Shown here piece after piece: positions 1 through 64,000 of a stretch of DNA of 64,000 bases; the stretch's first letter is position 1; each line of letters opens with the position of its first letter. Source of the stretch: an uncultured Gammaproteobacteria bacterium (GTDB taxonomy: Bacteria; Patescibacteriota; Microgenomatia; UBA10105; UBA927). The notes beneath the pieces are model-generated. The model did not search any database, was not told the origin of the DNA, and saw only the letters and a list, made by a program, of their open reading frames with translations. Position numbers and translations under genes: made by a program. The stretch is from the NCBI GenBank assembly GCA_964621305.1, contig CAZUOM010000005.1:18647-82646 (forward strand). Reading direction: 5' to 3'.

Positions 1-18
1 TTTTGTAGGTGTCTATAA

Positions 19-1125
19 TCATGTCTTTTTCACCACAAACTTCTCGTCCAATCTTTTCAGGTTTTCTACCACCCCTGTGTACTCCAGCTCATCCATACCC
101 GCCATGGCCGGTCCGTAGAAGCCCTGACGGCGCATTTCGAGGGTTTTCTCAGTTGCTTTAGCGCGGATGGCGTCCCAGAATGGCTGGTCGAAGAGGTCGA
201 CGGCCTCAGTTAGCTTTCCCTCGTGAACACAGTAGCCGGCTGCAGAAACAATAGTGGGGCCGTCAAAATAGGAAATGATCGTGCCCTGTTTAACTGGCAT
301 CACAGCCACGTGGTGACTTCCTCGATTGTCGCCAAGCGTGTAATGAGCAAGCGACCACGGCGAAAGAATCTCACCAGTCGATGGAAATTGTTTCTGTGAT
401 CGAACGATAGCAACGGGATCGTCTTTACCTACGTATTTTCCCGCGATGTTGTGAAGGCGACTGGTCGATGCGACAGCTGCTTGTAATCCTGATTTGTTTT
501 CCCAAACGCTTTCAATAACGTAGTGATTAGGATCTCGTAGAAGTGTACAAAGGTCGTAATAATCTTGCGGGGCCGTGAGCGTAATTGTTCTATCTGCATC
601 TGTGTAATTAACGTCCATGATTGTAAACCTAAATCCTGCACTCATATCTGGAGCCAAAAGAAGGCCAGCATTGTGGTATGGACTTGCATGCGCCTCAAAC
701 AGCGGATAGTTAAATACCCCAGGCCCGCACTTGTCAGCGGCAAAGACTATAAATGGTTCTGCAGGGCGCTCTTCAAACTCCATCTCTGACGATCCCGGGC
801 CCATTCCTCGGACGTTGCCTGAAAAAGCGTCTTTGAGAAGATCCTGACCTGCGCCATAAAGGCCCTGCGACTTAGCTATTTTTGTCGTCTCCACAAAAGT
901 ATCCCATGCTAATTTATGAATATCAGCATTATCGACACCTCTGGTATGAGTCATAAGAAGCGCGATGTCGTCGCCAGTAAACGTAACACGGCTGTCGATG
1001 AGCAATCCTTTGCTGATGGCTTGGGTTTGAAATTCTTTCGCCTTTTCAAGCATGGCTTCGCTGGGCCTGTTGTGGCCACCGATAGAGCCGGTATCTGCTT
1101 TTATTATAGAAAGTGTTATTTTCAT
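19..1125 (-). CDS. fbp: fructose-1,6-bisphosphate aldolase/phosphatase (archaeal-type, class V FBPase)
   Basis: 368 aa; N-terminus MKITLSIIKADTGSIGGH matches the conserved start of the bifunctional FBP aldolase/phosphatase family; first gene of a gluconeogenic operon. Confidence 0.75.
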   Translation of the reverse strand: MKITLSIIKADTGSIGGHNRPSEAMLEKAKEFQTQAISKGLLIDSRVTFTGDDIALLMTHTRGVDNADIHKLAWDTFVETTKIAKSQGLYGAGQDLLKDAFSGNVRGMGPGSSEMEFEERPAEPFIVFAADKCGPGVFNYPLFEAHASPYHNAGLLLAPDMSAGFRFTIMDVNYTDADRTITLTAPQDYYDLCTLLRDPNHYVIESVWENKSGLQAAVASTSRLHNIAGKYVGKDDPVAIVRSQKQFPSTGEILSPWSLAHYTLGDNRGSHHVAVMPVKQGTIISYFDGPTIVSAAGYCVHEGKLTEAVDLFDQPFWDAIRAKATEKTLEMRRQGFYGPAMAGMDELEYTGVVENLKRLDEKFVVKKT

Positions 1126-1135
1126 CTCATTTTAT

Positions 1136-2773
1136 TTAACCATTCCCCAAAAAATCTTGCAAGAGGTTGTTTCCGGTCATATCAGTTGGGATAGGTATCC
1201 CCATGTGCGAAAGGATTGTTGGGGCAACATCTCCAAGTTTTCCTTTGGGTAAACTATATCCAAAGCCTTGAAATTTTTTCTGGATGATCATAAGTGGCAC
1301 GGGATATGTCGAGTGTTCGGTGTCCATGCTGCCATCAGCTGTAAGCATCTCCTCAACGTTTCCATGGTCAGCCGTGATAAAGCATGTTCCGTCCATAGCC
1401 AATGCCTGACTGACTATCTCACCTACACATCTGTCTGTTGCTTCACAGGCTTTTATGGCTGCAGCGATATTTCCAGTATGAGCTACCATATCCGGACAAG
1501 CGATGTTAACCACGCTAAATGCATACACACCGAGCTTGAGACGGTCGATCAGACGATCAGTGAGCTCGTAGGTAGACATCTCAGGCATTAAGTCGTATGT
1601 CGTTATATGGGGTGAGGGAATGATAATTCGATCTTCTCCAGGATATGCATCTTCATGTAGTCCATTAAAATAATACGTAACAAATCGCTCTTTCTCTGAT
1701 TCTGCAGCGCGCAGCTGTCTCAATTTATGATCAGCAATCACCCGACCAAGAGAATTATGAATCTGCTCAGGTGGAAATGCAACCATAACGGGAAGATTAC
1801 GCTCATATTCTGTCATCGAGACAAAAAAAAGAGAACTTAATACTTTGTGGCGGAAAAACGGCCTGCGCCCAGCGGGTTCAAGAGTATGTTTGTGTACATA
1901 TTTGATCGTATACGGATCGAATGCCATCGACGTTTTTACTTCAAAGTCAGGCAATACAAATGCACGAGTAAGTTGTCGCGGTCGATCGATACGATAATTA
2001 AAAAAAATGACGGCATCGTTATTATCTATCCGGGGCCTCGCAATACCCGTCTCATCGAGAATTATAGTTGGTTCGACGAACTCGTCAGTTACACCAGAGG
2101 CGTAAGATCGCTCCAATGCCTCGCGGGCGCTTTTCGCCGTTCGGGATGTACTCTCCGTCAGCGCCACATAGGCTTTTTCGGTGCGATCCCAGCGACAATC
2201 TCGATCCATAGCATAATACCGGCCAGTAATAGTTGAAACGACTCCGATTCCCATCGTCGTACAAGTTTCTTCTAGTTCGTTGATGAAACGAAGCCCAGCC
2301 TGTGGAGGAGAATCTCGCCCATCTGTTATTACATGCAAATAGACCGGTCGAAAGCAATTATGTTGTTTTACCATCTCTAACAAAGAATATAGATGGTCCC
2401 TACTAGAGTGAACTCCGCCATCGCTTAACAAGCCTATAATATGGAGTGAAGACTCATGATTATTTACATGAGCGATAGCTGCTGCAAAAGCCCCATTTCG
2501 ATAATAACTTCCATCGGCAATCGACATATTTATTTTTGGTAGATCCTGCAAAACGACACGCCCCGCACCAATGTTTACGTGGCCTGTTTCCGTGTTTCCA
2601 TCTTCGTTCGGTGGCAAACCGACGCCTTCCCCCGATGCAATGAGTTCACTGTGCGGATAGCTTTGCCACAATGAAGGAATCGCGGTAAGGTTTGCTTGCG
2701 ATATCGCATTCCCTGGGCCAGAAGGTGCTATTCCCCAACCGTCGAGGATGATAAGAATAGTAGGTTTAACCAT
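1136..2773 (-). CDS. gpmI: 2,3-bisphosphoglycerate-independent phosphoglycerate mutase
   Basis: 545 aa; N-terminal ILDGWG motif and overall length typical of iPGM; adjacent to enolase. Confidence 0.85.
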   Translation of the reverse strand: MVKPTILIILDGWGIAPSGPGNAISQANLTAIPSLWQSYPHSELIASGEGVGLPPNEDGNTETGHVNIGAGRVVLQDLPKINMSIADGSYYRNGAFAAAIAHVNNHESSLHIIGLLSDGGVHSSRDHLYSLLEMVKQHNCFRPVYLHVITDGRDSPPQAGLRFINELEETCTTMGIGVVSTITGRYYAMDRDCRWDRTEKAYVALTESTSRTAKSAREALERSYASGVTDEFVEPTIILDETGIARPRIDNNDAVIFFNYRIDRPRQLTRAFVLPDFEVKTSMAFDPYTIKYVHKHTLEPAGRRPFFRHKVLSSLFFVSMTEYERNLPVMVAFPPEQIHNSLGRVIADHKLRQLRAAESEKERFVTYYFNGLHEDAYPGEDRIIIPSPHITTYDLMPEMSTYELTDRLIDRLKLGVYAFSVVNIACPDMVAHTGNIAAAIKACEATDRCVGEIVSQALAMDGTCFITADHGNVEEMLTADGSMDTEHSTYPVPLMIIQKKFQGFGYSLPKGKLGDVAPTILSHMGIPIPTDMTGNNLLQDFLGNG

Positions 2774-4044
2774 TATTTACCCAAAAACAACTCTGATTCT
2801 ATTTGTAGTAACCGATTATATTTGGCGACGCGTTCACCCCGTGCTGGCGCCCCAAATTTGACGTAATCGCACTGGACGGCAACAGCCAAATCAGCAATAA
2901 ACGCATCATTGGTCTCTGCGCTGCGATGTGAAACAATGGTTGAAAGTCCGGCATTTTTTGCTTTGGTCACTACCTGAAGGTATTCAGACAGCGTGCCGAT
3001 TTGGTTTGGCTTAAGAAGCACGGCAGAACAGGCTTTTTGCGCAATAGCTTGATCGAGACGAGTAGCATTAGTGGCAACCAAATCATCACCAATAATGAGT
3101 ATTTCTTTTCCTATTTCAGCAGTCATTATCTTCCAACCTTCCCAATCATCTTCATCTAACGGATCCTCCAAAAGTAGAAGTCGATATTGACGATGAAGGT
3201 CAATAAGATACTTGGCAAAATCTTTTGGCGCAAGCTCTTGAGGTTTATCCTTGATGCGGTAGCCTGATGGCGTTTTAAAATGACTGGCGGCAACGTCCAC
3301 GCCCAAAAAAACATCAACGCCAAAAGTGTATGGAGATTGTTTGATGGCATCCAGTAGCAAGGCAAAAGCCTCCAGATTGGTAAAGAGATTGGGAGCAAAA
3401 CCTCCCTCGTCACCTACGGAATGAACGGCGTTGCGGTAAATCAAAATGTCATTGAGGACATGATCAAGCTCCGCCCCCATCCGGAGGGCAGCATGATACG
3501 GCTTGTTTGTCGCTGGCACGACATGGAACTCTTGAAAGTCCAAATTGCCCGCCCCGTGTTTTCCGCCGTTGATAAGATTTAGTATTGGTGTGGGAATCCG
3601 CTTGATGGGTGTCGGCAGAAGTGTAGCAAAAAGCGAATTTAAGTATGCATACAGCGGACTGCGCTCCTGCGCCGCAGCAGCAGTAGCCACAGCCAATGAA
3701 ACCGAAAGAATGGCATTTGCCCCTAGCCTAGCTTTATTTGGCGTGCCATCGAGCTGGATCATGGCAGAATCGATAGCGCCTTGATTTAGTCCGTCCATGC
3801 CACGTATCTTCGGCCCGATGATCGTGTTGACGTTGTTGACTGCTGAAAGTACCCCCATGCCGCCGTAGCGCTTCATGTCCTTGTCCCTAAGCTCCACCGC
3901 CTCGTAGGTGCCTATCGAGGCCCCTGCCGGCACGGAAGAAACACCGCGGTAGCCGCTTTCAAAAACCACCATCGTTTCAACAGTCGGGTTGCCGCGAGAG
4001 TCTAGGATCTCGCGAGCAATGACGGCGTAAATTTTTGATGACAT
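2773..4044 (-). CDS. eno: enolase (phosphopyruvate hydratase)
   Basis: 423 aa; N-terminus IYAVIAREILDSRGNPTVE is the canonical enolase start; stop/start overlap with gpmI. Confidence 0.95.
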   Translation of the reverse strand: MSSKIYAVIAREILDSRGNPTVETMVVFESGYRGVSSVPAGASIGTYEAVELRDKDMKRYGGMGVLSAVNNVNTIIGPKIRGMDGLNQGAIDSAMIQLDGTPNKARLGANAILSVSLAVATAAAAQERSPLYAYLNSLFATLLPTPIKRIPTPILNLINGGKHGAGNLDFQEFHVVPATNKPYHAALRMGAELDHVLNDILIYRNAVHSVGDEGGFAPNLFTNLEAFALLLDAIKQSPYTFGVDVFLGVDVAASHFKTPSGYRIKDKPQELAPKDFAKYLIDLHRQYRLLLLEDPLDEDDWEGWKIMTAEIGKEILIIGDDLVATNATRLDQAIAQKACSAVLLKPNQIGTLSEYLQVVTKAKNAGLSTIVSHRSAETNDAFIADLAVAVQCDYVKFGAPARGERVAKYNRLLQIESELFLGK

Positions 4045-4049
4045 ACATT

Positions 4050-4110
4050 AAGTTATAAAGTTTATAAAGTTAAAAGTCCTTAAAGTAAAAGCTTTATAAC
4101 TTTATAACTT
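4050..4110. repeat. AT-rich ~20-bp inverted repeat (hairpin) in the eno-ppsA spacer; right arm overlaps the ppsA stop codon
   Basis: aagttataaagtttataaagtt ... aagctttataactttataactt are near-perfect reverse complements (one indel), loop ~17 nt; no U-tract follows on either strand. Confidence 0.6.
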
Positions 4111-6391
4111 TATTAACTATTTTGTTTTCCGCCTGATAAACAGTTTCTCTTACGTGATCTACGGCATCCGGGTTTACCGAGACGCTTGTGATGCCCCAAC
4201 TGACAAGTTTTTCAACGAGCTCCGGATAATCTGACGGCGCTTGCCCGCAGATAGAGCTAGTAACTGCGCGTTTGGCACAGGTTTTGATAGTACGTTCAAA
4301 CGCCCACAGGACTGCATCATCAACTTCGTAAAAGTCTTTGGCTACCTCGCTATTGTCTCGATCCGTGCCCAGTATGAGCATGGTTAAATCATTGGAGCCA
4401 ATGGAAACACCATCAATCCCGATGTCAAGGTATTTTTCAATCAAAATGGCATTTGTCGGGACTTCGACCATCATCCACAAACGAAATGTTGATGAGCGAC
4501 AGAGCCCGGATCCTGTGACGATTTTCTTAACCTCCAAAAGTTCTCTGGGCGAACGCACAAATGGTATCATCAAAGAAAGATTCTTCAGTCCGTGCTTGTT
4601 GCGAACCGCTTTGATTGCTTCCAGCTCCAACTCAAACACCCGAGGATCGGCAATATAGCGCGCCGCACCGCGGTACCCGAGCATGGGGTTTTCTTCTTTA
4701 GGTTCGTACTTTTCCCCACCTTTGAGGTCTCGGAACTCATTGGTGCGAAAGTCGCTGGCCCGGTACACAACCGGCCGGGGATGAAACGCCTCACAAATCG
4801 TAGTCATCCCGGAAGATAAACGGTTGATAAAAAATACTTCTTTCCTTTCGTCGATAAGTTTCCTTGGGTGGGTACCTATTTGAGCCATCATAAACTCCGC
4901 GCGTAAGAGCCCCACGCCATCTACATTCATTTTTGCCACTTCTTTTGCACGATCCGGTTGAGCCAGGTTGACGTAGACATGGGTAGCGGTTTTTAAGTTC
5001 TTCCTGAAAACACCTTTGGCGATTGGGTTTTGGGTTCCACCTTCTCTTTTCACAACTCCTCGATATATCTCCCCCATCGATCCATTGACCGTTATTACCA
5101 AACCGTCTTTGAGCAGTTTCCTTGCTCCAGTTGCGCCAACGACACACGGGATACCCAGTTCCCTAGAGACGATGGCCGCATGAGACGTTCTACCTCCCTG
5201 TTCTGTGACAATTGCAACGACCTTCCTCATAACGGGAACATAATCCGGGTTGGTCATTTCTGCTACCAATACGCTGCCAAATTTTACTCTGTGCAGTTGG
5301 TTGGGAGACGAAAGTTGAGCCACCGGTCCGCTGCCAATACCCGGACTTGCCGCATCGCCCTTCAGCAGCAAAGCTGCTTCAGGGTAAACCCTCTGTGTTG
5401 CTTGCCCTGAACCCCGTTCTGCGGGGTGAAGGGTTGTTATCGGCCTCGTCTGCACTAAATATATCTTTTTTTTCTCAATGGCCCATTCGGCGTCCTGAGG
5501 AAAAAAATAGTGATGTTCCAATTTTTTGGCCAATACGGCAAGCTCAAGAATCTCCGCATCGGTCAATTTCTGCTTACTTCCCAGTGTTTTTGTTATCCTG
5601 GTTTCCACGTTTTTACTACCCTTTCGCGCGAGCATCAAATCCTGCGTGCGGGTCTGTTTAACTAAGATCGTTAACTTCTTTTTATCTACTTCATAGTGAT
5701 CAGGCGTCACGGCGCCCTGGACGATCATTTCTCCGAGTCCGTAAATTGCTTCAATGACAATTTTTGATTTATCGTTAGTTACCGGATCGATCGTAAACAT
5801 GATACCTGATTTCTCCGACTCAACCATTTTTTGTACTGGAACGGCAATACCAACCTTAAAGTGATCAAAATTGTTCGTTGCTCTGTAAAATATCGCTCGT
5901 GCAGTAAAAAGCGACGCCCAGCACTCCTTTACTTTTTCAATGAGGTTAGCTTCACCCTCTACGTTGAGAAACGTCGCCTGCTGGCCGGCAAATGACGCAT
6001 TCGGTAAGTCCTCAGCGGTCGCTGATGAGCGTACGGCAACGAGGGGATGTTTAAAGACACCGTCGCCGCCAAGTTTAAAGTAGACTCGAATTATTTCTTG
6101 TGCGATCGATTTAGGAAATTCGAAGCGCGTGATAAAATGCTGGATATTTTTTGAAGCTTTCTCAAGGGCTTTACTATCGCTTACCTCTAATCCTTCTAGT
6201 TCCTTCTTAATCCTCTTTTCTAGCTGGTTATGATTTAGGAAATCCTGGTAAGCCTTTACAGTTACGATAAAACCAGGAGGCACTGGGAATCCGGCCTTTG
6301 TCATCTCGCCAAGATTTGCTCCCTTTCCGCCGACGATATCTACGTCTTCGCGATCAACCTCATTAAACCAAACAACATACTTTGCGGGCAT
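4094..6391 (-). CDS. ppsA: phosphoenolpyruvate synthase (pyruvate, water dikinase)
   Basis: 765 aa; N-terminal GGKGANLGEM ATP-grasp motif, central phosphohistidine domain (GGRTSHAAIVSRELGIP) and C-terminal PEP-utilising domain; length fits PEP synthase rather than PPDK. Confidence 0.8.
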   Translation of the reverse strand: MPAKYVVWFNEVDREDVDIVGGKGANLGEMTKAGFPVPPGFIVTVKAYQDFLNHNQLEKRIKKELEGLEVSDSKALEKASKNIQHFITRFEFPKSIAQEIIRVYFKLGGDGVFKHPLVAVRSSATAEDLPNASFAGQQATFLNVEGEANLIEKVKECWASLFTARAIFYRATNNFDHFKVGIAVPVQKMVESEKSGIMFTIDPVTNDKSKIVIEAIYGLGEMIVQGAVTPDHYEVDKKKLTILVKQTRTQDLMLARKGSKNVETRITKTLGSKQKLTDAEILELAVLAKKLEHHYFFPQDAEWAIEKKKIYLVQTRPITTLHPAERGSGQATQRVYPEAALLLKGDAASPGIGSGPVAQLSSPNQLHRVKFGSVLVAEMTNPDYVPVMRKVVAIVTEQGGRTSHAAIVSRELGIPCVVGATGARKLLKDGLVITVNGSMGEIYRGVVKREGGTQNPIAKGVFRKNLKTATHVYVNLAQPDRAKEVAKMNVDGVGLLRAEFMMAQIGTHPRKLIDERKEVFFINRLSSGMTTICEAFHPRPVVYRASDFRTNEFRDLKGGEKYEPKEENPMLGYRGAARYIADPRVFELELEAIKAVRNKHGLKNLSLMIPFVRSPRELLEVKKIVTGSGLCRSSTFRLWMMVEVPTNAILIEKYLDIGIDGVSIGSNDLTMLILGTDRDNSEVAKDFYEVDDAVLWAFERTIKTCAKRAVTSSICGQAPSDYPELVEKLVSWGITSVSVNPDAVDHVRETVYQAENKIVNKVIKL

Positions 6392-6424
6392 GAAATAAGT
6401 ATGAAGAGTTATTTGCGACTTTAC

Positions 6425-6460
6425 AAGGTCTCACCTTGCAGTATTGCAAGGCGAGACCTT
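6425..6460. repeat. 36-nt palindromic element (AAGGTCTCACC...GAGACCTT), intergenic copy between ppsA and pgi
   Basis: aaggtctcaccttgcagtattgcaaggcgagacctt folds as a hairpin; a second 36-nt copy with the same termini and compensatory interior changes lies at 58854..58889. Confidence 0.6.
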
Positions 6461-6466
6461 AAGAAA

Positions 6467-7540
6467 TTAAGTCTTTGCCAGTTCTGCCTTGAAATAGTCA
6501 ACCCAAGGGATTTTGCTGGGATTGATGTCGTAGAGCATTGACATGTAGTAGTTTACGTAAGCGCCAAACTGGATACATTCGAACACTTGCGCGACTTTTG
6601 TCTTCGACTCTGGGACAAATTCCTCTATATGCATTCCCTGCTTTCGCACGACATCCTTGGTTATTGCGACTCTCTTTTCAATAACCTCTGAATAAAGATT
6701 AGACGTGAGAAATAAAAACGTAAGTATTTGTTTATTCTTGTTTGGAAATGTGAGTGCCTCCATCAGGTGGTGGTTGAGCTCTGGTATGTCATGGTAGGCT
6801 GCAAACGCTTTAGCACACTCATGGAATTGATTGCGAATGACCCGGCCAACCTGCAATAAAAATTCTGCTGAGACGATAATCGGTATTTTCTCAAACCACG
6901 TAAGTGCCAACTGCTTAGCGGAGTTGCTTGTCGTGGGCACAGAAAGTCCAAAAGATCTGTTTCCCTTATCGGCAACCGCTTCAATATCGCCGCTATCTTT
7001 ATCTGAAAGCGAAATAAAACCAAGGCTATTGATAATAGCCATCTGACCGTATACGGTATAACCTGTACCAAGACGCGGCTGTGCTGACGGATTATAAAGC
7101 GGATTAAAAATATATGCCGGGACTTTAAAGCTTGCGAAAACATCTCCAAGTGTCTTTCCGATGGTAATACCGGTCAATTGTGCGTTTTTTTCTCCGGCTT
7201 CCTTGGCGCAGGCAATCGCCTCTTCGGTAGTTCCCGAGTAGCTGCAAACTATCACCAAGGAATCTTTGTTAACGTAGGGCGGCAAATGATAGCCGTTAAT
7301 AATTTCAAATGGTACTTTCAATTCATCGAAAAAAAGCGATTTGATAACATAGGCGCCCAGTGCCGACCCACCCATGCCGGCAAACACAATGTTTTTTACG
7401 TTTCTGTAAAAGTCCGGAAACCGGATTTTTTTAACGTCTTCCCACGCCTGCTGACACTGTTTTCCTAAGAGTTCAATCGACCCCAAAACATTTTCCTCAT
7501 CAAGCCTATTAACCGCAGCAATATCATCAAGATTTTGCAT
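6467..7540 (-). CDS. bifunctional phosphoglucose/phosphomannose isomerase (SIS-domain, archaeal-type PGI/PMI)
   Basis: 357 aa; SIS-domain signatures (VFAGMGGSALGA, VIVCSYSGTTEE); size and architecture of the archaeal-type PGI/PMI family. Confidence 0.7.
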   Translation of the reverse strand: MQNLDDIAAVNRLDEENVLGSIELLGKQCQQAWEDVKKIRFPDFYRNVKNIVFAGMGGSALGAYVIKSLFFDELKVPFEIINGYHLPPYVNKDSLVIVCSYSGTTEEAIACAKEAGEKNAQLTGITIGKTLGDVFASFKVPAYIFNPLYNPSAQPRLGTGYTVYGQMAIINSLGFISLSDKDSGDIEAVADKGNRSFGLSVPTTSNSAKQLALTWFEKIPIIVSAEFLLQVGRVIRNQFHECAKAFAAYHDIPELNHHLMEALTFPNKNKQILTFLFLTSNLYSEVIEKRVAITKDVVRKQGMHIEEFVPESKTKVAQVFECIQFGAYVNYYMSMLYDINPSKIPWVDYFKAELAKT

Positions 7541-7552
7541 ATCGCTAATGTA

Positions 7553-8368
7553 CTACGGACTCAATCCAATAATCCTCAATAATTGTTCGTGGATTTTTCC
7601 GTTGCTAGCCAGAATTCCTCCTGACAGGTTGTGATTTTTCAATGGATACCCGCTCCAGTCAGTCACGGTTCCGCCTGCTTCAGCCACAAGCAACAAACCG
7701 GATGCAATATCATGCCATTTGTTTACGTTTGCGCAAATAATATGCGCGTCAAAGACTCCTCGCGCAACAAGTCCCAAATGTTTGGCATCATCCCAGCCCG
7801 GCCGGATGCGGTAGACGCATTTAATGAGTTTCTCAAGAAGGTTTGTCGTTCGTGCAATATATGTAGAAGCATTCGATTTCGTAGGCAGATGAAAACCAAC
7901 GAAAGAACGTGCAATATCCGACGTTTGGGATACGGCAATTGGGTTGCCATTCAGTATCGCACCATAATCTTTTGCGCAGCTATAAAGCTCATTATTGGAG
8001 CTCCGACAAATTGCCGCCGCTATAAGTTCTCCTTTCTCCTCAACAGCAAGAAGGCAGTTGTATTCAGTCAAACCCCTTGCGTATTCCTTGGTCCCGTCGA
8101 GTGGATCGACAATCCACAGATAGCCGCTTGCCCCTGTGAGATAACCAGATTCCTCTGATTCTATCGCGTGCACTGGATATTTCTCATGGATGAGAGAAAT
8201 GAGAAGTTTTTCCGCTTCAATATCTGCAGTGGTCGCCAGATCTGCCTCATCTTTCATCTGATATATGGTACTTTCTGCCTGATATTTTTGAAGAAATGCA
8301 ATCGCGCGTTGTGTAAAATCTTCACAATCTTTCTGGAACTGCAGATAGGGTTTATTTTCATTCTTCAT
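7553..8368 (-). CDS. inositol monophosphatase / fructose-1,6-bisphosphatase family protein (SuhB-like)
   Basis: 271 aa; WIVDPLDGTKEY metal-binding motif of the IMPase/FBPase superfamily. Confidence 0.75.
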   Translation of the reverse strand: MKNENKPYLQFQKDCEDFTQRAIAFLQKYQAESTIYQMKDEADLATTADIEAEKLLISLIHEKYPVHAIESEESGYLTGASGYLWIVDPLDGTKEYARGLTEYNCLLAVEEKGELIAAAICRSSNNELYSCAKDYGAILNGNPIAVSQTSDIARSFVGFHLPTKSNASTYIARTTNLLEKLIKCVYRIRPGWDDAKHLGLVARGVFDAHIICANVNKWHDIASGLLLVAEAGGTVTDWSGYPLKNHNLSGGILASNGKIHEQLLRIIGLSP

Positions 8369-9783
8369 TATTCGAGCGCCTTGACGTTAACACCTTTAGT
8401 AAAGTCAATTTCAGGATAGTTGTGCAAAATTTCACTAACCTGTTTTTTGAGCTTATCATATGCTTCTTGGGTTTTGCCTTCAAACTTTACAGTCAAGTAT
8501 GGTCCGTTTTGGGACGCGCGGACGATGAGCATTTCTTCCTTTGTATCCATGCGAATGCCGTCGATTTCGACGTATTTACCCGCCGGATAAAGTTTTTTCA
8601 TTTCTCCGCCTATTTTTTGACTTACAAGGTCAAACTTGACCGCGTCTGGACAGCCGACTTTAATCTCAGGGCTTGAAATGTACTGAGGCAACTCAGAAAC
8701 CGCCTGCTTAAGCGATTTATTTACCCTAGTCAGGTACGCAAGCAACCGAAGCGTACCCATGGCGCCATCATCATGTCCATAAAAATTATCCACGAAAAAG
8801 AAGTGCCCGGAAATCTCTCCACCAAATGCAGCGCCTTCCTCGCGGACTTTAGCTTTAATAAACGAGTGCCCTGTTTTCCACATAACCGGCCTGCCGCCGT
8901 GGCTCTTAATCACCTCATCCACCTGTTTGGAGCAAAGCGTGTTGTAGACAATTTTTGCACCAGGTAAGTAGTCCAAAATATCAATTGAGCAAATTGAAAC
9001 GAATGTATCGTTCCAGATGAGCCCACCCTCTCCATCCACTATGCCGACGCGGTCGCCGTCAGCGTCATAGGAAAATCCAATGTCAGCTTTATCCGCAACG
9101 ACGCGTTTGGCTAACCGTTCCTGAACCTCTCGCTCTGTTGGGTCAGGAGTACCGACGGGAAAGTTGCCATCAGGCTTGGTATGTTGCTCAATTACCGTAC
9201 ACCCAGCTCGTCGTAGAATTTCCGGCAAAAAAAGGCCTGGCGTTGAAGCGCAGGCGTCAACAACAACTTTAAAATTTTTGATGGGGCCGATTCTTCTCAT
9301 TAAATCGTCAACGTATTGCGCAAACACATCCTTCTGGAGGTGTATACCGTTGGGGGCTTTGGCGGTAAATTTGCCACTTTTGACCAAATAGCGAAGCTCG
9401 ATAATTTCCTCCGTCACCATGGTTTCGGAAAATCCCGAGCCGAACTTAAAACCGTTGTATTCCTTAGGGTTATGCGAAGCAGTGATCATGACTAAACCAC
9501 GTGTACGGAATACGTATTGAGCGAAATAGGAAATCTGGGAAAGAGTGATACCGATATCATAAACGGTTATTCCTGATTCGGTCAACCCTTTTACAACAGC
9601 ATCACGAAACGCGGGGCTGCTTGTCCGGCAATCAAATCCTACGACGCAATCAAAAACTCGGCGCTCTAGCAGCCACGTTGCATACCCTCGGGCCAAATAT
9701 TCTACGTTTTCCGTAGTCAATTCTTTATCAACGAGTCCCCGTAAGTCATACCCGCGAAATACATGATCAGGTATAGGCACCAT
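8368..9783 (-). CDS. phosphoglucomutase/phosphomannomutase family protein
   Basis: 471 aa; active-site serine loop TASHNPKEYNGFKF typical of alpha-D-phosphohexomutases. Confidence 0.8.
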   Translation of the reverse strand: MVPIPDHVFRGYDLRGLVDKELTTENVEYLARGYATWLLERRVFDCVVGFDCRTSSPAFRDAVVKGLTESGITVYDIGITLSQISYFAQYVFRTRGLVMITASHNPKEYNGFKFGSGFSETMVTEEIIELRYLVKSGKFTAKAPNGIHLQKDVFAQYVDDLMRRIGPIKNFKVVVDACASTPGLFLPEILRRAGCTVIEQHTKPDGNFPVGTPDPTEREVQERLAKRVVADKADIGFSYDADGDRVGIVDGEGGLIWNDTFVSICSIDILDYLPGAKIVYNTLCSKQVDEVIKSHGGRPVMWKTGHSFIKAKVREEGAAFGGEISGHFFFVDNFYGHDDGAMGTLRLLAYLTRVNKSLKQAVSELPQYISSPEIKVGCPDAVKFDLVSQKIGGEMKKLYPAGKYVEIDGIRMDTKEEMLIVRASQNGPYLTVKFEGKTQEAYDKLKKQVSEILHNYPEIDFTKGVNVKALE

Positions 9784-9786
9784 AAT

Positions 9787-10476
9787 TTATAAGTTAACGA
9801 TAAATAGCTCTAAATGTTGAGAAAGCGTAAACGGTGAGGCGCCGGTTTTTATGGAGTATTCAATCTCGAGAAGTTTTTTCTCCATAAGGAGCAGAGAATT
9901 CATCGTAAACAACTTAGCTTGAGCTGTCAAGCGACTTGCCTGCCAACCAGCAAGGCCGTCTGGGGTAACGCCATCCCGCAGTTGAATAAGCTGCCTTATC
10001 CGTCGGACGATCATGGTAAACACAAGCTCCGGCGCTTCGTTCTCAACCAAGCGCTGATACAAGTCAATTAGTGTCTTTGCTTGCGAAGGAGCCAGACCAT
10101 CGAGAAAATGGAAAATGATCGCCGGCATTTTGAATAGCTTGATTTGGATGTTAGTGCCGAGATTTTTGGTAACGTTTGCGCCAACCTCCTTGTATTCCCA
10201 CAACACAACGTCGCTACTTTTGGATGAAGCTGCAATAATTTTAGCCAGTTCCTCAACTAGTTTTGTTTTCTTTCCGATCCGGCTAAAAAGATTTTCGATA
10301 ATAACTAGTGTATCTCCCCCAAAAAGCGAGCTGGATTCAAGCGCCTGTGTAAGAGCGGTTTTATCAAGGTTTCTGCCGTCAAGTTGGCGTATTTCTTTTC
10401 CTTTGGCCGTAAGTTTCAAGCGGTTAAGCTCGTTGCGAGAAGCTTCTGTATGGTCGCCGTGAATAACTGTAATCAT
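9787..10476 (-). CDS. holA: DNA polymerase III delta subunit-like (short HolA)
   Basis: 229 aa; N-terminal pattern (VIHGD..., RLDG..., SLFGGDTLVIIEN) resembles the HolA N-domain; shorter than canonical delta. Confidence 0.45.
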   Translation of the reverse strand: MITVIHGDHTEASRNELNRLKLTAKGKEIRQLDGRNLDKTALTQALESSSLFGGDTLVIIENLFSRIGKKTKLVEELAKIIAASSKSSDVVLWEYKEVGANVTKNLGTNIQIKLFKMPAIIFHFLDGLAPSQAKTLIDLYQRLVENEAPELVFTMIVRRIRQLIQLRDGVTPDGLAGWQASRLTAQAKLFTMNSLLLMEKKLLEIEYSIKTGASPFTLSQHLELFIVNL

Positions 10477-10853
10477 TTTATTGTGGATTTATAAATCTGA
10501 AAAAACTTTTCTACTGTTCTTCGCTCAATTTGCCGGTAGCGGCCCCGATGGGGAACGAGCGCTCCGGAAAAATTCATGGGTATGTGCATGAGCTCGTGAA
10601 TGATTGTCCTAATTTTATCGTCGCTAGAAAGCTTGTCAAAGCGATGAGAAATGACTTCAATGATGTAGTGCGGAGGGTGGTTTAGAGCCTGTTGCCAGAT
10701 TTTTGGAAAACTCCAAATCCGTGCATACGCCCGGCTTGTGGCGCCACGGCTGCGCATGCAAGTAATTTGCGATGGTTTCACATGCCCAAACGGTGTCCTT
10801 TTTAAAACGTAGCGCATTAGTTTGGTAATATCAGGTGCCGGAGAGACTTCCAT
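10473..10853 (-). CDS. hypothetical HExxH metallohydrolase-like protein (SprT/DUF45-like)
   Basis: 126 aa; single HELMH zinc-binding motif; overlaps neighbours at both ends. Confidence 0.3.
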   Translation of the reverse strand: MEVSPAPDITKLMRYVLKRTPFGHVKPSQITCMRSRGATSRAYARIWSFPKIWQQALNHPPHYIIEVISHRFDKLSSDDKIRTIIHELMHIPMNFSGALVPHRGRYRQIERRTVEKFFQIYKSTIK

Positions 10854-11253
10854 AAACGTTTTCTAAAATCGGCTTGTTCGTCTTTGGATATCCGATAATG
10901 TTAACCGCTTCTGATAAACTTACCCATTTTACCTCGCTTACACCTTCTTCTTTCTGCGGCTTAAGAGTCTCGTTTATTAGCAACAGAAATAAGAAGTAAT
11001 GAACGGTTTTACTTATGAGGTCGCCTCGCTTATACATATATCGTACCGTGTTTAGTTTCTTAATTATTTTAAGCGACTTAATACCCACCTCTTCGAAAAC
11101 CTCCCTACGCGCTGCTTTCTCTGGCGATTCGCCCTTTTCAATAATTCCTTTGGGAAACGTCCAATTGCCGTTCATGTCACGCATAACCAACACGTTCCAG
11201 CCTTTTCCCTTTTTCCGAGCAACTATGCCACCAGCAGATATTTCAGTTTTCAT
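10831..11253 (-). CDS. NUDIX hydrolase
   Basis: 140 aa; Nudix box GESPEKAARREVFEEVGI. Confidence 0.8.
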   Translation of the reverse strand: MKTEISAGGIVARKKGKGWNVLVMRDMNGNWTFPKGIIEKGESPEKAARREVFEEVGIKSLKIIKKLNTVRYMYKRGDLISKTVHYFLFLLLINETLKPQKEEGVSEVKWVSLSEAVNIIGYPKTNKPILENVYGSLSGT

Positions 11254-11516
11254 TTTTTCTGCACAAGAAAAAGTACGTCGCCTTCTTTGACTGGTTTATC
11301 TACCTTCATTCCGCACGTTTCCCCTGATGGCACCTCACTAACTTGTTTATGTTCTATTTGAAGTGAGTCTATAGTCTGATTAAACTCGCTGTCGTGGCCG
11401 GAAATTTTTACCGTGTCGCCAACTTTAAGCGGCTGGTTCGTCACCAAAACCACAGCCACCCCAATTTTGTCGTAGTAATGTGTAACTTTACCTATTTGAA
11501 TGTCCATTTGTATCAC
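11250..11516 (-). CDS. small hypothetical protein (EF-Tu domain-2-like beta-barrel?)
   Basis: 88 aa; preceded by a perfect Shine-Dalgarno (GGAGGTGAtacaaATG on the minus strand); Gly/Val-rich pattern reminiscent of translation-factor beta-barrel domains. Confidence 0.35.
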   Translation of the reverse strand: MIQMDIQIGKVTHYYDKIGVAVVLVTNQPLKVGDTVKISGHDSEFNQTIDSLQIEHKQVSEVPSGETCGMKVDKPVKEGDVLFLVQKK

Positions 11517-11623
11517 CTCCCTCGCCCGCCGAAGTCTCTACGAAAGCGGGCTTCGGCGGTTGACTCAAAATCACAAATCTCAAATCCCAATGTCCAATAA
11601 AAATATTAACACAAACATGATGA

Positions 11624-12925
11624 TCATTTTACTCCTGCAAAGGCAATACGGTCTAGAATCTGTTGCGCCGTTCCCAACACGCGTCCAGAAACAATCGTTC
11701 CGTCTCCCCAGCGATCGGCAATTTGGTCAATAGCCTGAGTTAGTAATCTTTTCCTTCGTTCTTCAACAAATAAACTTTCCTGCTGGTACAAACTTTTTTG
11801 GAGATTAAAACTGCTTATTGCTAAGATTCGAACCGGTTTGGCCGGCGCAGTCATTAGAATCGCTTTAGCACGTTTATAGAAATCAGCGTCCGCATAAAAC
11901 GCAGTTGTCGACTTTTCTCCGTGATTCCAATATGTATGATCGGCAAATAAACAGGACGCGCGAACTCCCGATGCTACAAATCCCCCGTCCCGCAGGCGTT
12001 TGCCCATTTTTGCCACGAGTTGGGCAAGGATTTTATGCAGTTCATTCTGGGTTGGCAAGTAAGGCTTCCCCAAGGCGTAGGACTGACCAAAGCTCTTCTG
12101 CTCGGCTTCAATTTCCCATGAAGGGTATCCATGAAGTCTAAGCCACCACAAATAGCCCGTGACTGCTCGAAACGCGCGCTTGAGCGCAACGGGTGAGGCT
12201 CGATAAAAATCAAGCGGAGTCTTTATTCCGGCTGACCGCAGCCGCAGACTGTTACCTTCCTTAATGCCACACAGATCAACAAGTTCGAGCTTGCCCAGAA
12301 CTTCTTCGATATTCTCTTTTGTAATCACGTCAAATCCATCGGGTTTATGAAGTCCGCTAGCAACCTTGGCCAGATACCTATTCGGCGCAATGCCAATAGA
12401 GACTGTAAGCCACTCACCGATTTCTTCTTTAATCCGTTGTTTTATTTCCCGTGCAGTATTTGTCATTTGGCATTTGTCATTTGGCATTTTAAGCACTATT
12501 TCATCTATCGATTCAACGGAAAAATTCGGCGTGTATGAAGAAAGGAGTTCCACGAGCTTACGGTTCACAAATCGATATTTTTCCGGATCAGGAGGTAAAA
12601 CGATAAGATTGGGAAAAATTTGCTTGCCCTCCCATACGCGCATGCTGGTCTTGATACCAAGTTTTTTGGCCTCTCGCGAGGCAGCCAAAATGCACCCGTT
12701 TGACTGGACATAGGCTGCAACAGCCACTGGTTTGCCGCGCAGAAGCGGGTTTGCCTGCTGCTCAACGGAAGCAAAGCAGGAGTTAAGGTCGATATGCATG
12801 ATGGTGGGAGGAGCTGAAGAAAAATTGTTATATTGTTTCATTGTTAAATTGTTACAAAGTTTTTCTTTCAACAATGTAGCAATGTAGCCATGTAACCATT
12901 CTCTAAACAGTCGAGTCAATCTCAA
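11624..12925 (-). CDS. dinB: DNA polymerase IV (Y-family translesion polymerase, DinB)
   Basis: longest ORF 433 aa; the conserved start of the Y-family polymerase domain is MHIDLNSCFASVEQ (ATG at 12796..12798), so the true start is probably 12798 or 12840 rather than 12925. Confidence 0.8.
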   Translation of the reverse strand: MRLTRLFREWLHGYIATLLKEKLCNNLTMKQYNNFSSAPPTIMHIDLNSCFASVEQQANPLLRGKPVAVAAYVQSNGCILAASREAKKLGIKTSMRVWEGKQIFPNLIVLPPDPEKYRFVNRKLVELLSSYTPNFSVESIDEIVLKMPNDKCQMTNTAREIKQRIKEEIGEWLTVSIGIAPNRYLAKVASGLHKPDGFDVITKENIEEVLGKLELVDLCGIKEGNSLRLRSAGIKTPLDFYRASPVALKRAFRAVTGYLWWLRLHGYPSWEIEAEQKSFGQSYALGKPYLPTQNELHKILAQLVAKMGKRLRDGGFVASGVRASCLFADHTYWNHGEKSTTAFYADADFYKRAKAILMTAPAKPVRILAISSFNLQKSLYQQESLFVEERRKRLLTQAIDQIADRWGDGTIVSGRVLGTAQQILDRIAFAGVK

Positions 12926-13157
12926 GGAGCTTCCATGATAATAACTCTGTATCGAAGCTCAACTTAAACGCCGTTGTTCCATCGGTCACTGAAAAAACGT
13001 GGGTTAAGGCCCTCCCTTCCCGCGTTGTATGGTGCAGGCCTACTTTGACAATCTGGTAGCGCCTCCCGTGCCAGTAAATCGACGTCGGTGCTGCTGACTT
13101 CTTGATGTGGTTAAATAAAAGATTTACCGAAACAGACTCATCGATTATTTCTGGCAT
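12903..13157 (-). CDS. hypothetical protein upstream of dinB
   Basis: 84 aa ORF with no recognisable motif; its 3' end overlaps the longest dinB ORF. Confidence 0.3.
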   Translation of the reverse strand: MPEIIDESVSVNLLFNHIKKSAAPTSIYWHGRRYQIVKVGLHHTTREGRALTHVFSVTDGTTAFKLSFDTELLSWKLLEIDSTV

Positions 13158-13194
13158 AAAGCTATATAACCAAAATATACCCGAAAATAATTTC

Positions 13195-13227
13195 TGTCAA
13201 GAGTCAAGACGCAGAAGATGCTATAAT
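13195..13227 (+). promoter_or_regulatory. candidate promoter (extended -10 TGcTATAAT) for tRNA-Glu
   Basis: TGCTATAAT at 13219..13227, about 9 nt upstream of the tRNA 5' end; no convincing -35. Confidence 0.3.
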
Positions 13228-13236
13228 AAGGCCTAG

Positions 13237-13310
13237 GCCCCCATCGTCTAGCGGCCTAGGACGACTGGTTTTCAGCCAGTAAACCGCCGGTTCGAATCCG
13301 GCTGGGGGTA
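13237..13310 (+). tRNA. tRNA-Glu (anticodon TTC)
   Basis: manual cloverleaf: acceptor GCCCCCA/TGGGGGT, D-stem GTCT/GGAC, anticodon stem ACTGG/CCAGT with loop TTTTCAG, T-arm GCCGG-TTCGAAT-CCGGC, discriminator A. Confidence 0.8.
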
Positions 13311-13426
13311 CTTAACCTATAGTAAAATTAGACTATAAAATATCCCCCGCGAGAACAAGAACAGAAAAATAAAAAGTAGTCTCGCTCAAATAATTATTTT
13401 CTTTACCATCTTATATATGTACAAAT

Positions 13427-14209
13427 ATGAAAGTTAAAGCTATCAGAACGCATAAAATCAAGATTGGCGATAATCTGTATCAAATTTTAGACAAGTATCT
13501 GCCGAAACTAAAAGAAAAAGATATCATCGCTATTACCTCAAAAATAGTCAGCATCTGTCAAGGGAGAGTCGTTAAAAACGATGGAAAAGTTGATAAAAAG
13601 AAACTTATTCGTAGCGAGGCAGACTATTATTTTGAAAACGAGTTAACCCGCCGCCATGGTATCACGCTTACACTAAAAGAAAAGCCAACTTCAACGCTTA
13701 TCGCTAGCGCAGGCATAGACGAAAGCAACGGAAACGGCTACTTTATCCTTTGGCCGAAAGACGCTTTCAAAACCGCCGCCGAAATCTGGCTGCGCCTACG
13801 CGGTCAATACCGCGTCAATCGTATAGGAGTTCTTATTGTCGACAGCAACATCGTGCCGCTGCGCTGGGGCACGCGCGGACTGGCCGTGGGCTGGTGCGGA
13901 TTTGACGGGCTTAAAGATTACATTGGAACGCCGGATATCTTCGGGAGAAGGCTCCGTGTGACAAAGCAAAACATCGCCGATGACCTCGCCGCTGCTGCCA
14001 ACTTGGTCATTGGCGAGGGTAATGAGCAAACACCAATTGCAGTTGTTTCCGAGGTGTCAGGTGTATCCTTTCAATACCGCCCGCCAACACAAAAAGAAAT
14101 CGGCTCCATGAGGATTTCGCTTGAAGAGGACATCTACGCGCCTCTTCTTACTTCAGTCAAGTGGAAACGGGGTCAGGCCTCGAAAAGATCGTCATACAGC
14201 TCTAGCTAG
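13427..14209 (+). CDS. cofE: coenzyme F420-0:L-glutamate ligase family protein (CofE-like gamma-glutamyl ligase)
   Basis: 260 aa; C-terminal half (GVLIVDSN...GWCGFDGLKDYIGTPDIFGRRLRVTKQNIADDLAAAANLVIGEGNEQTPIAVV) and N-terminal KIGDNL...DIIAITSKIVSICQGRVV match the conserved CofE core closely. Confidence 0.75.
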   Translation: MKVKAIRTHKIKIGDNLYQILDKYLPKLKEKDIIAITSKIVSICQGRVVKNDGKVDKKKLIRSEADYYFENELTRRHGITLTLKEKPTSTLIASAGIDESNGNGYFILWPKDAFKTAAEIWLRLRGQYRVNRIGVLIVDSNIVPLRWGTRGLAVGWCGFDGLKDYIGTPDIFGRRLRVTKQNIADDLAAAANLVIGEGNEQTPIAVVSEVSGVSFQYRPPTQKEIGSMRISLEEDIYAPLLTSVKWKRGQASKRSSYSSS

Positions 14210-14228
14210 ACACCATCATGGGGGGTTG

Positions 14229-14300
14229 TGAGCCGTGCAGGGCTCGAACCTGCAACCAATAGCTTAAAAGGCTACTGCTCTGCCATTGAGCTAACGGCCC
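14229..14300 (-). tRNA. tRNA-Lys (anticodon TTT)
   Basis: reverse complement folds as acceptor GGGCCGT/ACGGCTC, D-arm GCTC-AATGGCA-GAGC, anticodon stem GTAGC/GCTAT with loop CTTTTAA, T-arm GCAGG-TTCGAGC-CCTGC. Confidence 0.8.
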
Positions 14301-14655
14301 GAATTTCTTTAAATTGCCTGCCTCGTAAATAATAGAGTTTTGCCCGCCGGACGTCGCCGCGCTTTTTGACGTCTATTTTTTTGATCCACGGCGAGATCAG
14401 GGGAAAAATCCTTTCGATTCCGATACCTCCTGCGGCAACATGGCGCACCGTAATCATCGTGTTTGGTCCGCTTCCTTTTATCGCTATTACAATGCCCTCA
14501 AAAACCTGTATCCGCTCGCGCGTCTCCTCGTGAACCTCTCGCTTGGTTTTACCCGCTACCTTCTCGTGCTCGATGAGTTTGTAGTGCACGCGGATCGTGT
14601 CACCGACATGAAATTTTACATCATTCCAATGTGCAAAATTTGACATATTAGGCAA
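14272..14655 (-). CDS. rplS: 50S ribosomal protein L19
   Basis: 127 aa; FxVGDT...FEGIVIA...RRAKLYYLR pattern is diagnostic of L19; the last 9 codons and stop run into tRNA-Lys on the same strand. Confidence 0.85.
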
Positions 14656-14670
14656 ATTATAGCATGGCGA

Positions 14671-16116
14671 TCACATTTCCTCAACGTTGTGCTGGGTAGA
14701 TTCACGAAAGCCGGCCTGGGTAATTCGGATGAAGCGTGCGTTTTTCCAGAGCTCGGAGATGGTTGCGGCATTGCAGTAACTCATGCCACTGCGCACTGCG
14801 CCAACCAGCTGATTGACTACGTCTTTTGCCGCTCCTTTGTACGGCACAAACGTTTCGACCCCCTCTGGCACAACTTCTTCCAATTCCTTGTCAAGCTCTC
14901 CCTCCGCAAATTCCTTCCTTGATGCTACCGCCGAAAATGACGCTGCCCCACGGTGGACTTTATACTTTTGCCCTTTGCGAAGAAGAATACTCCCCGGGCT
15001 CTCATCGGTACCTGCTAACCAGCCGGCAATCATGACACATGAAGCCCCAGCGGAAAGCGCCTTCGTCATGTCAGCCTGGTAATTCGTTCCTCCGTCGGCA
15101 ATAAGTGGCACTTGAGCTCGATGACCAACTGGCGAACAATCCAAAATCGCCGTTAACTGCGGTACGCCAGCGCCAGCCACGATACGAGTAATGCAAATGC
15201 CACCAGGGCCAATACCAACTTTAACCGCATCAACGTCAAGCCGAATCAAGTCACGGGCCGCCTGGGCAGTCGCTATGTTTCCTACGATAACATCTGTATT
15301 GTGAGCAAGTTTCCTTAACTTCTTAATTGCAAGCATGCCATGCGTTGAGTGAATGTGCGCTATATCGACAACCAGCGCGTCAACTCCGGCCTTAACAAGC
15401 TCTGTTGCCCGCTCTAGGTAATCGCCAACTACGCCCACAGCCGCGCCCACCCGCAACCTTCCATGACTGTCTTGTGTAGCATTGGGGTAGCGGTTTTCAT
15501 TAAGGACAGTCCGGGATGTAATTAGCCCTCCAAGTGTACCGTCACGATGAAGAAGAGGCAGCTTTTCTACTTTATGTTTACGGAAAAGCTTTCTTGCTTG
15601 ATCAAGCGTTATTCCGACACCAGCGATAACCAATTTAATCGCCGGAGTCATAATTTGGCTCATTTTTTTACCCTCGTTATCTAAAAACCACATGTCTCGA
15701 TCGGAGACTAAACCCAAGACTTTATTCTTTTCATCTACGATAATGGCGCTGCTCACATTATGCTGCCTCATAAGCGCTCTGGCCTCTGCAACTGTCTGGC
15801 CAGGCCCAAGAGTAAATGGCGTACCCATAATAAATCCTTCACTACGTTTAACCTTCCGCACTTCCGCTACTTCCCGTTCGATAGTCATAAACCTATGGAT
15901 TATGCCGATACCGCCGAGTTTAGCCATAGCGATAGCCATGTTGCTTTCCGTAACCGTATCGATGTTGGAGGAAACAAAAGGGATAGCAATCTCGATGTTT
16001 CGGGAAACCTTGGTTTTCGTAGAAACGACTTTGCGTGATGTAATCCGCGACTTCTGCGGCACAAGAAGTACGTCGTCGTAAACTAAACCAAGTGGCAAGC
16101 GATTTGCATTTATCAT
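14671..16116 (-). CDS. guaB: inosine-5'-monophosphate dehydrogenase
   Basis: 481 aa; IMPDH active-site loop [24 protein letters not shown] and an inserted CBS pair. Confidence 0.9.
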
Positions 16117-17375
16117 AGCCGCAAAAAAGCTCTTCGTTCCGGTCCTACAGAAATATACTTAATCGGAACGCCCAGCTGAACAGAGAGAAATTTTATGTAT
16201 CGCCGTGCAGCCTTGGGAAGTTTTCTTGCTGACTTAATGTCATCAATGTTTTCTTGCCAACCGTCAAATGTTTTGTAGACTGGTAAACAATGACCGAGGG
16301 TATTTACTTCTGACGGAAACTCACGGAGAAGCTTATTCCCAAAGCGATAAGCCACACAAATTTTTAGTTGTGTAAGACCAGACAAAACATCAAGTTTGGT
16401 AATGGCAAGGCTGCTGCAACCGTTGAGTCCAACGCCGTAGCGCAGCATCGGTAGATCTAGCCACCCGCATCGGCGCTTTCGTCCAGAGACCGTGCCAACT
16501 TCACGACCTGCCTCTTGCAGATACTGCCCTATTTGATTGGCTTGTTCCGTTGGAAAAGGGCCATTGCCAACACGCGTCGTATATGCCTTGACTACGCCCA
16601 AAACAGGGATATCGCATGGGGCTATTCCAACGCTAGGGAATACTGCCCCGGCAATAGTTGGAGGAGCGACAGTATATGGATACGTGCCAAATACGGGATC
16701 CAGCATCGTCCCGTGAGCTTGTTCAAACAAAAAACGTTTTGAACCAAGGTTCTCCGACGCCTCAGTCGACACATCGCCCATATACGCAGCGAGTTGTTTT
16801 CCGTACGAAACGCACTCCGATAAAATTGATTCCTCTGTCAAGTTAGTTTTCATACCATAGGCCTTTTCTATGATGGCGATTTTAAGTGGTAAAAGGTGTT
16901 TTAATTTTTCTTCCAAAACTTTAGGCGTCACGAGATCTTCGAGACGAACTCCGGCGCGATTATTGCGGTCTTCGTAGCAATAGCCGATCCCTAGATGGAG
17001 GCTGCCTGTTGCGCGTTTACCTTTCCACTGCTCGGTTGCCGCATCAAGAAGTTTATGGTAAGGCATGACGATGTGGCAGCGCGGGTCAATTGTCAAATGT
17101 ACTGGATAACCCGCCTTCACAAGGAAAGCAACCTCGTCTAAGAGCACGTTTGGCGTAATAACGACGCCCTGAGCTATAAGAAGTTTTTTTCCGTGAAGCA
17201 CTCCAGACGGTATCAAGGATAGGGGAAATTTTTTTCCGTCAGCGACCACGGTGTGTCCGGCATTATTGCCGCCATTCCAGCGGACAACATAATCAAATCT
17301 TGGCGCTATGGCATCAATTACTTTCCCTTTGCCTTCGTCTCCCCACTGAAGGCCAACGACGATGAGCGACTTCAT
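16113..17375 (-). CDS. purA: adenylosuccinate synthetase
   Basis: 420 aa; N-terminal VVGLQWGDEGKGK P-loop and GGNNAGHTV motif. Confidence 0.9.
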   Translation of the reverse strand: MKSLIVVGLQWGDEGKGKVIDAIAPRFDYVVRWNGGNNAGHTVVADGKKFPLSLIPSGVLHGKKLLIAQGVVITPNVLLDEVAFLVKAGYPVHLTIDPRCHIVMPYHKLLDAATEQWKGKRATGSLHLGIGYCYEDRNNRAGVRLEDLVTPKVLEEKLKHLLPLKIAIIEKAYGMKTNLTEESILSECVSYGKQLAAYMGDVSTEASENLGSKRFLFEQAHGTMLDPVFGTYPYTVAPPTIAGAVFPSVGIAPCDIPVLGVVKAYTTRVGNGPFPTEQANQIGQYLQEAGREVGTVSGRKRRCGWLDLPMLRYGVGLNGCSSLAITKLDVLSGLTQLKICVAYRFGNKLLREFPSEVNTLGHCLPVYKTFDGWQENIDDIKSARKLPKAARRYIKFLSVQLGVPIKYISVGPERRAFLRL

Positions 17376-18736
17376 ATCATTTTTTCGGCACGCTTGACTG
17401 CCTCATCAACTATTCGTCCGGCAAACGGATTGTTCTGCTCAGTGATTATTTTTTTCAATTCGTCCTTTTGTTTTTCACTAAGAGATAACCTGTCAACAAT
17501 GGTCCACAGTTGCTGTGGGTTCAACGATTTTCCGCGAGTTTTTTCCTTGAGCCTGTCGTACATATCGGAAATTCCACTAACCAGTCCATACGCCTTGATT
17601 GTTTCTAGCCAAATTTCCGGATGTTTTTGGACATCTGCAGCTATTGCGTTTCGGTCAACACTAATGCGCGACAGTCCCTTGACAATGCTTTGATAGGATA
17701 GGATGCTATACGCAATTGGTATCACGAGGTTCCTGCGCACAGTCGAGTCTGAAAAGTCTCTCTGCAAGCGATTAATAGGAAGTTTTCTACACATTGCCTC
17801 GATGACTCCATTGGCAAACTCAAGCCCTCCTTCAGCTCCTTCAAAATAGATGGGGTTGACTTTGTGAGGCATTCCGCCAGAACCCACTTCTTTTTTAACT
17901 GGAATTACTCTAAGATACCCAAGTAAGACGTATAGCCAAAGATTTTTTACGAAATCTATAAGGATGCTGTTTAGCCGAAATAGACTCTGCAAATAACGAA
18001 CTAATCCCTCGTAAGGCACGATCTGCGTAGTCGCATGGCAAGATTCTAGGCCAAGACTAGCGATGAAATGGTCAGTTAATACAATCCAGTCTAGCTTTGG
18101 CTCGACAGCATAAAGAGCCTGAAATGATCCCACTTCACCTGAACATTTTGCAAAGAAAGAAAAATTTTGAAACATTTCTACCTCGTCGCACAATCTTGAC
18201 AGGGGAACGGCTAGTTCTTTCCCAAAAGTTGTCACGTTTGCCCGCTGCGCGTGCGTGCGGGCGACCAGCACTGTATCTCGCTCGGCCTTAGCAAACACCA
18301 CAAGCTTTTTTACGATATTTCTTAGTGGTGGCAGCAACACGTCTTCCCTGCTCTGCTTAAGAATTAGTGATAGCGCGATTGAATTAATATCTTCAGATCC
18401 GATACCGAGATTAACAAATTGTCTATATTCAGCTCGCGTGTGATGCTCGAGAAATAATTCTATTGCCTTCAAATCATGATTGGTTATACGTTCGAACTCT
18501 TGAATTTTTTTGGCTTTATCTAAAGAAAAATTGTTGATGACAGATCTCAATTTAGGATAATTCCTTTTCATAACAACTTTTACAATCCAGATTAAGTATT
18601 CAACCATCACATAAAGCCGTCTCTCCATCCATGCAAATTCCGAAAAATACTGGCGAAGACTGACCAATTTACGGCTATTTCTCCCATCAAAATGGGTCAA
18701 GGCAAAGAGCGGTTCTGAAGCCTCCCAGTTAATCAT
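17372..18736 (-). CDS. purB: adenylosuccinate lyase
   Basis: 454 aa; fumarate-lyase signature GSGGMPHKVNP; downstream of purA with start/stop overlap. Confidence 0.8.
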   Translation of the reverse strand: MINWEASEPLFALTHFDGRNSRKLVSLRQYFSEFAWMERRLYVMVEYLIWIVKVVMKRNYPKLRSVINNFSLDKAKKIQEFERITNHDLKAIELFLEHHTRAEYRQFVNLGIGSEDINSIALSLILKQSREDVLLPPLRNIVKKLVVFAKAERDTVLVARTHAQRANVTTFGKELAVPLSRLCDEVEMFQNFSFFAKCSGEVGSFQALYAVEPKLDWIVLTDHFIASLGLESCHATTQIVPYEGLVRYLQSLFRLNSILIDFVKNLWLYVLLGYLRVIPVKKEVGSGGMPHKVNPIYFEGAEGGLEFANGVIEAMCRKLPINRLQRDFSDSTVRRNLVIPIAYSILSYQSIVKGLSRISVDRNAIAADVQKHPEIWLETIKAYGLVSGISDMYDRLKEKTRGKSLNPQQLWTIVDRLSLSEKQKDELKKIITEQNNPFAGRIVDEAVKRAEKMI

Positions 18737-20388
18737 GCTCGGCTGGCGGCAGTGAGAAAATCTAGAAACAGCGGATGTGGCCGAAGTGGGCGAGAACGAT
18801 ATTCAGGATGAAATTGCGTGCCGAGAAAAAATGGGTGAACGCTTTTAGGTAATTCAATGATTTCAACCAGGTTCTCGACCACCGATCTTCCCGAAATCAC
18901 AAAACCGGCATCTTCAAATTGCTTTGTATACGCTTCGTTAAATTCGTAGCGGTGCCTGTGCCGCTCACCAACAATTTTTTTGGATGCATTGTCATACCCT
19001 TTCTCGCTCGTATAACTTAGATCTGCTAGCGTTCCTTCTTTTACTTTGCACTCCCACCGCCCCAAACGCATAGTACCGCCATAGGCGCGGCGTTTAAGAA
19101 TTTTGTCCTGGCCGCTAATCATGTGGATAACGGGGTGATTGGTATCTACATCACATTCGAGAGTATGAGCATCACGAAGCCCCAAGGCGTTGCGAGCAAA
19201 CTCGACAACTGCCAATTGCATGCCGTAGCAAAGGCCTAAGTATGGAATCTTGTTGACGCGGGCAAAATTAATGGCTTTTATTTTCCCCTCCACCCCCCGC
19301 GGCCCCCAGCCAATCGGCACGATAATACTATCTGCCTCAGAAAGGTACTCGTAACTTCCTTTTTCCAGATTCTCCGCCTGGATCCAGCGGACGTTAGTCG
19401 CGATGCCGAGATTCCACGAGGCATGGTCGATTGCGTCCATGAGAGCGGCGTAACTATCGCGGAGTTGATACTCGCCTGTGGCAAAGTACTTCCCTACAAT
19501 TGCGATTCTGACAGACTGTGATTTTTTCTTTTTTAGACGCGAAACCATATTCGACCACTGAGTCAGATGTAGTTTCTTGCCAGGCATGTCAAGAAGGGTA
19601 AGAATTTTCTCATCCATGCCTTGCGAGGCAAGTGACAGAGGCGTTTCGTAGACGCTGGTCTGGTCCACGCTGTTGATGATGTGATCAGTTTCGACGTTGC
19701 AAAAAAGGGCCAGACGATTGCGACGACGCTCGTCCATGGGTTTTTCCGACCTGGCGACGATAAAATCCGGCTGAATACCCATGGAGTTGAGAGTTCGAAC
19801 CGATAGTTGGGTGGGCTTAGTCTTTGGCTCCCCCAAGTGATAAGGAGTCGGTAAGTAGCTCACGTGGACGTGGACGACTTTATTTTTTTTGTTGTGCGCG
19901 AGAATCCTCGAAGCCTCATAATAAAGAACATTTTGATACTCGCCCGCAGTGCCACCGAGTTCAACCACAACGATATCTGCTTTTTCTTTTTCCCCGGCTT
20001 CGCCAATTCGACGGATAATTTCATCAGTCACATCTGGTACGGCCTCAACGTCCTCACCATTGTATTCAAAGTTGCGCTCGCGATCTATAACCGCCTTGTA
20101 AATCTGCCCCATGGTGATGAAGTTGCGCCGGTACATATTTTTGTCCAGAAACTTCTCATAGCTGCCCATGTCCATGTCTGCCTCTGTTCCGTCTTCGCAC
20201 AGAAAGGGATCGCCGTGCTCTATGGGGTTAATCAATCCCGCATCGATATTGAGGTAATTTTCGCACTTTACAGGAGTAACTCTATATCCGCGAGACTGGA
20301 GAAGTAGGGCTATAGAGGCTGTCGTAACGCCTTTTCCAAGGCCTGAGATGACGCCACCAGAGACAAAAATGTACTTTGTGGGTTGCAC
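18733..20388 (-). CDS. pyrG: CTP synthase
   Basis: 551 aa; N-terminal KYIFVSGGVISGLGKG and C-terminal glutamine amidotransferase domain (LGLCYGMQLAVVEFARN). Confidence 0.95.
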   Translation of the reverse strand: MQPTKYIFVSGGVISGLGKGVTTASIALLLQSRGYRVTPVKCENYLNIDAGLINPIEHGDPFLCEDGTEADMDMGSYEKFLDKNMYRRNFITMGQIYKAVIDRERNFEYNGEDVEAVPDVTDEIIRRIGEAGEKEKADIVVVELGGTAGEYQNVLYYEASRILAHNKKNKVVHVHVSYLPTPYHLGEPKTKPTQLSVRTLNSMGIQPDFIVARSEKPMDERRRNRLALFCNVETDHIINSVDQTSVYETPLSLASQGMDEKILTLLDMPGKKLHLTQWSNMVSRLKKKKSQSVRIAIVGKYFATGEYQLRDSYAALMDAIDHASWNLGIATNVRWIQAENLEKGSYEYLSEADSIIVPIGWGPRGVEGKIKAINFARVNKIPYLGLCYGMQLAVVEFARNALGLRDAHTLECDVDTNHPVIHMISGQDKILKRRAYGGTMRLGRWECKVKEGTLADLSYTSEKGYDNASKKIVGERHRHRYEFNEAYTKQFEDAGFVISGRSVVENLVEIIELPKSVHPFFLGTQFHPEYRSRPLRPHPLFLDFLTAASRA

Positions 20389-20442
20389 AATTTAAGATAC
20401 CAAAAGATAACCACATTCGTCAATATTAAAAAAACGACAACT

Positions 20443-20703
20443 CTATTCGATTCGAAGTTTGCTTAAAGTAACATTCCAATCTTTTTTCGCTTTTTGCATT
20501 GCTTCTTCTACCGTCATGCCTTGATCCCTATTCCTGCCCCTCTCCCGCGGCATAAGTCCTTCCTCCAGTGCTTCATCCGCTTCCTCACGAAGTTTGGCAA
20601 GCCGCCCCTCAAGCGTCCGCTCTTCTCCAAAGATAGCGGTTTCCCATTGGGATTGAATAACCATGTGGGTATTATTTACCGTGCCTCTGTCTGTTTCTTT
20701 CAT
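20443..20703 (-). CDS. small MazG-like all-alpha NTP pyrophosphohydrolase domain protein (putative)
   Basis: 86 aa; acidic helix LAKLREEADEALEEGL resembles the EExxE metal-binding helix of MazG/HisE-type NTP-PPases; region looks compositionally different from its flanks by eye. Confidence 0.3.
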   Translation of the reverse strand: MKETDRGTVNNTHMVIQSQWETAIFGEERTLEGRLAKLREEADEALEEGLMPRERGRNRDQGMTVEEAMQKAKKDWNVTLSKLRIE

Positions 20704-20988
20704 ACACGATCCCCACTATAATATCGCCAATCCTCGTTATCGGCTGTTCTTGCCACCTATGGTTATTCGCTATGTACTCCTTAAATGAATTTTTATCGCC
20801 CATCCTAACCACACTCCGAAGCCGCGTTTGGGAGGGTTGGCGAGCATATCTTCCCACTCTGTCCCGTCCTTGTCGCAATCTGTTTCCTTTACTAATTGTT
20901 CTTCGGGTACGTCTTTGCCAAGGGATAAATAGGCGATACGCAAAGATGCCGGGCCGCAGGACCACTCCAGTTCCTGCTTATACGGCAT
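20672..20988 (-). pseudogene. possible frameshifted remnant of a papain-like C39-family cysteine peptidase domain
   Basis: two overlapping same-strand ORFs in different frames (20770..20988 and 20672..20965); the first contains a C39-like Cys-box EWSCGPASLRIAYLSLGKDV...DGT; sense continues in the other frame after ~20810. Confidence 0.2.
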
Positions 20989-21029
20989 TATGCAATCTAT
21001 CGCCTTAATGGTTACTCCTCTTATCTACT

Positions 21030-21362
21030 TCATTTCCCCTGTAATTCTCTGGAAATCCTATCCCTTGCACCCATTACCTGATCCGCCATTTCGGCACAAT
21101 CCGAGTATTCGGGCATATTCCCAGTCGCTACCGCAAGTTCGCACCATGCTTTTACATAAGTCTTGTCCAGTTCCCGTGCGTCCAGAGATTCAGCCGTCAG
21201 CCTTCTTATCTTGGCTTCCGCAGCCGACAGGCGGTTAAGAGCATCTATCAACACCCCGCCGGCCGCTGTATTGCCGAAAACAAAAACTGTACCCACGACT
21301 AAATCCCGTTTATGAGTATTCAGAAACTTACCTGCTTCCGTTAGTTTTCCTTTGATTTGCAT
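21030..21362 (-). CDS. hypothetical protein
   Basis: 110 aa ORF, no recognisable motif; part of the small odd-composition island between pyrG and pyrE. Confidence 0.3.
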   Translation of the reverse strand: MQIKGKLTEAGKFLNTHKRDLVVGTVFVFGNTAAGGVLIDALNRLSAAEAKIRRLTAESLDARELDKTYVKAWCELAVATGNMPEYSDCAEMADQVMGARDRISRELQGK

Positions 21363-21475
21363 AATCCATCACCATCCTTTCCCAAAGATCGTTTTCGAAA
21401 TTATTAATTACTGTATTCGGATACAAAAATCAAGTGTAATGTTCAAAATTAGCTATTAAGTGTGTTAAACTTAGG

Positions 21476-21625
21476 TTGATTTTACGGGCTGAATGCAAGA
21501 AATGTTCCGGAAAAAAGTTTTGGATGGTCAGAAGAGGTAAGTTGAAGTGTAAAAAATGCGGGTACGAGTTTGTCTCCAGGATTGGAGTAATAAGTCTAAC
21601 GAGGTATCAATGGAGAGCATTTTAA
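21476..21625 (+). CDS. orphan zinc-ribbon mini-ORF (C-x2-C-x13-C-x2-C), possible IS1595-type transposase N-terminal remnant
   Basis: translation ...ECKKCSGKKFWMVRRGKLKCKKCGYEFVSRIG...* ; ATG at 21524, possible TTG start at 21476, in-frame TAA at 21437; lies in a 475-bp non-coding gap. Confidence 0.2.
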   Translation: MILRAECKKCSGKKFWMVRRGKLKCKKCGYEFVSRIGVISLTRYQWRAF

Positions 21626-21835
21626 ACCGATAAAATCCAGTAAAGACATGCCCCGTGGGGGAAGGACAAGAATATCAACGTCACTTTCCTCCTGCCAAAA
21701 TTGTCCGCGCGAGAGATCCAAAAAAAGCCGCTTTTACCACACCGTACCGCCGCATGATGGGTGTAAGGATATCCGAATACTGTTTGAGTTGCGTCGTCAT
21801 ACTGTTATTCTACCGATTCTTAATACATGCCGCTT

Positions 21836-22492
21836 TCATGCGGACGCGGATTTCTCTTCTAAAAATTTTTTCCCGTGGCCAATTTTGATATTAATTGGTC
21901 TACCAGCTTTACACAGAGGACAGACCGCCGCATCAAATGCTTCGGCTTTCAGGACGCCGAGAGCAGAAAATGGCGCGCCGACCAAATCTGCGTTGACATG
22001 CTCTGGATCTCGGTTGACCATAACACAAACGGCTACAACGGTACCGCCTGCAGTGCGCACGGCGTCCACGACTTTCTTTACCGACATGCCAGTCGTCGTG
22101 AGATCTTCAATGACTAATACGTTCTTTCCGGGGATAAGCTTGTCATAGCCACGTCGAAATGATTGCTCGCTTTCGACTGCTGAGGCTAGCGTCCCTTTAT
22201 CTTTCTCAGTATAAGCGCTCAGTATTTCTTTCTTTTTCAGCTCGGAAAGGTGATAGGCTACCCACTGTGAAAGAATCGTTCCACCTACGGCTGGCGCAAC
22301 CACTACATCAATTTTCTTGTTTTTAAATTTTTCGGCAAACATTTTCCCTGCCTTTGACGTTTCACCAGTGTGGGGGTAGAGCGCGTCTTTATTGATGTAG
22401 ACGCTCCCATGTTTTCCCGACGTATAGACAAAATGATCATCCACAAGTACCGCTCCTATCTTTTTGAGAATTTGAATAATGCCTTTGTTCAT
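21836..22492 (-). CDS. pyrE: orotate phosphoribosyltransferase
   Basis: 218 aa; type-I PRTase PRPP-binding motif VLVIEDLTTTGMS; adjacent to pyrF. Confidence 0.8.
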   Translation of the reverse strand: MNKGIIQILKKIGAVLVDDHFVYTSGKHGSVYINKDALYPHTGETSKAGKMFAEKFKNKKIDVVVAPAVGGTILSQWVAYHLSELKKKEILSAYTEKDKGTLASAVESEQSFRRGYDKLIPGKNVLVIEDLTTTGMSVKKVVDAVRTAGGTVVAVCVMVNRDPEHVNADLVGAPFSALGVLKAEAFDAAVCPLCKAGRPINIKIGHGKKFLEEKSASA

Positions 22493-22497
22493 ATCAC

Positions 22498-23352
22498 TTA
22501 TCGGTGTCGATTGATTCCTGCTTTTAGCAGTTGCGTGGCTTGTCGTGCTTTTTGAGCAAAATTTTCTCCAGATGATGCGAAAATGATAGCTCGTGAGGAG
22601 TTGATCATCAAGCCGCCTTTTTGGTTGTTAAGGCCTGCCTGAAGGGTTTTTTGAATGTCTCCTCCTTGCGTGCCGATTCCTGGCACAAGGAGCGGCATTT
22701 CGTCTCCCACTATTCGTCGCACAATGGCAAGCTCAGTAGGGTAGGTAGCTGCGACGACTAAACCACAGTTGCCGTTCGTATTCCACTCACGGCTCACCTT
22801 TTCGGCAACTACTTGGTAGAGCGGCTTGCCACCTGTCTTGAGATCCTGCAGCTCTCCTGCCCCTGGATTGGATGTGCGGCACAAAATGATGCAGCCTTTG
22901 TCCTTTCTATCCAAAAACGGCTGAAGTGCTTCGCGGCCAAGATACGGGTGAAGCGTGATGGCATCGACACCAAGGTAATCAAAGGCGTAGGCCACATACC
23001 CCTCGTTTGTGCTCCCAATGTCAGCTCGTTTAGCATCGAGAATAATGGGTATATCCGGATACGTTACGCGTAGGTAATCGCACGTCATTTTTAGCTCTCT
23101 TATGCCCTCTGCCCCGCGCGCTTCATAAAATGCGCTATTCGGTTTATACGCGCAGACGAGGTCATGAGTCGCGTCAATGATGGATTTGTTGAAGGTAAAC
23201 TGGGGCGTTTTGTCCTCTTGTAGACGTTGCGGAATCTTACGAATATCGCTATCTAGCCCCACGCAGACAAGAGAATTATTTTTCTTAACGATCGCATCAA
23301 GTTTCTGCTCAATTGGCCTAGACTTTTTATTCATATTCTGCGAGTAAGCCAT
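22498..23352 (-). CDS. pyrF: orotidine-5'-phosphate decarboxylase (long, type 2)
   Basis: 284 aa; LVCVGLDSD and ILDAKRADIGSTNEGY motifs of OMP decarboxylase. Confidence 0.85.
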   Translation of the reverse strand: MAYSQNMNKKSRPIEQKLDAIVKKNNSLVCVGLDSDIRKIPQRLQEDKTPQFTFNKSIIDATHDLVCAYKPNSAFYEARGAEGIRELKMTCDYLRVTYPDIPIILDAKRADIGSTNEGYVAYAFDYLGVDAITLHPYLGREALQPFLDRKDKGCIILCRTSNPGAGELQDLKTGGKPLYQVVAEKVSREWNTNGNCGLVVAATYPTELAIVRRIVGDEMPLLVPGIGTQGGDIQKTLQAGLNNQKGGLMINSSRAIIFASSGENFAQKARQATQLLKAGINRHR

Positions 23353-24680
23353 TGACCAGAATTTTGTCCCACAATTTTTCCTTTTTCATATACCAGGTTT
23401 CCTCGCAAGAATGTTGCTATTGGCCTACCGATAAGCTTCATTCCTTCATAGGCTGACCAGCGCTGCTTTGTAAATAAATCTTCTTTTTTTACAACCCAAG
23501 GTGTTTTCAGATCGACAATGGTGAAATCCGCATCGTTACCTATATTTATACCAGATTTTTGTGGATATCCAAAAAACTTGGCTACATTAGTTGAACTACA
23601 ACGAGCAAGACGGATTAGTCCTTCTTCAAGAGTATCAAGTCCAAACGTTTTTACCCAGCCAGTCAAAAAAGCCGCGACGCTTTCTTGTATTCCAGGGGTG
23701 CCGCTAACCGCCTTCCAGATATCTCCCTTTTTCTCGCTTAATGGATGTGGAGTGTGTTCAGAACAAATCCCATCTACCATACCCTGCCGAACCATTTGCC
23801 ACAACTGTCGCGTTTCTTTTACGCCTCGAAGCGCAGGACATACTTTGATTAGCTTGCCATATTTCTTGTAATCTCTTGTACTGAAAAACAACTGGTAGAC
23901 AGCAATCTCTCCTCCTGTCTGAATCCCTTGTTTTCGGCCATAAGCTATAGCCTCAAATTCTCCTTGCGTACTTGCATGAAGAATCCATAACTTTGTACCA
24001 AAGTGTTTAGCCAAAACTATCGCTTCCCATGACGCCATTTCTACCACAAGCTCACTCCGAGCTTCTGAGTACGCCAACATGTCCATGCGTCCGGCCTTTT
24101 TATATGCCTTTTCACGGCTCGTGACTAGATCTTGATTTTCAGCATGCACAAGAACCGGAAATGAACGTCTCGCCGCTATCTCCCAAATACGTGCTTGGTC
24201 AGAAAGCTTAGGAATCGTCGTTGGCGTCGTCTGATGCCCTGCTGTAAATACTTTGACACCAGTGATTTCTCTGGGATCGACTTTCTCAAGTTCTGGTATA
24301 TCAGAAACAGAAACACCGAAATTAATGGCAAAATCACAGTATGAATTCTTTTTATAGCGTTCGATCTGTTCATGAAGTAATTTAACTGTGGTTGTCGGAG
24401 GAAGCACATTGGGCATGTCAAAAACTGTTGTGAATCCGCCAGCCAAAGCTGCCCGAGACCCATGAGCTATTGTTTCTTTATGTTCGAGTCCAGGCTCCCG
24501 AAAATGTGCGTGTGTTTCAATAAGTCCCGGAAGTACATATTTCCCATTGGCATCAAAGAACTGGGCTTCGTCACCTGGATGTGAACTGATTTGTTTAATT
24601 TTGCCTTTTTCAATGCGAATGCCTCCCAGAATGATTTTGTCTGCGGTCACTATACGTGCGTTTTTAATACCCTTGATCAT
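23331..24680 (-). CDS. pyrC: dihydroorotase
   Basis: 449 aa; amidohydrolase metal-binding start GLIETHAHFREPG and cyclic-amidohydrolase architecture; in a pyr operon. Confidence 0.85.
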   Translation of the reverse strand: MIKGIKNARIVTADKIILGGIRIEKGKIKQISSHPGDEAQFFDANGKYVLPGLIETHAHFREPGLEHKETIAHGSRAALAGGFTTVFDMPNVLPPTTTVKLLHEQIERYKKNSYCDFAINFGVSVSDIPELEKVDPREITGVKVFTAGHQTTPTTIPKLSDQARIWEIAARRSFPVLVHAENQDLVTSREKAYKKAGRMDMLAYSEARSELVVEMASWEAIVLAKHFGTKLWILHASTQGEFEAIAYGRKQGIQTGGEIAVYQLFFSTRDYKKYGKLIKVCPALRGVKETRQLWQMVRQGMVDGICSEHTPHPLSEKKGDIWKAVSGTPGIQESVAAFLTGWVKTFGLDTLEEGLIRLARCSSTNVAKFFGYPQKSGINIGNDADFTIVDLKTPWVVKKEDLFTKQRWSAYEGMKLIGRPIATFLRGNLVYEKGKIVGQNSGQWLTRRI

Positions 24681-24687
24681 TCTAATT

Positions 24688-26340
24688 CTAATGGGTAGCC
24701 AGTGTAACGACAGGTACTTTTTTTATTTGTAGTTTTCCTTTTTCTTTATAAACTACGATGTTTTTCTGCCATTCACTCTTTATTTTAGGATAGTCCGACC
24801 TAAAATGAGCTCCTCGACTTTCTTTTCGCTCAAGAGCTGCATGAATGATGATTTTTGCAACCACAAGCATTTCTTGTGTCTCCAACGTACTTTGAAGTGT
24901 ATCTAGTGTTGCTTTTAAATTATTTGCTTTCTTTTGAAGATCTTCTACAACTCTTTTAGCTTTTACTAAGCTATTTTTGTTTCGTACGATTCCTACAAAA
25001 TCCCACATTGTTTGTTTAAGTTTGGACATCAACTCTTCAAAACTCGCGCCATTGGGTTTATTCAATAATTTCTGAATACGATTATATTCTGAGTTTACTT
25101 TTGACTTAGGAATATCTGGGAATTTCTGCGATTTTATATACCATGCCGCCCGTAAGCCACAACGCCTGCCAAATACTTGTAGTTCAGCTAGTGAATTCCC
25201 CCCCAGCCTATTGGCTCCATGCACTCCTCCGGCGACCTCGCCACAGGAAAAAAAACCGGCAACTGTGCTCTCTCCCCACTCGTTTATCTTCACTCCTCCC
25301 ATAACATGGTGCATTGTAGGAGTTATTTCCATGCGCTCTTTGGCTATATCGACGCCTATTTTTCGATATTTCTCTTGGACATCTGGAATGAGTTTGATTA
25401 TTTCCTGACGAGAGAGGTGAGTAACGTCGAGCCACACCCCACCATTTTGGGTCCCTCTTCCCTCTTTTATTTCCGTATAGATAGCTCGGGTCACCTCGTC
25501 TCGACCTGCTAGTTCTAATCGCTCTGGCTGATACTTTTTCATAAATCGTTCGTTTTTTGAGTTCCATAGAGTTCCCTTATGTCCACGAACTTTTTCTGTG
25601 ATTAAACTCCCCCTCACCGATGGGGGAAATACCATACCAGTAGGGTGGAATTGAATCATTTCCATGTCCACAAGTTTTGCACCGATATCGTAGGCATACG
25701 CGTACCCTTCTCCAGTATTACTCGGTTCATTTGACGTAACCAGATATAGTTGACCAGCCCCGCCTGAGCTTAAAACGACAGCTTTAGCTTTAAATAAAGT
25801 GAATTCTTTATGCGCAGTGTCATAGGCAAACGCTCCTGCGGCTTTTCCATGGGAGGTAAATATTTTTGTCACGTAGTAGTTTGAGTAAAAAGGAACCTTT
25901 CGACGTTTGATTTCGCGAGCCAAACCCTTCATTATTTCTCGGCCGGTGTAGTCACCTACACAAAGGTTTAAGGGTGCAGACTGTTTACCCCCTGCCCAGG
26001 TATAAAACGTGCCATCGGGTAGTCGATCAAAACGGACGCCATAGGATTCAAGATCATAAATCCTATCAGGCATCTCTCGAGTAAAGATATCAACCAAGAC
26101 TTGATTGTTAATAAGCGCTCCTCCCTTTATAGTGTCATCATAGTGCTGTTTAGGCGTGGCTGGCGCTTTAATTGCAACATTAAGGCCACCCATAGCTTTT
26201 TCTGTATGGGCCCTGCCGAAGGGTTCTTTCGAGATTATAGCTATTTTTACTTTCTCGCTAGACGCCTCAATGGCTGCCCGCAAACCAGCGCCGCCTGCGC
26301 CGATTATCAGAAGATCGGTGATTATTGTTTTATACTTCAT
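24688..26340 (-). CDS. FAD-dependent flavoprotein of the SdhA/FrdA/NadB family (L-aspartate oxidase or soluble fumarate reductase)
   Basis: 550 aa; Rossmann start IIGAGGAGLRAA, HVMGGV...GEVAGGVHGANRLGGNSL and C-terminal ESRGAHFRSDYP motifs; no SdhB/C/D partners nearby. Confidence 0.7.
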   Translation of the reverse strand: MKYKTIITDLLIIGAGGAGLRAAIEASSEKVKIAIISKEPFGRAHTEKAMGGLNVAIKAPATPKQHYDDTIKGGALINNQVLVDIFTREMPDRIYDLESYGVRFDRLPDGTFYTWAGGKQSAPLNLCVGDYTGREIMKGLAREIKRRKVPFYSNYYVTKIFTSHGKAAGAFAYDTAHKEFTLFKAKAVVLSSGGAGQLYLVTSNEPSNTGEGYAYAYDIGAKLVDMEMIQFHPTGMVFPPSVRGSLITEKVRGHKGTLWNSKNERFMKKYQPERLELAGRDEVTRAIYTEIKEGRGTQNGGVWLDVTHLSRQEIIKLIPDVQEKYRKIGVDIAKERMEITPTMHHVMGGVKINEWGESTVAGFFSCGEVAGGVHGANRLGGNSLAELQVFGRRCGLRAAWYIKSQKFPDIPKSKVNSEYNRIQKLLNKPNGASFEELMSKLKQTMWDFVGIVRNKNSLVKAKRVVEDLQKKANNLKATLDTLQSTLETQEMLVVAKIIIHAALERKESRGAHFRSDYPKIKSEWQKNIVVYKEKGKLQIKKVPVVTLATH

Positions 26341-26347
26341 TTTCCTC

Positions 26348-27280
26348 TTACAACATAAGCGCTAGGAGGGCCATACGCACGTACATACCGTTTCGCATTT
26401 GTTCGGTTATATAGACAGCTCGCCTATCTTGATCGCTGTCCATCGTAATTTCACCAACTCTGGGAAACGGATGCATGACAATTGCTGTTTTTTTCATTTT
26501 CGCCAAGATTTTGGGTGTCACAACATAACGATGTTTCAGTTTTTCGTAGAGCTCAAAATCAGAAAATCGTTCTTTTTGAACACGAGTAACATATAAAACG
26601 TCCGTTTCAGAAAGAATCGGATCAAGATTCTCATATTCAGAAAAGTTGACTTTCCGCTCTTTAAGAAGAGCAAGGAGAGTGGGCGATACGCGCAAATGGT
26701 CCGGCGAGACAAAATTGAGTTTCACGCCTTTATAGAGCGATACGAGTTTGGCAAGAGAATGGATGGTTCTGCCATTGTACATATCGCCAATCATGCTGAT
26801 CGCAAGGCCCCCCAACTTTGGAAAATGGCGGGTAATCGTATAAAAATCGAGAAGCGCCTGGGTCGGATGCTCGCCTATGCCATCTCCGGCGTTTATGACT
26901 GGTTTTTGGCAAAATTCAGAGGCGATCTTGGCAGAGCCTACTTCCGGGTGACGGATCACGATAATATCGGAAAAACTTTCGAAAGTCCGCACAGTATCTG
27001 GCAGCGACTCACCCTTTGAGACGGAGGAATAGGTCACGCCTTGCAAAGGAATAATACTGCCTCCAAGCCGTTGCATAGCGGCAATGAATGACCCAAATGT
27101 CCTGCTTGATGGCTCGTAAAAGAGCGCTGTCATAACCTTTCCTCTGAGTTGATCATTGCCTCCTTTTGTTTCAACAAGCCGTTTCATTCGACTAGCCTGC
27201 TCGACCACTATATCAAGGTCATACGTACTAAACTGCTCCGCACTCAAGATGTCGTGGTGGGAAAAATTATTTTTAGCCAT
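26348..27280 (-). CDS. pyrB: aspartate carbamoyltransferase catalytic subunit
   Basis: 310 aa; carbamoyl-phosphate-binding SSRTFGSF and HPTQALLD (HPTQ rather than HPCQ favours ATCase over OTCase). Confidence 0.85.
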   Translation of the reverse strand: MAKNNFSHHDILSAEQFSTYDLDIVVEQASRMKRLVETKGGNDQLRGKVMTALFYEPSSRTFGSFIAAMQRLGGSIIPLQGVTYSSVSKGESLPDTVRTFESFSDIIVIRHPEVGSAKIASEFCQKPVINAGDGIGEHPTQALLDFYTITRHFPKLGGLAISMIGDMYNGRTIHSLAKLVSLYKGVKLNFVSPDHLRVSPTLLALLKERKVNFSEYENLDPILSETDVLYVTRVQKERFSDFELYEKLKHRYVVTPKILAKMKKTAIVMHPFPRVGEITMDSDQDRRAVYITEQMRNGMYVRMALLALML

Positions 27281-30200
27281 AGGCCTCCTTCCGCTGTTGA
27301 ACCCGATAATACCACTCCAGTGGTTTCACAGGAACTGACGCAATAGCAAAGCGTGACGTTGCCAAAATAAAATAAGTCGCCGTTTGCGTTGAGGTAAAAA
27401 CGGGAATACCGGCATCGATTGCGACTCGACGCATACGATAGCCTTCTGTCTCGACATGATATCCATTAACATTGTCTGGCTTCTCTTGTCTCGGTACAAT
27501 TACTGCAAAATCGATCGCTTTTTGCTCTAATAAATCCAAGACGTTGGGACGACGATCCGTTACTTTTCCAATCCTGGTTGCGTCTATTCCATTTTCTCTG
27601 AGAAAAAGCGAAGTTGCGTCTGTTGCATATATCCTAAATCCTTTGGAAGCCAGCTTCTGGCAGCCATATAATAATTGAAGTTTATTTCGGCTCCCTCCGA
27701 GACTAATCAGTACTGCTTTTTTAGTAGGAAATGCCACGCCAGTAGAAAGAATTGCTTTAAAATAGGCCTCAAGTGGATCAAGTCCAAAGGAAGCAACCTC
27801 GCCGGTTGAGCGCATCTCAACGGCCAGTATCGGATCGGAACCTCGCAGCTTATGGAATGAAAACTGCGGTACTTTGACACCAACAAACGGCTGCTGATTA
27901 ATCGAGTTTTTAGGTGTAGGAAGGTCAAGGATGACCTTTGTGGCTAGTTCAATGAAGTTATCGCCGCTAGTTTTACTCACAAATGGCATGCTTCGGGAAG
28001 CTCGCAAATTACACTCGATCACGTATGTCAAATCTTGTCCGATTATAAACTGAATATTAAACGGGCCGTGTATATGAAGGCTAGCAGATATTAGTTTTGT
28101 TGCTCTTTCTATAACGCGCCTAGAATCTGCCTCAATCGAAGTTATAGGATACTGAATAGTTGAATCGCCAGAGTGAACACCAGCCGGCTCCACGTGCTCA
28201 GAGATGGCAAGCGCTATAACCTTGCCATTTCTGGAAACTCCGTCAACATCACATTCGCGGCAAGCATCAAGATATTCAGTCATAACCATTGGGTAGGTTT
28301 TCGACACCTCAATCTGATTTTTCAGGTATAAAGCTAGTTCCTGGTCACTGGCGACTACCTTCATAGCTTTACCTGAAAGAACGAAGGAGGGTCGAAGTAT
28401 CACTGGGTAACTTATGCGTCTGGCTTCTGAACGAGCCTGCTTTATACTCGCTACGCTGGCCCACTTAGGTTGGGCGATCTTTAACTTATCTAAGAGTAAA
28501 CTAAAAGTCCGTCTATCTTCAGCCCTCCTGACATCAACCGATTGGGTCCCTAAAATCGGCACACCGTAGTCGGACAAGCCGCGTGTCAAATTATTGGGTA
28601 TTTGTCCGCCAACCGCACAGACAAACGGAGCTTTTTCAATATCATATATATCTAGCACCCGCTCTAAGGTTAGCTCTTCAAAGTATAGCTTGTCAGAATA
28701 GTCATAGTCCGTTGAGACGGTTTCGGGATTGCAGTTGACCATAATCGTCCCAAAGCCACGATCGCGAAGCGTTTTTATGGTATTGACAGCGCACCAATCA
28801 AATTCTACCGACGTTCCAATGGCGTATGGACCGGCTCCAACTACCACGATCTGTTTTTCTTTATGAAGGGGAATCTCGTCACTGGTTTTGGCGTGATAGG
28901 TGAGATAGAGGTAATTGGTTTGGGCTGGAAACTCTCCAGCTAGGGTATCGATTCGCTTAACATATGGGACAATTCCTGCTCGTTTTCTTTTTACTCTTAT
29001 GCTATCAGCGTTGGTTTTACGAAGGAGGGCTATTTGCTCATCGCAAAACCCATATTGCTTGGCTATTTTCAGAAGTTTTGCTTTAAGTCTCTTGGCATTT
29101 TTGAGCACTTTATAGACACCAACAATGCTAGCAAACTCACTTATATACCAACGGTCAATTTTAGTGATTTTGCTGATTTTATCAATAGAAATCCCCGCTC
29201 GTAGGGACGAACAAATGCTAAATAAACGCATAGAATCGGGTACTTTAAGTTTCTTTTGCAATTCCTGTTTTGACAGTTTCCCGAAACGCGAATCGATAAC
29301 ACCGATAAATCCGTCGTTAAGCATCCGAGCAGCCTTTTGGATCGCCTCGGGAAATGTCCGTCCGATACTCATAACTTCACCAACGCTCTTCATTTCGCTA
29401 CCGATTTCGGTTTTGACTCCCCAAAACTTATCCAGATCCCACCGGGGAATTTTAACTACAATATAGTCCAAACTTGGCTCAAAAAAGGCCGAGGTGACAC
29501 CAGTTATGTTATTTATAAGATCGGGTAATTTCTTACCTAAAGCCAGTTTGGCAGCAATGTAGGCCAGGGGATACCCGGTGGCCTTGGATGCCAGTGCCGA
29601 TGAGCGAGAAAGTCGAGCGTTGACTTCGATGATACGGATATCGTCGTGCTTAGGGTGAATAGCAAATTGTATGTTACACTCACCAATGACTCCAAGATTA
29701 CGGATAACATCTATCGATATCTGACGCAGCCGATAATATACCTTATCGTTAAGCGTCTGGGAGGGTGCAACCACAATCGATTCTCCAGTATGGACACCAA
29801 CTGGATCCATGTTTTCCATATTACAAACGGTAATACAATTATCTTTTCCGTCGCGCACCACCTCATACTCCACCTCTTTCCAACCCCATAAGCTTTCTTC
29901 AAGGTACACTTGAGAACTCGTTGCCAAGGCAAAACTAAGGATTTTAGTTAGTTCGATGCTGTTTCTTGCAATGCCGCTTCCCGTTCCTCCTAAAGCAAAC
30001 CCGGACCGAACCATGACGGGGTAACCGATACGTTTAGCAACTGTTAGTCCCATGCCTGTAGTAGTCACCGTTTGACCTTTTGCCGTGGCAATACCAATTC
30101 TGGCCAGGCGCTTGGCGAACCGATGACGATCTTCTGTTGTCAGAATTGCTTCAATTGGTGTTCCCAGAATGGCAACATGATGTTTTTCCAGGATGCCGCT

Positions 30201-30494
30201 AGTCTGAAGAGCTAGGCCGCAATTTAACGCCGTCTGGCCGCCAAAAGACAGTAGTATGCCGTCAGGTTTCTCTTTTTCGATGACGCGACTGACAAATTCT
30301 AGCGTTATGGGCACAAAATAGACCCGGTCGGCGAACCCCTGAGAAGTCTGAATGGTGGCAACATTTGGGTTTACCAAAACAACTTTACAGCCTTCTTCTT
30401 TGAGCGCTTTAATAGCCTGTGTTCCAGAGTAGTCAAATTCACCAGCTTCTCCGATTTTCAAGGCACCGGATCCGAGCAACAGAACTTTTTTCAT
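27273..30494 (-). CDS. carB: carbamoyl-phosphate synthase large subunit
   Basis: 1073 aa; duplicated ATP-grasp halves, N-terminus KVLLLGSGALKIGEAGEFDYSGTQA. Confidence 0.95.
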   Translation of the reverse strand: MKKVLLLGSGALKIGEAGEFDYSGTQAIKALKEEGCKVVLVNPNVATIQTSQGFADRVYFVPITLEFVSRVIEKEKPDGILLSFGGQTALNCGLALQTSGILEKHHVAILGTPIEAILTTEDRHRFAKRLARIGIATAKGQTVTTTGMGLTVAKRIGYPVMVRSGFALGGTGSGIARNSIELTKILSFALATSSQVYLEESLWGWKEVEYEVVRDGKDNCITVCNMENMDPVGVHTGESIVVAPSQTLNDKVYYRLRQISIDVIRNLGVIGECNIQFAIHPKHDDIRIIEVNARLSRSSALASKATGYPLAYIAAKLALGKKLPDLINNITGVTSAFFEPSLDYIVVKIPRWDLDKFWGVKTEIGSEMKSVGEVMSIGRTFPEAIQKAARMLNDGFIGVIDSRFGKLSKQELQKKLKVPDSMRLFSICSSLRAGISIDKISKITKIDRWYISEFASIVGVYKVLKNAKRLKAKLLKIAKQYGFCDEQIALLRKTNADSIRVKRKRAGIVPYVKRIDTLAGEFPAQTNYLYLTYHAKTSDEIPLHKEKQIVVVGAGPYAIGTSVEFDWCAVNTIKTLRDRGFGTIMVNCNPETVSTDYDYSDKLYFEELTLERVLDIYDIEKAPFVCAVGGQIPNNLTRGLSDYGVPILGTQSVDVRRAEDRRTFSLLLDKLKIAQPKWASVASIKQARSEARRISYPVILRPSFVLSGKAMKVVASDQELALYLKNQIEVSKTYPMVMTEYLDACRECDVDGVSRNGKVIALAISEHVEPAGVHSGDSTIQYPITSIEADSRRVIERATKLISASLHIHGPFNIQFIIGQDLTYVIECNLRASRSMPFVSKTSGDNFIELATKVILDLPTPKNSINQQPFVGVKVPQFSFHKLRGSDPILAVEMRSTGEVASFGLDPLEAYFKAILSTGVAFPTKKAVLISLGGSRNKLQLLYGCQKLASKGFRIYATDATSLFLRENGIDATRIGKVTDRRPNVLDLLEQKAIDFAVIVPRQEKPDNVNGYHVETEGYRMRRVAIDAGIPVFTSTQTATYFILATSRFAIASVPVKPLEWYYRVQQRKEAYG

Positions 30495-31546
30495 AAAAGA
30501 TCAAATATCCACTCTGTGTCATGTGGACCGGGGTTTCCTTCCGGGTGAAACTGGCTCGTCCATATGCGCCGTTTTTCGTCAATCAGGCCTTCGTTAGTTT
30601 GGTCATTTAAGTTAATAAACCACTCGCCAATTCCTCTAGGCAACGATTCCCGTCTCACCGCGTACCCATGATTTTGACTGGTCACGTATGCCTTACCAGT
30701 TCGACTATCGCCCACTGGCTGATTTATCCCGCGATGACCGTAAGGCATTTTATAGGTGTCGGCTCCGAGTGAAAGTGCCAAAAGTTGATGCCCAAGGCAG
30801 ACACCGATAAACGGTATACCAGCATCAACAACACGTCTGATATTTTGTATCGTTTCCTGACAAGTTTTCGGATCGCCAGGACCATTGGAACAGAGAACAG
30901 TATCAATGTCTGAAATGACAAGCGGGTCACTATTCCAAGGAATCCGAGTCACCGTAAACCCACGGGATAAAAGCGCACGAAGAATGCCGTGTTTGACTCC
31001 GCAATCGATGAGCACAACGTGTTTAGTTCGCGAATTTTTGGACCGATATACCTGTACATCTGTGCAGCTCGTCTCGCTAACTAAATGATTTGAATCTTTT
31101 TCAAACAGAACCTTGGAACTTGCACTAATTTTTCCTAGAAGCGTTCCATATTCTCTAAGTTTAAGTGTTAATTTGCGCGTATCGATACCAGAAATTCCGG
31201 GAATTTTTTGTGAGAAGAGAAATTTGGAAAATGTTGTTTTTGATAGATAGTGTGAGGGAGTGTCGCAACTTTGGGCAACCACTACGCCCCGGACCCAAAT
31301 CCGCTGAGATTCAAAATTTTGTACAATATCTCCTACCAATTTTCTGGGTGATGGAATGCCGTAATTGCCGATCAACGGAAAGGTGAAAACCAAAATTTGA
31401 CCGTTGTATGAGGGATCTGTCAGGCTCTGAGGATAGCCTACCATGGCTGTTGAGAATACAACCTCACCGTTAGCTTGGCCTGGATAGCCGATAGCTTCTC
31501 CTTCAATTCGCGTGCCATCCTCAAGATGTAGGTATGTGCGTCCCAT
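30491..31546 (-). CDS. carA: carbamoyl-phosphate synthase small subunit (glutamine amidotransferase)
   Basis: 351 aa; class-I GATase catalytic loop GVCLGHQLLALSLGA; start/stop overlap with carB. Confidence 0.9.
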   Translation of the reverse strand: MGRTYLHLEDGTRIEGEAIGYPGQANGEVVFSTAMVGYPQSLTDPSYNGQILVFTFPLIGNYGIPSPRKLVGDIVQNFESQRIWVRGVVVAQSCDTPSHYLSKTTFSKFLFSQKIPGISGIDTRKLTLKLREYGTLLGKISASSKVLFEKDSNHLVSETSCTDVQVYRSKNSRTKHVVLIDCGVKHGILRALLSRGFTVTRIPWNSDPLVISDIDTVLCSNGPGDPKTCQETIQNIRRVVDAGIPFIGVCLGHQLLALSLGADTYKMPYGHRGINQPVGDSRTGKAYVTSQNHGYAVRRESLPRGIGEWFINLNDQTNEGLIDEKRRIWTSQFHPEGNPGPHDTEWIFDLL

Positions 31547-31572
31547 AAAAAAAGAGAGCCACTGCGGCTCTC
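31547..31572 (-). terminator. rho-independent terminator (minus strand), T-tract abuts the carA start codon
   Basis: minus-strand RNA GAGAGCCGCAGUGGCUCUC followed by UUUUUUU then AUG of carA. Confidence 0.6.
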
Positions 31573-31610
31573 AATGAGATACAACTCTATGCTGATTTCG
31601 TTTTTTTCCT

Positions 31611-31672
31611 AAAAAAAAACCCAGGGTATTCATCTCTGTGGGCTTGCCCGGCGTCAGACAGGCTCCTGGGGT
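31611..31672 (-). terminator. second, upstream rho-independent terminator (minus strand) downstream of the CBS/atp operon
   Basis: minus-strand RNA CCCCAGGAGCC...GGGUAUUCAUC...CCCUGGG structured hairpin followed by a run of nine U. Confidence 0.45.
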
Positions 31673-31701
31673 TCTAGTCTATCGACCAGCACCGGGATCT
31701 G

Positions 31702-32235
31702 TCAAGAGACAAAGTCAGATTTTTTCTTCTTTTTTGATGCGAGGTGGCGACGAAGCGATGATCCTCTTTTTTTTGAAAACCCCGGCAGCCGTAAGTGTTT
31801 TTTAAATAGCGTGTCGAAAATATCGCCTTTGGATATGACGCCAAGGAGCACATTCTGTTCGGATAATACCGGCAATTGTTGGACGTCTCGCACGATCATG
31901 CGGGAGAGCGCTCGAAGAATTGGGGTCTCAGAACGGGTAAATATCACGCGGCGATTCATCACGTGCTCTGCGCGCAGCTTAACTAAATCGTGAATTTTTT
32001 CCTCCATATCTTCAAAATCTGTTGCGGAAATAAAATCTTCAACAAGATGCTGGTAATCCGGGTACAGCGGCTTGAGAAGATCTTCTTCTGTAACGATACC
32101 TATTATCTTTTTCTTGGCATCAAGAACGGGTAGGGCATGGATTTTATGCTTGAAGATAGACTTCCATAAATCCCTAAAAGTCGTCTTAGGCTTGACCGCA
32201 ATAATGTCAATACTCATGATCTGGTGGACTTTCAT
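31702..32235 (-). CDS. CBS-domain pair protein with lysine-rich C-terminal tail
   Basis: 177 aa; two CBS motifs (IIAVKPKTTFRDL..., ILRALSRMIVRDVQQLPVL...); last gene of the atp transcription unit. Confidence 0.75.
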   Translation of the reverse strand: MKVHQIMSIDIIAVKPKTTFRDLWKSIFKHKIHALPVLDAKKKIIGIVTEEDLLKPLYPDYQHLVEDFISATDFEDMEEKIHDLVKLRAEHVMNRRVIFTRSETPILRALSRMIVRDVQQLPVLSEQNVLLGVISKGDIFDTLFKKHLRLPGFSKKRGSSLRRHLASKKKKKSDFVS

Positions 32236-32238
32236 ATG

Positions 32239-34939
<2,701 letters not shown>

Positions 34940-36403
34940 CTGCTTTTTTCAACTGCTCTTCAATTTCAGGCGTAATTGCGCGCTCCTTGGCGATTAAACT
35001 GATGAGTTTAGTGTGTTTTGTTTCCAGAAACGACAGGTACGCCTCGCTAAATTGCGTCACGTTGGCAACAGCAATGTCGTCAAGGTAACCATTGACTCCT
35101 GCCCAAATCAACGCAACCTGTTTTTCAACAGGCATGGGGACAAATTGACCTTGCTTGAGAAGTTCGGTCATCCTGCTGCCGCGGTCGATCTGGCTTCTGG
35201 TGGCTTCATCCAGATCCGATGCGAACTGGGCAAAGGCTGCTAGTTCCCGGTATTGAGCCAAATCTAGTCTCAGACTCCCAGCTACCTTTTTCATGGCTTT
35301 GTTCTGTGCAGCTCCTCCGACGCGCGAGACCGAAAGACCAACGTTAATGGCCGGCCGCTGCCCTGCGTAAAAAAGGTCAGACTCCAGATACAACTGGCCG
35401 TCAGTTATAGAAATGACATTAGTCGGGACGTAGGCGGAAACATCATTGGCTAGCGTTTCAATGATGGGAAGAGCGGTAATCGAGCCGCCACCATGAGCCT
35501 CATCAAGCCTGCAGGCCCGTTCCAAGAGCCTGCTGTGTAGGTAAAATACGTCCCCGGGATAGGCCTCACGTCCGGAGGGACGACGCAAAACAAGAGAAAT
35601 TTGTCTGTAAGCCCAAGCGTGTTTGGATAAATCATCGTAAACAATGAGGACGTCGCGGCCTTTATCCATAAAGTATTCAGCTAAAGCGCATCCGGCGTAT
35701 GGAGCCAAATACTGGAGAGCCGCCGGGTCGCTGGCAGAGGCAGCAACTACTATCGTGTGAGCCATGGCCTTGAATCGATTAAGAGCTGCTACTGTTTGAG
35801 CAATGCGCGCTGTCTTTTGCCCAATTGCTACATAAACGCAGATGACGTTTTCCTTTTTCTGATTTATGATCGTGTCAATAACAATTGCAGTTTTTCCTGT
35901 ATTTCTGTCGCCAATAATTAACTCCCTTTGTCCGCGGCCGATTGGAATCATCGCGTCAATTGCTTTTATTCCGGTTTGAAGCGGGCTATTAACAGGTTGA
36001 CGCACCGTAACGCCAGGAGCTACTTTTTCCATCGGGTATCGACTGACACTCTTAATCTCTCTTTTCCCATCAACCGGATTTCCAAGCGGATCTATTACCC
36101 TGCCTAAAAAACCCTCGCCTACAGGAACAGATAAAAGACTATCGACAGCCTCAACTGTATCTCCTTCAGAAAGCGCTAGCCAGTCGCCCAAAACGATTGC
36201 ACCGATTGAGTCTTCTTCTAAATTTACAGCAACGGCAGCTACCCCACCTTTACATCGCAAAAGTTCCATGTAGGCAACTTTTGGCAATCCCGATATTTTA
36301 ATAACTCCGTCGCCAGCGGCTGTAATGCAACCGACCCGCTGGGTCCTTACAGTAGGCTCAATAGCCTCAAGGCGTTTGGTAAGTTCTTTGGCAATGTTTT
36401 TGG

Positions 36404-36769
36404 TCAAGAGAGCATCCATGTCATTTCTGAGAGAAGCTTTTTGCTGCTGGTATCAATTAAGATATCTCCCATCCGAATTTTTAAGCCGGAAAGAAGATCA
36501 GTTTTTTCTCTATATGTTACGCTGACTTGACCGCCAGATACTTTAGCCAAAAGCGAAGAAAGTTTTCGTTGCTCCTCGCTAGTAAGTGAAACTGCGGATT
36601 CAACAATAGCGTTTTGCCTACCACTAGCTGCCATACTCATCTTATGAAAAAGCGCTCCAATCTTTTTTGTGAGTAACTCCCCGGCACCCTCGCGGACGAG
36701 GCGTTTGGTTACTTCATTTACAAATGTTTTTGTGTCGTTTCGTGTGATACTCATGAGGTTTTTACCCAA
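36404..36769 (-). CDS. atpH: F1Fo ATP synthase delta subunit (OSCP), N-terminally truncated relative to the canonical ~180 aa
   Basis: 121 aa; C-terminal [55 protein letters not shown] matches the conserved OSCP C-domain; position between atpF and atpA. Confidence 0.6.
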
Positions 36770-37250
36770 GTAGATAATTCTCTCAATTGCCGGCTGATAA
36801 TTTTGTGTCGTTCTGATGCGGACATACCTGCCAAGATTCTGCCAGCCATTTCTGCTGCAAGTTTGACGGATTCTTTACGGATTTCATCTGCTAAACTGTC
36901 ATGGATTCTCTTGGCATCGGCTTTTCCTTTTTCAACGATTTCAGTGGCTTCTCTTTGCGCAGCTGCCGTGATTTCTAGCTCTCGCTCTTTTCCGGCTACT
37001 TTTGCTTCCTCTAAGATGCGCCTGCCCTCTGCGCGCGCTTCGTCGAGAATCTTCTCTCGTTTGATCTTAAGCTTTTCCTCTTCTTCGCGTAGTTTATCAG
37101 TAAGAGCCAAGCCTTCTTCGATTTCTTTCCGGCGTTTTTCAAGCATGCTTGTAATCGGCTTATACAAAAGCTTGGTCAAAACCACTACCATTATGGCAAA
37201 ATTAATTGCCTGCAACAGGAGTTGTGTTGGTTGAATGCCTAACTTCTCCA

Positions 37251-37251
<1 letters not shown>
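36751..37251 (-). CDS. atpF: F1Fo ATP synthase b subunit
   Basis: 166 aa; single N-terminal TM helix followed by a long charged coiled coil (EKRRKEIEEGLALTDKLREEEEKLK). Confidence 0.75.
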
Positions 37252-37493
<242 letters not shown>

Positions 37494-37502
37494 TCACCTC
37501 CT

Positions 37503-38234
37503 TCAGTGCTCTTTATGCATTGCCAAGAGCAAAAACACTGCTGTCAACATCGAAAATACCAAAGCCTGGATAAATCCTACAAACAATTCTAACCCGAGAA
37601 ACGGAATCGGCGCAATGAGAGGAATCAGAAACGCGATAACCGTAAGGAGCACCTCTCCGGCAAAAACATTGCCGAAGAGACGAAACGCGAATGAGATTAT
37701 CCTGGAAAACTCACTAACTAGCTCCAAAACGCCGACAAAAAAACCCATTGGACTTTTGAAGTTAAAAAATTTGCCCAAATACGTCAACCCGTGGCTTCTG
37801 AGCCCCGTCCATTGAACGACCACTATGACAATAACAGCCAAGGCAATCGTCATGTTGAGGTCTGCCGTGCCGGAGCGAAATAAAGGGATAAATGCTTCGT
37901 GGCCGTCTTTGACTTCATTAAATCCAATAGTTCCCACGCCAGGAACTAGCCCGGCCCAGTTGAGGGAGGCGATAAATAAAAATAGAGTAGCCAGAAGAGG
38001 AAAAAATTGTTTAGTTTTTTCGTGGAGGACGCTTCTAAAAAGCGACTCAATGCCGCCTACTAATATTTCTGCGACCGACTGACCACCACCTGGAACCAAA
38101 GATAGTCTACGGGTGGCGGCAATGGCTAGAAGAGTTACAAGAGCCATTACAAACCAGGTTGTCAGAATAGAGTTGGTTATGGCAAACCCTCCGACAGAGA
38201 AAATAGTCTCGGCAGCAAGCGAAATATGAAGCAT
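37503..38234 (-). CDS. atpB: F1Fo ATP synthase a subunit
   Basis: 243 aa; conserved arginine helix FAFRLFGNVFAGEVLL. Confidence 0.9.
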   Translation of the reverse strand: MLHISLAAETIFSVGGFAITNSILTTWFVMALVTLLAIAATRRLSLVPGGGQSVAEILVGGIESLFRSVLHEKTKQFFPLLATLFLFIASLNWAGLVPGVGTIGFNEVKDGHEAFIPLFRSGTADLNMTIALAVIVIVVVQWTGLRSHGLTYLGKFFNFKSPMGFFVGVLELVSEFSRIISFAFRLFGNVFAGEVLLTVIAFLIPLIAPIPFLGLELFVGFIQALVFSMLTAVFLLLAMHKEH

Positions 38235-38246
38235 GAGTTCAAATAA

Positions 38247-38468
38247 CTAATCCAAATCCTTTATAATAGTATACAAACTTACAACAGAAATCGCTAGCCC
38301 CAAGAGCAGCAATACGAGCGTTACCTTCGGCGAAGTTCCCAAAGCACTATCAATCAGGCTCCCGATAAAGGCTCCAGCCACCAACGGCACAACAACCGCA
38401 TACCCCAGACTTCCGATAAGCCCCCACCCGATCCATTGTTTCATATTATCAAATTTTGGTTTAACCAT
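38247..38468 (-). CDS. small membrane protein of the ATP-synthase operon (AtpZ/AtpI-like)
   Basis: 73 aa; two TM helices; immediately upstream of atpB. Confidence 0.5.
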   Translation of the reverse strand: MVKPKFDNMKQWIGWGLIGSLGYAVVVPLVAGAFIGSLIDSALGTSPKVTLVLLLLGLAISVVSLYTIIKDLD

Positions 38469-38567
38469 GAAAGTATTTTACTTCTTACTGAAGGGAGAGT
38501 AAATGAAAAATAAGCAAAAATAAGCAAAAACCTCCTAGATTGACAATAGAATTTTTACGAGCTAAAT

Positions 38568-39056
38568 TTGGTAATAATGAAAAAGACAACTGCGTTAATT
38601 ATTAGAGATGAACTTAAAAAAGCCAAACTTACCGGCCTTCCTAAAAAATTTGATGGTTTATCCAAAAGAGTCGATGGTTTATCCAAAAGAGTCGATGGTT
38701 TATCCAAAAGAGTCGATGGTTTGTCCAAAAGAGTCGATGGTTTGTCCAAAAGATTTGATGGTTTATCCAAAAGAGTCGATGGTTTGTCGAAAAGAGTCGA
38801 TGACATATCGAATCGAATGGACCAAGTAAACGACGCCGCTCGAATCATTCAGGAAAACGAGCAGAACCTGAAGGACTTAGGCGGACTCAAACGCCGACTC
38901 GACGTCTTGGACAAAATATTTGTTAGGGTCGACAAAATTGCCGGTGAAGTGACTAAATATCGAGAGGAGCAAGAACTCAACAGTAAAGCGCTATCCAATC
39001 ATGACTACCGCCTGGAACGAATTGAAAAACACCTCAACTTGGCTGTAACCAGCTAG
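38568..39056 (+). CDS. coiled-coil protein built around eight tandem heptad repeats (VDGLSKR)
   Basis: 162 aa; only plus-strand gene in the region; internal 21-bp x8 tandem DNA repeat; charged helical N- and C-terminal flanks; stop overlaps dnaE stop convergently. Confidence 0.5.
   Translation: MVIMKKTTALIIRDELKKAKLTGLPKKFDGLSKRVDGLSKRVDGLSKRVDGLSKRVDGLSKRFDGLSKRVDGLSKRVDDISNRMDQVNDAARIIQENEQNLKDLGGLKRRLDVLDKIFVRVDKIAGEVTKYREEQELNSKALSNHDYRLERIEKHLNLAVTS
38646..38813. repeat. 21-bp tandem repeat x8 (consensus gtcgatggtttRtccaaaaga)
   Basis: directly visible; in-frame (21 = 7 codons) within the 38568..39056 ORF; units differ at 1-2 positions. Confidence 0.9.
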
Positions 39057-42000
39057 TCACTTTCGATCCTTTTTGCATCATCGACCAAAATGGTAAGGCG
39101 GTCGTCCTTCTCGTCGACGCGGCCGGATACAAGAACTATTGCATCGCGGCTCCAGAGGTCGCTCGTTTTGGCAAATATTTTGGGGAATACGACTAATTCG
39201 ATGACTCCTCCTAAATCCTCGATGCGCACAAAAGCCATTTCGCTGTTGCCGGCTTTGGTAAGGATTTTCTTCACATTTGTAACCATGCCGCAGACAGTCA
39301 CGCGGCTGCCGACAGAATCCTGGTTAACGTCAGCGAGCGAAACAATCGGAGTTGCGCTGTCAACTGAAATTCGTGTCAGGACCGTCGCAAGGGGGTGCTC
39401 GGTGAGATAGTAACCGAGAAGCTCTTTTTCGTAGGACAGAAGCACCTGCTTGGGCAGTTCGGCTACAGCCGGAAGCGCATCCACCAGCTGATCCGAACCA
39501 TTTTCATCTGTGTCGAACAGACCAACTTGACCCCAGGCAACAGCCTTTCTTACCCGGTGGGCTTCCTCAAGAATAACAAGAAGTGCTTCCAACAGTTGTG
39601 CGCGGCTGCCGAATACATCCATGGCGCCCGCTTTAATAAGGCTCTCAAGAGTCTTTCTGTTTACTTTAGACAAATCAACTCGCCTTATAAAATCAGTAAG
39701 TGATTTAAACGACCCTCCGGCTGAATGAGCCGAAAGGATGCTTTCAATCGCGGCAGTTCCAACATTTTTGATTGCAGATAGACCAAAACGGATTTTCCCC
39801 CCTTCTATTGTAAATTCTACATTCGAAGCATTAACGTCTGGTGGCAAAAGCACTATCCCAATTCGTCGGCACTCCTCAACTGCACGGGCTATTTTTTCAT
39901 CGCGCGCCGGCCCTGTGGTTCCACGAGATTCAGCTGTCAGGACAGCGGTCATATATTCGACGGGGAAATTGGCTTTTAGGTACGCAGTCTGATAGGCAAT
40001 CATCGCGTAACAAGCTGCATGCGCTTTATTAAATCCGTAACCGGCAAACGGCTCGATTAAGTGAAAAATTTCTTCAGCTTTTGTTTTATTTATCCCATTT
40101 TTGACACAACCTTCAATAAACTTCTCTTTTTGCTTTTTCATTTCAGACGGAATTTTTTTACCAACTGCTTTCCTTAGCTTATCTGCATCACCCCACGAGT
40201 AACCCGCAAGCGTAATAGCCGTTAAAAGCACATCGTCTTGATAACAAATGATTCCGTATGATTGCTTGAGGACGTCTTTTAGTCGCGGATCCGGATAAGT
40301 AATATGCTTGGGATCGTGTTTTCTCCTGATAAATTCCGGAATAACTTGCATCGGCCCGGGCCGAAACAAAGCTACCATTGCCATAAGATCAAAAACAGTC
40401 GTCGGCTTGAGCTCTTTGACGTAGCGGCGCATGCCTGTCGATTCCAGCTGAAATATGCCTGTGGTTTCGCCAAGCGATAGAAGTTCAAAAGTCTTTTTAT
40501 CGTCAAGAGCTATTTTTGACAAATCAATTTCAGTCTTGTGAACAACTTTAATGAATTTTAGCGCTTGTGAAAGGATCGTGAGGTTCCTTAGCCCCAAAAA
40601 ATCCATTTTAAGTAGCCCAACCCCGTCCTCACCGACTGTGTACATGTCATACTGAGTTACAATTTTTTCGCCACGAGTTTCTTTCTGAAGTGGCGTGTAT
40701 TCTACTAGTGGTTTATCAGCAATTACTACTCCTGCAGCGTGCACCGATGCGTGACGGGCAACCCCTTCAAGTTTCCTAGCTACATCCAAAAGTTTTTTGG
40801 TTTCCGGTTCATTTTTATAAGCGCTAGCAAGATCCGGTGACTGCTCAAGCGCTTTATCAATTGTCATTGGTGCACCCTGATAGCCTGGGGGGATCATTTT
40901 AGCAATCCTGTCTGGCGCCGCGTACAGCATACCTAGCGCCCGGCCCGCGTCCCGCACAGATCCGCGCGCCTCCATCGTACCGAAGGTGACGATTTGAGCT
41001 ACCTTATCGTCACCATACCGGGCAGTCACATAGGCTATGACTTCATCCCGCCGATCGTCGGCAAAATCTAGATCGATATCAGGCGGACTAGGCCGCTGGG
41101 GGTTGAGAAAGCGCTCAAACGGAAGCTTAAAGTAAAACGGGTCGATACCCGTAATCCCCAGTGAATACGAAACAACCGACCCTGCCGCCGATCCTCGACC
41201 CGGACCAACTGCTATCCCGCGACTTCTGGCCCAATTGACGAAATCTGCAACAATCAAAAAATACGTCGCGTATCCCTTGGTCTTGATGATGTCTAGCTCA
41301 TACGTTATGCGCTCCTTGATGGCTTGGGTAATATCTCCATACCGCTGCGGAGACCGCTCCCAAACCAGTTTTTCTAAATATTCTGCAGGACTATCTTCAC
41401 CCTTCGGAAGGGGAAAATGCGGCAGGATCCAGTTTCCGATAGCCAATTTAATATCGCACATATCAGCAATCCGTTTCGTATTTTCGATTGCATCAGGATA
41501 CTGGATAAAGAGACCGCGCATTTCCTCTGGAGAACGCATGTAAAAATCCGGAGAGTCGATCATTGACAAGGGTCGGTTTTTCTCGATGATCGTGTGCTGG
41601 GTCTGCACGCAAAGAAGAATTTCCTGAGCCTCGGCGTCATCAGGGTCAACGTAATGAATGTCGTTGGTAGCCACAATCGGCAAACCAAGTTTTTTTGCAA
41701 GAACCACAAGCTTTTCATTGACCATATCGCAGTCAGGAATCTTTGGGTGTTTTTGAAGCTCCAGATAATAGTGCTGGGGCCCAAAAAGCTCCGCGTACTG
41801 TTTGGCAACGGTTTGGGCTTCTTCATCCTGATTGTTTCGCAAAAGTGAAGGTACTTGGCCGTTGAGGCAGGCAGACAGGCAGATTAAGTCATCGTGATAT
41901 TTTTGCAATAGTTCCCAGTCGATCCTGGGTTTGTAGTAGTACCCCTCCAAATGCGCGTGAGTAACCAACTTCATCAAATTTTTGTAACCGTTTTCGTTTT

Positions 42001-42280
42001 TGGCAAGTAAAACCAGGTGAAAGGGGTCAACGTCGACTTTGGCCTCTTTATCAAAGCGCGATCTTTTGGCTACATAAGTCTCAACGCCAATAATCGGCTT
42101 GATGCCTGCTGCTTTTGCCTTAAGGTAAAACTTAAAACTCCCGTACATCGCCCCGTGGTCGGTTAAAGCCAATGCATCCATCCCAAAGCTCTTTGCCCGC
42201 TCAATAAGGTGATCCAGCTTCCCCAACCCATCCAGAAGCGAGTACTCGCTATGAACATGAAGATGCACAAAATCGGACAT
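39053..42280 (-). CDS. dnaE: DNA polymerase III alpha subunit
   Basis: 1075 aa; N-terminal PHP domain [18 protein letters not shown], polymerase core and OB-fold C-terminus. Confidence 0.95.
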   Translation of the reverse strand: MSDFVHLHVHSEYSLLDGLGKLDHLIERAKSFGMDALALTDHGAMYGSFKFYLKAKAAGIKPIIGVETYVAKRSRFDKEAKVDVDPFHLVLLAKNENGYKNLMKLVTHAHLEGYYYKPRIDWELLQKYHDDLICLSACLNGQVPSLLRNNQDEEAQTVAKQYAELFGPQHYYLELQKHPKIPDCDMVNEKLVVLAKKLGLPIVATNDIHYVDPDDAEAQEILLCVQTQHTIIEKNRPLSMIDSPDFYMRSPEEMRGLFIQYPDAIENTKRIADMCDIKLAIGNWILPHFPLPKGEDSPAEYLEKLVWERSPQRYGDITQAIKERITYELDIIKTKGYATYFLIVADFVNWARSRGIAVGPGRGSAAGSVVSYSLGITGIDPFYFKLPFERFLNPQRPSPPDIDLDFADDRRDEVIAYVTARYGDDKVAQIVTFGTMEARGSVRDAGRALGMLYAAPDRIAKMIPPGYQGAPMTIDKALEQSPDLASAYKNEPETKKLLDVARKLEGVARHASVHAAGVVIADKPLVEYTPLQKETRGEKIVTQYDMYTVGEDGVGLLKMDFLGLRNLTILSQALKFIKVVHKTEIDLSKIALDDKKTFELLSLGETTGIFQLESTGMRRYVKELKPTTVFDLMAMVALFRPGPMQVIPEFIRRKHDPKHITYPDPRLKDVLKQSYGIICYQDDVLLTAITLAGYSWGDADKLRKAVGKKIPSEMKKQKEKFIEGCVKNGINKTKAEEIFHLIEPFAGYGFNKAHAACYAMIAYQTAYLKANFPVEYMTAVLTAESRGTTGPARDEKIARAVEECRRIGIVLLPPDVNASNVEFTIEGGKIRFGLSAIKNVGTAAIESILSAHSAGGSFKSLTDFIRRVDLSKVNRKTLESLIKAGAMDVFGSRAQLLEALLVILEEAHRVRKAVAWGQVGLFDTDENGSDQLVDALPAVAELPKQVLLSYEKELLGYYLTEHPLATVLTRISVDSATPIVSLADVNQDSVGSRVTVCGMVTNVKKILTKAGNSEMAFVRIEDLGGVIELVVFPKIFAKTSDLWSRDAIVLVSGRVDEKDDRLTILVDDAKRIESD
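42206..42280. repeat. direct repeat copy A (= first 25 codons of dnaE)
   Basis: 75 nt; ~91% identical to 43027..43101; all 7 differences are synonymous third-codon positions. Confidence 0.85.
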
Positions 42281-42288
42281 GAGGGAAT

Positions 42289-42675
42289 TTATGTTAGCTT
42301 TTCAATCTTTTCCTTTATTAGTCGAGCACTGCCAAATGCTTCGCTGATTTCTGCCTTGCTATATTGAGGTATATCAGGCGGATATCTAGATTCAATATAG
42401 AAACCGGTCAAAAGTTCGCATGCATCTCTAAGCTCTTCAAGAACTGCGTTTATTCTTACACATTCATTTAATAATAATGGTAATTCATGCACCCGAGGCG
42501 GTTCAACGCCGTGAAACACAAGGAATCCCTTTAAGAATTTTTCGGCGACCTGCTGGGAAAGAAAACATATTTGTGGATATATTTGTTCCTCTTTTAGTCC
42601 AACCTCCGCATAACGGTAATCAGAAATCGCGGAATCAAACCATTCTTTTGCTAATTTTTTTTTATGATCGTCCAT
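42289..42675 (-). CDS. HEPN-domain protein (toxin component of a HEPN/MNT pair)
   Basis: 128 aa; AEKFLKGFLVFHGVEPPRVHELPLL and YIESRYPPD match the HEPN (PF05168-type) core; overlaps the upstream MNT gene by 14 nt. Confidence 0.75.
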   Translation of the reverse strand: MDDHKKKLAKEWFDSAISDYRYAEVGLKEEQIYPQICFLSQQVAEKFLKGFLVFHGVEPPRVHELPLLLNECVRINAVLEELRDACELLTGFYIESRYPPDIPQYSKAEISEAFGSARLIKEKIEKLT

Positions 42676-42988
42676 AGAGCATAGTCCCTTCGGATAGTAT
42701 TCGGATAATAAAATAGTCGCCTAATGATATTCTTTTTTCTAATTCATCAGGAGTATACACGAGAGCATCCAGTGGATACCTGCGCTCCATCCCCCGAAGC
42801 GATGCGAACACTTCTTTAGTACGAAATGGTCTTCTCTTGTCGCTCTTTTTAATAATTAAAAGATCGATATCAGAATCATTGTGAATTTCTCCTCGAGCAA
42901 GGGAACCAAAAAGAATTACCTTATCCGGTTTATAACTATCGACGATCTTTTGAACCAATTGTTTCGCCTCCTCTTGAATATCATTCAT
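42662..42988 (-). CDS. minimal nucleotidyltransferase (MNT) domain protein
   Basis: 108 aa; [22 protein letters not shown] = GS-x9-DxD nucleotidyltransferase motif. Confidence 0.8.
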
Positions 42989-43026
42989 AACAGTTCAATT
43001 GTAATTATTAGTCTTGAGGAAAACAA

Positions 43027-43101
43027 CAGGTGATCCAGCTTCCCCAAGCCATCAAGAAGCGAGTACTCGCTATGAACATGAAGATGAACGAAGTCTGACA
43101 T
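43027..43101. repeat. direct repeat copy B: orphan duplicate of the dnaE 5' end (encodes [25 protein letters not shown] then 13 unrelated codons and a stop overlapping the MNT start)
   Basis: see copy A; reading frame from ATG 43099..43101 (minus strand) stays open for 38 codons. Confidence 0.85.
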
Positions 43102-43108
43102 AGTTTTT

Positions 43109-43930
43109 CTAGCGAGACGTATTTCTAGGCATCATTTCAAGGTCGGGTTTCCAAGAAGTAAGTTTTACCCGAGTGTCTTTTTGCGCTTTAGAATGAGACA
43201 TTGCTATTTCCGCTTGGTTAAATAGTTCGTTTGTTTTAATCGGTTCGTCTGGCCCGTCATAAAAGCTTATTCCAACACTTAACCCAATCTCTCTCATCCC
43301 TGGTACCTGATCAAAACTCTCCATTGCTTTTTCGATTCTTTGAATAAATTGATAAATAGTAATAGGTTTTGGGACATTTAATAGCGTTATTCCAAATTCG
43401 TCTCCAGAAAATCTACCTACTACATCATAGGGTCGTTTAGCAGCGTCGAATATATTTCCCATAGTTTTAATTACTTCGTCCCCCGCCTCGTGGCCCAAAA
43501 CGTCATTTACTTTAGTTTTGAAATGATCAAAATCAATATATAGGAAATAGACATTGCCGCCTTGTCTTTTTGCAAGATTAATCATACGCTGAGTAGATCT
43601 TGCCATCGATTCCTTATTTGGCAGACCAGTTAAAGGATCTTTACCAGATTTTATTTTTTCTCTCATTGAATCCCCAACATTGTGCCGCAATTGACTCACA
43701 ATCGAATTGATAGACTGTTTCACATGGACTCGAGCAAGAACGCCCGGCAAAAGATCGTTCCATTTCGCACGGTATGCCTCAAGCAGCATGTGATGGTAAG
43801 GGTCTTCTAATTCACCATGTATCGAATAAGTCAACTGTTCGCGGAGCCGTTTCTGCATGTCATTTGGTATTCTTCTAAAATCTGCTCTAGCAAAAATTAT
43901 TTTATCATCGCCTGTTATTTCTGCTGACAT
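43109..43930 (-). CDS. GGDEF-domain diguanylate cyclase-like protein (SGDEF variant) with ~100-aa uncharacterised N-terminal domain
   Basis: 273 aa; DPLTGLPNK...[25 protein letters not shown]...RFSGDEFGI are the conserved GGDEF-domain blocks; A-site reads SGDEF. Confidence 0.75.
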
Positions 43931-43934
43931 AGTG

Positions 43935-45263
43935 TCATAAAAGAAAATTTTTTAACTTCTTCAAGGACAATTCTGCTTGCGCCGTCGGAAGAAGTTTTTT
44001 TATTTGACCAACCAGGAAAAACATCGCCTGCTGTTTTCCCTTTTTATAATCTTCTACCGCTTTTGGATTTTCGGAAAGGACTTGTTTGATAATTTTTTCC
44101 AGTTTCTCATCTGAGACACTCGACCCGGCACCAGATTGTTGAGCAATTTGCGCAAGCAACTCTTCTGGCGAAACCGTCGCTATATCTATTTTTTTATTTA
44201 TTATCCAATTCGCAATTGTTTTCGGGCTTGTTTTTTTGTTAATGGCGGCTTTTTCAAAGTAATCTGCACGCTCTCGCGTCTCCGTAAGAAGAGCCGCATC
44301 ATATTGACTTAGGTTATATTGCTTCATAAACCGCTCTTCTTTTGCCTCCGGCAATTCTCCAATTTGGGATTTGAGATTTGTGATTTGGGATTTCTCCCAT
44401 GTTATGGGAGGGATGTCCGGTTCAGGAAAATACCGGTAGTCATGGGCTTCTTCTTTCTCCCGTTGAGCCTGCGTAATTCCTTTGGATTCGACAAACCCCC
44501 GCGTCTGCTGCGTCGGCCTTTCGCCGCGTTCCAACATCTCAGTCTGGCGTTCAACCTCAAATTCAATCGCTTTTCTTGCAAATTTAAACGAGTTAATGTT
44601 TTTGATTTCCACTCTGTAATTTGGATATTGGATATTGGTAGTATCGGATATTGGTAGTATTGAGACACTGGGCTCGATTCGCATGCTACCCTTCTCCATA
44701 TCTGCATCGGAAATACCCAGATACCGAATGATTCTCTGGAGTTTTTTGAGAAATATATGAACGTCTTCCGATGAACGGAAATCCGGCTCGGTAACAATCT
44801 CAACCAACGGTACGCCGCTTCGGTTAAAATCAATCAAGCTTACTCGCTCGCCGTTTACTCCTGCATGCTGCAGCTTCCCGGTGTCTTCCTCCAAATGTAC
44901 CCGCCTAATGCGTATGTTATTAAACGATCCGTTAACGCAAAACGGAGCGTCATATTGAGATATTTGATAGCCTTTTGGAAGATCAGGATAAAAATAGTGC
45001 TTGCGGTCAAATTTACTCTCTAATGGGATTTTGCAATCCAGAGCCAAGCCAAGAAGGACAGTCCATTCAACTGCTTTCCTGTTAGGTACAGGCAAAGATC
45101 CCGGCAATCCCAGACAGACTGGGCACGTAATCGTATTTGGCTCTCTGCCAAAATGATCCGCCGGGCAGCCGCAAAACATTTTGCTTTTTGTCGCAAGCTC
45201 CACATGGACCTCAAGGCCGATAATTGGTTGGTATGTCATAATGTTGGCCGTCTTGTATTCCAC
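43935..45263 (-). CDS. gatB: Asp-tRNA(Asn)/Glu-tRNA(Gln) amidotransferase subunit B
   Basis: 442 aa; N-terminal YQPIIGLEVHVELATKSKMFCGC and zinc-ligand cysteines; followed by gatA/gatC. Confidence 0.9.
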   Translation of the reverse strand: MEYKTANIMTYQPIIGLEVHVELATKSKMFCGCPADHFGREPNTITCPVCLGLPGSLPVPNRKAVEWTVLLGLALDCKIPLESKFDRKHYFYPDLPKGYQISQYDAPFCVNGSFNNIRIRRVHLEEDTGKLQHAGVNGERVSLIDFNRSGVPLVEIVTEPDFRSSEDVHIFLKKLQRIIRYLGISDADMEKGSMRIEPSVSILPISDTTNIQYPNYRVEIKNINSFKFARKAIEFEVERQTEMLERGERPTQQTRGFVESKGITQAQREKEEAHDYRYFPEPDIPPITWEKSQITNLKSQIGELPEAKEERFMKQYNLSQYDAALLTETRERADYFEKAAINKKTSPKTIANWIINKKIDIATVSPEELLAQIAQQSGAGSSVSDEKLEKIIKQVLSENPKAVEDYKKGKQQAMFFLVGQIKKLLPTAQAELSLKKLKNFLL

Positions 45264-46648
45264 TGGGTCGCTGCTTCATAAACAGAACCCACTTGAAACA
45301 GTCGTTCTTCGGAAAATTGGGGCCCGATCAGCTGCATCCCGACCGGCAACTCTCCGGCAAATCCGCACGGAATATTAAGAGCCGGAACGCCTGCCAGATT
45401 GACCGGACACACAAAAATATCGGAAAGGTACATGGCAAGCGGATCGTTGGTTTTCTCCCCGATACGAAACGGCACTGTGGACGATGAAGGGGCGACAATT
45501 ATGTCAACTTTTTTAAAAGCTTCATCAAAGTCTTTTTTGATAAGCGTCCGGACTTTTGCAGCTTTTTTGTAGTACGCCTCATAATATCCTTGAGAAAGAG
45601 CAAACGTCCCCAGCATAATCCGTCGTTTTGCTTCTGCCCCCAACATTGATCGTTTGTGCCCGTAGCGGATGCCGTCAAAGCGGGAAAGGTTGGAGCTGAC
45701 CTCCGACGGGACGAGAATGTAGTAGCAAGCCATCGCATAGTCGGTATGCGGCAATGAAATCTCCACAGTCCGTGCTCCCAACTCCTCCAATTTCCGTATC
45801 GCATCCTCTGTGAGGTGCCGGACATCTGACTGCATACCGGGTAAAGACAGATACTCTTTTGGTACGCCGATGACAAAATCTCGCATGTTTTTGCCCAGAG
45901 CGTTCGTATAGCGGGCAACGGAAACAGCGGGCGTCGTTGCATCATGCACGTCTTTACCCGCAGTAATTTCGTAAAGCAGCGCGCAGTCTGCAACCGTTTT
46001 GGTCATGTGGCCAATTGTGTCAAAAGACGACGCCATAGCTATGATGCCGTAGCGTGATACTCGTCCGTATGTAGGTTTTATGCCAACAAGATTGCAAAAT
46101 GCGGCCGGTAGTCTCACAGAGCTCCCCGTATCAGTCCCGGTTGCCGCAAGACACATGCCAGCTGCTACAGCAGCCGCCGAACCGGAGCTAGATCCACCCG
46201 GTACGCGACTTAAGTCATAAGGATTCTTTGTCGGTCCAAAATCGGAATTTTCCCCGGACGATCCATGCCCCCACGCATCTTCATTTGTTTTCCCGATGAT
46301 GATAGCTCCCGCCTCCTTTAACCGTTCCACGGCTGTCGAGTCAAACGGCGGCAAATAATTATCAATAATTTTTGCTCCGGCAGTTGTTCGTAAATCTTCT
46401 GTCGTAAATAGATCTTTACATGCAATCGGTATTCCCAGAAGCGGCTTCTTTGTCCCACTGGCTCTCTGTTTATCGGCACTGTCCGCTTGATCCATGACCT
46501 CATCACGGTTGACTGTAAGGAAAGCGTGAACTCTGGAATCTACAGTCTCTATTCTGTTAAGGCACGCGCCAACGAGCTCGCGGCACGAGTACTCCTTCTT
46601 TCCCAATGATTCAAGTGCCGACCGTATCGCCACGTTCTTAATATCCAT
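45236..46648 (-). CDS. gatA: Glu-tRNA(Gln) amidotransferase subunit A (amidase)
   Basis: 470 aa; amidase signature GGSSSGSAAAVAAGM. Confidence 0.9.
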   Translation of the reverse strand: MDIKNVAIRSALESLGKKEYSCRELVGACLNRIETVDSRVHAFLTVNRDEVMDQADSADKQRASGTKKPLLGIPIACKDLFTTEDLRTTAGAKIIDNYLPPFDSTAVERLKEAGAIIIGKTNEDAWGHGSSGENSDFGPTKNPYDLSRVPGGSSSGSAAAVAAGMCLAATGTDTGSSVRLPAAFCNLVGIKPTYGRVSRYGIIAMASSFDTIGHMTKTVADCALLYEITAGKDVHDATTPAVSVARYTNALGKNMRDFVIGVPKEYLSLPGMQSDVRHLTEDAIRKLEELGARTVEISLPHTDYAMACYYILVPSEVSSNLSRFDGIRYGHKRSMLGAEAKRRIMLGTFALSQGYYEAYYKKAAKVRTLIKKDFDEAFKKVDIIVAPSSSTVPFRIGEKTNDPLAMYLSDIFVCPVNLAGVPALNIPCGFAGELPVGMQLIGPQFSEERLFQVGSVYEAATQWNTRRPTL

Positions 46649-46699
46649 AGAATACCTGTAAACTAGGTTGTTTTTCCTCCGACCGGAGAAAAAACAACG

Positions 46700-47008
46700 T
46701 CATTCAAAAGCTCCTATAATTTTGACTTTCACAAAACCGCTATATGATGCGGGGGCATTCTTGAGCGCCTCTTTTTGTGAAAGCATTCTCGAGGTATCAA
46801 CCTCGTCCTCACGGAAAACATTCGTTAATCCTGTTACCTGGGCTGTGGGCTCGACGCTCGTCGTGTCGCACTCATTTAGTTTTGTGACGTACGTTAATAC
46901 TGACGAAAGTTGTGTTGTAAAAAGTTTTTTCTCTTCATCAGTCAGCCTGAGCATTGCAAGTTTTTCCACTCGATCGATATCAATGACCGGCGTTTGTTTT
47001 TTTAACAT
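46700..47008 (-). CDS. gatC: Glu-tRNA(Gln) amidotransferase subunit C
   Basis: 102 aa; IDIDRVEKLAMLRLTDEEKKLFTTQLSSVLTYV matches the GatC helix-loop pattern; first gene of the gatCAB operon. Confidence 0.8.
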   Translation of the reverse strand: MLKKQTPVIDIDRVEKLAMLRLTDEEKKLFTTQLSSVLTYVTKLNECDTTSVEPTAQVTGLTNVFREDEVDTSRMLSQKEALKNAPASYSGFVKVKIIGAFE

Positions 47009-47079
47009 ATGCAGTGATTATAGATGAGTAATGGAAACTACGAAAGAAGACTTTTTATCTATAGCCTGTAATATTTGAC

Positions 47080-47430
47080 TTGAAATCTATTTATGGTAAA
47101 CTTCTTATTCTTATGTCAGAAATGGATCGCGACATATCTGTTCATCCTTATCTTAGGAATATCTATCCTTATCTTGATGCATATATTCCAGAGGGTGGGG
47201 CATCTGACACAGCTACAGGTGTCTGCATGCTGAAACAGGCTGTAGATTTAGCTATAGAAGGAACAAGCTTAACGGGAAACTGTTTGAATGGAAATCTTCT
47301 TGTAAAGAATGACGTAGCGATACAATTTAGGCAAGCCGCATATGCATCATGCACTAAATGTCCTATAAATGAAAAATATGCACACCGTGTCGAAGTTTCA
47401 CCGACGCTTCGATCATTAATGGATGAATAA
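47080..47430 (+). CDS. hypothetical protein in an AT-rich insert
   Basis: 116 aa ORF; composition noticeably AT-richer than flanks; Cys-containing, no TM, no recognisable motif. Confidence 0.3.
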   Translation: MKSIYGKLLILMSEMDRDISVHPYLRNIYPYLDAYIPEGGASDTATGVCMLKQAVDLAIEGTSLTGNCLNGNLLVKNDVAIQFRQAAYASCTKCPINEKYAHRVEVSPTLRSLMDE

Positions 47431-47455
47431 AAAATTCAAGGAACTTCCTCGTATC

Positions 47456-48229
47456 TCATCGACGCACTAATACAAATTGGTGAGCCTGCCACTCAAGCGC
47501 ATCGTCAAGGGGCTGTAAGTCGATTTTTTTCTGATACTTCAATTCAAGCGCTTTACCAATCAGCCAGTCGGCGAGGTGAGGGTTTTTCGGGAGTAGCGGC
47601 CCGTGGAAGTAGCTGCCGATGGCGTTTTTATAAACCGCCCCTTCATATCCATCCTCTCCATTGTTTCCATATCCTTTAATCACTCTCGCGAGCGGTTTCA
47701 TCTTAGCCCCTAAATACGTCCTCCCACCGTGGTTTTCAAAACCTACTATTTTCCTGTTTTCCCATGAACCATGAGCCATGAGCCATGAACTCAGCTCAGC
47801 AACCACATTCCCAATCAACCTCTTCTTCTGATCTCCCGGGTGCTCGGTGTACAGGTCAAAAATACCTGCTCCGGGTATCTTTGCGCCTTGGTAGGGTTTG
47901 TAATAATGGCCGACGAACTGGTAGGCCGCACAGACAAATAGCGCCGGAATTCCTTTTTCGACCATTTTTTTGACTGTTTCTGATTTTTTGCCCAAAAAAT
48001 CCTCTGCGACAATCTTCTGCTGCCGATCCTGCGCCCCACCCATAAAGAGAAGATCGCAACGCTCGAGAGTCGGGTATCGAGTTTCGAGAGTGATGCGTTC
48101 AGCTCTTAGCTCAATGCCTCTCCACACGCACCGCTTCGTCAAACAAATAATATTCCCACGATCACCATATGTCGACATTAGGTCGGGATATAACCACCCT
48201 ATGGTAATGCTCTGTTTCATCTTTTTCAT
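47456..48229 (-). CDS. gatD: lipid II isoglutaminyl synthase glutaminase subunit (CobB/CobQ-like GATase)
   Basis: 257 aa; ITIGWLYPDLMSTYGDRGNI...LLFMGGAQDRQQ...ALFVCAAYQFVGHYY matches the GatD family; directly downstream of murT. Confidence 0.75.
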   Translation of the reverse strand: MKKMKQSITIGWLYPDLMSTYGDRGNIICLTKRCVWRGIELRAERITLETRYPTLERCDLLFMGGAQDRQQKIVAEDFLGKKSETVKKMVEKGIPALFVCAAYQFVGHYYKPYQGAKIPGAGIFDLYTEHPGDQKKRLIGNVVAELSSWLMAHGSWENRKIVGFENHGGRTYLGAKMKPLARVIKGYGNNGEDGYEGAVYKNAIGSYFHGPLLPKNPHLADWLIGKALELKYQKKIDLQPLDDALEWQAHQFVLVRR

Positions 48230-48287
48230 GACCTAGCAGTGAAAAGCGGCCGCTTGTTACTACTAGGTTTTAAAGGATCTTAGACTT

Positions 48288-49796
48288 TTACAATATTCTC
48301 CTGCCTGTTAGTAGTTTACGCACTTCCAACATAGCTGAATACGTAGGCAATATGTAAAGAGTTTCTGATTTTGGAGTTTGTCTTAGACACCGGTTTATTG
48401 CTTTCTTTAAGTCTTCTTCAATTTGAAATTTGAAATTTGAAATTTGAAATTTTGAGGGATTTGAGTATTTTATTCTCAATCCCATATCCCAACATCGATC
48501 TCCCGATATTACCATTATCGTTTTTTCCGCGATCATCTCAAAATCCACATCCCAGATCCAGCTAACGTCTCGCCCATCCGGAATACGATCGTTGAGGACA
48601 AACAAAATATTTTTAGCGCCCAGTTGGAGAACTGTTCGTAACGATTCATTAAATCCGGCAGGATTTTTTGAGAGAAATATCTTCACCTTTCGACCATCAA
48701 TCTCAAATTCTTCCTGGCGGCCAAAGGCAGGAGAAAAGCCCCTAAGCGCATGCTTAATTTTCTGATCGGCAATGCCTAATGACTTTGCTGTCGCGACAGT
48801 CGCAAGGGTATTGTAACGATTATAGAAGCCTGGCAATGGATACTCCCACGTCGAAATATCCGGTTTTGGTCGTATGTTTTTACACCTGGCGCAGCGCCAG
48901 TCGCCTATGTGAGAATAATAAACGCCCTTGTACGTTAACCGTGTACCGCATCGCGGACAAAACGTTGAATCAGTTGCATGCTCGAGCTTTTCGACAAACT
49001 GCGCCGGATCATCGAGACCAAAGAATATGACCCTTTTTGTCATCGCGATCCGCCAGCTGGCGGAGTGGCGATCTCGGACTTGATTTGAGATTGCTTCGCC
49101 ATGAGAATGGTCTCGCAATGACAAAGGCCGTGCTATCTCAGCAATCTGCGGATCATCGGCATTGGCAATTACCTGAATACTAGGGCCGAGCCTCGAGCGA
49201 TCCCGAGTCTTTGCGAGGGAGAAGCGATCGGCTCGTCCTGAGGAGTCCTGAGCTTGCGAGGGACGACGAAGGGCTCTCTCCCATTTCTCCGCGATCACAT
49301 CCACCTCTCCATACCGATCCAACTGATCCCGAAAAAGATTAAGTAAGACAACAACAACTTTTTGTTTGTTGTCATTGCGAGGAGTCTTCGACGAAGCAAT
49401 CTTCTGTTTAATTGAGATCGCTTCGCCGTCAGAACGGTCTCGCGATGACAAGTTAGCCAGTACTCCCGGAAGGGAGTTTTCGTCTACCTCAAACACTCCC
49501 CATTCCCCCGGCGGACTCGTAATGATGGCAGAAACGATACCGTTAAGAAGGTTTGCGCCGCTTGAATTGTGAACGACACTTTGTCCGTCTTTCTCAAGAA
49601 TTGTTTTTATCATGAAAGCTGTCGTTGTTTTTCCGTTTGTTCCGGCAACCAAGATGATATTTTTAGGTGTTATTTTAGATAAAATATCGGGGTCAATCCG
49701 CAACGCAATTTCCCCCGGCCAAGTTGCTCCAGCGCCGAGGTTGAGTAGTTTAATTAGCAATGAAACAATTTTTCCGAGAAAGACGGGAAAAATCAT
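48288..49796 (-). CDS. murT: lipid II isoglutaminyl synthase, Mur-ligase-like subunit MurT (with internal in-frame insertions)
   Basis: 502 aa; ILVAGTNGKTTTAFMI P-loop, conserved LNLFRDQLDRYGE block, Cys4 zinc ribbon CPRCGTRL...CARCKN; several low-complexity in-frame insertions coincide with palindromic DNA elements. Confidence 0.8.
   Translation of the reverse strand: MIFPVFLGKIVSLLIKLLNLGAGATWPGEIALRIDPDILSKITPKNIILVAGTNGKTTTAFMIKTILEKDGQSVVHNSSGANLLNGIVSAIITSPPGEWGVFEVDENSLPGVLANLSSRDRSDGEAISIKQKIASSKTPRNDNKQKVVVVLLNLFRDQLDRYGEVDVIAEKWERALRRPSQAQDSSGRADRFSLAKTRDRSRLGPSIQVIANADDPQIAEIARPLSLRDHSHGEAISNQVRDRHSASWRIAMTKRVIFFGLDDPAQFVEKLEHATDSTFCPRCGTRLTYKGVYYSHIGDWRCARCKNIRPKPDISTWEYPLPGFYNRYNTLATVATAKSLGIADQKIKHALRGFSPAFGRQEEFEIDGRKVKIFLSKNPAGFNESLRTVLQLGAKNILFVLNDRIPDGRDVSWIWDVDFEMIAEKTIMVISGDRCWDMGLRIKYSNPSKFQISNFKFQIEEDLKKAINRCLRQTPKSETLYILPTYSAMLEVRKLLTGRRIL
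49028..49113. mobile_element. MITE-like palindromic element with 12-bp terminal inverted repeats (TGTCATCGCGAT...CTCGCAATGACA), in-frame inside murT
   Basis: termini are reverse complements; interior is an inverted pair of a ~38-nt unit (gagattgcttcgcc...ggtctcgcaatgaca). Confidence 0.5.
49370..49450. mobile_element. second MITE-like palindromic element with 12-bp TIRs (TGTCATTGCGAG...CTCGCGATGACA), 81 nt = 27 codons, in-frame inside murT
   Basis: same TIR family as 49028..49113; a third degenerate copy of the unit lies between them at ~49190..49290. Confidence 0.5.
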
Positions 49797-49822
49797 GAGA
49801 AAGGCCTCTGAGTGGGATTATC

Positions 49823-50716
49823 TCACATCGCCCGCAATATCTTTATCCTCTCCTCAATCGGCGGGTGGGTGTTGAAGAGGCTGGAAAACCAGGCAGCAAA
49901 CTGTTTTCCCTTAAAGGGGTTGGTAATGTAAAGGTGAGCGGTAGCATTGGTTGCCGCCTCGAGTACTTCTTTGTCTTTTGAAAGCTTTTCGAGAGCCCTT
50001 GCTAAGCCTTCAGGATAACGCGTCAAATGGGAACCAGATGCGTCGGCCAAAAATTCGCGTCTGCGCGAGATAGCAAGCTGGATAAGGGTTGCCAAAATCG
50101 GCGTGGCGATGGCTAAAATGATTCCGATAACGAGCAGCGGAGCGCTGGACCGGTCGCTATCTCGATCACGGTGGCCTCCCCACCAGAGGTTGCGCAAAAA
50201 CATATCAGCTAAAAACGCGACAGTTCCAACCAGTACTGCAACCACCGCCATAAGTCTGATATCGAAATTTTTTATATGCGAAAGTTCGTGAGCGATGACG
50301 CCCTCCAGCTCGCGCCGCTCTAGCCGAGAAAGGATGCCCGTTGTAGCGCAGACCACCGCATGCTCGGGATCGCGGCCCGTGGCAAATGCGTTCATGGCGG
50401 TATCGTCAATCACGTATAATTTAGGTTTCGGAATGCCAGAGGCAATAGCTAGGTTCTCGGTAACAGTAAAAAAGTCAAAGTCGCGCTTTCGGTTTGCCGG
50501 CCGCGCACCGGACATAGCCAAGACCATTCTGTCCCCCCAGTAATAACTGACAAAACTTGAAATAACGGAAAATGCGACTGCAATCCACATTAAGCTCGTC
50601 CCGTAGCCAAGAACTACCCCAAATACGTAACCGGCGGCGACCACAAACGCCATAAATCCCGCCATAAGTACCAGCGTTTTGCTTTTATTGGAAGCAATTT
50701 CGGACTGAATGGTCAT
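49823..50716 (-). CDS. htpX: HtpX-family M48 zinc metalloprotease
   Basis: 297 aa; four TM segments and HEXXH motif GVIAHELSHIKNFD. Confidence 0.85.
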   Translation of the reverse strand: MTIQSEIASNKSKTLVLMAGFMAFVVAAGYVFGVVLGYGTSLMWIAVAFSVISSFVSYYWGDRMVLAMSGARPANRKRDFDFFTVTENLAIASGIPKPKLYVIDDTAMNAFATGRDPEHAVVCATTGILSRLERRELEGVIAHELSHIKNFDIRLMAVVAVLVGTVAFLADMFLRNLWWGGHRDRDSDRSSAPLLVIGIILAIATPILATLIQLAISRRREFLADASGSHLTRYPEGLARALEKLSKDKEVLEAATNATAHLYITNPFKGKQFAAWFSSLFNTHPPIEERIKILRAM

Positions 50717-51270
50717 GAGAAGTTGACGTTAATGGGTTTGCGCTCTCCCTCCGTTGCGCCGAAGAATTCTTTTTCACCAAAGCCAAACATTTCGTTAAAC
50801 AAGGTGTTTGGGAATGTTCGGATCTTGATATTGTAGTCGTTGACCACGGAGTTGTAGTATTGCCTGCTGTAAGCGACTTTGTCCTCGGTGTCTGAAAGTT
50901 CTTTCTGAAGTTGCAGAAACACTTCGTTGGCTTTGAGTTGCGGGTAGTTTTCCGCAACTGCAAACAGCTTGCCCAACGCGCTAGTCAGCATGTCGCTTGC
51001 CGCAGCTTTTTTATCAAGGCTCCGGGCCCCCAAAAGTGCACTCCTAGCCTTGGTTACCTCAGAAAACACGGTCTTCTCATGCTTGGCATAACCTTTTACC
51101 GTATCAACAAGGTTGGGGATGAGCTCAGCGCGGCGCTTGAGTTGGACGTCAATTTGGCTCCATGCTTCTTCAATCTGGGTTTTAAGCGCAACAAGACTGT
51201 TATAGAGACTCCAAAAGTAAAGGACGACTAAAACTACTAAACCGACAAGTATCCAAACTAGTGTAGTCAT
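50713..51270 (-). CDS. lemA: LemA family protein
   Basis: 185 aa; N-terminal TM helix and the typical LemA consensus (YNSLVALKTQIEEAWSQIDVQLKRRAELIPNLV); classic LemA-HtpX pair. Confidence 0.85.
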   Translation of the reverse strand: MTTLVWILVGLVVLVVLYFWSLYNSLVALKTQIEEAWSQIDVQLKRRAELIPNLVDTVKGYAKHEKTVFSEVTKARSALLGARSLDKKAAASDMLTSALGKLFAVAENYPQLKANEVFLQLQKELSDTEDKVAYSRQYYNSVVNDYNIKIRTFPNTLFNEMFGFGEKEFFGATEGERKPINVNFS

Positions 51271-53051
51271 AAGTTAAAAAGCCACTTTCTAAAATCAGTA
51301 TACATCATTGTATTTACAATGTCACTTTTTTCCGCCCACCCACGCTTGGCAACAGAAACGCCATATTTCATCATGTCCATCTGATAAGCAGCGTGGCTGT
51401 CAGTGTTAATGCAAAATTTGACCCCGGCTCTAACTGCATCGTAGACGATTGTATCAGGCAGGTCAAGCCGCTGGTGGTAGGCGTTAATTTCAAGCGCAAT
51501 GTTCTTCTCTCTGCAAGCGGCAAAAATTTCTTGCCAGTCAAGTTCCACTCCCTCACGCTTGCCTAGAAGCCTTCCCGTTGGGTGACCGAAGATTCGTACT
51601 TTTTGGTGAGCAGTCAGGGCCGCAATCACACGCTTAGTCATTTCTTTCCGCGGCTGGGCGAAGCTGGAGTGAATAGAAACTATCACCGCATCTACAAAAA
51701 CAAACGCATCTATTGGCAAAGACAATTTTCCATCCGACTGAATATCCACTTCGCACATGACAAATATATTCATATTGGGTACTTTTTTTGTCCATGAGGA
51801 ATATTTTTGTTCATAAAAGTCCTTTCGTCGCTTCATGATGTCTAATATCTGTTGTTTGGACAAATCCGAAGTTTTCGGATTATGGTCGCTTAGACCGATG
51901 TATTCATACTTGAGGCTTGCTGCTGTCTCCAGATATTTTTCCAAAGGATCCGCTCCCAAATCATGCGAAGGCTTGAGATCATAATCGGTATGAATATGCA
52001 GGTCTCCTTTGATATCAGTAAGTTTAACCAAATTGGGCAATCGTTTTCGAATACCGGCTTCGATCTCTCCCTTATCTTCCCGCAGCTCAGGAGGAATCCA
52101 CGGCAAACCCAGGCGTTTATAAAAATCTTCTTCCGTTGCGCACGAAATAAGTTTTGAACTTTGAACTTTTTTAATCCCATATTCATTCAGGCTTAATCCC
52201 TTGGAAAGACCGTACTCACGCAGCTTGATGTTGTGATTTTTGGATCCGGTGAAGTATTGGAGCATGGCGCCATATTTTACCGGCTCAATCACTCGCAAAT
52301 CCACCTGTCGACCGTTGGTAAGAAGGAGAGTCGCGCCGCTTGGCCCCTGTTCAACTATTTTTTGATGCGGATATTTGACGAAGCGATCTATGACGTCCTT
52401 AGGTTTGGTTGTGGCGACAGCAATGTCGATATCACCGATGGTTGAAACCTGCCTGCGCAAACTGCCAAGGGCGTCGACTCGATCGACTGCAGACAGCTCC
52501 CTGAGGTAACCCATAACATCTTGGGCTATCGCATCGGCAATCGGCAGTCCCATGCGATTTTCCTTGATCTGGCCTTTTTTGTATGTGGCTATTGCCTCCA
52601 AAATATCCAGTTCGGACTTTTCACCAAATCCCTCAATCGGATCGATCTTGTGGGCTTTGGCTAAAAACTCAAGTTCTCCCACCGCATCATCTTCGTCGTC
52701 TTTGATTTTGAGCGCCGTCACTAGCTTGTACGCCTTCTTCGGACCGATACCGGGAACGAGAAGGAGGGGGAACACCGCCTGAGGGACTTTTCGCATCACA
52801 TGGTCAAAATGTTTAGCCCTTCCTGTGCGAAAAAGCTCGTCGAGGTGGCCGGCAATAGATGGGCCTACTCCCGGAATCTGGTCGAGTTTCCCATCATCCC
52901 AGAGGTCTTTTACTTCGCTAGTTAAGTGCTCGATGCTATCGCTGGCTCTCTCGTAGGCGATAATTTTGAAACGGTTTTCACCGAGTATTTGATACGCAGC
53001 CGCCATCTGGCGCAGAAGCTGGGCAAGTTCAAGATTTGTCAACGACTTCAT
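51267..53051 (-). CDS. polX: family X DNA polymerase with C-terminal PHP domain (PolX)
   Basis: 594 aa; HhH and pol-beta-like nucleotidyltransferase core (GSLRRQVSTIGDIDIAV) plus PHP (DLHIHTDYD...). Confidence 0.85.
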   Translation of the reverse strand: MKSLTNLELAQLLRQMAAAYQILGENRFKIIAYERASDSIEHLTSEVKDLWDDGKLDQIPGVGPSIAGHLDELFRTGRAKHFDHVMRKVPQAVFPLLLVPGIGPKKAYKLVTALKIKDDEDDAVGELEFLAKAHKIDPIEGFGEKSELDILEAIATYKKGQIKENRMGLPIADAIAQDVMGYLRELSAVDRVDALGSLRRQVSTIGDIDIAVATTKPKDVIDRFVKYPHQKIVEQGPSGATLLLTNGRQVDLRVIEPVKYGAMLQYFTGSKNHNIKLREYGLSKGLSLNEYGIKKVQSSKLISCATEEDFYKRLGLPWIPPELREDKGEIEAGIRKRLPNLVKLTDIKGDLHIHTDYDLKPSHDLGADPLEKYLETAASLKYEYIGLSDHNPKTSDLSKQQILDIMKRRKDFYEQKYSSWTKKVPNMNIFVMCEVDIQSDGKLSLPIDAFVFVDAVIVSIHSSFAQPRKEMTKRVIAALTAHQKVRIFGHPTGRLLGKREGVELDWQEIFAACREKNIALEINAYHQRLDLPDTIVYDAVRAGVKFCINTDSHAAYQMDMMKYGVSVAKRGWAEKSDIVNTMMYTDFRKWLFNL

Positions 53052-53090
53052 TGATTCTTATACTACCACATGGTAAGATCTTATAAATTT

Positions 53091-53166
53091 GGTCGCGTGG
53101 TGTAGCCTGGCCTAACACGCGTCCCTGTCAAGGACGAGATCACCGGTTCAAATCCGGCCGCGACCG
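53091..53166 (+). tRNA. tRNA-Asp (anticodon GTC)
   Basis: acceptor GGTCGCG/CGCGACC, D-stem GTGT/ACAC, anticodon stem CGTCC/GGACG with loop CTGTCAA, TTCAAAT T-loop. Confidence 0.75.
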
Positions 53167-53205
53167 CTTTACTGCCACAACTGCCTGGAACGGAGGAGAT
53201 TACAA

Positions 53206-53763
53206 ATGTGGGATGAACTTAAAAAACGCTTTTCGTCAACAGATTCCGCAGCATCTTTAGTTTTAGGCTTGGCAGTAGTAGTTGTATTAGGCGCCTTGCT
53301 CTTTAATTACATCAAAGACAAACAGCCAGTTCCCGGAACAACGACAACCGCACCGGGCGCAGGTGGTCAAACAGAACAGATGCAGCCGGTTAGCTCGCCA
53401 ACCACCCATACAGTTGCCTCTGGCGATACGCTCTGGAGCGTATCACAGAAGTACTACAAAACCGGGTACAATTGGGTAGATTTGGTGGAAGCCAACAACC
53501 TTGCTGATGCCAATCGTATAGAAATAGGCCAGACCCTGAAAATTCCCCTTGTCACGCCGATTGTGCCTCAAGGACAGGTGGCAGGCGGCATGATGGCAAA
53601 AAAACCGGAGCAAACTAGCTACACTGTTGTACGTGGCGATACCCTGTGGGCAATCGCGGTCAAGCAATACAACGACGGCTACAAGTGGTCATCAATTGCA
53701 GCTATCAATAAGCTAGCTAATCCAGACCTGATCCACGCCGGAAACGTCCTGGTATTGCCGTAA
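53206..53763 (+). CDS. LysM-domain peptidoglycan-binding protein (two LysM repeats, N-terminal membrane anchor)
   Basis: 185 aa; two copies of ...GDTLW..I......Y.....I...N.L.....I..G..L.IP; good SD GGAGGAG upstream. Confidence 0.8.
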   Translation: MWDELKKRFSSTDSAASLVLGLAVVVVLGALLFNYIKDKQPVPGTTTTAPGAGGQTEQMQPVSSPTTHTVASGDTLWSVSQKYYKTGYNWVDLVEANNLADANRIEIGQTLKIPLVTPIVPQGQVAGGMMAKKPEQTSYTVVRGDTLWAIAVKQYNDGYKWSSIAAINKLANPDLIHAGNVLVLP

Positions 53764-53793
53764 GGTGACGTCGCGCGTAGGCGGCAATCTAAT

Positions 53794-53865
53794 GCGGGTG
53801 TGGTCCAATGGTAGGATGCGTCCTTCCCAAGGATGAGGCGGGGGTTCGACTTCCCCTCACCCGCT
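53794..53865 (+). tRNA. tRNA-Gly (anticodon CCC)
   Basis: acceptor GCGGGTG/CACCCGC, anticodon stem CGTCC/GGATG with loop TTCCCAA; T-arm GGGGG-TTCGACT-(T)CCCC appears to carry one extra nucleotide in my hand fold. Confidence 0.7.
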
Positions 53866-53876
53866 CAGGAGAATCT

Positions 53877-53947
53877 GCCGATATAGCTCAATGGCAGAGC
53901 AGCGGTTTCGTAAACCGTAGATGACAGTCCGATTCTGTCTATCGGCT
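53877..53947 (+). tRNA. tRNA-Thr (anticodon CGT)
   Basis: acceptor GCCGATA/TATCGGC, D-arm GCTC-AATGGCA-GAGC, anticodon stem GCGGT/ACCGT with loop TTCGTAA, T-arm GACAG-TCCGATT-CTGTC. Confidence 0.75.
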
Positions 53948-54059
53948 CATGGGGTCAGGCCTCGATTTAGTCGTTATAACAATCCAGCCAGCTACCTTCA
54001 CTTAACTATCTCCACTGTCAATGCTTTCGTAAGGCCAAAGTTATACAATACCTTTATAT

Positions 54060-54770
54060 ATGCGCTCATCGCGACTCAGGCGATTTGAGGAAAGGAAACA
54101 AAAGAGAAGACTAACCCTTGCTATCGTTGGATCTGTTGCTATCATATTATTTTTAGGCTTTTTCGGCCTGAAAATCCTCGTCGGCTTTAGCCTATTTCTT
54201 GATAAGTTCCAGGGTACGGCACCAAAAGAGCAGTCGCAGACGATCGTCCTGCCTCCGATCATTGATCCTCTACCGGAGGCCACCAACAGCGCAACGATCG
54301 ATGTCACCGGCAAAGGACAGCCTGGCCTCACACTTATCGTTTATCTAAATGAAGCTGACACAAAAAAACTCACCGTTGCCGATGACGGAACCTTTACTAT
54401 AAAGAATCTTACTGTCTCTGAAGGAACCAACACGGTCAGCGCCAAGCAAAAAGATGATAAAGACAACACCAGCGATCTCTCTAACGTCATCACGATTCAG
54501 GTTAAACGGACGCCACCGACGCTTGATGTAACCGCTCCGGCAGAGGGAGCGACTCTAATCGGAGAAAAAAATACAGTAACTGTCGCTGGATCTGTAAGGG
54601 ACGATAGTACAAGCGTGACCGTCAACGGCCGATTCGTCGTGGTAGGAAGCGGCGGCAGCTTTCGCTATGAACACCCGCTCAGCGAAGGAGGCAACACCCT
54701 AACTATTGTCGCAACAGACGCCGCCGGCAACCAAACACAATTAGAGCGCCGTGTCACGTATCAGAGATAG
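54060..54770 (+). CDS. membrane-anchored surface protein with Ig-like (Big-type) beta-sandwich repeats
   Basis: 236 aa; basic N-terminus plus TM helix, then Thr/Val-rich repeats (TVSAKQKD..., TVTVAGSVRDD..., TLTIVATDAAGN) typical of bacterial Ig-like domains. Confidence 0.45.
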   Translation: MRSSRLRRFEERKQKRRLTLAIVGSVAIILFLGFFGLKILVGFSLFLDKFQGTAPKEQSQTIVLPPIIDPLPEATNSATIDVTGKGQPGLTLIVYLNEADTKKLTVADDGTFTIKNLTVSEGTNTVSAKQKDDKDNTSDLSNVITIQVKRTPPTLDVTAPAEGATLIGEKNTVTVAGSVRDDSTSVTVNGRFVVVGSGGSFRYEHPLSEGGNTLTIVATDAAGNQTQLERRVTYQR

Positions 54771-55863
54771 ATGCACCAGCCAATATCCACATCCATACCA
54801 TCACCCAAGGATAAAAAAGGCTGTTGACAAATAAACTGTGCACAAAGACTGCGGCAAGGCTTGCCAAATACATTGGTTTGCGCCCAATTTTGCCCATCCT
54901 CAACAAAAGCCAAAGGTAAGCTCCCAGCCCAACAATCCCAGTTGTCGCAGCCACAAAAAGAAGGCTGTTGTCTACCCCTGCCCCCGCACGCGAGGGAGTT
55001 ATGTCTCTCGTCTCGCGCTGCCGGAGAATCGGCAAAGTATTAAATCCCCACCCGAACAACGGTTTTTGACTGATTAAAGAGAAGGTCTCCTTCCAGTTGA
55101 CAAGTCTCGAAACAGTCGAGTCAAATCGATCGAGCGAAAGCGCTTCCCGGCCCGGATGCGGCAGATAAACAATCGCTAGAAGCACAAGCAGCACGACAAA
55201 CAGCCCCTTTTTCCACTGGCTTTTTACCAAAACCCCAAAAAAGACTCCTGTCAGCAACGCAAGGTAACTACTACGTGAATACGTAAGAAGTAGCGCAATG
55301 AAAGCCAAAATAACAAAGTGAATTTTTTTCAGATCGACAGCAAGTAATATTGTTAAAACGATGATTATACCTGTGAAATTCGGGTCAAAAAGCGTGCTAA
55401 ACAATCTATAGTAATGCGGGTCCCACCCAAGGTACATGAGATTGCGCAGATCCGGATAAAGGAAAAATTGTAACAACCCCAAAACTGATAATCCTACTCC
55501 CGCCCCGAATAATGCCTTCAACAGATTCTTTTTCTTAACGACATTGCATGCGGCGACAAAATACAGCCCAGCGTAAAACACCCAACGTACCAAATACAGA
55601 CTGCTCCTTGCTAACTCCTGCCAGGAAAACTGGGAGCTATTGGCAAGAAGCGATATAGCTCCCACCACTACAAACGCCGCTATGGGCCTGACAAGGCGAG
55701 ACCCTGTCATGGACCGTCTGAAAGCTTTCTTTCTAAACGCTACAACCAAGATAATCGCCAAAACTATCTCGTGCGCGTACACTACCACCCCCCTCGCCAC
55801 TTGCATACCACCAAGTTGGCCCAATAACAGGCTAAAGAAGAAAGTTAAAAGAAGCAGTTTCAT
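54754..55863 (-). CDS. O-antigen ligase/polymerase-like polytopic membrane protein (Wzy_C-like)
   Basis: 369 aa; ~10 TM helices with a loop containing YSRSSYLALLTGVFFG resembling the O-antigen ligase domain. Confidence 0.45.
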   Translation of the reverse strand: MKLLLLTFFFSLLLGQLGGMQVARGVVVYAHEIVLAIILVVAFRKKAFRRSMTGSRLVRPIAAFVVVGAISLLANSSQFSWQELARSSLYLVRWVFYAGLYFVAACNVVKKKNLLKALFGAGVGLSVLGLLQFFLYPDLRNLMYLGWDPHYYRLFSTLFDPNFTGIIIVLTILLAVDLKKIHFVILAFIALLLTYSRSSYLALLTGVFFGVLVKSQWKKGLFVVLLVLLAIVYLPHPGREALSLDRFDSTVSRLVNWKETFSLISQKPLFGWGFNTLPILRQRETRDITPSRAGAGVDNSLLFVAATTGIVGLGAYLWLLLRMGKIGRKPMYLASLAAVFVHSLFVNSLFYPWVMVWMWILAGASISDT

Positions 55864-56633
55864 GAATGCTCATTCTGCAAGCGCCAAAGTTTAGAACGCA
55901 CAAGAAAGGAGTGAAAACTCATCATAAGAGCTAAAATTACTCCAGCAGTTCCATCCATAAACCCCAGGCGCCAGAAATAATTGACAAGAAACTTGATTTT
56001 CGGATATGCGATGATCTGCCACCAAGACACGGTAACTCCTTGGGAATGTAAATATCGTGCGTTGAGAGTCGAATACCGGTTAATTTCATCTAAAAATTGT
56101 GCGACGTTAGGGTGGGGGTAGTGGAGGAGTGGATGACTTAGTTCTCCAACGTTTCCTTTTACGTCCCACACTTCATGCACCGGCCGTGTCCATTTTCCAG
56201 CGTCCTTTTTAGCCAGTCGCAACAGTTTCACATTGGCCGTCTCCCCGTGTGTAAGCCACCTCCCCAAAAAATAATCCTTTCTCTTGACGTAGAATCCAAC
56301 CTCTCTATTTGATATTTCCGCTGGTTTTTTGATGACATTCTGAATCTCAGAAGCCAATTCTTGACTCACAATCTCATCGGAATCTATAAACAATACCCAC
56401 TCCCCTCTCGCCTTACTCAACCCAAAATTCCTCTGGGCCGCAAAATCACCGTTGAGTTTTCTCCGAAATACTTTTCCTCCCAGTTTTTTAGCTAGCTGCG
56501 CCGTCCCATCTGTCGACTCGTCGTCAATAACTACTATCTCATCGCACCAGGTCAGAGACTGGTAGCATCGTTTGATAATGTCTTCGTCATCATGTGTTAA
56601 GACAACTCCAGATATCATAATCCCATTGTACAA
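55860..56633 (-). CDS. family 2 glycosyltransferase
   Basis: 257 aa; GT-A fold motifs VVLTHDDEDII...VIDDESTDGT...LFIDSDE (DxD). Confidence 0.8.
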   Translation of the reverse strand: MYNGIMISGVVLTHDDEDIIKRCYQSLTWCDEIVVIDDESTDGTAQLAKKLGGKVFRRKLNGDFAAQRNFGLSKARGEWVLFIDSDEIVSQELASEIQNVIKKPAEISNREVGFYVKRKDYFLGRWLTHGETANVKLLRLAKKDAGKWTRPVHEVWDVKGNVGELSHPLLHYPHPNVAQFLDEINRYSTLNARYLHSQGVTVSWWQIIAYPKIKFLVNYFWRLGFMDGTAGVILALMMSFHSFLVRSKLWRLQNEHS

Positions 56634-56787
56634 CTTTCCTTTTTCTCAATACCATCAACCTAGTAGTAACAAGCGGTCGCTTTTCACTACTAGGTTCCAA
56701 GAAGAGTGAGTCCTCCACGGACTGAAGTAATAATTTACCGGAAAATAAATCTCGTGTACACTACGTCAACGCGTACTCTCTAAAAAA

Positions 56788-57876
56788 ATGAACACGCCAA
56801 GGATCTTTTTTTTCATTTTCGTTATCTATATTCTAGGATTTTTTGCGCACGTGCTCCATCTTAAAAAAACAGTCTACGGGGATGGGATTTTTTACTACTC
56901 GTGGGTGCGTTCCATGGTTGTTGACCATGACATCGATTTTCAAAATGACTATCAACATTTTGGGGTAAATCAACAGGGAAATAAACACGCCGTAGGTCCG
57001 GCGCTTTTGTGGATTGTCCCGTTTTGGTGGATGCACCAGACTGTTCAGGCAACAGGCTACGAGTTTCCTTACCAATTGGCCGTTGGCTTAACAAGCGTCC
57101 TTGCCGTGATTTTCGGGCTGATTCTTCTCTACCAACTCCTTCGTAGATGGTTTAGTCAATCAGCAAGTATTTTAACCATACTTGCCATCGCGTTTACGAC
57201 CAATCTCCTTTTTTACGGGTCGCTGGATACTGTCAATTCTCACGGGGTATCGTTTTTTGCCAGTGCACTCTTTTTGGCCTTCCTTATCAATCGTCAAGCG
57301 TTGTTAGCCGGATTGGCACTCGGCTTCCTCGGAGCCATTCGCCCTCACGACCTTATTCTTGGCATTGTCGCATTCGGACTCTTGCATAAAAAAGAGTGGA
57401 CAAAATTTCTGGTCGGAGCAGGAATCGGCTTTTTGCCGCAACTCGTTGCCTGGCAAGCACTCTACGGAAACTTTTGGAACATCCCATATTTTTCCGGCGA
57501 AGGATTTAATTTACTGCAACCACACCTTCTGGAGGTTCTTTTTTCGACAAACTTTGGCCTATTTGTTTATTCTCCCATTCTGATCCTCGGACTACTCGGG
57601 CTTTTTTTCTGGAAAAACCGATTGCGTCTATTTTTCTCTCTTGCCATCCTCCTAGAGTTACTCGCCATCTCCTCCTGGAGCACCTGGTGGCAAGGGGCTA
57701 GCTACGGCGGCCGGATGTTTGTCGGGAGTCTCCCGCTTTTTGCCTTAGGAATCGCGACAACTTTTCAATTGCTACTGCGGGCAATCCGTTCAATAAATTT
57801 TGTATTAGCAGCTGTCATCATTCCACTTTCACTTTTAAATGTCATCTTGATATTTTTCTTTCTCTTACGGACGTAA
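56788..57876 (+). CDS. polytopic membrane protein, possible GT-C-type glycosyltransferase
   Basis: 362 aa; >=9 predicted TM helices, large first loop with acidic cluster (VVDHDIDFQNDY). Confidence 0.35.
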   Translation: MNTPRIFFFIFVIYILGFFAHVLHLKKTVYGDGIFYYSWVRSMVVDHDIDFQNDYQHFGVNQQGNKHAVGPALLWIVPFWWMHQTVQATGYEFPYQLAVGLTSVLAVIFGLILLYQLLRRWFSQSASILTILAIAFTTNLLFYGSLDTVNSHGVSFFASALFLAFLINRQALLAGLALGFLGAIRPHDLILGIVAFGLLHKKEWTKFLVGAGIGFLPQLVAWQALYGNFWNIPYFSGEGFNLLQPHLLEVLFSTNFGLFVYSPILILGLLGLFFWKNRLRLFFSLAILLELLAISSWSTWWQGASYGGRMFVGSLPLFALGIATTFQLLLRAIRSINFVLAAVIIPLSLLNVILIFFFLLRT

Positions 57877-59464
57877 GAGCAACTACACCAAGTGCTAACA
57901 ATCCAACAATTGAAAACCGCAGTCCAACTCGCGTTGCACGGTCAATCGCTTCGCGTTCTTTGGTAATATCAGGAGATCCAAAAGATTTAAGTTGCTCAAT
58001 CGAAATGTTTCGGAAATCAACTCCGGTCGGATCTTTGCTATTTGGATTTATAAAATCACGATATTTCTGCAACACTAACGATGCATACCCATCATATGAG
58101 GGAATGTGATAGAGCATGTTGAGGTTTGGGCGAAGGATTTTAGCTTGCCAAGATGTTTCTGCGGCAACATCAATAAAAGGTTTCCCTTTTGCATACGGAT
58201 TGGGAAAAGTCTTCTGGTCGACTAGAATTCGACCTTGATCGTCTAGTTTTTGCGCTGTGACCTTTGCGTCAGCGAGCCAGTCGGCAACCTGCGCCTCCGG
58301 AACCGTTAAAAGATTATTTCTGCTAAACAAAAATAATTCTGCAAAAATTATGATGATGATTAACTTCTGGATAAATTTTTTTTGAACCAGCTGTTGAGCG
58401 CTAAATCCGGCAAGTATGGCAATAGAAAATGTATAAAGCAGAAGGAAGTGTTGAGGGGACCGAAAATAAGAAAGACCGGGCAGCACATGGTAGGCAACCC
58501 AGTATACTGGCGTGTGTTTCCCAAGTGCCAACATAAAAGAAATGATTGCAGTAAAAACAAAAAACCGTACCGCGCTTTTTTTTCGTGGAGCAAAAAGCGC
58601 CAGAAGTAAGGCCAGTACGCCAACATAACCATATACACTCCCGCCCTGTGCTAGCACAAATCCTTCTGAAAGGTTTCCAACGATGTTGGGTATAATCAAA
58701 CGAGCCACAGACAGAGGGTGGAGTGAGTCAAATGTCGCGTACCTATAATCTCCGTTGAACCGCGTTGAAAGCCGTACAAACTCGAGAAACGGAATTGTCT
58801 GGACGGCAGTAAGAAGAAAAATTAACGAAATAAGAATGATAAATTGTTTTATAAAGGTCTCACCCTGTATTCTGACAGGGTGAGACCTTGTCAAGAGCCA
58901 AAGCAAATACACACAGACAAAGAGCCATGTAAGGTACGTTAGCTGAGGATGCCCTGAGACAATCTGTAGCGACGCAAATAATACTCCTACTATTAAATTT
59001 TTGCTCACTCCCCACAAAACCCATGGCAGAAGCGACGCCACCTGAATCATCGGCGCGTTATTGGTGTACACCACCATCGTGCCGGAAAAACCGAAGACAA
59101 TCGCAGCAACAAAGCTGCCGAAGGGTGAAACTTTAAGAGACCGAGCAAAAAGGTAGATACCCACAAGTGCGATCATGAAGTTAAGAATGATTCCCCACGT
59201 TAACGCTCCAAATGGCGACACCGATGCGTACAGAATGTTAAGCGGATACAGAAGAGCATTGTTAATATCAGCAAAAAACGGCGTGCCGGAAAAAATGTAC
59301 GGGTTCCAAAGTGGAAATCTACCCTGTTTGAGCTCTTCTATTAAATAGACTTTGGCGGGAACGTTAATAAGGAAGTTGTCGCAGCAATAGATAACGCGGT
59401 TAAGAAATAATTCGCGATAAAAGAAAATTGCGATTAAAACAATAAACAATATTATCGATCGCAT
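57842..59464 (-). CDS. YfhO-family membrane protein (putative membrane glycosyltransferase)
   Basis: 540 aa; N-terminal GRFPLWNPYIFSGTPFFADINNALLYPLNILY matches the YfhO signature; carries an in-frame 36-nt palindromic element. Confidence 0.6.
   Translation of the reverse strand: MRSIILFIVLIAIFFYRELFLNRVIYCCDNFLINVPAKVYLIEELKQGRFPLWNPYIFSGTPFFADINNALLYPLNILYASVSPFGALTWGIILNFMIALVGIYLFARSLKVSPFGSFVAAIVFGFSGTMVVYTNNAPMIQVASLLPWVLWGVSKNLIVGVLFASLQIVSGHPQLTYLTWLFVCVYLLWLLTRSHPVRIQGETFIKQFIILISLIFLLTAVQTIPFLEFVRLSTRFNGDYRYATFDSLHPLSVARLIIPNIVGNLSEGFVLAQGGSVYGYVGVLALLLALFAPRKKSAVRFFVFTAIISFMLALGKHTPVYWVAYHVLPGLSYFRSPQHFLLLYTFSIAILAGFSAQQLVQKKFIQKLIIIIIFAELFLFSRNNLLTVPEAQVADWLADAKVTAQKLDDQGRILVDQKTFPNPYAKGKPFIDVAAETSWQAKILRPNLNMLYHIPSYDGYASLVLQKYRDFINPNSKDPTGVDFRNISIEQLKSFGSPDITKEREAIDRATRVGLRFSIVGLLALGVVALTSVRERKISR
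58854..58889. repeat. 36-nt palindromic element (AAGGTCTCACC...GGTGAGACCTT) inserted in-frame (12 codons: RSHPVRIQGETF) in the YfhO-like gene
   Basis: aaggtctcaccctgtattctgacagggtgagacctt; 14-bp perfect arms; same termini and length as 6425..6460. Confidence 0.6.
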
Positions 59465-59466
59465 AT

Positions 59467-60963
59467 TTAAAAAATTAGGATTGTATCAGCGACAACGTCT
59501 TTAATTTTATCTTTGTGAAATTGTTGTTGCGTCGAAAACCCACACTGGTACCAGTTTGTGGCGCTGATAGCGATTAAGCGACTACCGGAATTCTTTGGTA
59601 AGTCAATCTCGTGAAATGCACAGATTTCTTCAAACTTGTGGCTTCCGTATGGTCTGTTACTGATCAGACCGTATAGGTTCCCGTTGTCACGGCCAAAATA
59701 GGAAAAAGACGCGTGTTCTGGTTTTTTTTTGTCGATATATCGTTTTAAGTCAGGCAGGCTCTGTCCCCAATCTAGGTTGCTGTCATTAAGTTTTTCAAAG
59801 CGTTTGTCCCGGGGGCCAGCCAGTTCATTGGCATAGGAAATAAAATTGGGAAACTGTACGAGGGTCCCGACTATGTACCAGATGAGCAAAAGCAAGATCC
59901 CTAATTTCATATATTTCCCCTTAACTTCCCCTATCGCCCTCCCGGCAACAATTGCCAGAAACGGAAGAGACGGTATGACATACCGTACCCACGGCTGTAG
60001 CGGGACAAGCGAAGAAATACTAATAATTACGGCAGCCGGTATAAAAAAAAGCAAAACTTTCTTACTACGCAATCCTAGAACTATAAAAATCAAAAATGGA
60101 ATTGGAGTTTTCAAAATAAAATTAACGGGAAGTTCGTACAAGCTGTGCTTAGCTTTTTGAGTAGAACGGACAAGAGAATTTTTTATGGTCGCCAGATAAT
60201 TGCCCAGTGGAATTGGTTGGACAGACGCGACAAGAATTAAATTTCTTAACAGTGAATTGTTTGTCTGCATAATCCTACTCGATACTCTATTGGGGTCTTG
60301 ACGCTGGGCTACAACAACGTCACTTCTAAAAGAATATGTTAACCAAATTGTTAAAACTGACACCATACATGCAACGATTATTTTCCCCCACTGTAACTTT
60401 CTAAAATTCACTATCGATATGATTGCAATTGATATAGGTAGAAATATGAGAGATTGAATTCTTGACGCAAACGCAAAACCGGAAGCAATTCCCAAAAATA
60501 GTGCGTTTCGAAATGAGTGCCGCCTGAGAAACTCCAAAAATACGAGATACGCATGGAAAATAAAAAATGCCGCTCCGACGTCTAGCGTCACATAATGGCT
60601 GTGAGCCAAAAACGTCGGCTCAAATGACAACAATAAGGCAGCCAGAAGCGCGCTATTTTGTCCAAAATATCTTTTAGTAGTAAGGTAAACAAGAATAACT
60701 AGTAATGTGGCCAGGGCTACGATAACCAACCGTGCCGGGAGAGTTCCTTCGATACCCATTACAAACGGTATTGCTGCAAGTTCACGGACTAAAGGCGGAT
60801 TATTGGTGTCAATGGCGAATGTATGATTGACAAGATGGTTGTATCCTTCCTGCAAGTGAACTATTTCGTCATATGTAAGCGACTCACGAAGTGCGCTGCC
60901 GGTTGTTAAAACGATAAAACAGACGACAATAATAAAGAAAATCTTCATTTCAAAAGTGACCAA
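59467..60963 (-). CDS. GT-C fold glycosyltransferase (PMT/ArnT-like, GT39/GT83-type)
   Basis: 498 aa; first extracytoplasmic loop carries the DE motif (LTYDEIVHLQEG) after TM1; >=10 TM helices. Confidence 0.55.
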   Translation of the reverse strand: MVTFEMKIFFIIVVCFIVLTTGSALRESLTYDEIVHLQEGYNHLVNHTFAIDTNNPPLVRELAAIPFVMGIEGTLPARLVIVALATLLVILVYLTTKRYFGQNSALLAALLLSFEPTFLAHSHYVTLDVGAAFFIFHAYLVFLEFLRRHSFRNALFLGIASGFAFASRIQSLIFLPISIAIISIVNFRKLQWGKIIVACMVSVLTIWLTYSFRSDVVVAQRQDPNRVSSRIMQTNNSLLRNLILVASVQPIPLGNYLATIKNSLVRSTQKAKHSLYELPVNFILKTPIPFLIFIVLGLRSKKVLLFFIPAAVIISISSLVPLQPWVRYVIPSLPFLAIVAGRAIGEVKGKYMKLGILLLLIWYIVGTLVQFPNFISYANELAGPRDKRFEKLNDSNLDWGQSLPDLKRYIDKKKPEHASFSYFGRDNGNLYGLISNRPYGSHKFEEICAFHEIDLPKNSGSRLIAISATNWYQCGFSTQQQFHKDKIKDVVADTILIF

Positions 60964-61970
60964 TAAAGATGCTTAAGTTTCTTTGCTCCGATAGAAATAT
61001 CATGAACCGCAACCGCTCGCTCGCGTGCCTTTTGACCGTACAAAGAGCGTAGTTTCTCATCAAGAATAAATCTTTTGACTGCGCGCGCTATCGCCGAGAC
61101 ATCTCCTGGGTCAACGAGGACCGCCGCATCGCCAACATTTTCCGGAATTCCACCGGTCTTCGTCGTCACGATCGGCAAGCCGCTCGCCTGCGCCTCCAAA
61201 AGCGCGGTATTGTATTGCTCCTCCCAGGTTGGAATCGGCTTTGAAGGGGCAACAAAAATATCAGCTTCTTGATAAATAGCCGGCATTTCTTCGTATGACT
61301 TTTGCCCGGTGACGTAAAGAAAACGAGCGTGATGCAGTTTCAAAATTTTTTCTGCGGCCATTAGATCAAAAATTCCTTTTTCTTCTACTGCTCTACCGAC
61401 AAAAAGAATCGTCAAGATCTTGCGATCTTTTTTAACAGGATAAAACCGTTTTGTGTCAACGAAATGTGAAATTACGCTAATTTTTTTTGGGTCTGCGCCT
61501 TCTACAAGAAGCGCTTCTTTCGTTTTATTAGTCAACGCAATAATGTGGTCCAGTTCTTTTCTAGCGCGTTTCTTAAAAGCCTTCCTACCGCAAATCCTCT
61601 CATTATTAAATGGAATGTTTTCTAAAACCGTTGCAATTAATTTTGATTTACCACGGGCGTCCAGACATTGCTGCGTACACCGAAAATATGTTTCTGCCGT
61701 GTGGATAATGTCAAAATCACGTAGTTTATTTTCCAATCCCCAAAGATAGTGCGCATCAACAAACAAACGGTTTAAAACCGCCATTTTATACGGGAACTCC
61801 GGCATATCCATCGGCGAGGCAAGCTTAACTACCGGAAAAGCAAATCGGTCGTGATAGGGAGTAAGCGATCCAAAAGCAGTAATGTCAAAATCTTTTACGA
61901 GCGGCTCGAAAAACTGCATTTCATACCGATTGAGAAATTTTCCGCGAACAATTGCTATTTTAGGCTTCAT
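60945..61970 (-). CDS. family 4 (GT-B) glycosyltransferase
   Basis: 341 aa; C-terminal EX7E-type motif region (EEQYNTALLEAQASGLPIVTTKTGGIPE). Confidence 0.8.
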   Translation of the reverse strand: MKPKIAIVRGKFLNRYEMQFFEPLVKDFDITAFGSLTPYHDRFAFPVVKLASPMDMPEFPYKMAVLNRLFVDAHYLWGLENKLRDFDIIHTAETYFRCTQQCLDARGKSKLIATVLENIPFNNERICGRKAFKKRARKELDHIIALTNKTKEALLVEGADPKKISVISHFVDTKRFYPVKKDRKILTILFVGRAVEEKGIFDLMAAEKILKLHHARFLYVTGQKSYEEMPAIYQEADIFVAPSKPIPTWEEQYNTALLEAQASGLPIVTTKTGGIPENVGDAAVLVDPGDVSAIARAVKRFILDEKLRSLYGQKARERAVAVHDISIGAKKLKHLYWSLLK

Positions 61971-63505
61971 AATCTACTTTTCCATATTGTAATTGATTTT
62001 TTCTCAAAATATTTATCGTAAGAATAAGAAGAAAAGTCCGCGCCCGTAGATCCAAGAATATATTTAGGTCTAACTGTGTTTAAAGCTGAAAAATCATATC
62101 CATCACCATTTTCATTTATAAAGCTTGGTGCGCTTTTTGGTTTCCAACCGTAGTAATAATTGATTATTGGAATATGTTCACCTACCAAATACCACTGCAT
62201 ACAACAAACAAAGGAAGCAACGTAATACTCCGATGGGTCTCGACTGCGAAGATCTCTAATAACTGACTCGGCATATTCACGTTTTTGTTCAAAGCTTCGC
62301 ACCCAAATTGGGAGTGTTACGACGAAAGTCCATGCAACAGCCAAAGCAAGTAAAACGTAACTAAATCGCCGACTCCACTTTTCCGCACAAAGCATAATGA
62401 GTGCTATCATAACCGGTGTGACAACCATAAACATCCGCTGCGGGACCCGAAAAATATCCACTTGGGGAATAAGCTGAAAAAGCCAGTAGAACGGAGAATA
62501 GGGATGGCGGAGAGAAATATAGAATGCGCCAGTAGCAAGAATAATTAAAAGCAATCTCACCTGAAACTTCCCCCAAATCTTTGGTAGTTTCCAAAGAAAC
62601 ACAAACGGTAAGGGGCTAATGAATGCAAAGTACTCGTACCAGTTAAAATGAAATCCTAAAAGCTTCTGAAGTATCGGCGTGTCGTAGAAAGATGTTTGAA
62701 GAGGCACAAGAAAAGGCAGAAAAAAGAAAATAATATGAATAGAACCGGCAAAAGGATCAATAGGAAAAAGCCGCGCCAAATTAGGATAAACATCGGCAAT
62801 CATTGGAATTAGTATTATGCCGGAAAATAAAATAAATAAAACTAAGATTAAAATTATGCGCCGAATTTTATAAAAATTTATAATTAAAAAAATAGTTAAA
62901 GTAAGCCATAAGGCATACACATCACCGGAAAAAAGTATCAAAGTCCAAGCCAAAGAAATAATAAATACGTTGTGTTTAAAAAGGCCAGTGAAAAACAACG
63001 GTAATAGCGGATACGAAAGAACTTTCTCAATATGGCCGCTAGCTACTCGCGCTGCTAAAGCGCCGCTAAAAGCATATAGCAGAGATCCGAATATGCGAAA
63101 CCAGACAGAAATAGCCAAAAACTTGAGCATCCACCACATCCCAATCGCTGACGTAAGAAGACTCAGAAGAAAGACAACGTACATACCGCTCTCAACGCCA
63201 AAAATGAGGACGGGCACGGTGAAAAACGGGTTGAGTATGGAAAGTAAGGGATCTCCAATTATCGGTATCCCAGTTGAAACGTACGGATTCCAAGTGGGAA
63301 AGCGGCCGGTTGTACGAACTGTTTCTACTATAAACCGGTAAACAGGCAGGTTGCTATCATAATCCGTATCGAGCCGGAGCATTTTTCCTTGAGTAAGTAG
63401 AAAAAACGGAAGGAAAAAAGCCAGAACGCCAAAAAAAAGAAAAAGGATTTCGCGCCGTGCGTTCATTGTATAAGCGACAGAACCGAAGTTGCCATTTTGG
63501 TCCAA
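61967..63505 (-). CDS. second YfhO-like polytopic membrane protein
   Basis: 512 aa; GRFPTWNPYVSTGIPIIGDPLLSILNPF matches the YfhO signature; >=12 TM helices. Confidence 0.5.
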   Translation of the reverse strand: MDQNGNFGSVAYTMNARREILFLFFGVLAFFLPFFLLTQGKMLRLDTDYDSNLPVYRFIVETVRTTGRFPTWNPYVSTGIPIIGDPLLSILNPFFTVPVLIFGVESGMYVVFLLSLLTSAIGMWWMLKFLAISVWFRIFGSLLYAFSGALAARVASGHIEKVLSYPLLPLFFTGLFKHNVFIISLAWTLILFSGDVYALWLTLTIFLIINFYKIRRIILILVLFILFSGIILIPMIADVYPNLARLFPIDPFAGSIHIIFFFLPFLVPLQTSFYDTPILQKLLGFHFNWYEYFAFISPLPFVFLWKLPKIWGKFQVRLLLIILATGAFYISLRHPYSPFYWLFQLIPQVDIFRVPQRMFMVVTPVMIALIMLCAEKWSRRFSYVLLALAVAWTFVVTLPIWVRSFEQKREYAESVIRDLRSRDPSEYYVASFVCCMQWYLVGEHIPIINYYYGWKPKSAPSFINENGDGYDFSALNTVRPKYILGSTGADFSSYSYDKYFEKKSITIWKSRL

Positions 63506-64000
63506 GAAAAGTCTTTGGCTCTCTTTAACCCCTTTGTGATTAGTTCTTCTCTTAATAAATCATCTGACGATATTCTCTTCATTGCACTGGCTAATTTATC
63601 TTCCTCAACAACTAATCCGGCATTCCCGATAATTTCCGGCATTGCTCCAACATTAGTAGCAACGACAGGACATCCGCAGGCCATTGCCTCAACAATGGGC
63701 AAACAAAATCCTTCCCAAAGAGATGGAACTACTAAAGCGGTCGCTCCACGATAATATTTCAGTAACTCTTTGTCGGGAACAAAACCCAATTTCTTAACAC
63801 CGTTAATTATTTTTATTTCTGGATCCAACCAATAGTCGCCGCCGATCAATAAAAGATCATAAGATTTGGAAAAATTTGCGAAACTCTTTATCAACGCCGG
63901 GATATTTTTACCGCGCTTGAGTGCGCCTACAAAAAGAAAATAAGGCTTTTTAGATTTATATTTTTCTCCGATTGGATTGAAAAGCTTATCGACTCCCGGA
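63463..64000 (-). CDS. family 4 glycosyltransferase, 5'-truncated at the window edge
   Basis: GT4 C-terminal motifs (EGFCLPIVEAMACGCPVVATNVGAMPEII); the frame stays open upstream of the listed TTG start (…YFLFVGALKRGKNIPALIKSF…) to position 64000. Confidence 0.7.
   Translation of the reverse strand, partial: PGVDKLFNPIGEKYKSKKPYFLFVGALKRGKNIPALIKSFANFSKSYDLLLIGGDYWLDPEIKIINGVKKLGFVPDKELLKYYRGATALVVPSLWEGFCLPIVEAMACGCPVVATNVGAMPEIIGNAGLVVEEDKLASAMKRISSDDLLREELITKGLKRAKDFSWTKMATSVLSLIQ

Follow-up and report, generated by a model that had tools for sequence, protein, structure and literature searches.

The window, the whole 64-kb stretch of DNA that was analysed, comes from the lineage Candidatus Gottesmanbacteria (candidate phyla radiation). 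Hairpins with arms of at least 15 bp occur at just two places in the window, one inside the gene for a membrane protein and the other between two genes. The genes and features at the two loci are as follows.

57842..59464, minus strand: gene for a YfhO-like polytopic membrane protein of 540 aa, within a glycosyltransferase cluster; host of the palindrome at 58854-58889
58840..58853, minus strand: 3' flank adjoining the palindrome, TATAAAACAATTTA in coding orientation
58854..58889, no strand assigned: 36-nt perfect palindrome AAGGTCTCACCCTGTATTCTGACAGGGTGAGACCTT, a type-1 element of the 36-nt sub-family
58854..58868, no strand assigned: left arm AAGGTCTCACCCTGT, composed of AAGG, the 5-nt interior 'b' (TCTCA) and CCCTGT
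58869..58874, no strand assigned: 6-nt loop, ATTCTG on the plus strand and CAGAAT in coding orientation
58875..58889, no strand assigned: right arm ACAGGGTGAGACCTT, the exact reverse complement of the left arm
58890..58894, minus strand: TTGAC, directly 5' of the palindrome in coding orientation
4094..6391, minus strand: gene of the pyruvate phosphate dikinase / PEP-utilising family, downstream of the second copy, with its start codon 33 nt after it
6425..6460, no strand assigned: second copy of the family, AAGGTCTCACCTTGCAGTATTGCAAGGCGAGACCTT, 36 nt, intergenic, with 16-bp arms and a 4-nt loop
6467..7540, minus strand: gene for a bacterial phosphoglucose-isomerase-like protein, upstream of the second copy, with its stop codon 6 nt before it

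Sequence and translation confirmed that the palindrome at 58854-58889 lies in frame within the YfhO-like ORF, as a sequence-only reading of this DNA had proposed. Its arms, given there as 14 bp, are 15 bp long and enclose a 6-nt loop, with 100% complementarity between 58854-58868 and 58875-58889. Read on the minus strand, the element gives (T)RSHPVRIQGET(F), residues 192-204 of the 540-aa ORF, encoding R193-T203 together with parts of T192 and F204. The minus-strand RNA folds at -27.4 kcal/mol (z = -6.2), a stability that no shuffle out of 200 matched. The ORF is unbroken and of full length compared with its relatives; the palindrome is probably translated and tolerated. The insert lies in the loop between predicted helices 173-193 and 201-233, where pLDDT is below 50, and its position appears to be a tolerant, inter-helix one. 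The palindrome lengthens this short loop by about 11-12 residues.

The intergenic copy at 6425-6460 is related, as had been claimed: it is likewise a 36-nt hairpin, it shares the 11-mer AAGGTCTCACC, and its arms are self-complementary save for one A:C mismatch (a G:U pair in the minus-strand RNA). Its minus-strand RNA folds at -29.6 kcal/mol (z = -8.8; 0 of 200 shuffles as good). With up to one mismatch, AAGGTCTCACC occurs four times in the window against 0.68 expected, a count reached in 1 of 100 shuffles; the four matches are the four arms of the two palindromes and are therefore not independent. No T run follows the 58854 copy (TATAAAAC on the minus strand, GTCAAGAG on the plus strand) or the 6425 copy (GTAAAGTC and AAGAAATT) on either strand. 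The expectation of further copies was borne out by a third on the same contig, 474 bases past the window, which makes three in 88 kb of the source contig, and by dozens in other Patescibacteria genomes.

Orthologues of the host protein were compared for the 12-aa insert, which proved to be missing from the closest relatives. The three closest (65-73% identical) are without it, as are the relatives P0002-P0008, and a neighbour-joining tree nested the window protein in a clade of seven insert-less proteins. No AAGG-N5-CCTT seed is present at the site in the insert-less relatives. In a YfhO clade further removed, a hairpin occupies the same codon as in the window gene. Among the hairpins at this site, 95.6% of cells pair and 6 of the 15 pairs are changed on both sides; neither the percentage paired nor the covariation score was reached in any of 500 shuffles. 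The covarying pairs show no G:U intermediates, the arms being perfect Watson-Crick. Two mismatches are present in each of the L002 and L003 hairpins, and in L004 the hairpin has apparently been deleted. The 22 loci from a metagenome scan included no new hairpin-bearing YfhO orthologue. The TGAC 5' of the palindrome does not vary among the six YfhO genes that have a hairpin and is seen again beside 36-nt copies in further genes; it may belong either to the unit or to the unit's target. On the other side, 11 of the 14 bases of the 58840-58853 flank match the flank of a copy in the Gottesmanbacteria genome L084. The L084 host is a non-homologous membrane protein; it was considered as a YfhO homologue and rejected, its similarity being limited to the element and its flank.

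A family scan, performed on one genome per species, yielded 92 loci, about half of them in Patescibacteria genomes, and several genomes held 3-6 copies. Density in an unbiased 255-kb sample was approximately one per 30-60 kb, with up to six copies per draft genome. The 54 distinct copies are 30-42 nt long, mostly 33 or 36, with arms of 15-16 bp and loops of 3-6 nt. Their architecture is that of two inverted AAGG-N5-CCTT(GC/GT) units, separated by 3-6 nt, that form one 15-16-bp hairpin; 'type 2' hairpins, with single units within an extended stem, are also present. The elements end in AAGG and CCTT and are flanked by TTGAC, TTTAC, (T)TCTGAA or CTCAA. Where elements differ in their interiors, the 5-nt interiors are perfectly complementary in 11 of 12 cases and comprise 10 different sequences. 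Together with the double changes at the YfhO site, this upholds the proposal that compensatory changes preserve the hairpin. Several Patescibacteria phyla have the same outer arms, and the 15-nt arm AAGGTCTCACCTTGC is found in more than 30 unrelated genes and also in intergenic DNA. Mismatches were too few to compare G:U with A:C, and both orientations were seen with no strand bias. Outside the elements, neither AAGG-N5-CCTT (3 sites against 1.36 expected) nor CCTTGY..RCAAGG was enriched, and the former is much sparser than an uptake sequence would be.

Most copies are intragenic (43 of the 54 distinct copies, in open frames that extend 40 aa or more to either side). Persistence of genic copies goes with a length divisible by three (38 of 43) and with reading in the stop-free phase, a single phase giving xRSHL..QGETL in 34 of 43. 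Pfam confirmed several hosts, among them UvrA, LepA, MurD, a NUDIX protein and RecJ; the ATP synthase beta subunit, assigned by eye, is an apparent further host. Of the 11 non-genic copies, most are found 2-17 nt past a stop codon or overlap the 3' end of a gene, the arm's TGA supplying the stop codon in one case; three from Saccharibacteria are instead upstream of genes. In-frame copies are found repeatedly at orthologous sites in assemblies that separate projects made independently; many of the contigs derive from a groundwater time series (the Hainich and NC_groundwater assemblies). At orthologous occupied sites third-position identity is about 0.5, so that synonymous sites are near saturation; the test of arm against flank conservation, being circular for the outer 11 nt of each arm in orthologues ascertained by pattern, was used for flank divergence only. 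Literature searches on the topic, the sequence and the peptide turned up no account of these elements, and a family of very small in-frame palindromic repeats in Patescibacteria is apparently undescribed so far.

Evidence for copying came from the genome JBBTUC01, in which two non-homologous genes share a 51-nt block that includes 9 nt of flank and differs at two loop bases. In JAUXTO01 a different variant of the element sits in these two genes, which points to recent copying. The distribution of the family and this near-identical block suggest that the elements are mobile, as had been proposed from the sequence, although movement was not directly observed. No target-site duplication or other direct repeat is visible beside the copies, and no clean empty site was found: in comparison with the insert-less orthologues of UvrA, a GT4 glycosyltransferase and ATP synthase beta, the native loop has been replaced. 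A UvrA homologue 88% identical to a hairpin-bearing UvrA, for example, has a different loop rather than an exact excision. At the GT4 site, 2 of 10 compared loci have the hairpin; this site came from a tblastn survey of filled and empty sites that was uninformative because gapped alignments span the inserts. In all three proteins the right arm aligns with native G-E residues of the insert-less orthologues. The near-identical contigs L126 and L127 do not differ by a hairpin indel, and L104 and L105 are separated by indels that have nothing to do with hairpins. No HUH/Y1 transposase was detected when 1.15 Mb of genome fragments was scanned with crude regular expressions, which is weak negative evidence, and no matches were found in a viral contig collection that would point to a phage origin.

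The elements resemble several known repeats. REPs are dispersed palindromes of 20-40 bp with sub-families that differ by alternative complementary stem residues; extragenic copies lie at most 20 bp from ORF 3' ends and sometimes provide the stop codon (PMC3733652; PMC3116915). Some REPs are intragenic, notably in DNA-repair genes including uvrA (PMC3733652). Two REPs in inverted orientation can form a single large stem-loop, and such a doublet, or REPIN, replicates as a unit (PMC3116915). The Patescibacteria elements share with REPs a small palindromic stem-loop unit of matching size and the position of most non-genic copies near gene 3' ends, including the one that takes its stop from an arm. 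They share with REPINs the inverted arrangement of AAGG-N5-CCTT units, with replication as a unit suggested by the 51-nt block alone. They differ from REPs in that a GTAG or CGTC tag is absent beside all 54 listed copies; the arms are 15-16 bp and usually perfect rather than 6-13 bp; about 80% of copies (43 of 54) are intragenic and in frame rather than predominantly extragenic; copy number appears to be low; and the host group is the Patescibacteria. No RAYT gene turned up in the crude scan of 1.15 Mb, which is weak negative evidence. Bacterial MITEs, such as Correia elements and Coxiella QMITEs, consist of a core between terminal inverted repeats, produce target-site duplications and span 50-500 bp (PMC10969869, PMC5896051). 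Like MITEs, the present elements are small non-autonomous repeats able to fuse in frame with host ORFs, but the palindrome makes up the entire unit and no duplication can be seen. The earlier description as 'REP/MITE-like' thus survives for REPs, by architecture and position though not by tag, and fails for MITEs, there being no terminal inverted repeats around a core and no duplication. Rickettsia palindromic elements are about 100-150 bp long and encode 30-50 residues (Ogata et al. 2000, as reviewed in PMC10969869, PMC3184786); two of them, RPE-4 and RPE-6, are CGTC-tagged REPs (PMC3733652). Shared with these are in-frame palindromes in unrelated housekeeping genes, a conserved and probably translated extra peptide compatible with the protein fold, and a lineage of reduced genomes, whereas the Patescibacteria elements are 30-42 nt and 10-14 residues long (3-4 times shorter), unrelated in sequence and untagged.

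On balance, the palindrome at 58854-58889 is probably one copy of a dispersed, low-copy miniature REP/REPIN-like repeat family in Patescibacteria that survives in frame in a tolerant loop. Copying that depends on the hairpin would spread or homogenise the family and would hold the two arms complementary; the copying could be the work of a single-strand HUH/RAYT-type transposase, or it could proceed by template switching or by gene conversion directed by short homology. The element would then be a tolerated selfish passenger more than a host device, and the mismatches in L002 and L003 represent decay of the kind expected of a passenger. Intergenic copies may stabilise mRNA 3' ends, as REPs do. 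Against the favoured reading stand the apparently low copy number (approximately one per 30-60 kb), unlike that of classical REPs, the negative transposase scan, and the lack of a visible target-site duplication, of a clean empty site and of a hairpin indel between L126 and L127. The same YfhO codon filled in two clades, and outer arms identical across phylum-level lineages, could instead reflect a selected function.

Bacteria of the candidate phyla radiation have very small genomes and are usually described as repeat-poor. Here, core genes for DNA repair, translation, the cell wall and, apparently, ATP synthase carry a recurrent nucleic-acid palindrome that probably enters the protein. If the favoured reading is correct, the family represents a new type of REP-like element, intragenic and in frame, from a large section of the bacterial tree that is uncultured. 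Its lineage-specific loop insertions will then confuse alignments, structure predictions and phylogenies, while offering a natural marker for strain tracking and gene conversion in metagenomes and a compact test case for how a hairpin repeat spreads without an evident dedicated transposase.

It is also possible, if rather unlikely, that the hairpin is a host-selected cis-acting RNA or DNA signal recurring across genes as a kind of regulon: an mRNA stability or processing site, perhaps, or a translational pause aiding membrane insertion, or a site bound by a protein conserved in Patescibacteria. Such a signal is consistent with pairing that survives six double changes at the YfhO site, with the cross-phylum identity of the outer arms and the occupation of one codon in two YfhO clades, with orthologous sites that remain filled despite near-saturated synonymous sites, with intergenic copies directly past stop codons, and with the great stability of the hairpins. 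The closest orthologues, however, manage without a hairpin, others show decay (L002 and L003) or apparent deletion (L004), and the host genes have no obvious common function. The lack of G:U intermediates and of strand bias among mismatches means that selection at the RNA level is not demonstrated. In Rfam 15 only tRNAs reach the gathering threshold, and local searches give generic hairpin matches far below it; a known RNA family was therefore rejected. The near-identical block in unrelated genes of one genome indicates copying, not convergence. A bolder and less probable proposal is that the hairpins are the substrate of an unrecognised Patescibacteria-wide system that writes and rewrites a palindromic cassette in the loops of housekeeping genes, as a cis signal. 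Such a system might act by templated copying or short-homology gene conversion, without a classical transposase, and the cassette might serve in, for example, recombination, DNA uptake or mRNA handling. It would jointly explain the cross-phylum conservation, homogenisation within genomes, the repeated use of one site by separate clades and the single phase of reading.

Quasi-palindrome correction, or template-switch mutagenesis, is a local process that makes and keeps perfect Watson-Crick arms without G:U intermediates. We consider it improbable that the palindrome was formed in place, by template-switch inverted duplication of a native AAGG-N5-CCTT, rather than inserted as a family member. 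The right arm, QGE(T/A)(L/F), does align with native xGE in GT4, ATP synthase beta and UvrA, so that the net gain is just 5-7 aa, and perfect arms devoid of G:U pairs, with a 5-nt interior that varies freely yet stays complementary (in 11 of 12 elements, perfectly so), are what this process would leave. It could also account for replacement of the native loop. Set against it are the presence of the AAGGTCTCACCTTGC arm in so many unrelated genes and in intergenic DNA, the 51-nt block carried with 9 nt of flank into two unrelated genes, and the missing seed in insert-less YfhO relatives. Local duplication alone yields no dispersed sequence family, although it may still help to correct the arms of one.

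The remaining explanations are together highly improbable: that the palindrome is due to chance or to faulty assembly, that it is an intrinsic terminator or marks a split gene, or that it serves as a restriction-modification target or a DNA-uptake sequence. Chance is ruled out, in agreement with the sequence-only reading, by the 11-mer count, the folding energies, the covariation at the YfhO site and the complementary interiors. Outside the Patescibacteria the motif is found in hairpins that resemble terminators and have A and T runs; at both copies in the window, a terminator or split gene was rejected on the absence of a T run and, for the YfhO-like gene, a continuous, full-length ORF. GGTCTC is the recognition site of BsaI/Eco31I, and the suggestion that it marks a restriction-modification target did not hold: its 21 sites in the window are at chance frequency (19.3 expected), it is absent from many family members, and ten other interiors replace TCTCA among them. 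Neisseria uptake sequences are short conserved words that occur about once per kb, form inverted repeats after and inside genes, and are kept alike within a lineage by uptake and recombination. The Patescibacteria elements occur about once per 30-60 kb, and a lone AAGG-N5-CCTT unit is not enriched; an uptake sequence was rejected on these grounds, although Patescibacteria are described as naturally competent (PMC10633639). An assembly artefact is opposed by the in-frame recurrence of the elements at orthologous sites in independent assemblies.

The palindrome at 58854-58889 (AAGGTCTCACCCTGTATTCTGACAGGGTGAGACCTT) lies within a minus-strand ORF of 540 aa, 57842..59464, and is in frame there, as the sequence-only reading had proposed. 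A repeat finder returned arms of 15 nt each (58854-58868 and 58875-58889), 100% complementary and separated by 6 nt; the arms are perfect, as had been claimed, but one pair longer than the 14 bp originally given. The element's first base occupies the third position of codon T192, which gives the reading (T)RSHPVRIQGET(F). The surroundings of a second, intergenic copy are as follows.

6467..7540, minus strand: phosphoglucose-isomerase-like gene, its stop codon 6 nt before the copy
6425-6460: intergenic copy, 16-bp arms with one A:C mismatch, 4-nt loop
4094..6391, minus strand: pyruvate phosphate dikinase family gene, its start 33 nt past the end of the copy

On the minus strand, the sense strand of both flanking genes, this mismatch is a G:U pair. 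The predicted RNA folds had energies of -27.4 kcal/mol (z -6.2) for 58854-58889 and -29.6 kcal/mol (z -8.8) for 6425-6460, and 0 of 200 shuffles folded as well as either element. No other hairpin in the window has arms of 15 bp or more. An 11-mer common to both copies occurs four times, versus 0.68 in shuffles.

The product of 57842..59464 is identical to a protein on SBBN01000014.1 (assembly GCA_005239695.1). Related proteins come under the names Candidatus Gottesmanbacteria or Patescibacteria, many of them with a Pfam YfhO domain, and the gene is part of a cluster that also encodes glycosyltransferases and membrane proteins of PMT-like type. One of these neighbours, a PMT_2-like gene at 56788..57876 (plus), is convergent with it, the 3' ends overlapping by 35 nt (57842-57876); this tail-to-tail overlap was likewise called at the related loci L008, L009 and L010. 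Comparison with homologues shows that the 12-aa segment is an insert. The stretch from GHPQLT to Q..PF, with the three residues that follow included, is 59 aa in the window protein and 45-55 aa in all but six of 120 homologues. The closest relatives (P0002, P0003 and P0004; 65-73% identity), orthologues of the kind in which absence of the segment was to be looked for, do lack it and have a short basic loop (YKKSFKN, FRRSIPR, FKKSLL) instead of LTRSHPVRIQGETFIKQ. In a low-confidence AlphaFold model (mean pLDDT 57.6) the insert is placed at the turn that joins helices 173-193 and 201-233, with residues 195-201 below pLDDT 50, and extra residues would plausibly be tolerated in such an inter-helix loop.

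We scanned one genome per species with the pattern AAGGTCTCRCC-N8-20-GGYGAGACCTT. The scan yielded 92 loci, about half of them in Patescibacteria genomes (Gottesman-, Collier-, Woese-, Azam- and Saccharibacteria, and 'Patescibacteria group'), so that further copies, as anticipated, do exist. Several genomes with the same hairpins are labelled 'uncultured Gammaproteobacteria' (L016, L019, L021, L029, L067, L074, L081 and others, among them CAYHRN01 and CAYNJY01); this label is probably wrong, because their proteins are 73-81% identical to Gottesmanbacteria genes. The remaining matches formed two groups unrelated to the family: hairpins in other bacteria that resemble terminators and have A and T runs, and a conserved coding motif, GW-KVSP-x8-(A/P)GETF, which is a protein motif and no hairpin. 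The latter was seen at L018, L027, L028, L033, L040, L044, L045 and similar loci in diverse Proteobacteria, Chloroflexota and Actinomycetota.

The commonest form in Patescibacteria is a 33-mer, AAGGTCTCACCTTGC-NNN-GCAAGGTGAGACCTT, with 3-6 copies per genome in several drafts. A relaxed pattern, in which AAGG, CCYTG and their partners were fixed and the 5-nt interior left free, added 12 elements (one match spanning two adjacent units was set aside). In 11 of the 12 the interiors are perfectly complementary, with 10 different 5-nt sequences; a perfect interior match has a chance of 1/1024 per element. A third copy on the window's contig, AAGGACTCTCCTTGCAGCTTCGCAAGGAGAGTCCTT (L103 4956-4991, about 474-509 bases beyond the window end), lies in frame near the end of a GT2 glycosyltransferase gene, five codons ahead of its stop. 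The family is low-copy: ~255 kb of DNA around YfhO homologues, taken as an unbiased sample, gave ~1 element of this design per 30-60 kb. A second type of hairpin, TAGCCTC(A/G)AAAGG-N5-CCTTT(T/C)GAGGCTA, was also found in frame in genes (L117 12348-12378; L118 5246-5276; L041 4360-4390 and 808-838; L047 3815-3849; L114 4815-4847). Its 5-nt loop words (TCTCA, CCTCG, CCTGG) are the words of the main family's paired interior, and one site in an aminopeptidase gene holds either this hairpin (L047) or an element of the main type (L091 3303-3344).

Frames that remain open for 40 codons or more on each side contain 43 of the 54 distinct elements; 38 of these 43 have a length that is a multiple of three (33 nt, n=22; 36 nt, n=12), and 34 are read in the phase x-R-S-H-L...Q-G-E-T-L/F, with only one purely in the other open phase. 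The third phase contains a TGA, which in L038 is the gene's stop codon. The host proteins are ordinary: UvrA, LepA, MurD, a NUDIX protein and RecJ were confirmed by Pfam, and ATP synthase beta subunit (by alignment with the window's insert-less copy), AMP-dependent ligase, Xaa-Pro aminopeptidase and RseP were assigned by eye. Among the 11 copies outside genes, the majority either follow a stop codon by 2-17 nt or extend into the 3' end of a gene, and three in Saccharibacteria lie upstream of genes; just after stop codons is the position reported for extragenic REPs (PMC3733652).

Five more distant YfhO homologues (P0009, P0010, P0011, P0012 and P0014) have a similar peptide in the same alignment column, and the DNA of their genes carries a hairpin at exactly the codon used by the window copy.

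Hairpins at the YfhO site in other genomes
L001, L005 (P0009, P0011): arms AGGGTCTCGCCCTGTC / GACAGGGCGAGACCCT, 16 bp, perfect, 19-nt loop
L006 (P0014): arms AAGGACAATCCTTGT / ACAAGGATTGTCCTT, 15 bp, perfect, interior entirely different
L002 (P0012): two mismatches
L003 (P0010): two mismatches

Among the six aligned sequences 95.6% of cells pair; 6 of 15 pairs are changed on both sides (14 cells) and none shows one-sided variation. Neither the percentage paired nor the covariation score was matched in 500 shuffles, and sliding the partner by 1-3 columns lowered pairing to 27-52%. The compensatory changes postulated from two copies are thus found at one orthologous site. L004 (P0013), within the hairpin-bearing clade, has no hairpin; its sequence there, TTGAC-CCCTACA, suggests a deletion between the two GAC repeats. 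By neighbour joining, the window protein falls inside a clade with seven others, all without the insert, and the hairpin-bearing proteins group apart in another clade. Descent from one ancestral insertion would require four or more precise losses; otherwise the same codon would have gained the element twice, or the segment would have passed from one lineage to another.

Several observations bear on how copies arise. In JBBTUC01 the copies in a ligase gene (L064) and uvrA (L068) share a 51-nt block, TTCTGAAAAGGTCTCACCCTGCC..GCAGGGTGAGACCTTTCAAGGCAC, differing only in two loop bases, and the same two genes of JAUXTO01 (L072 and L070) have CCTTGC or CCTTAT variants and different 3' flanks; the upstream flanks track gene orthology. 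Within one genome, copies from unrelated genes therefore resemble each other more than same-site copies from different genomes do, which is a signature of recent transposition or gene conversion. The CCCTG variant groups by genome (JBBTUC01, JACQHE01, the window's YfhO copy), (T)TCTGAA recurs as a one-sided flank of copies from five or more unrelated genes, and the window copy's flank shares 11 of 14 bases with that of a copy in a non-homologous membrane protein, all of which point the same way, to copying. Cut-and-paste movement fits less well. No target duplication is visible at the copies, and comparison with insert-less orthologues, where available, shows the native loop replaced, not interrupted, by the hairpin, the right arm aligning with native residues.

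Sites with and without the hairpin
GT4: with, F-IRPRLARQGEAF-RNAR; without, F-KPTGEKY-TSQH
ATP synthase beta: with, VPRSHLKNDSQGETFVLEV; without, another 13-residue segment
UvrA: with, FLK-RSHLIKKQGETLKQL-PDV; without, FLK-TNNNKAGGM-PDV (88% identical protein)

Because native loops are replaced and the arms are strictly Watson-Crick, templated copying guided by short homology deserves serious consideration beside a transposase. A crude motif scan of 1.15 Mb of sequence gave no match to an HUH motif, and no hairpin indel separated two near-identical contigs. The GT4 glycosyltransferase adjoining YfhO is a second orthologous hairpin site, found independently of the search pattern: L002 4197-4229 has a perfect 33-mer, AAGGCCTCGCCTTGCGAGGCAAGGCGAGGCCTT, and L003 (about 690-730) a 36-mer with two mismatches. 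The native loop F-(K/S/N)(P/Q)-xGEK(Y/F) is present at seven further loci, the window's own genome among them, and L107 has a different, longer loop. Some copies (L002, L003) are decaying, as expected of passengers. One and the same YfhO codon is used in two clades, reading is nearly confined to a single phase, and the arms are identical across phyla.

The finding is real and its first interpretation essentially right: the element is a member of a family that is structured, dispersed and REP/REPIN-like. REPs are 20-40-bp palindromes, most of them no more than 20 bp from the 3' end of an ORF, with sub-families that have alternative complementary stems and inverted dimers that can fold as one stem-loop (PMC3733652); it is their doublets, REPINs, that are taken to be the mobile unit (PMC3116915), and the classic example of palindromic inserts in frame is the RPEs of Rickettsia (PMC10969869, PMC3184786). 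The Patescibacteria family seems to work like all three. It differs from REPs, however, in lacking the defining GTAG/CGTC tag and in being mostly intragenic rather than near 3' ends, and its elements are 3-4 times shorter than RPEs. Of the proposed mobile REP/MITE-like family, the REP-like part (palindromic and dispersed, although untagged) and a signature of copying stood, and the MITE-like part did not, none of the hallmarks of MITEs being present. Literature searches by topic, DNA sequence and peptide found no description of these elements in Patescibacteria. What is unusual about them is that they reside in frame in core genes of candidate-phyla-radiation bacteria. Searches of Rfam and a viral contig collection gave no match. 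The suggestion that GGTCTC reflects a restriction-modification target was dropped, the site occurring at chance frequency; the AAGG-N5-CCTT unit on its own was not enriched.

Two other repeats were noted in the window. Two copies, in opposite orientations, of an unrelated imperfect palindrome of 40 nt, AACCTAGTAGTAACAAGCGG(C/T)CGCTTTTCACTACTAGGTT, lie at 48230-48269 and 56656-56696 and keep the same internal asymmetry (AAC vs TTC). Each copy is just upstream of a minus-strand start codon, one adjoining 47456..48229 and the other 23 nt from 55860..56633, and may be a 5'-UTR or operator element. At 48419-48452, in a MurT-like ORF (48288..49796, minus), AAATTTG is repeated in tandem about 4.5 times, a 7-nt period that is unusual in coding sequence.
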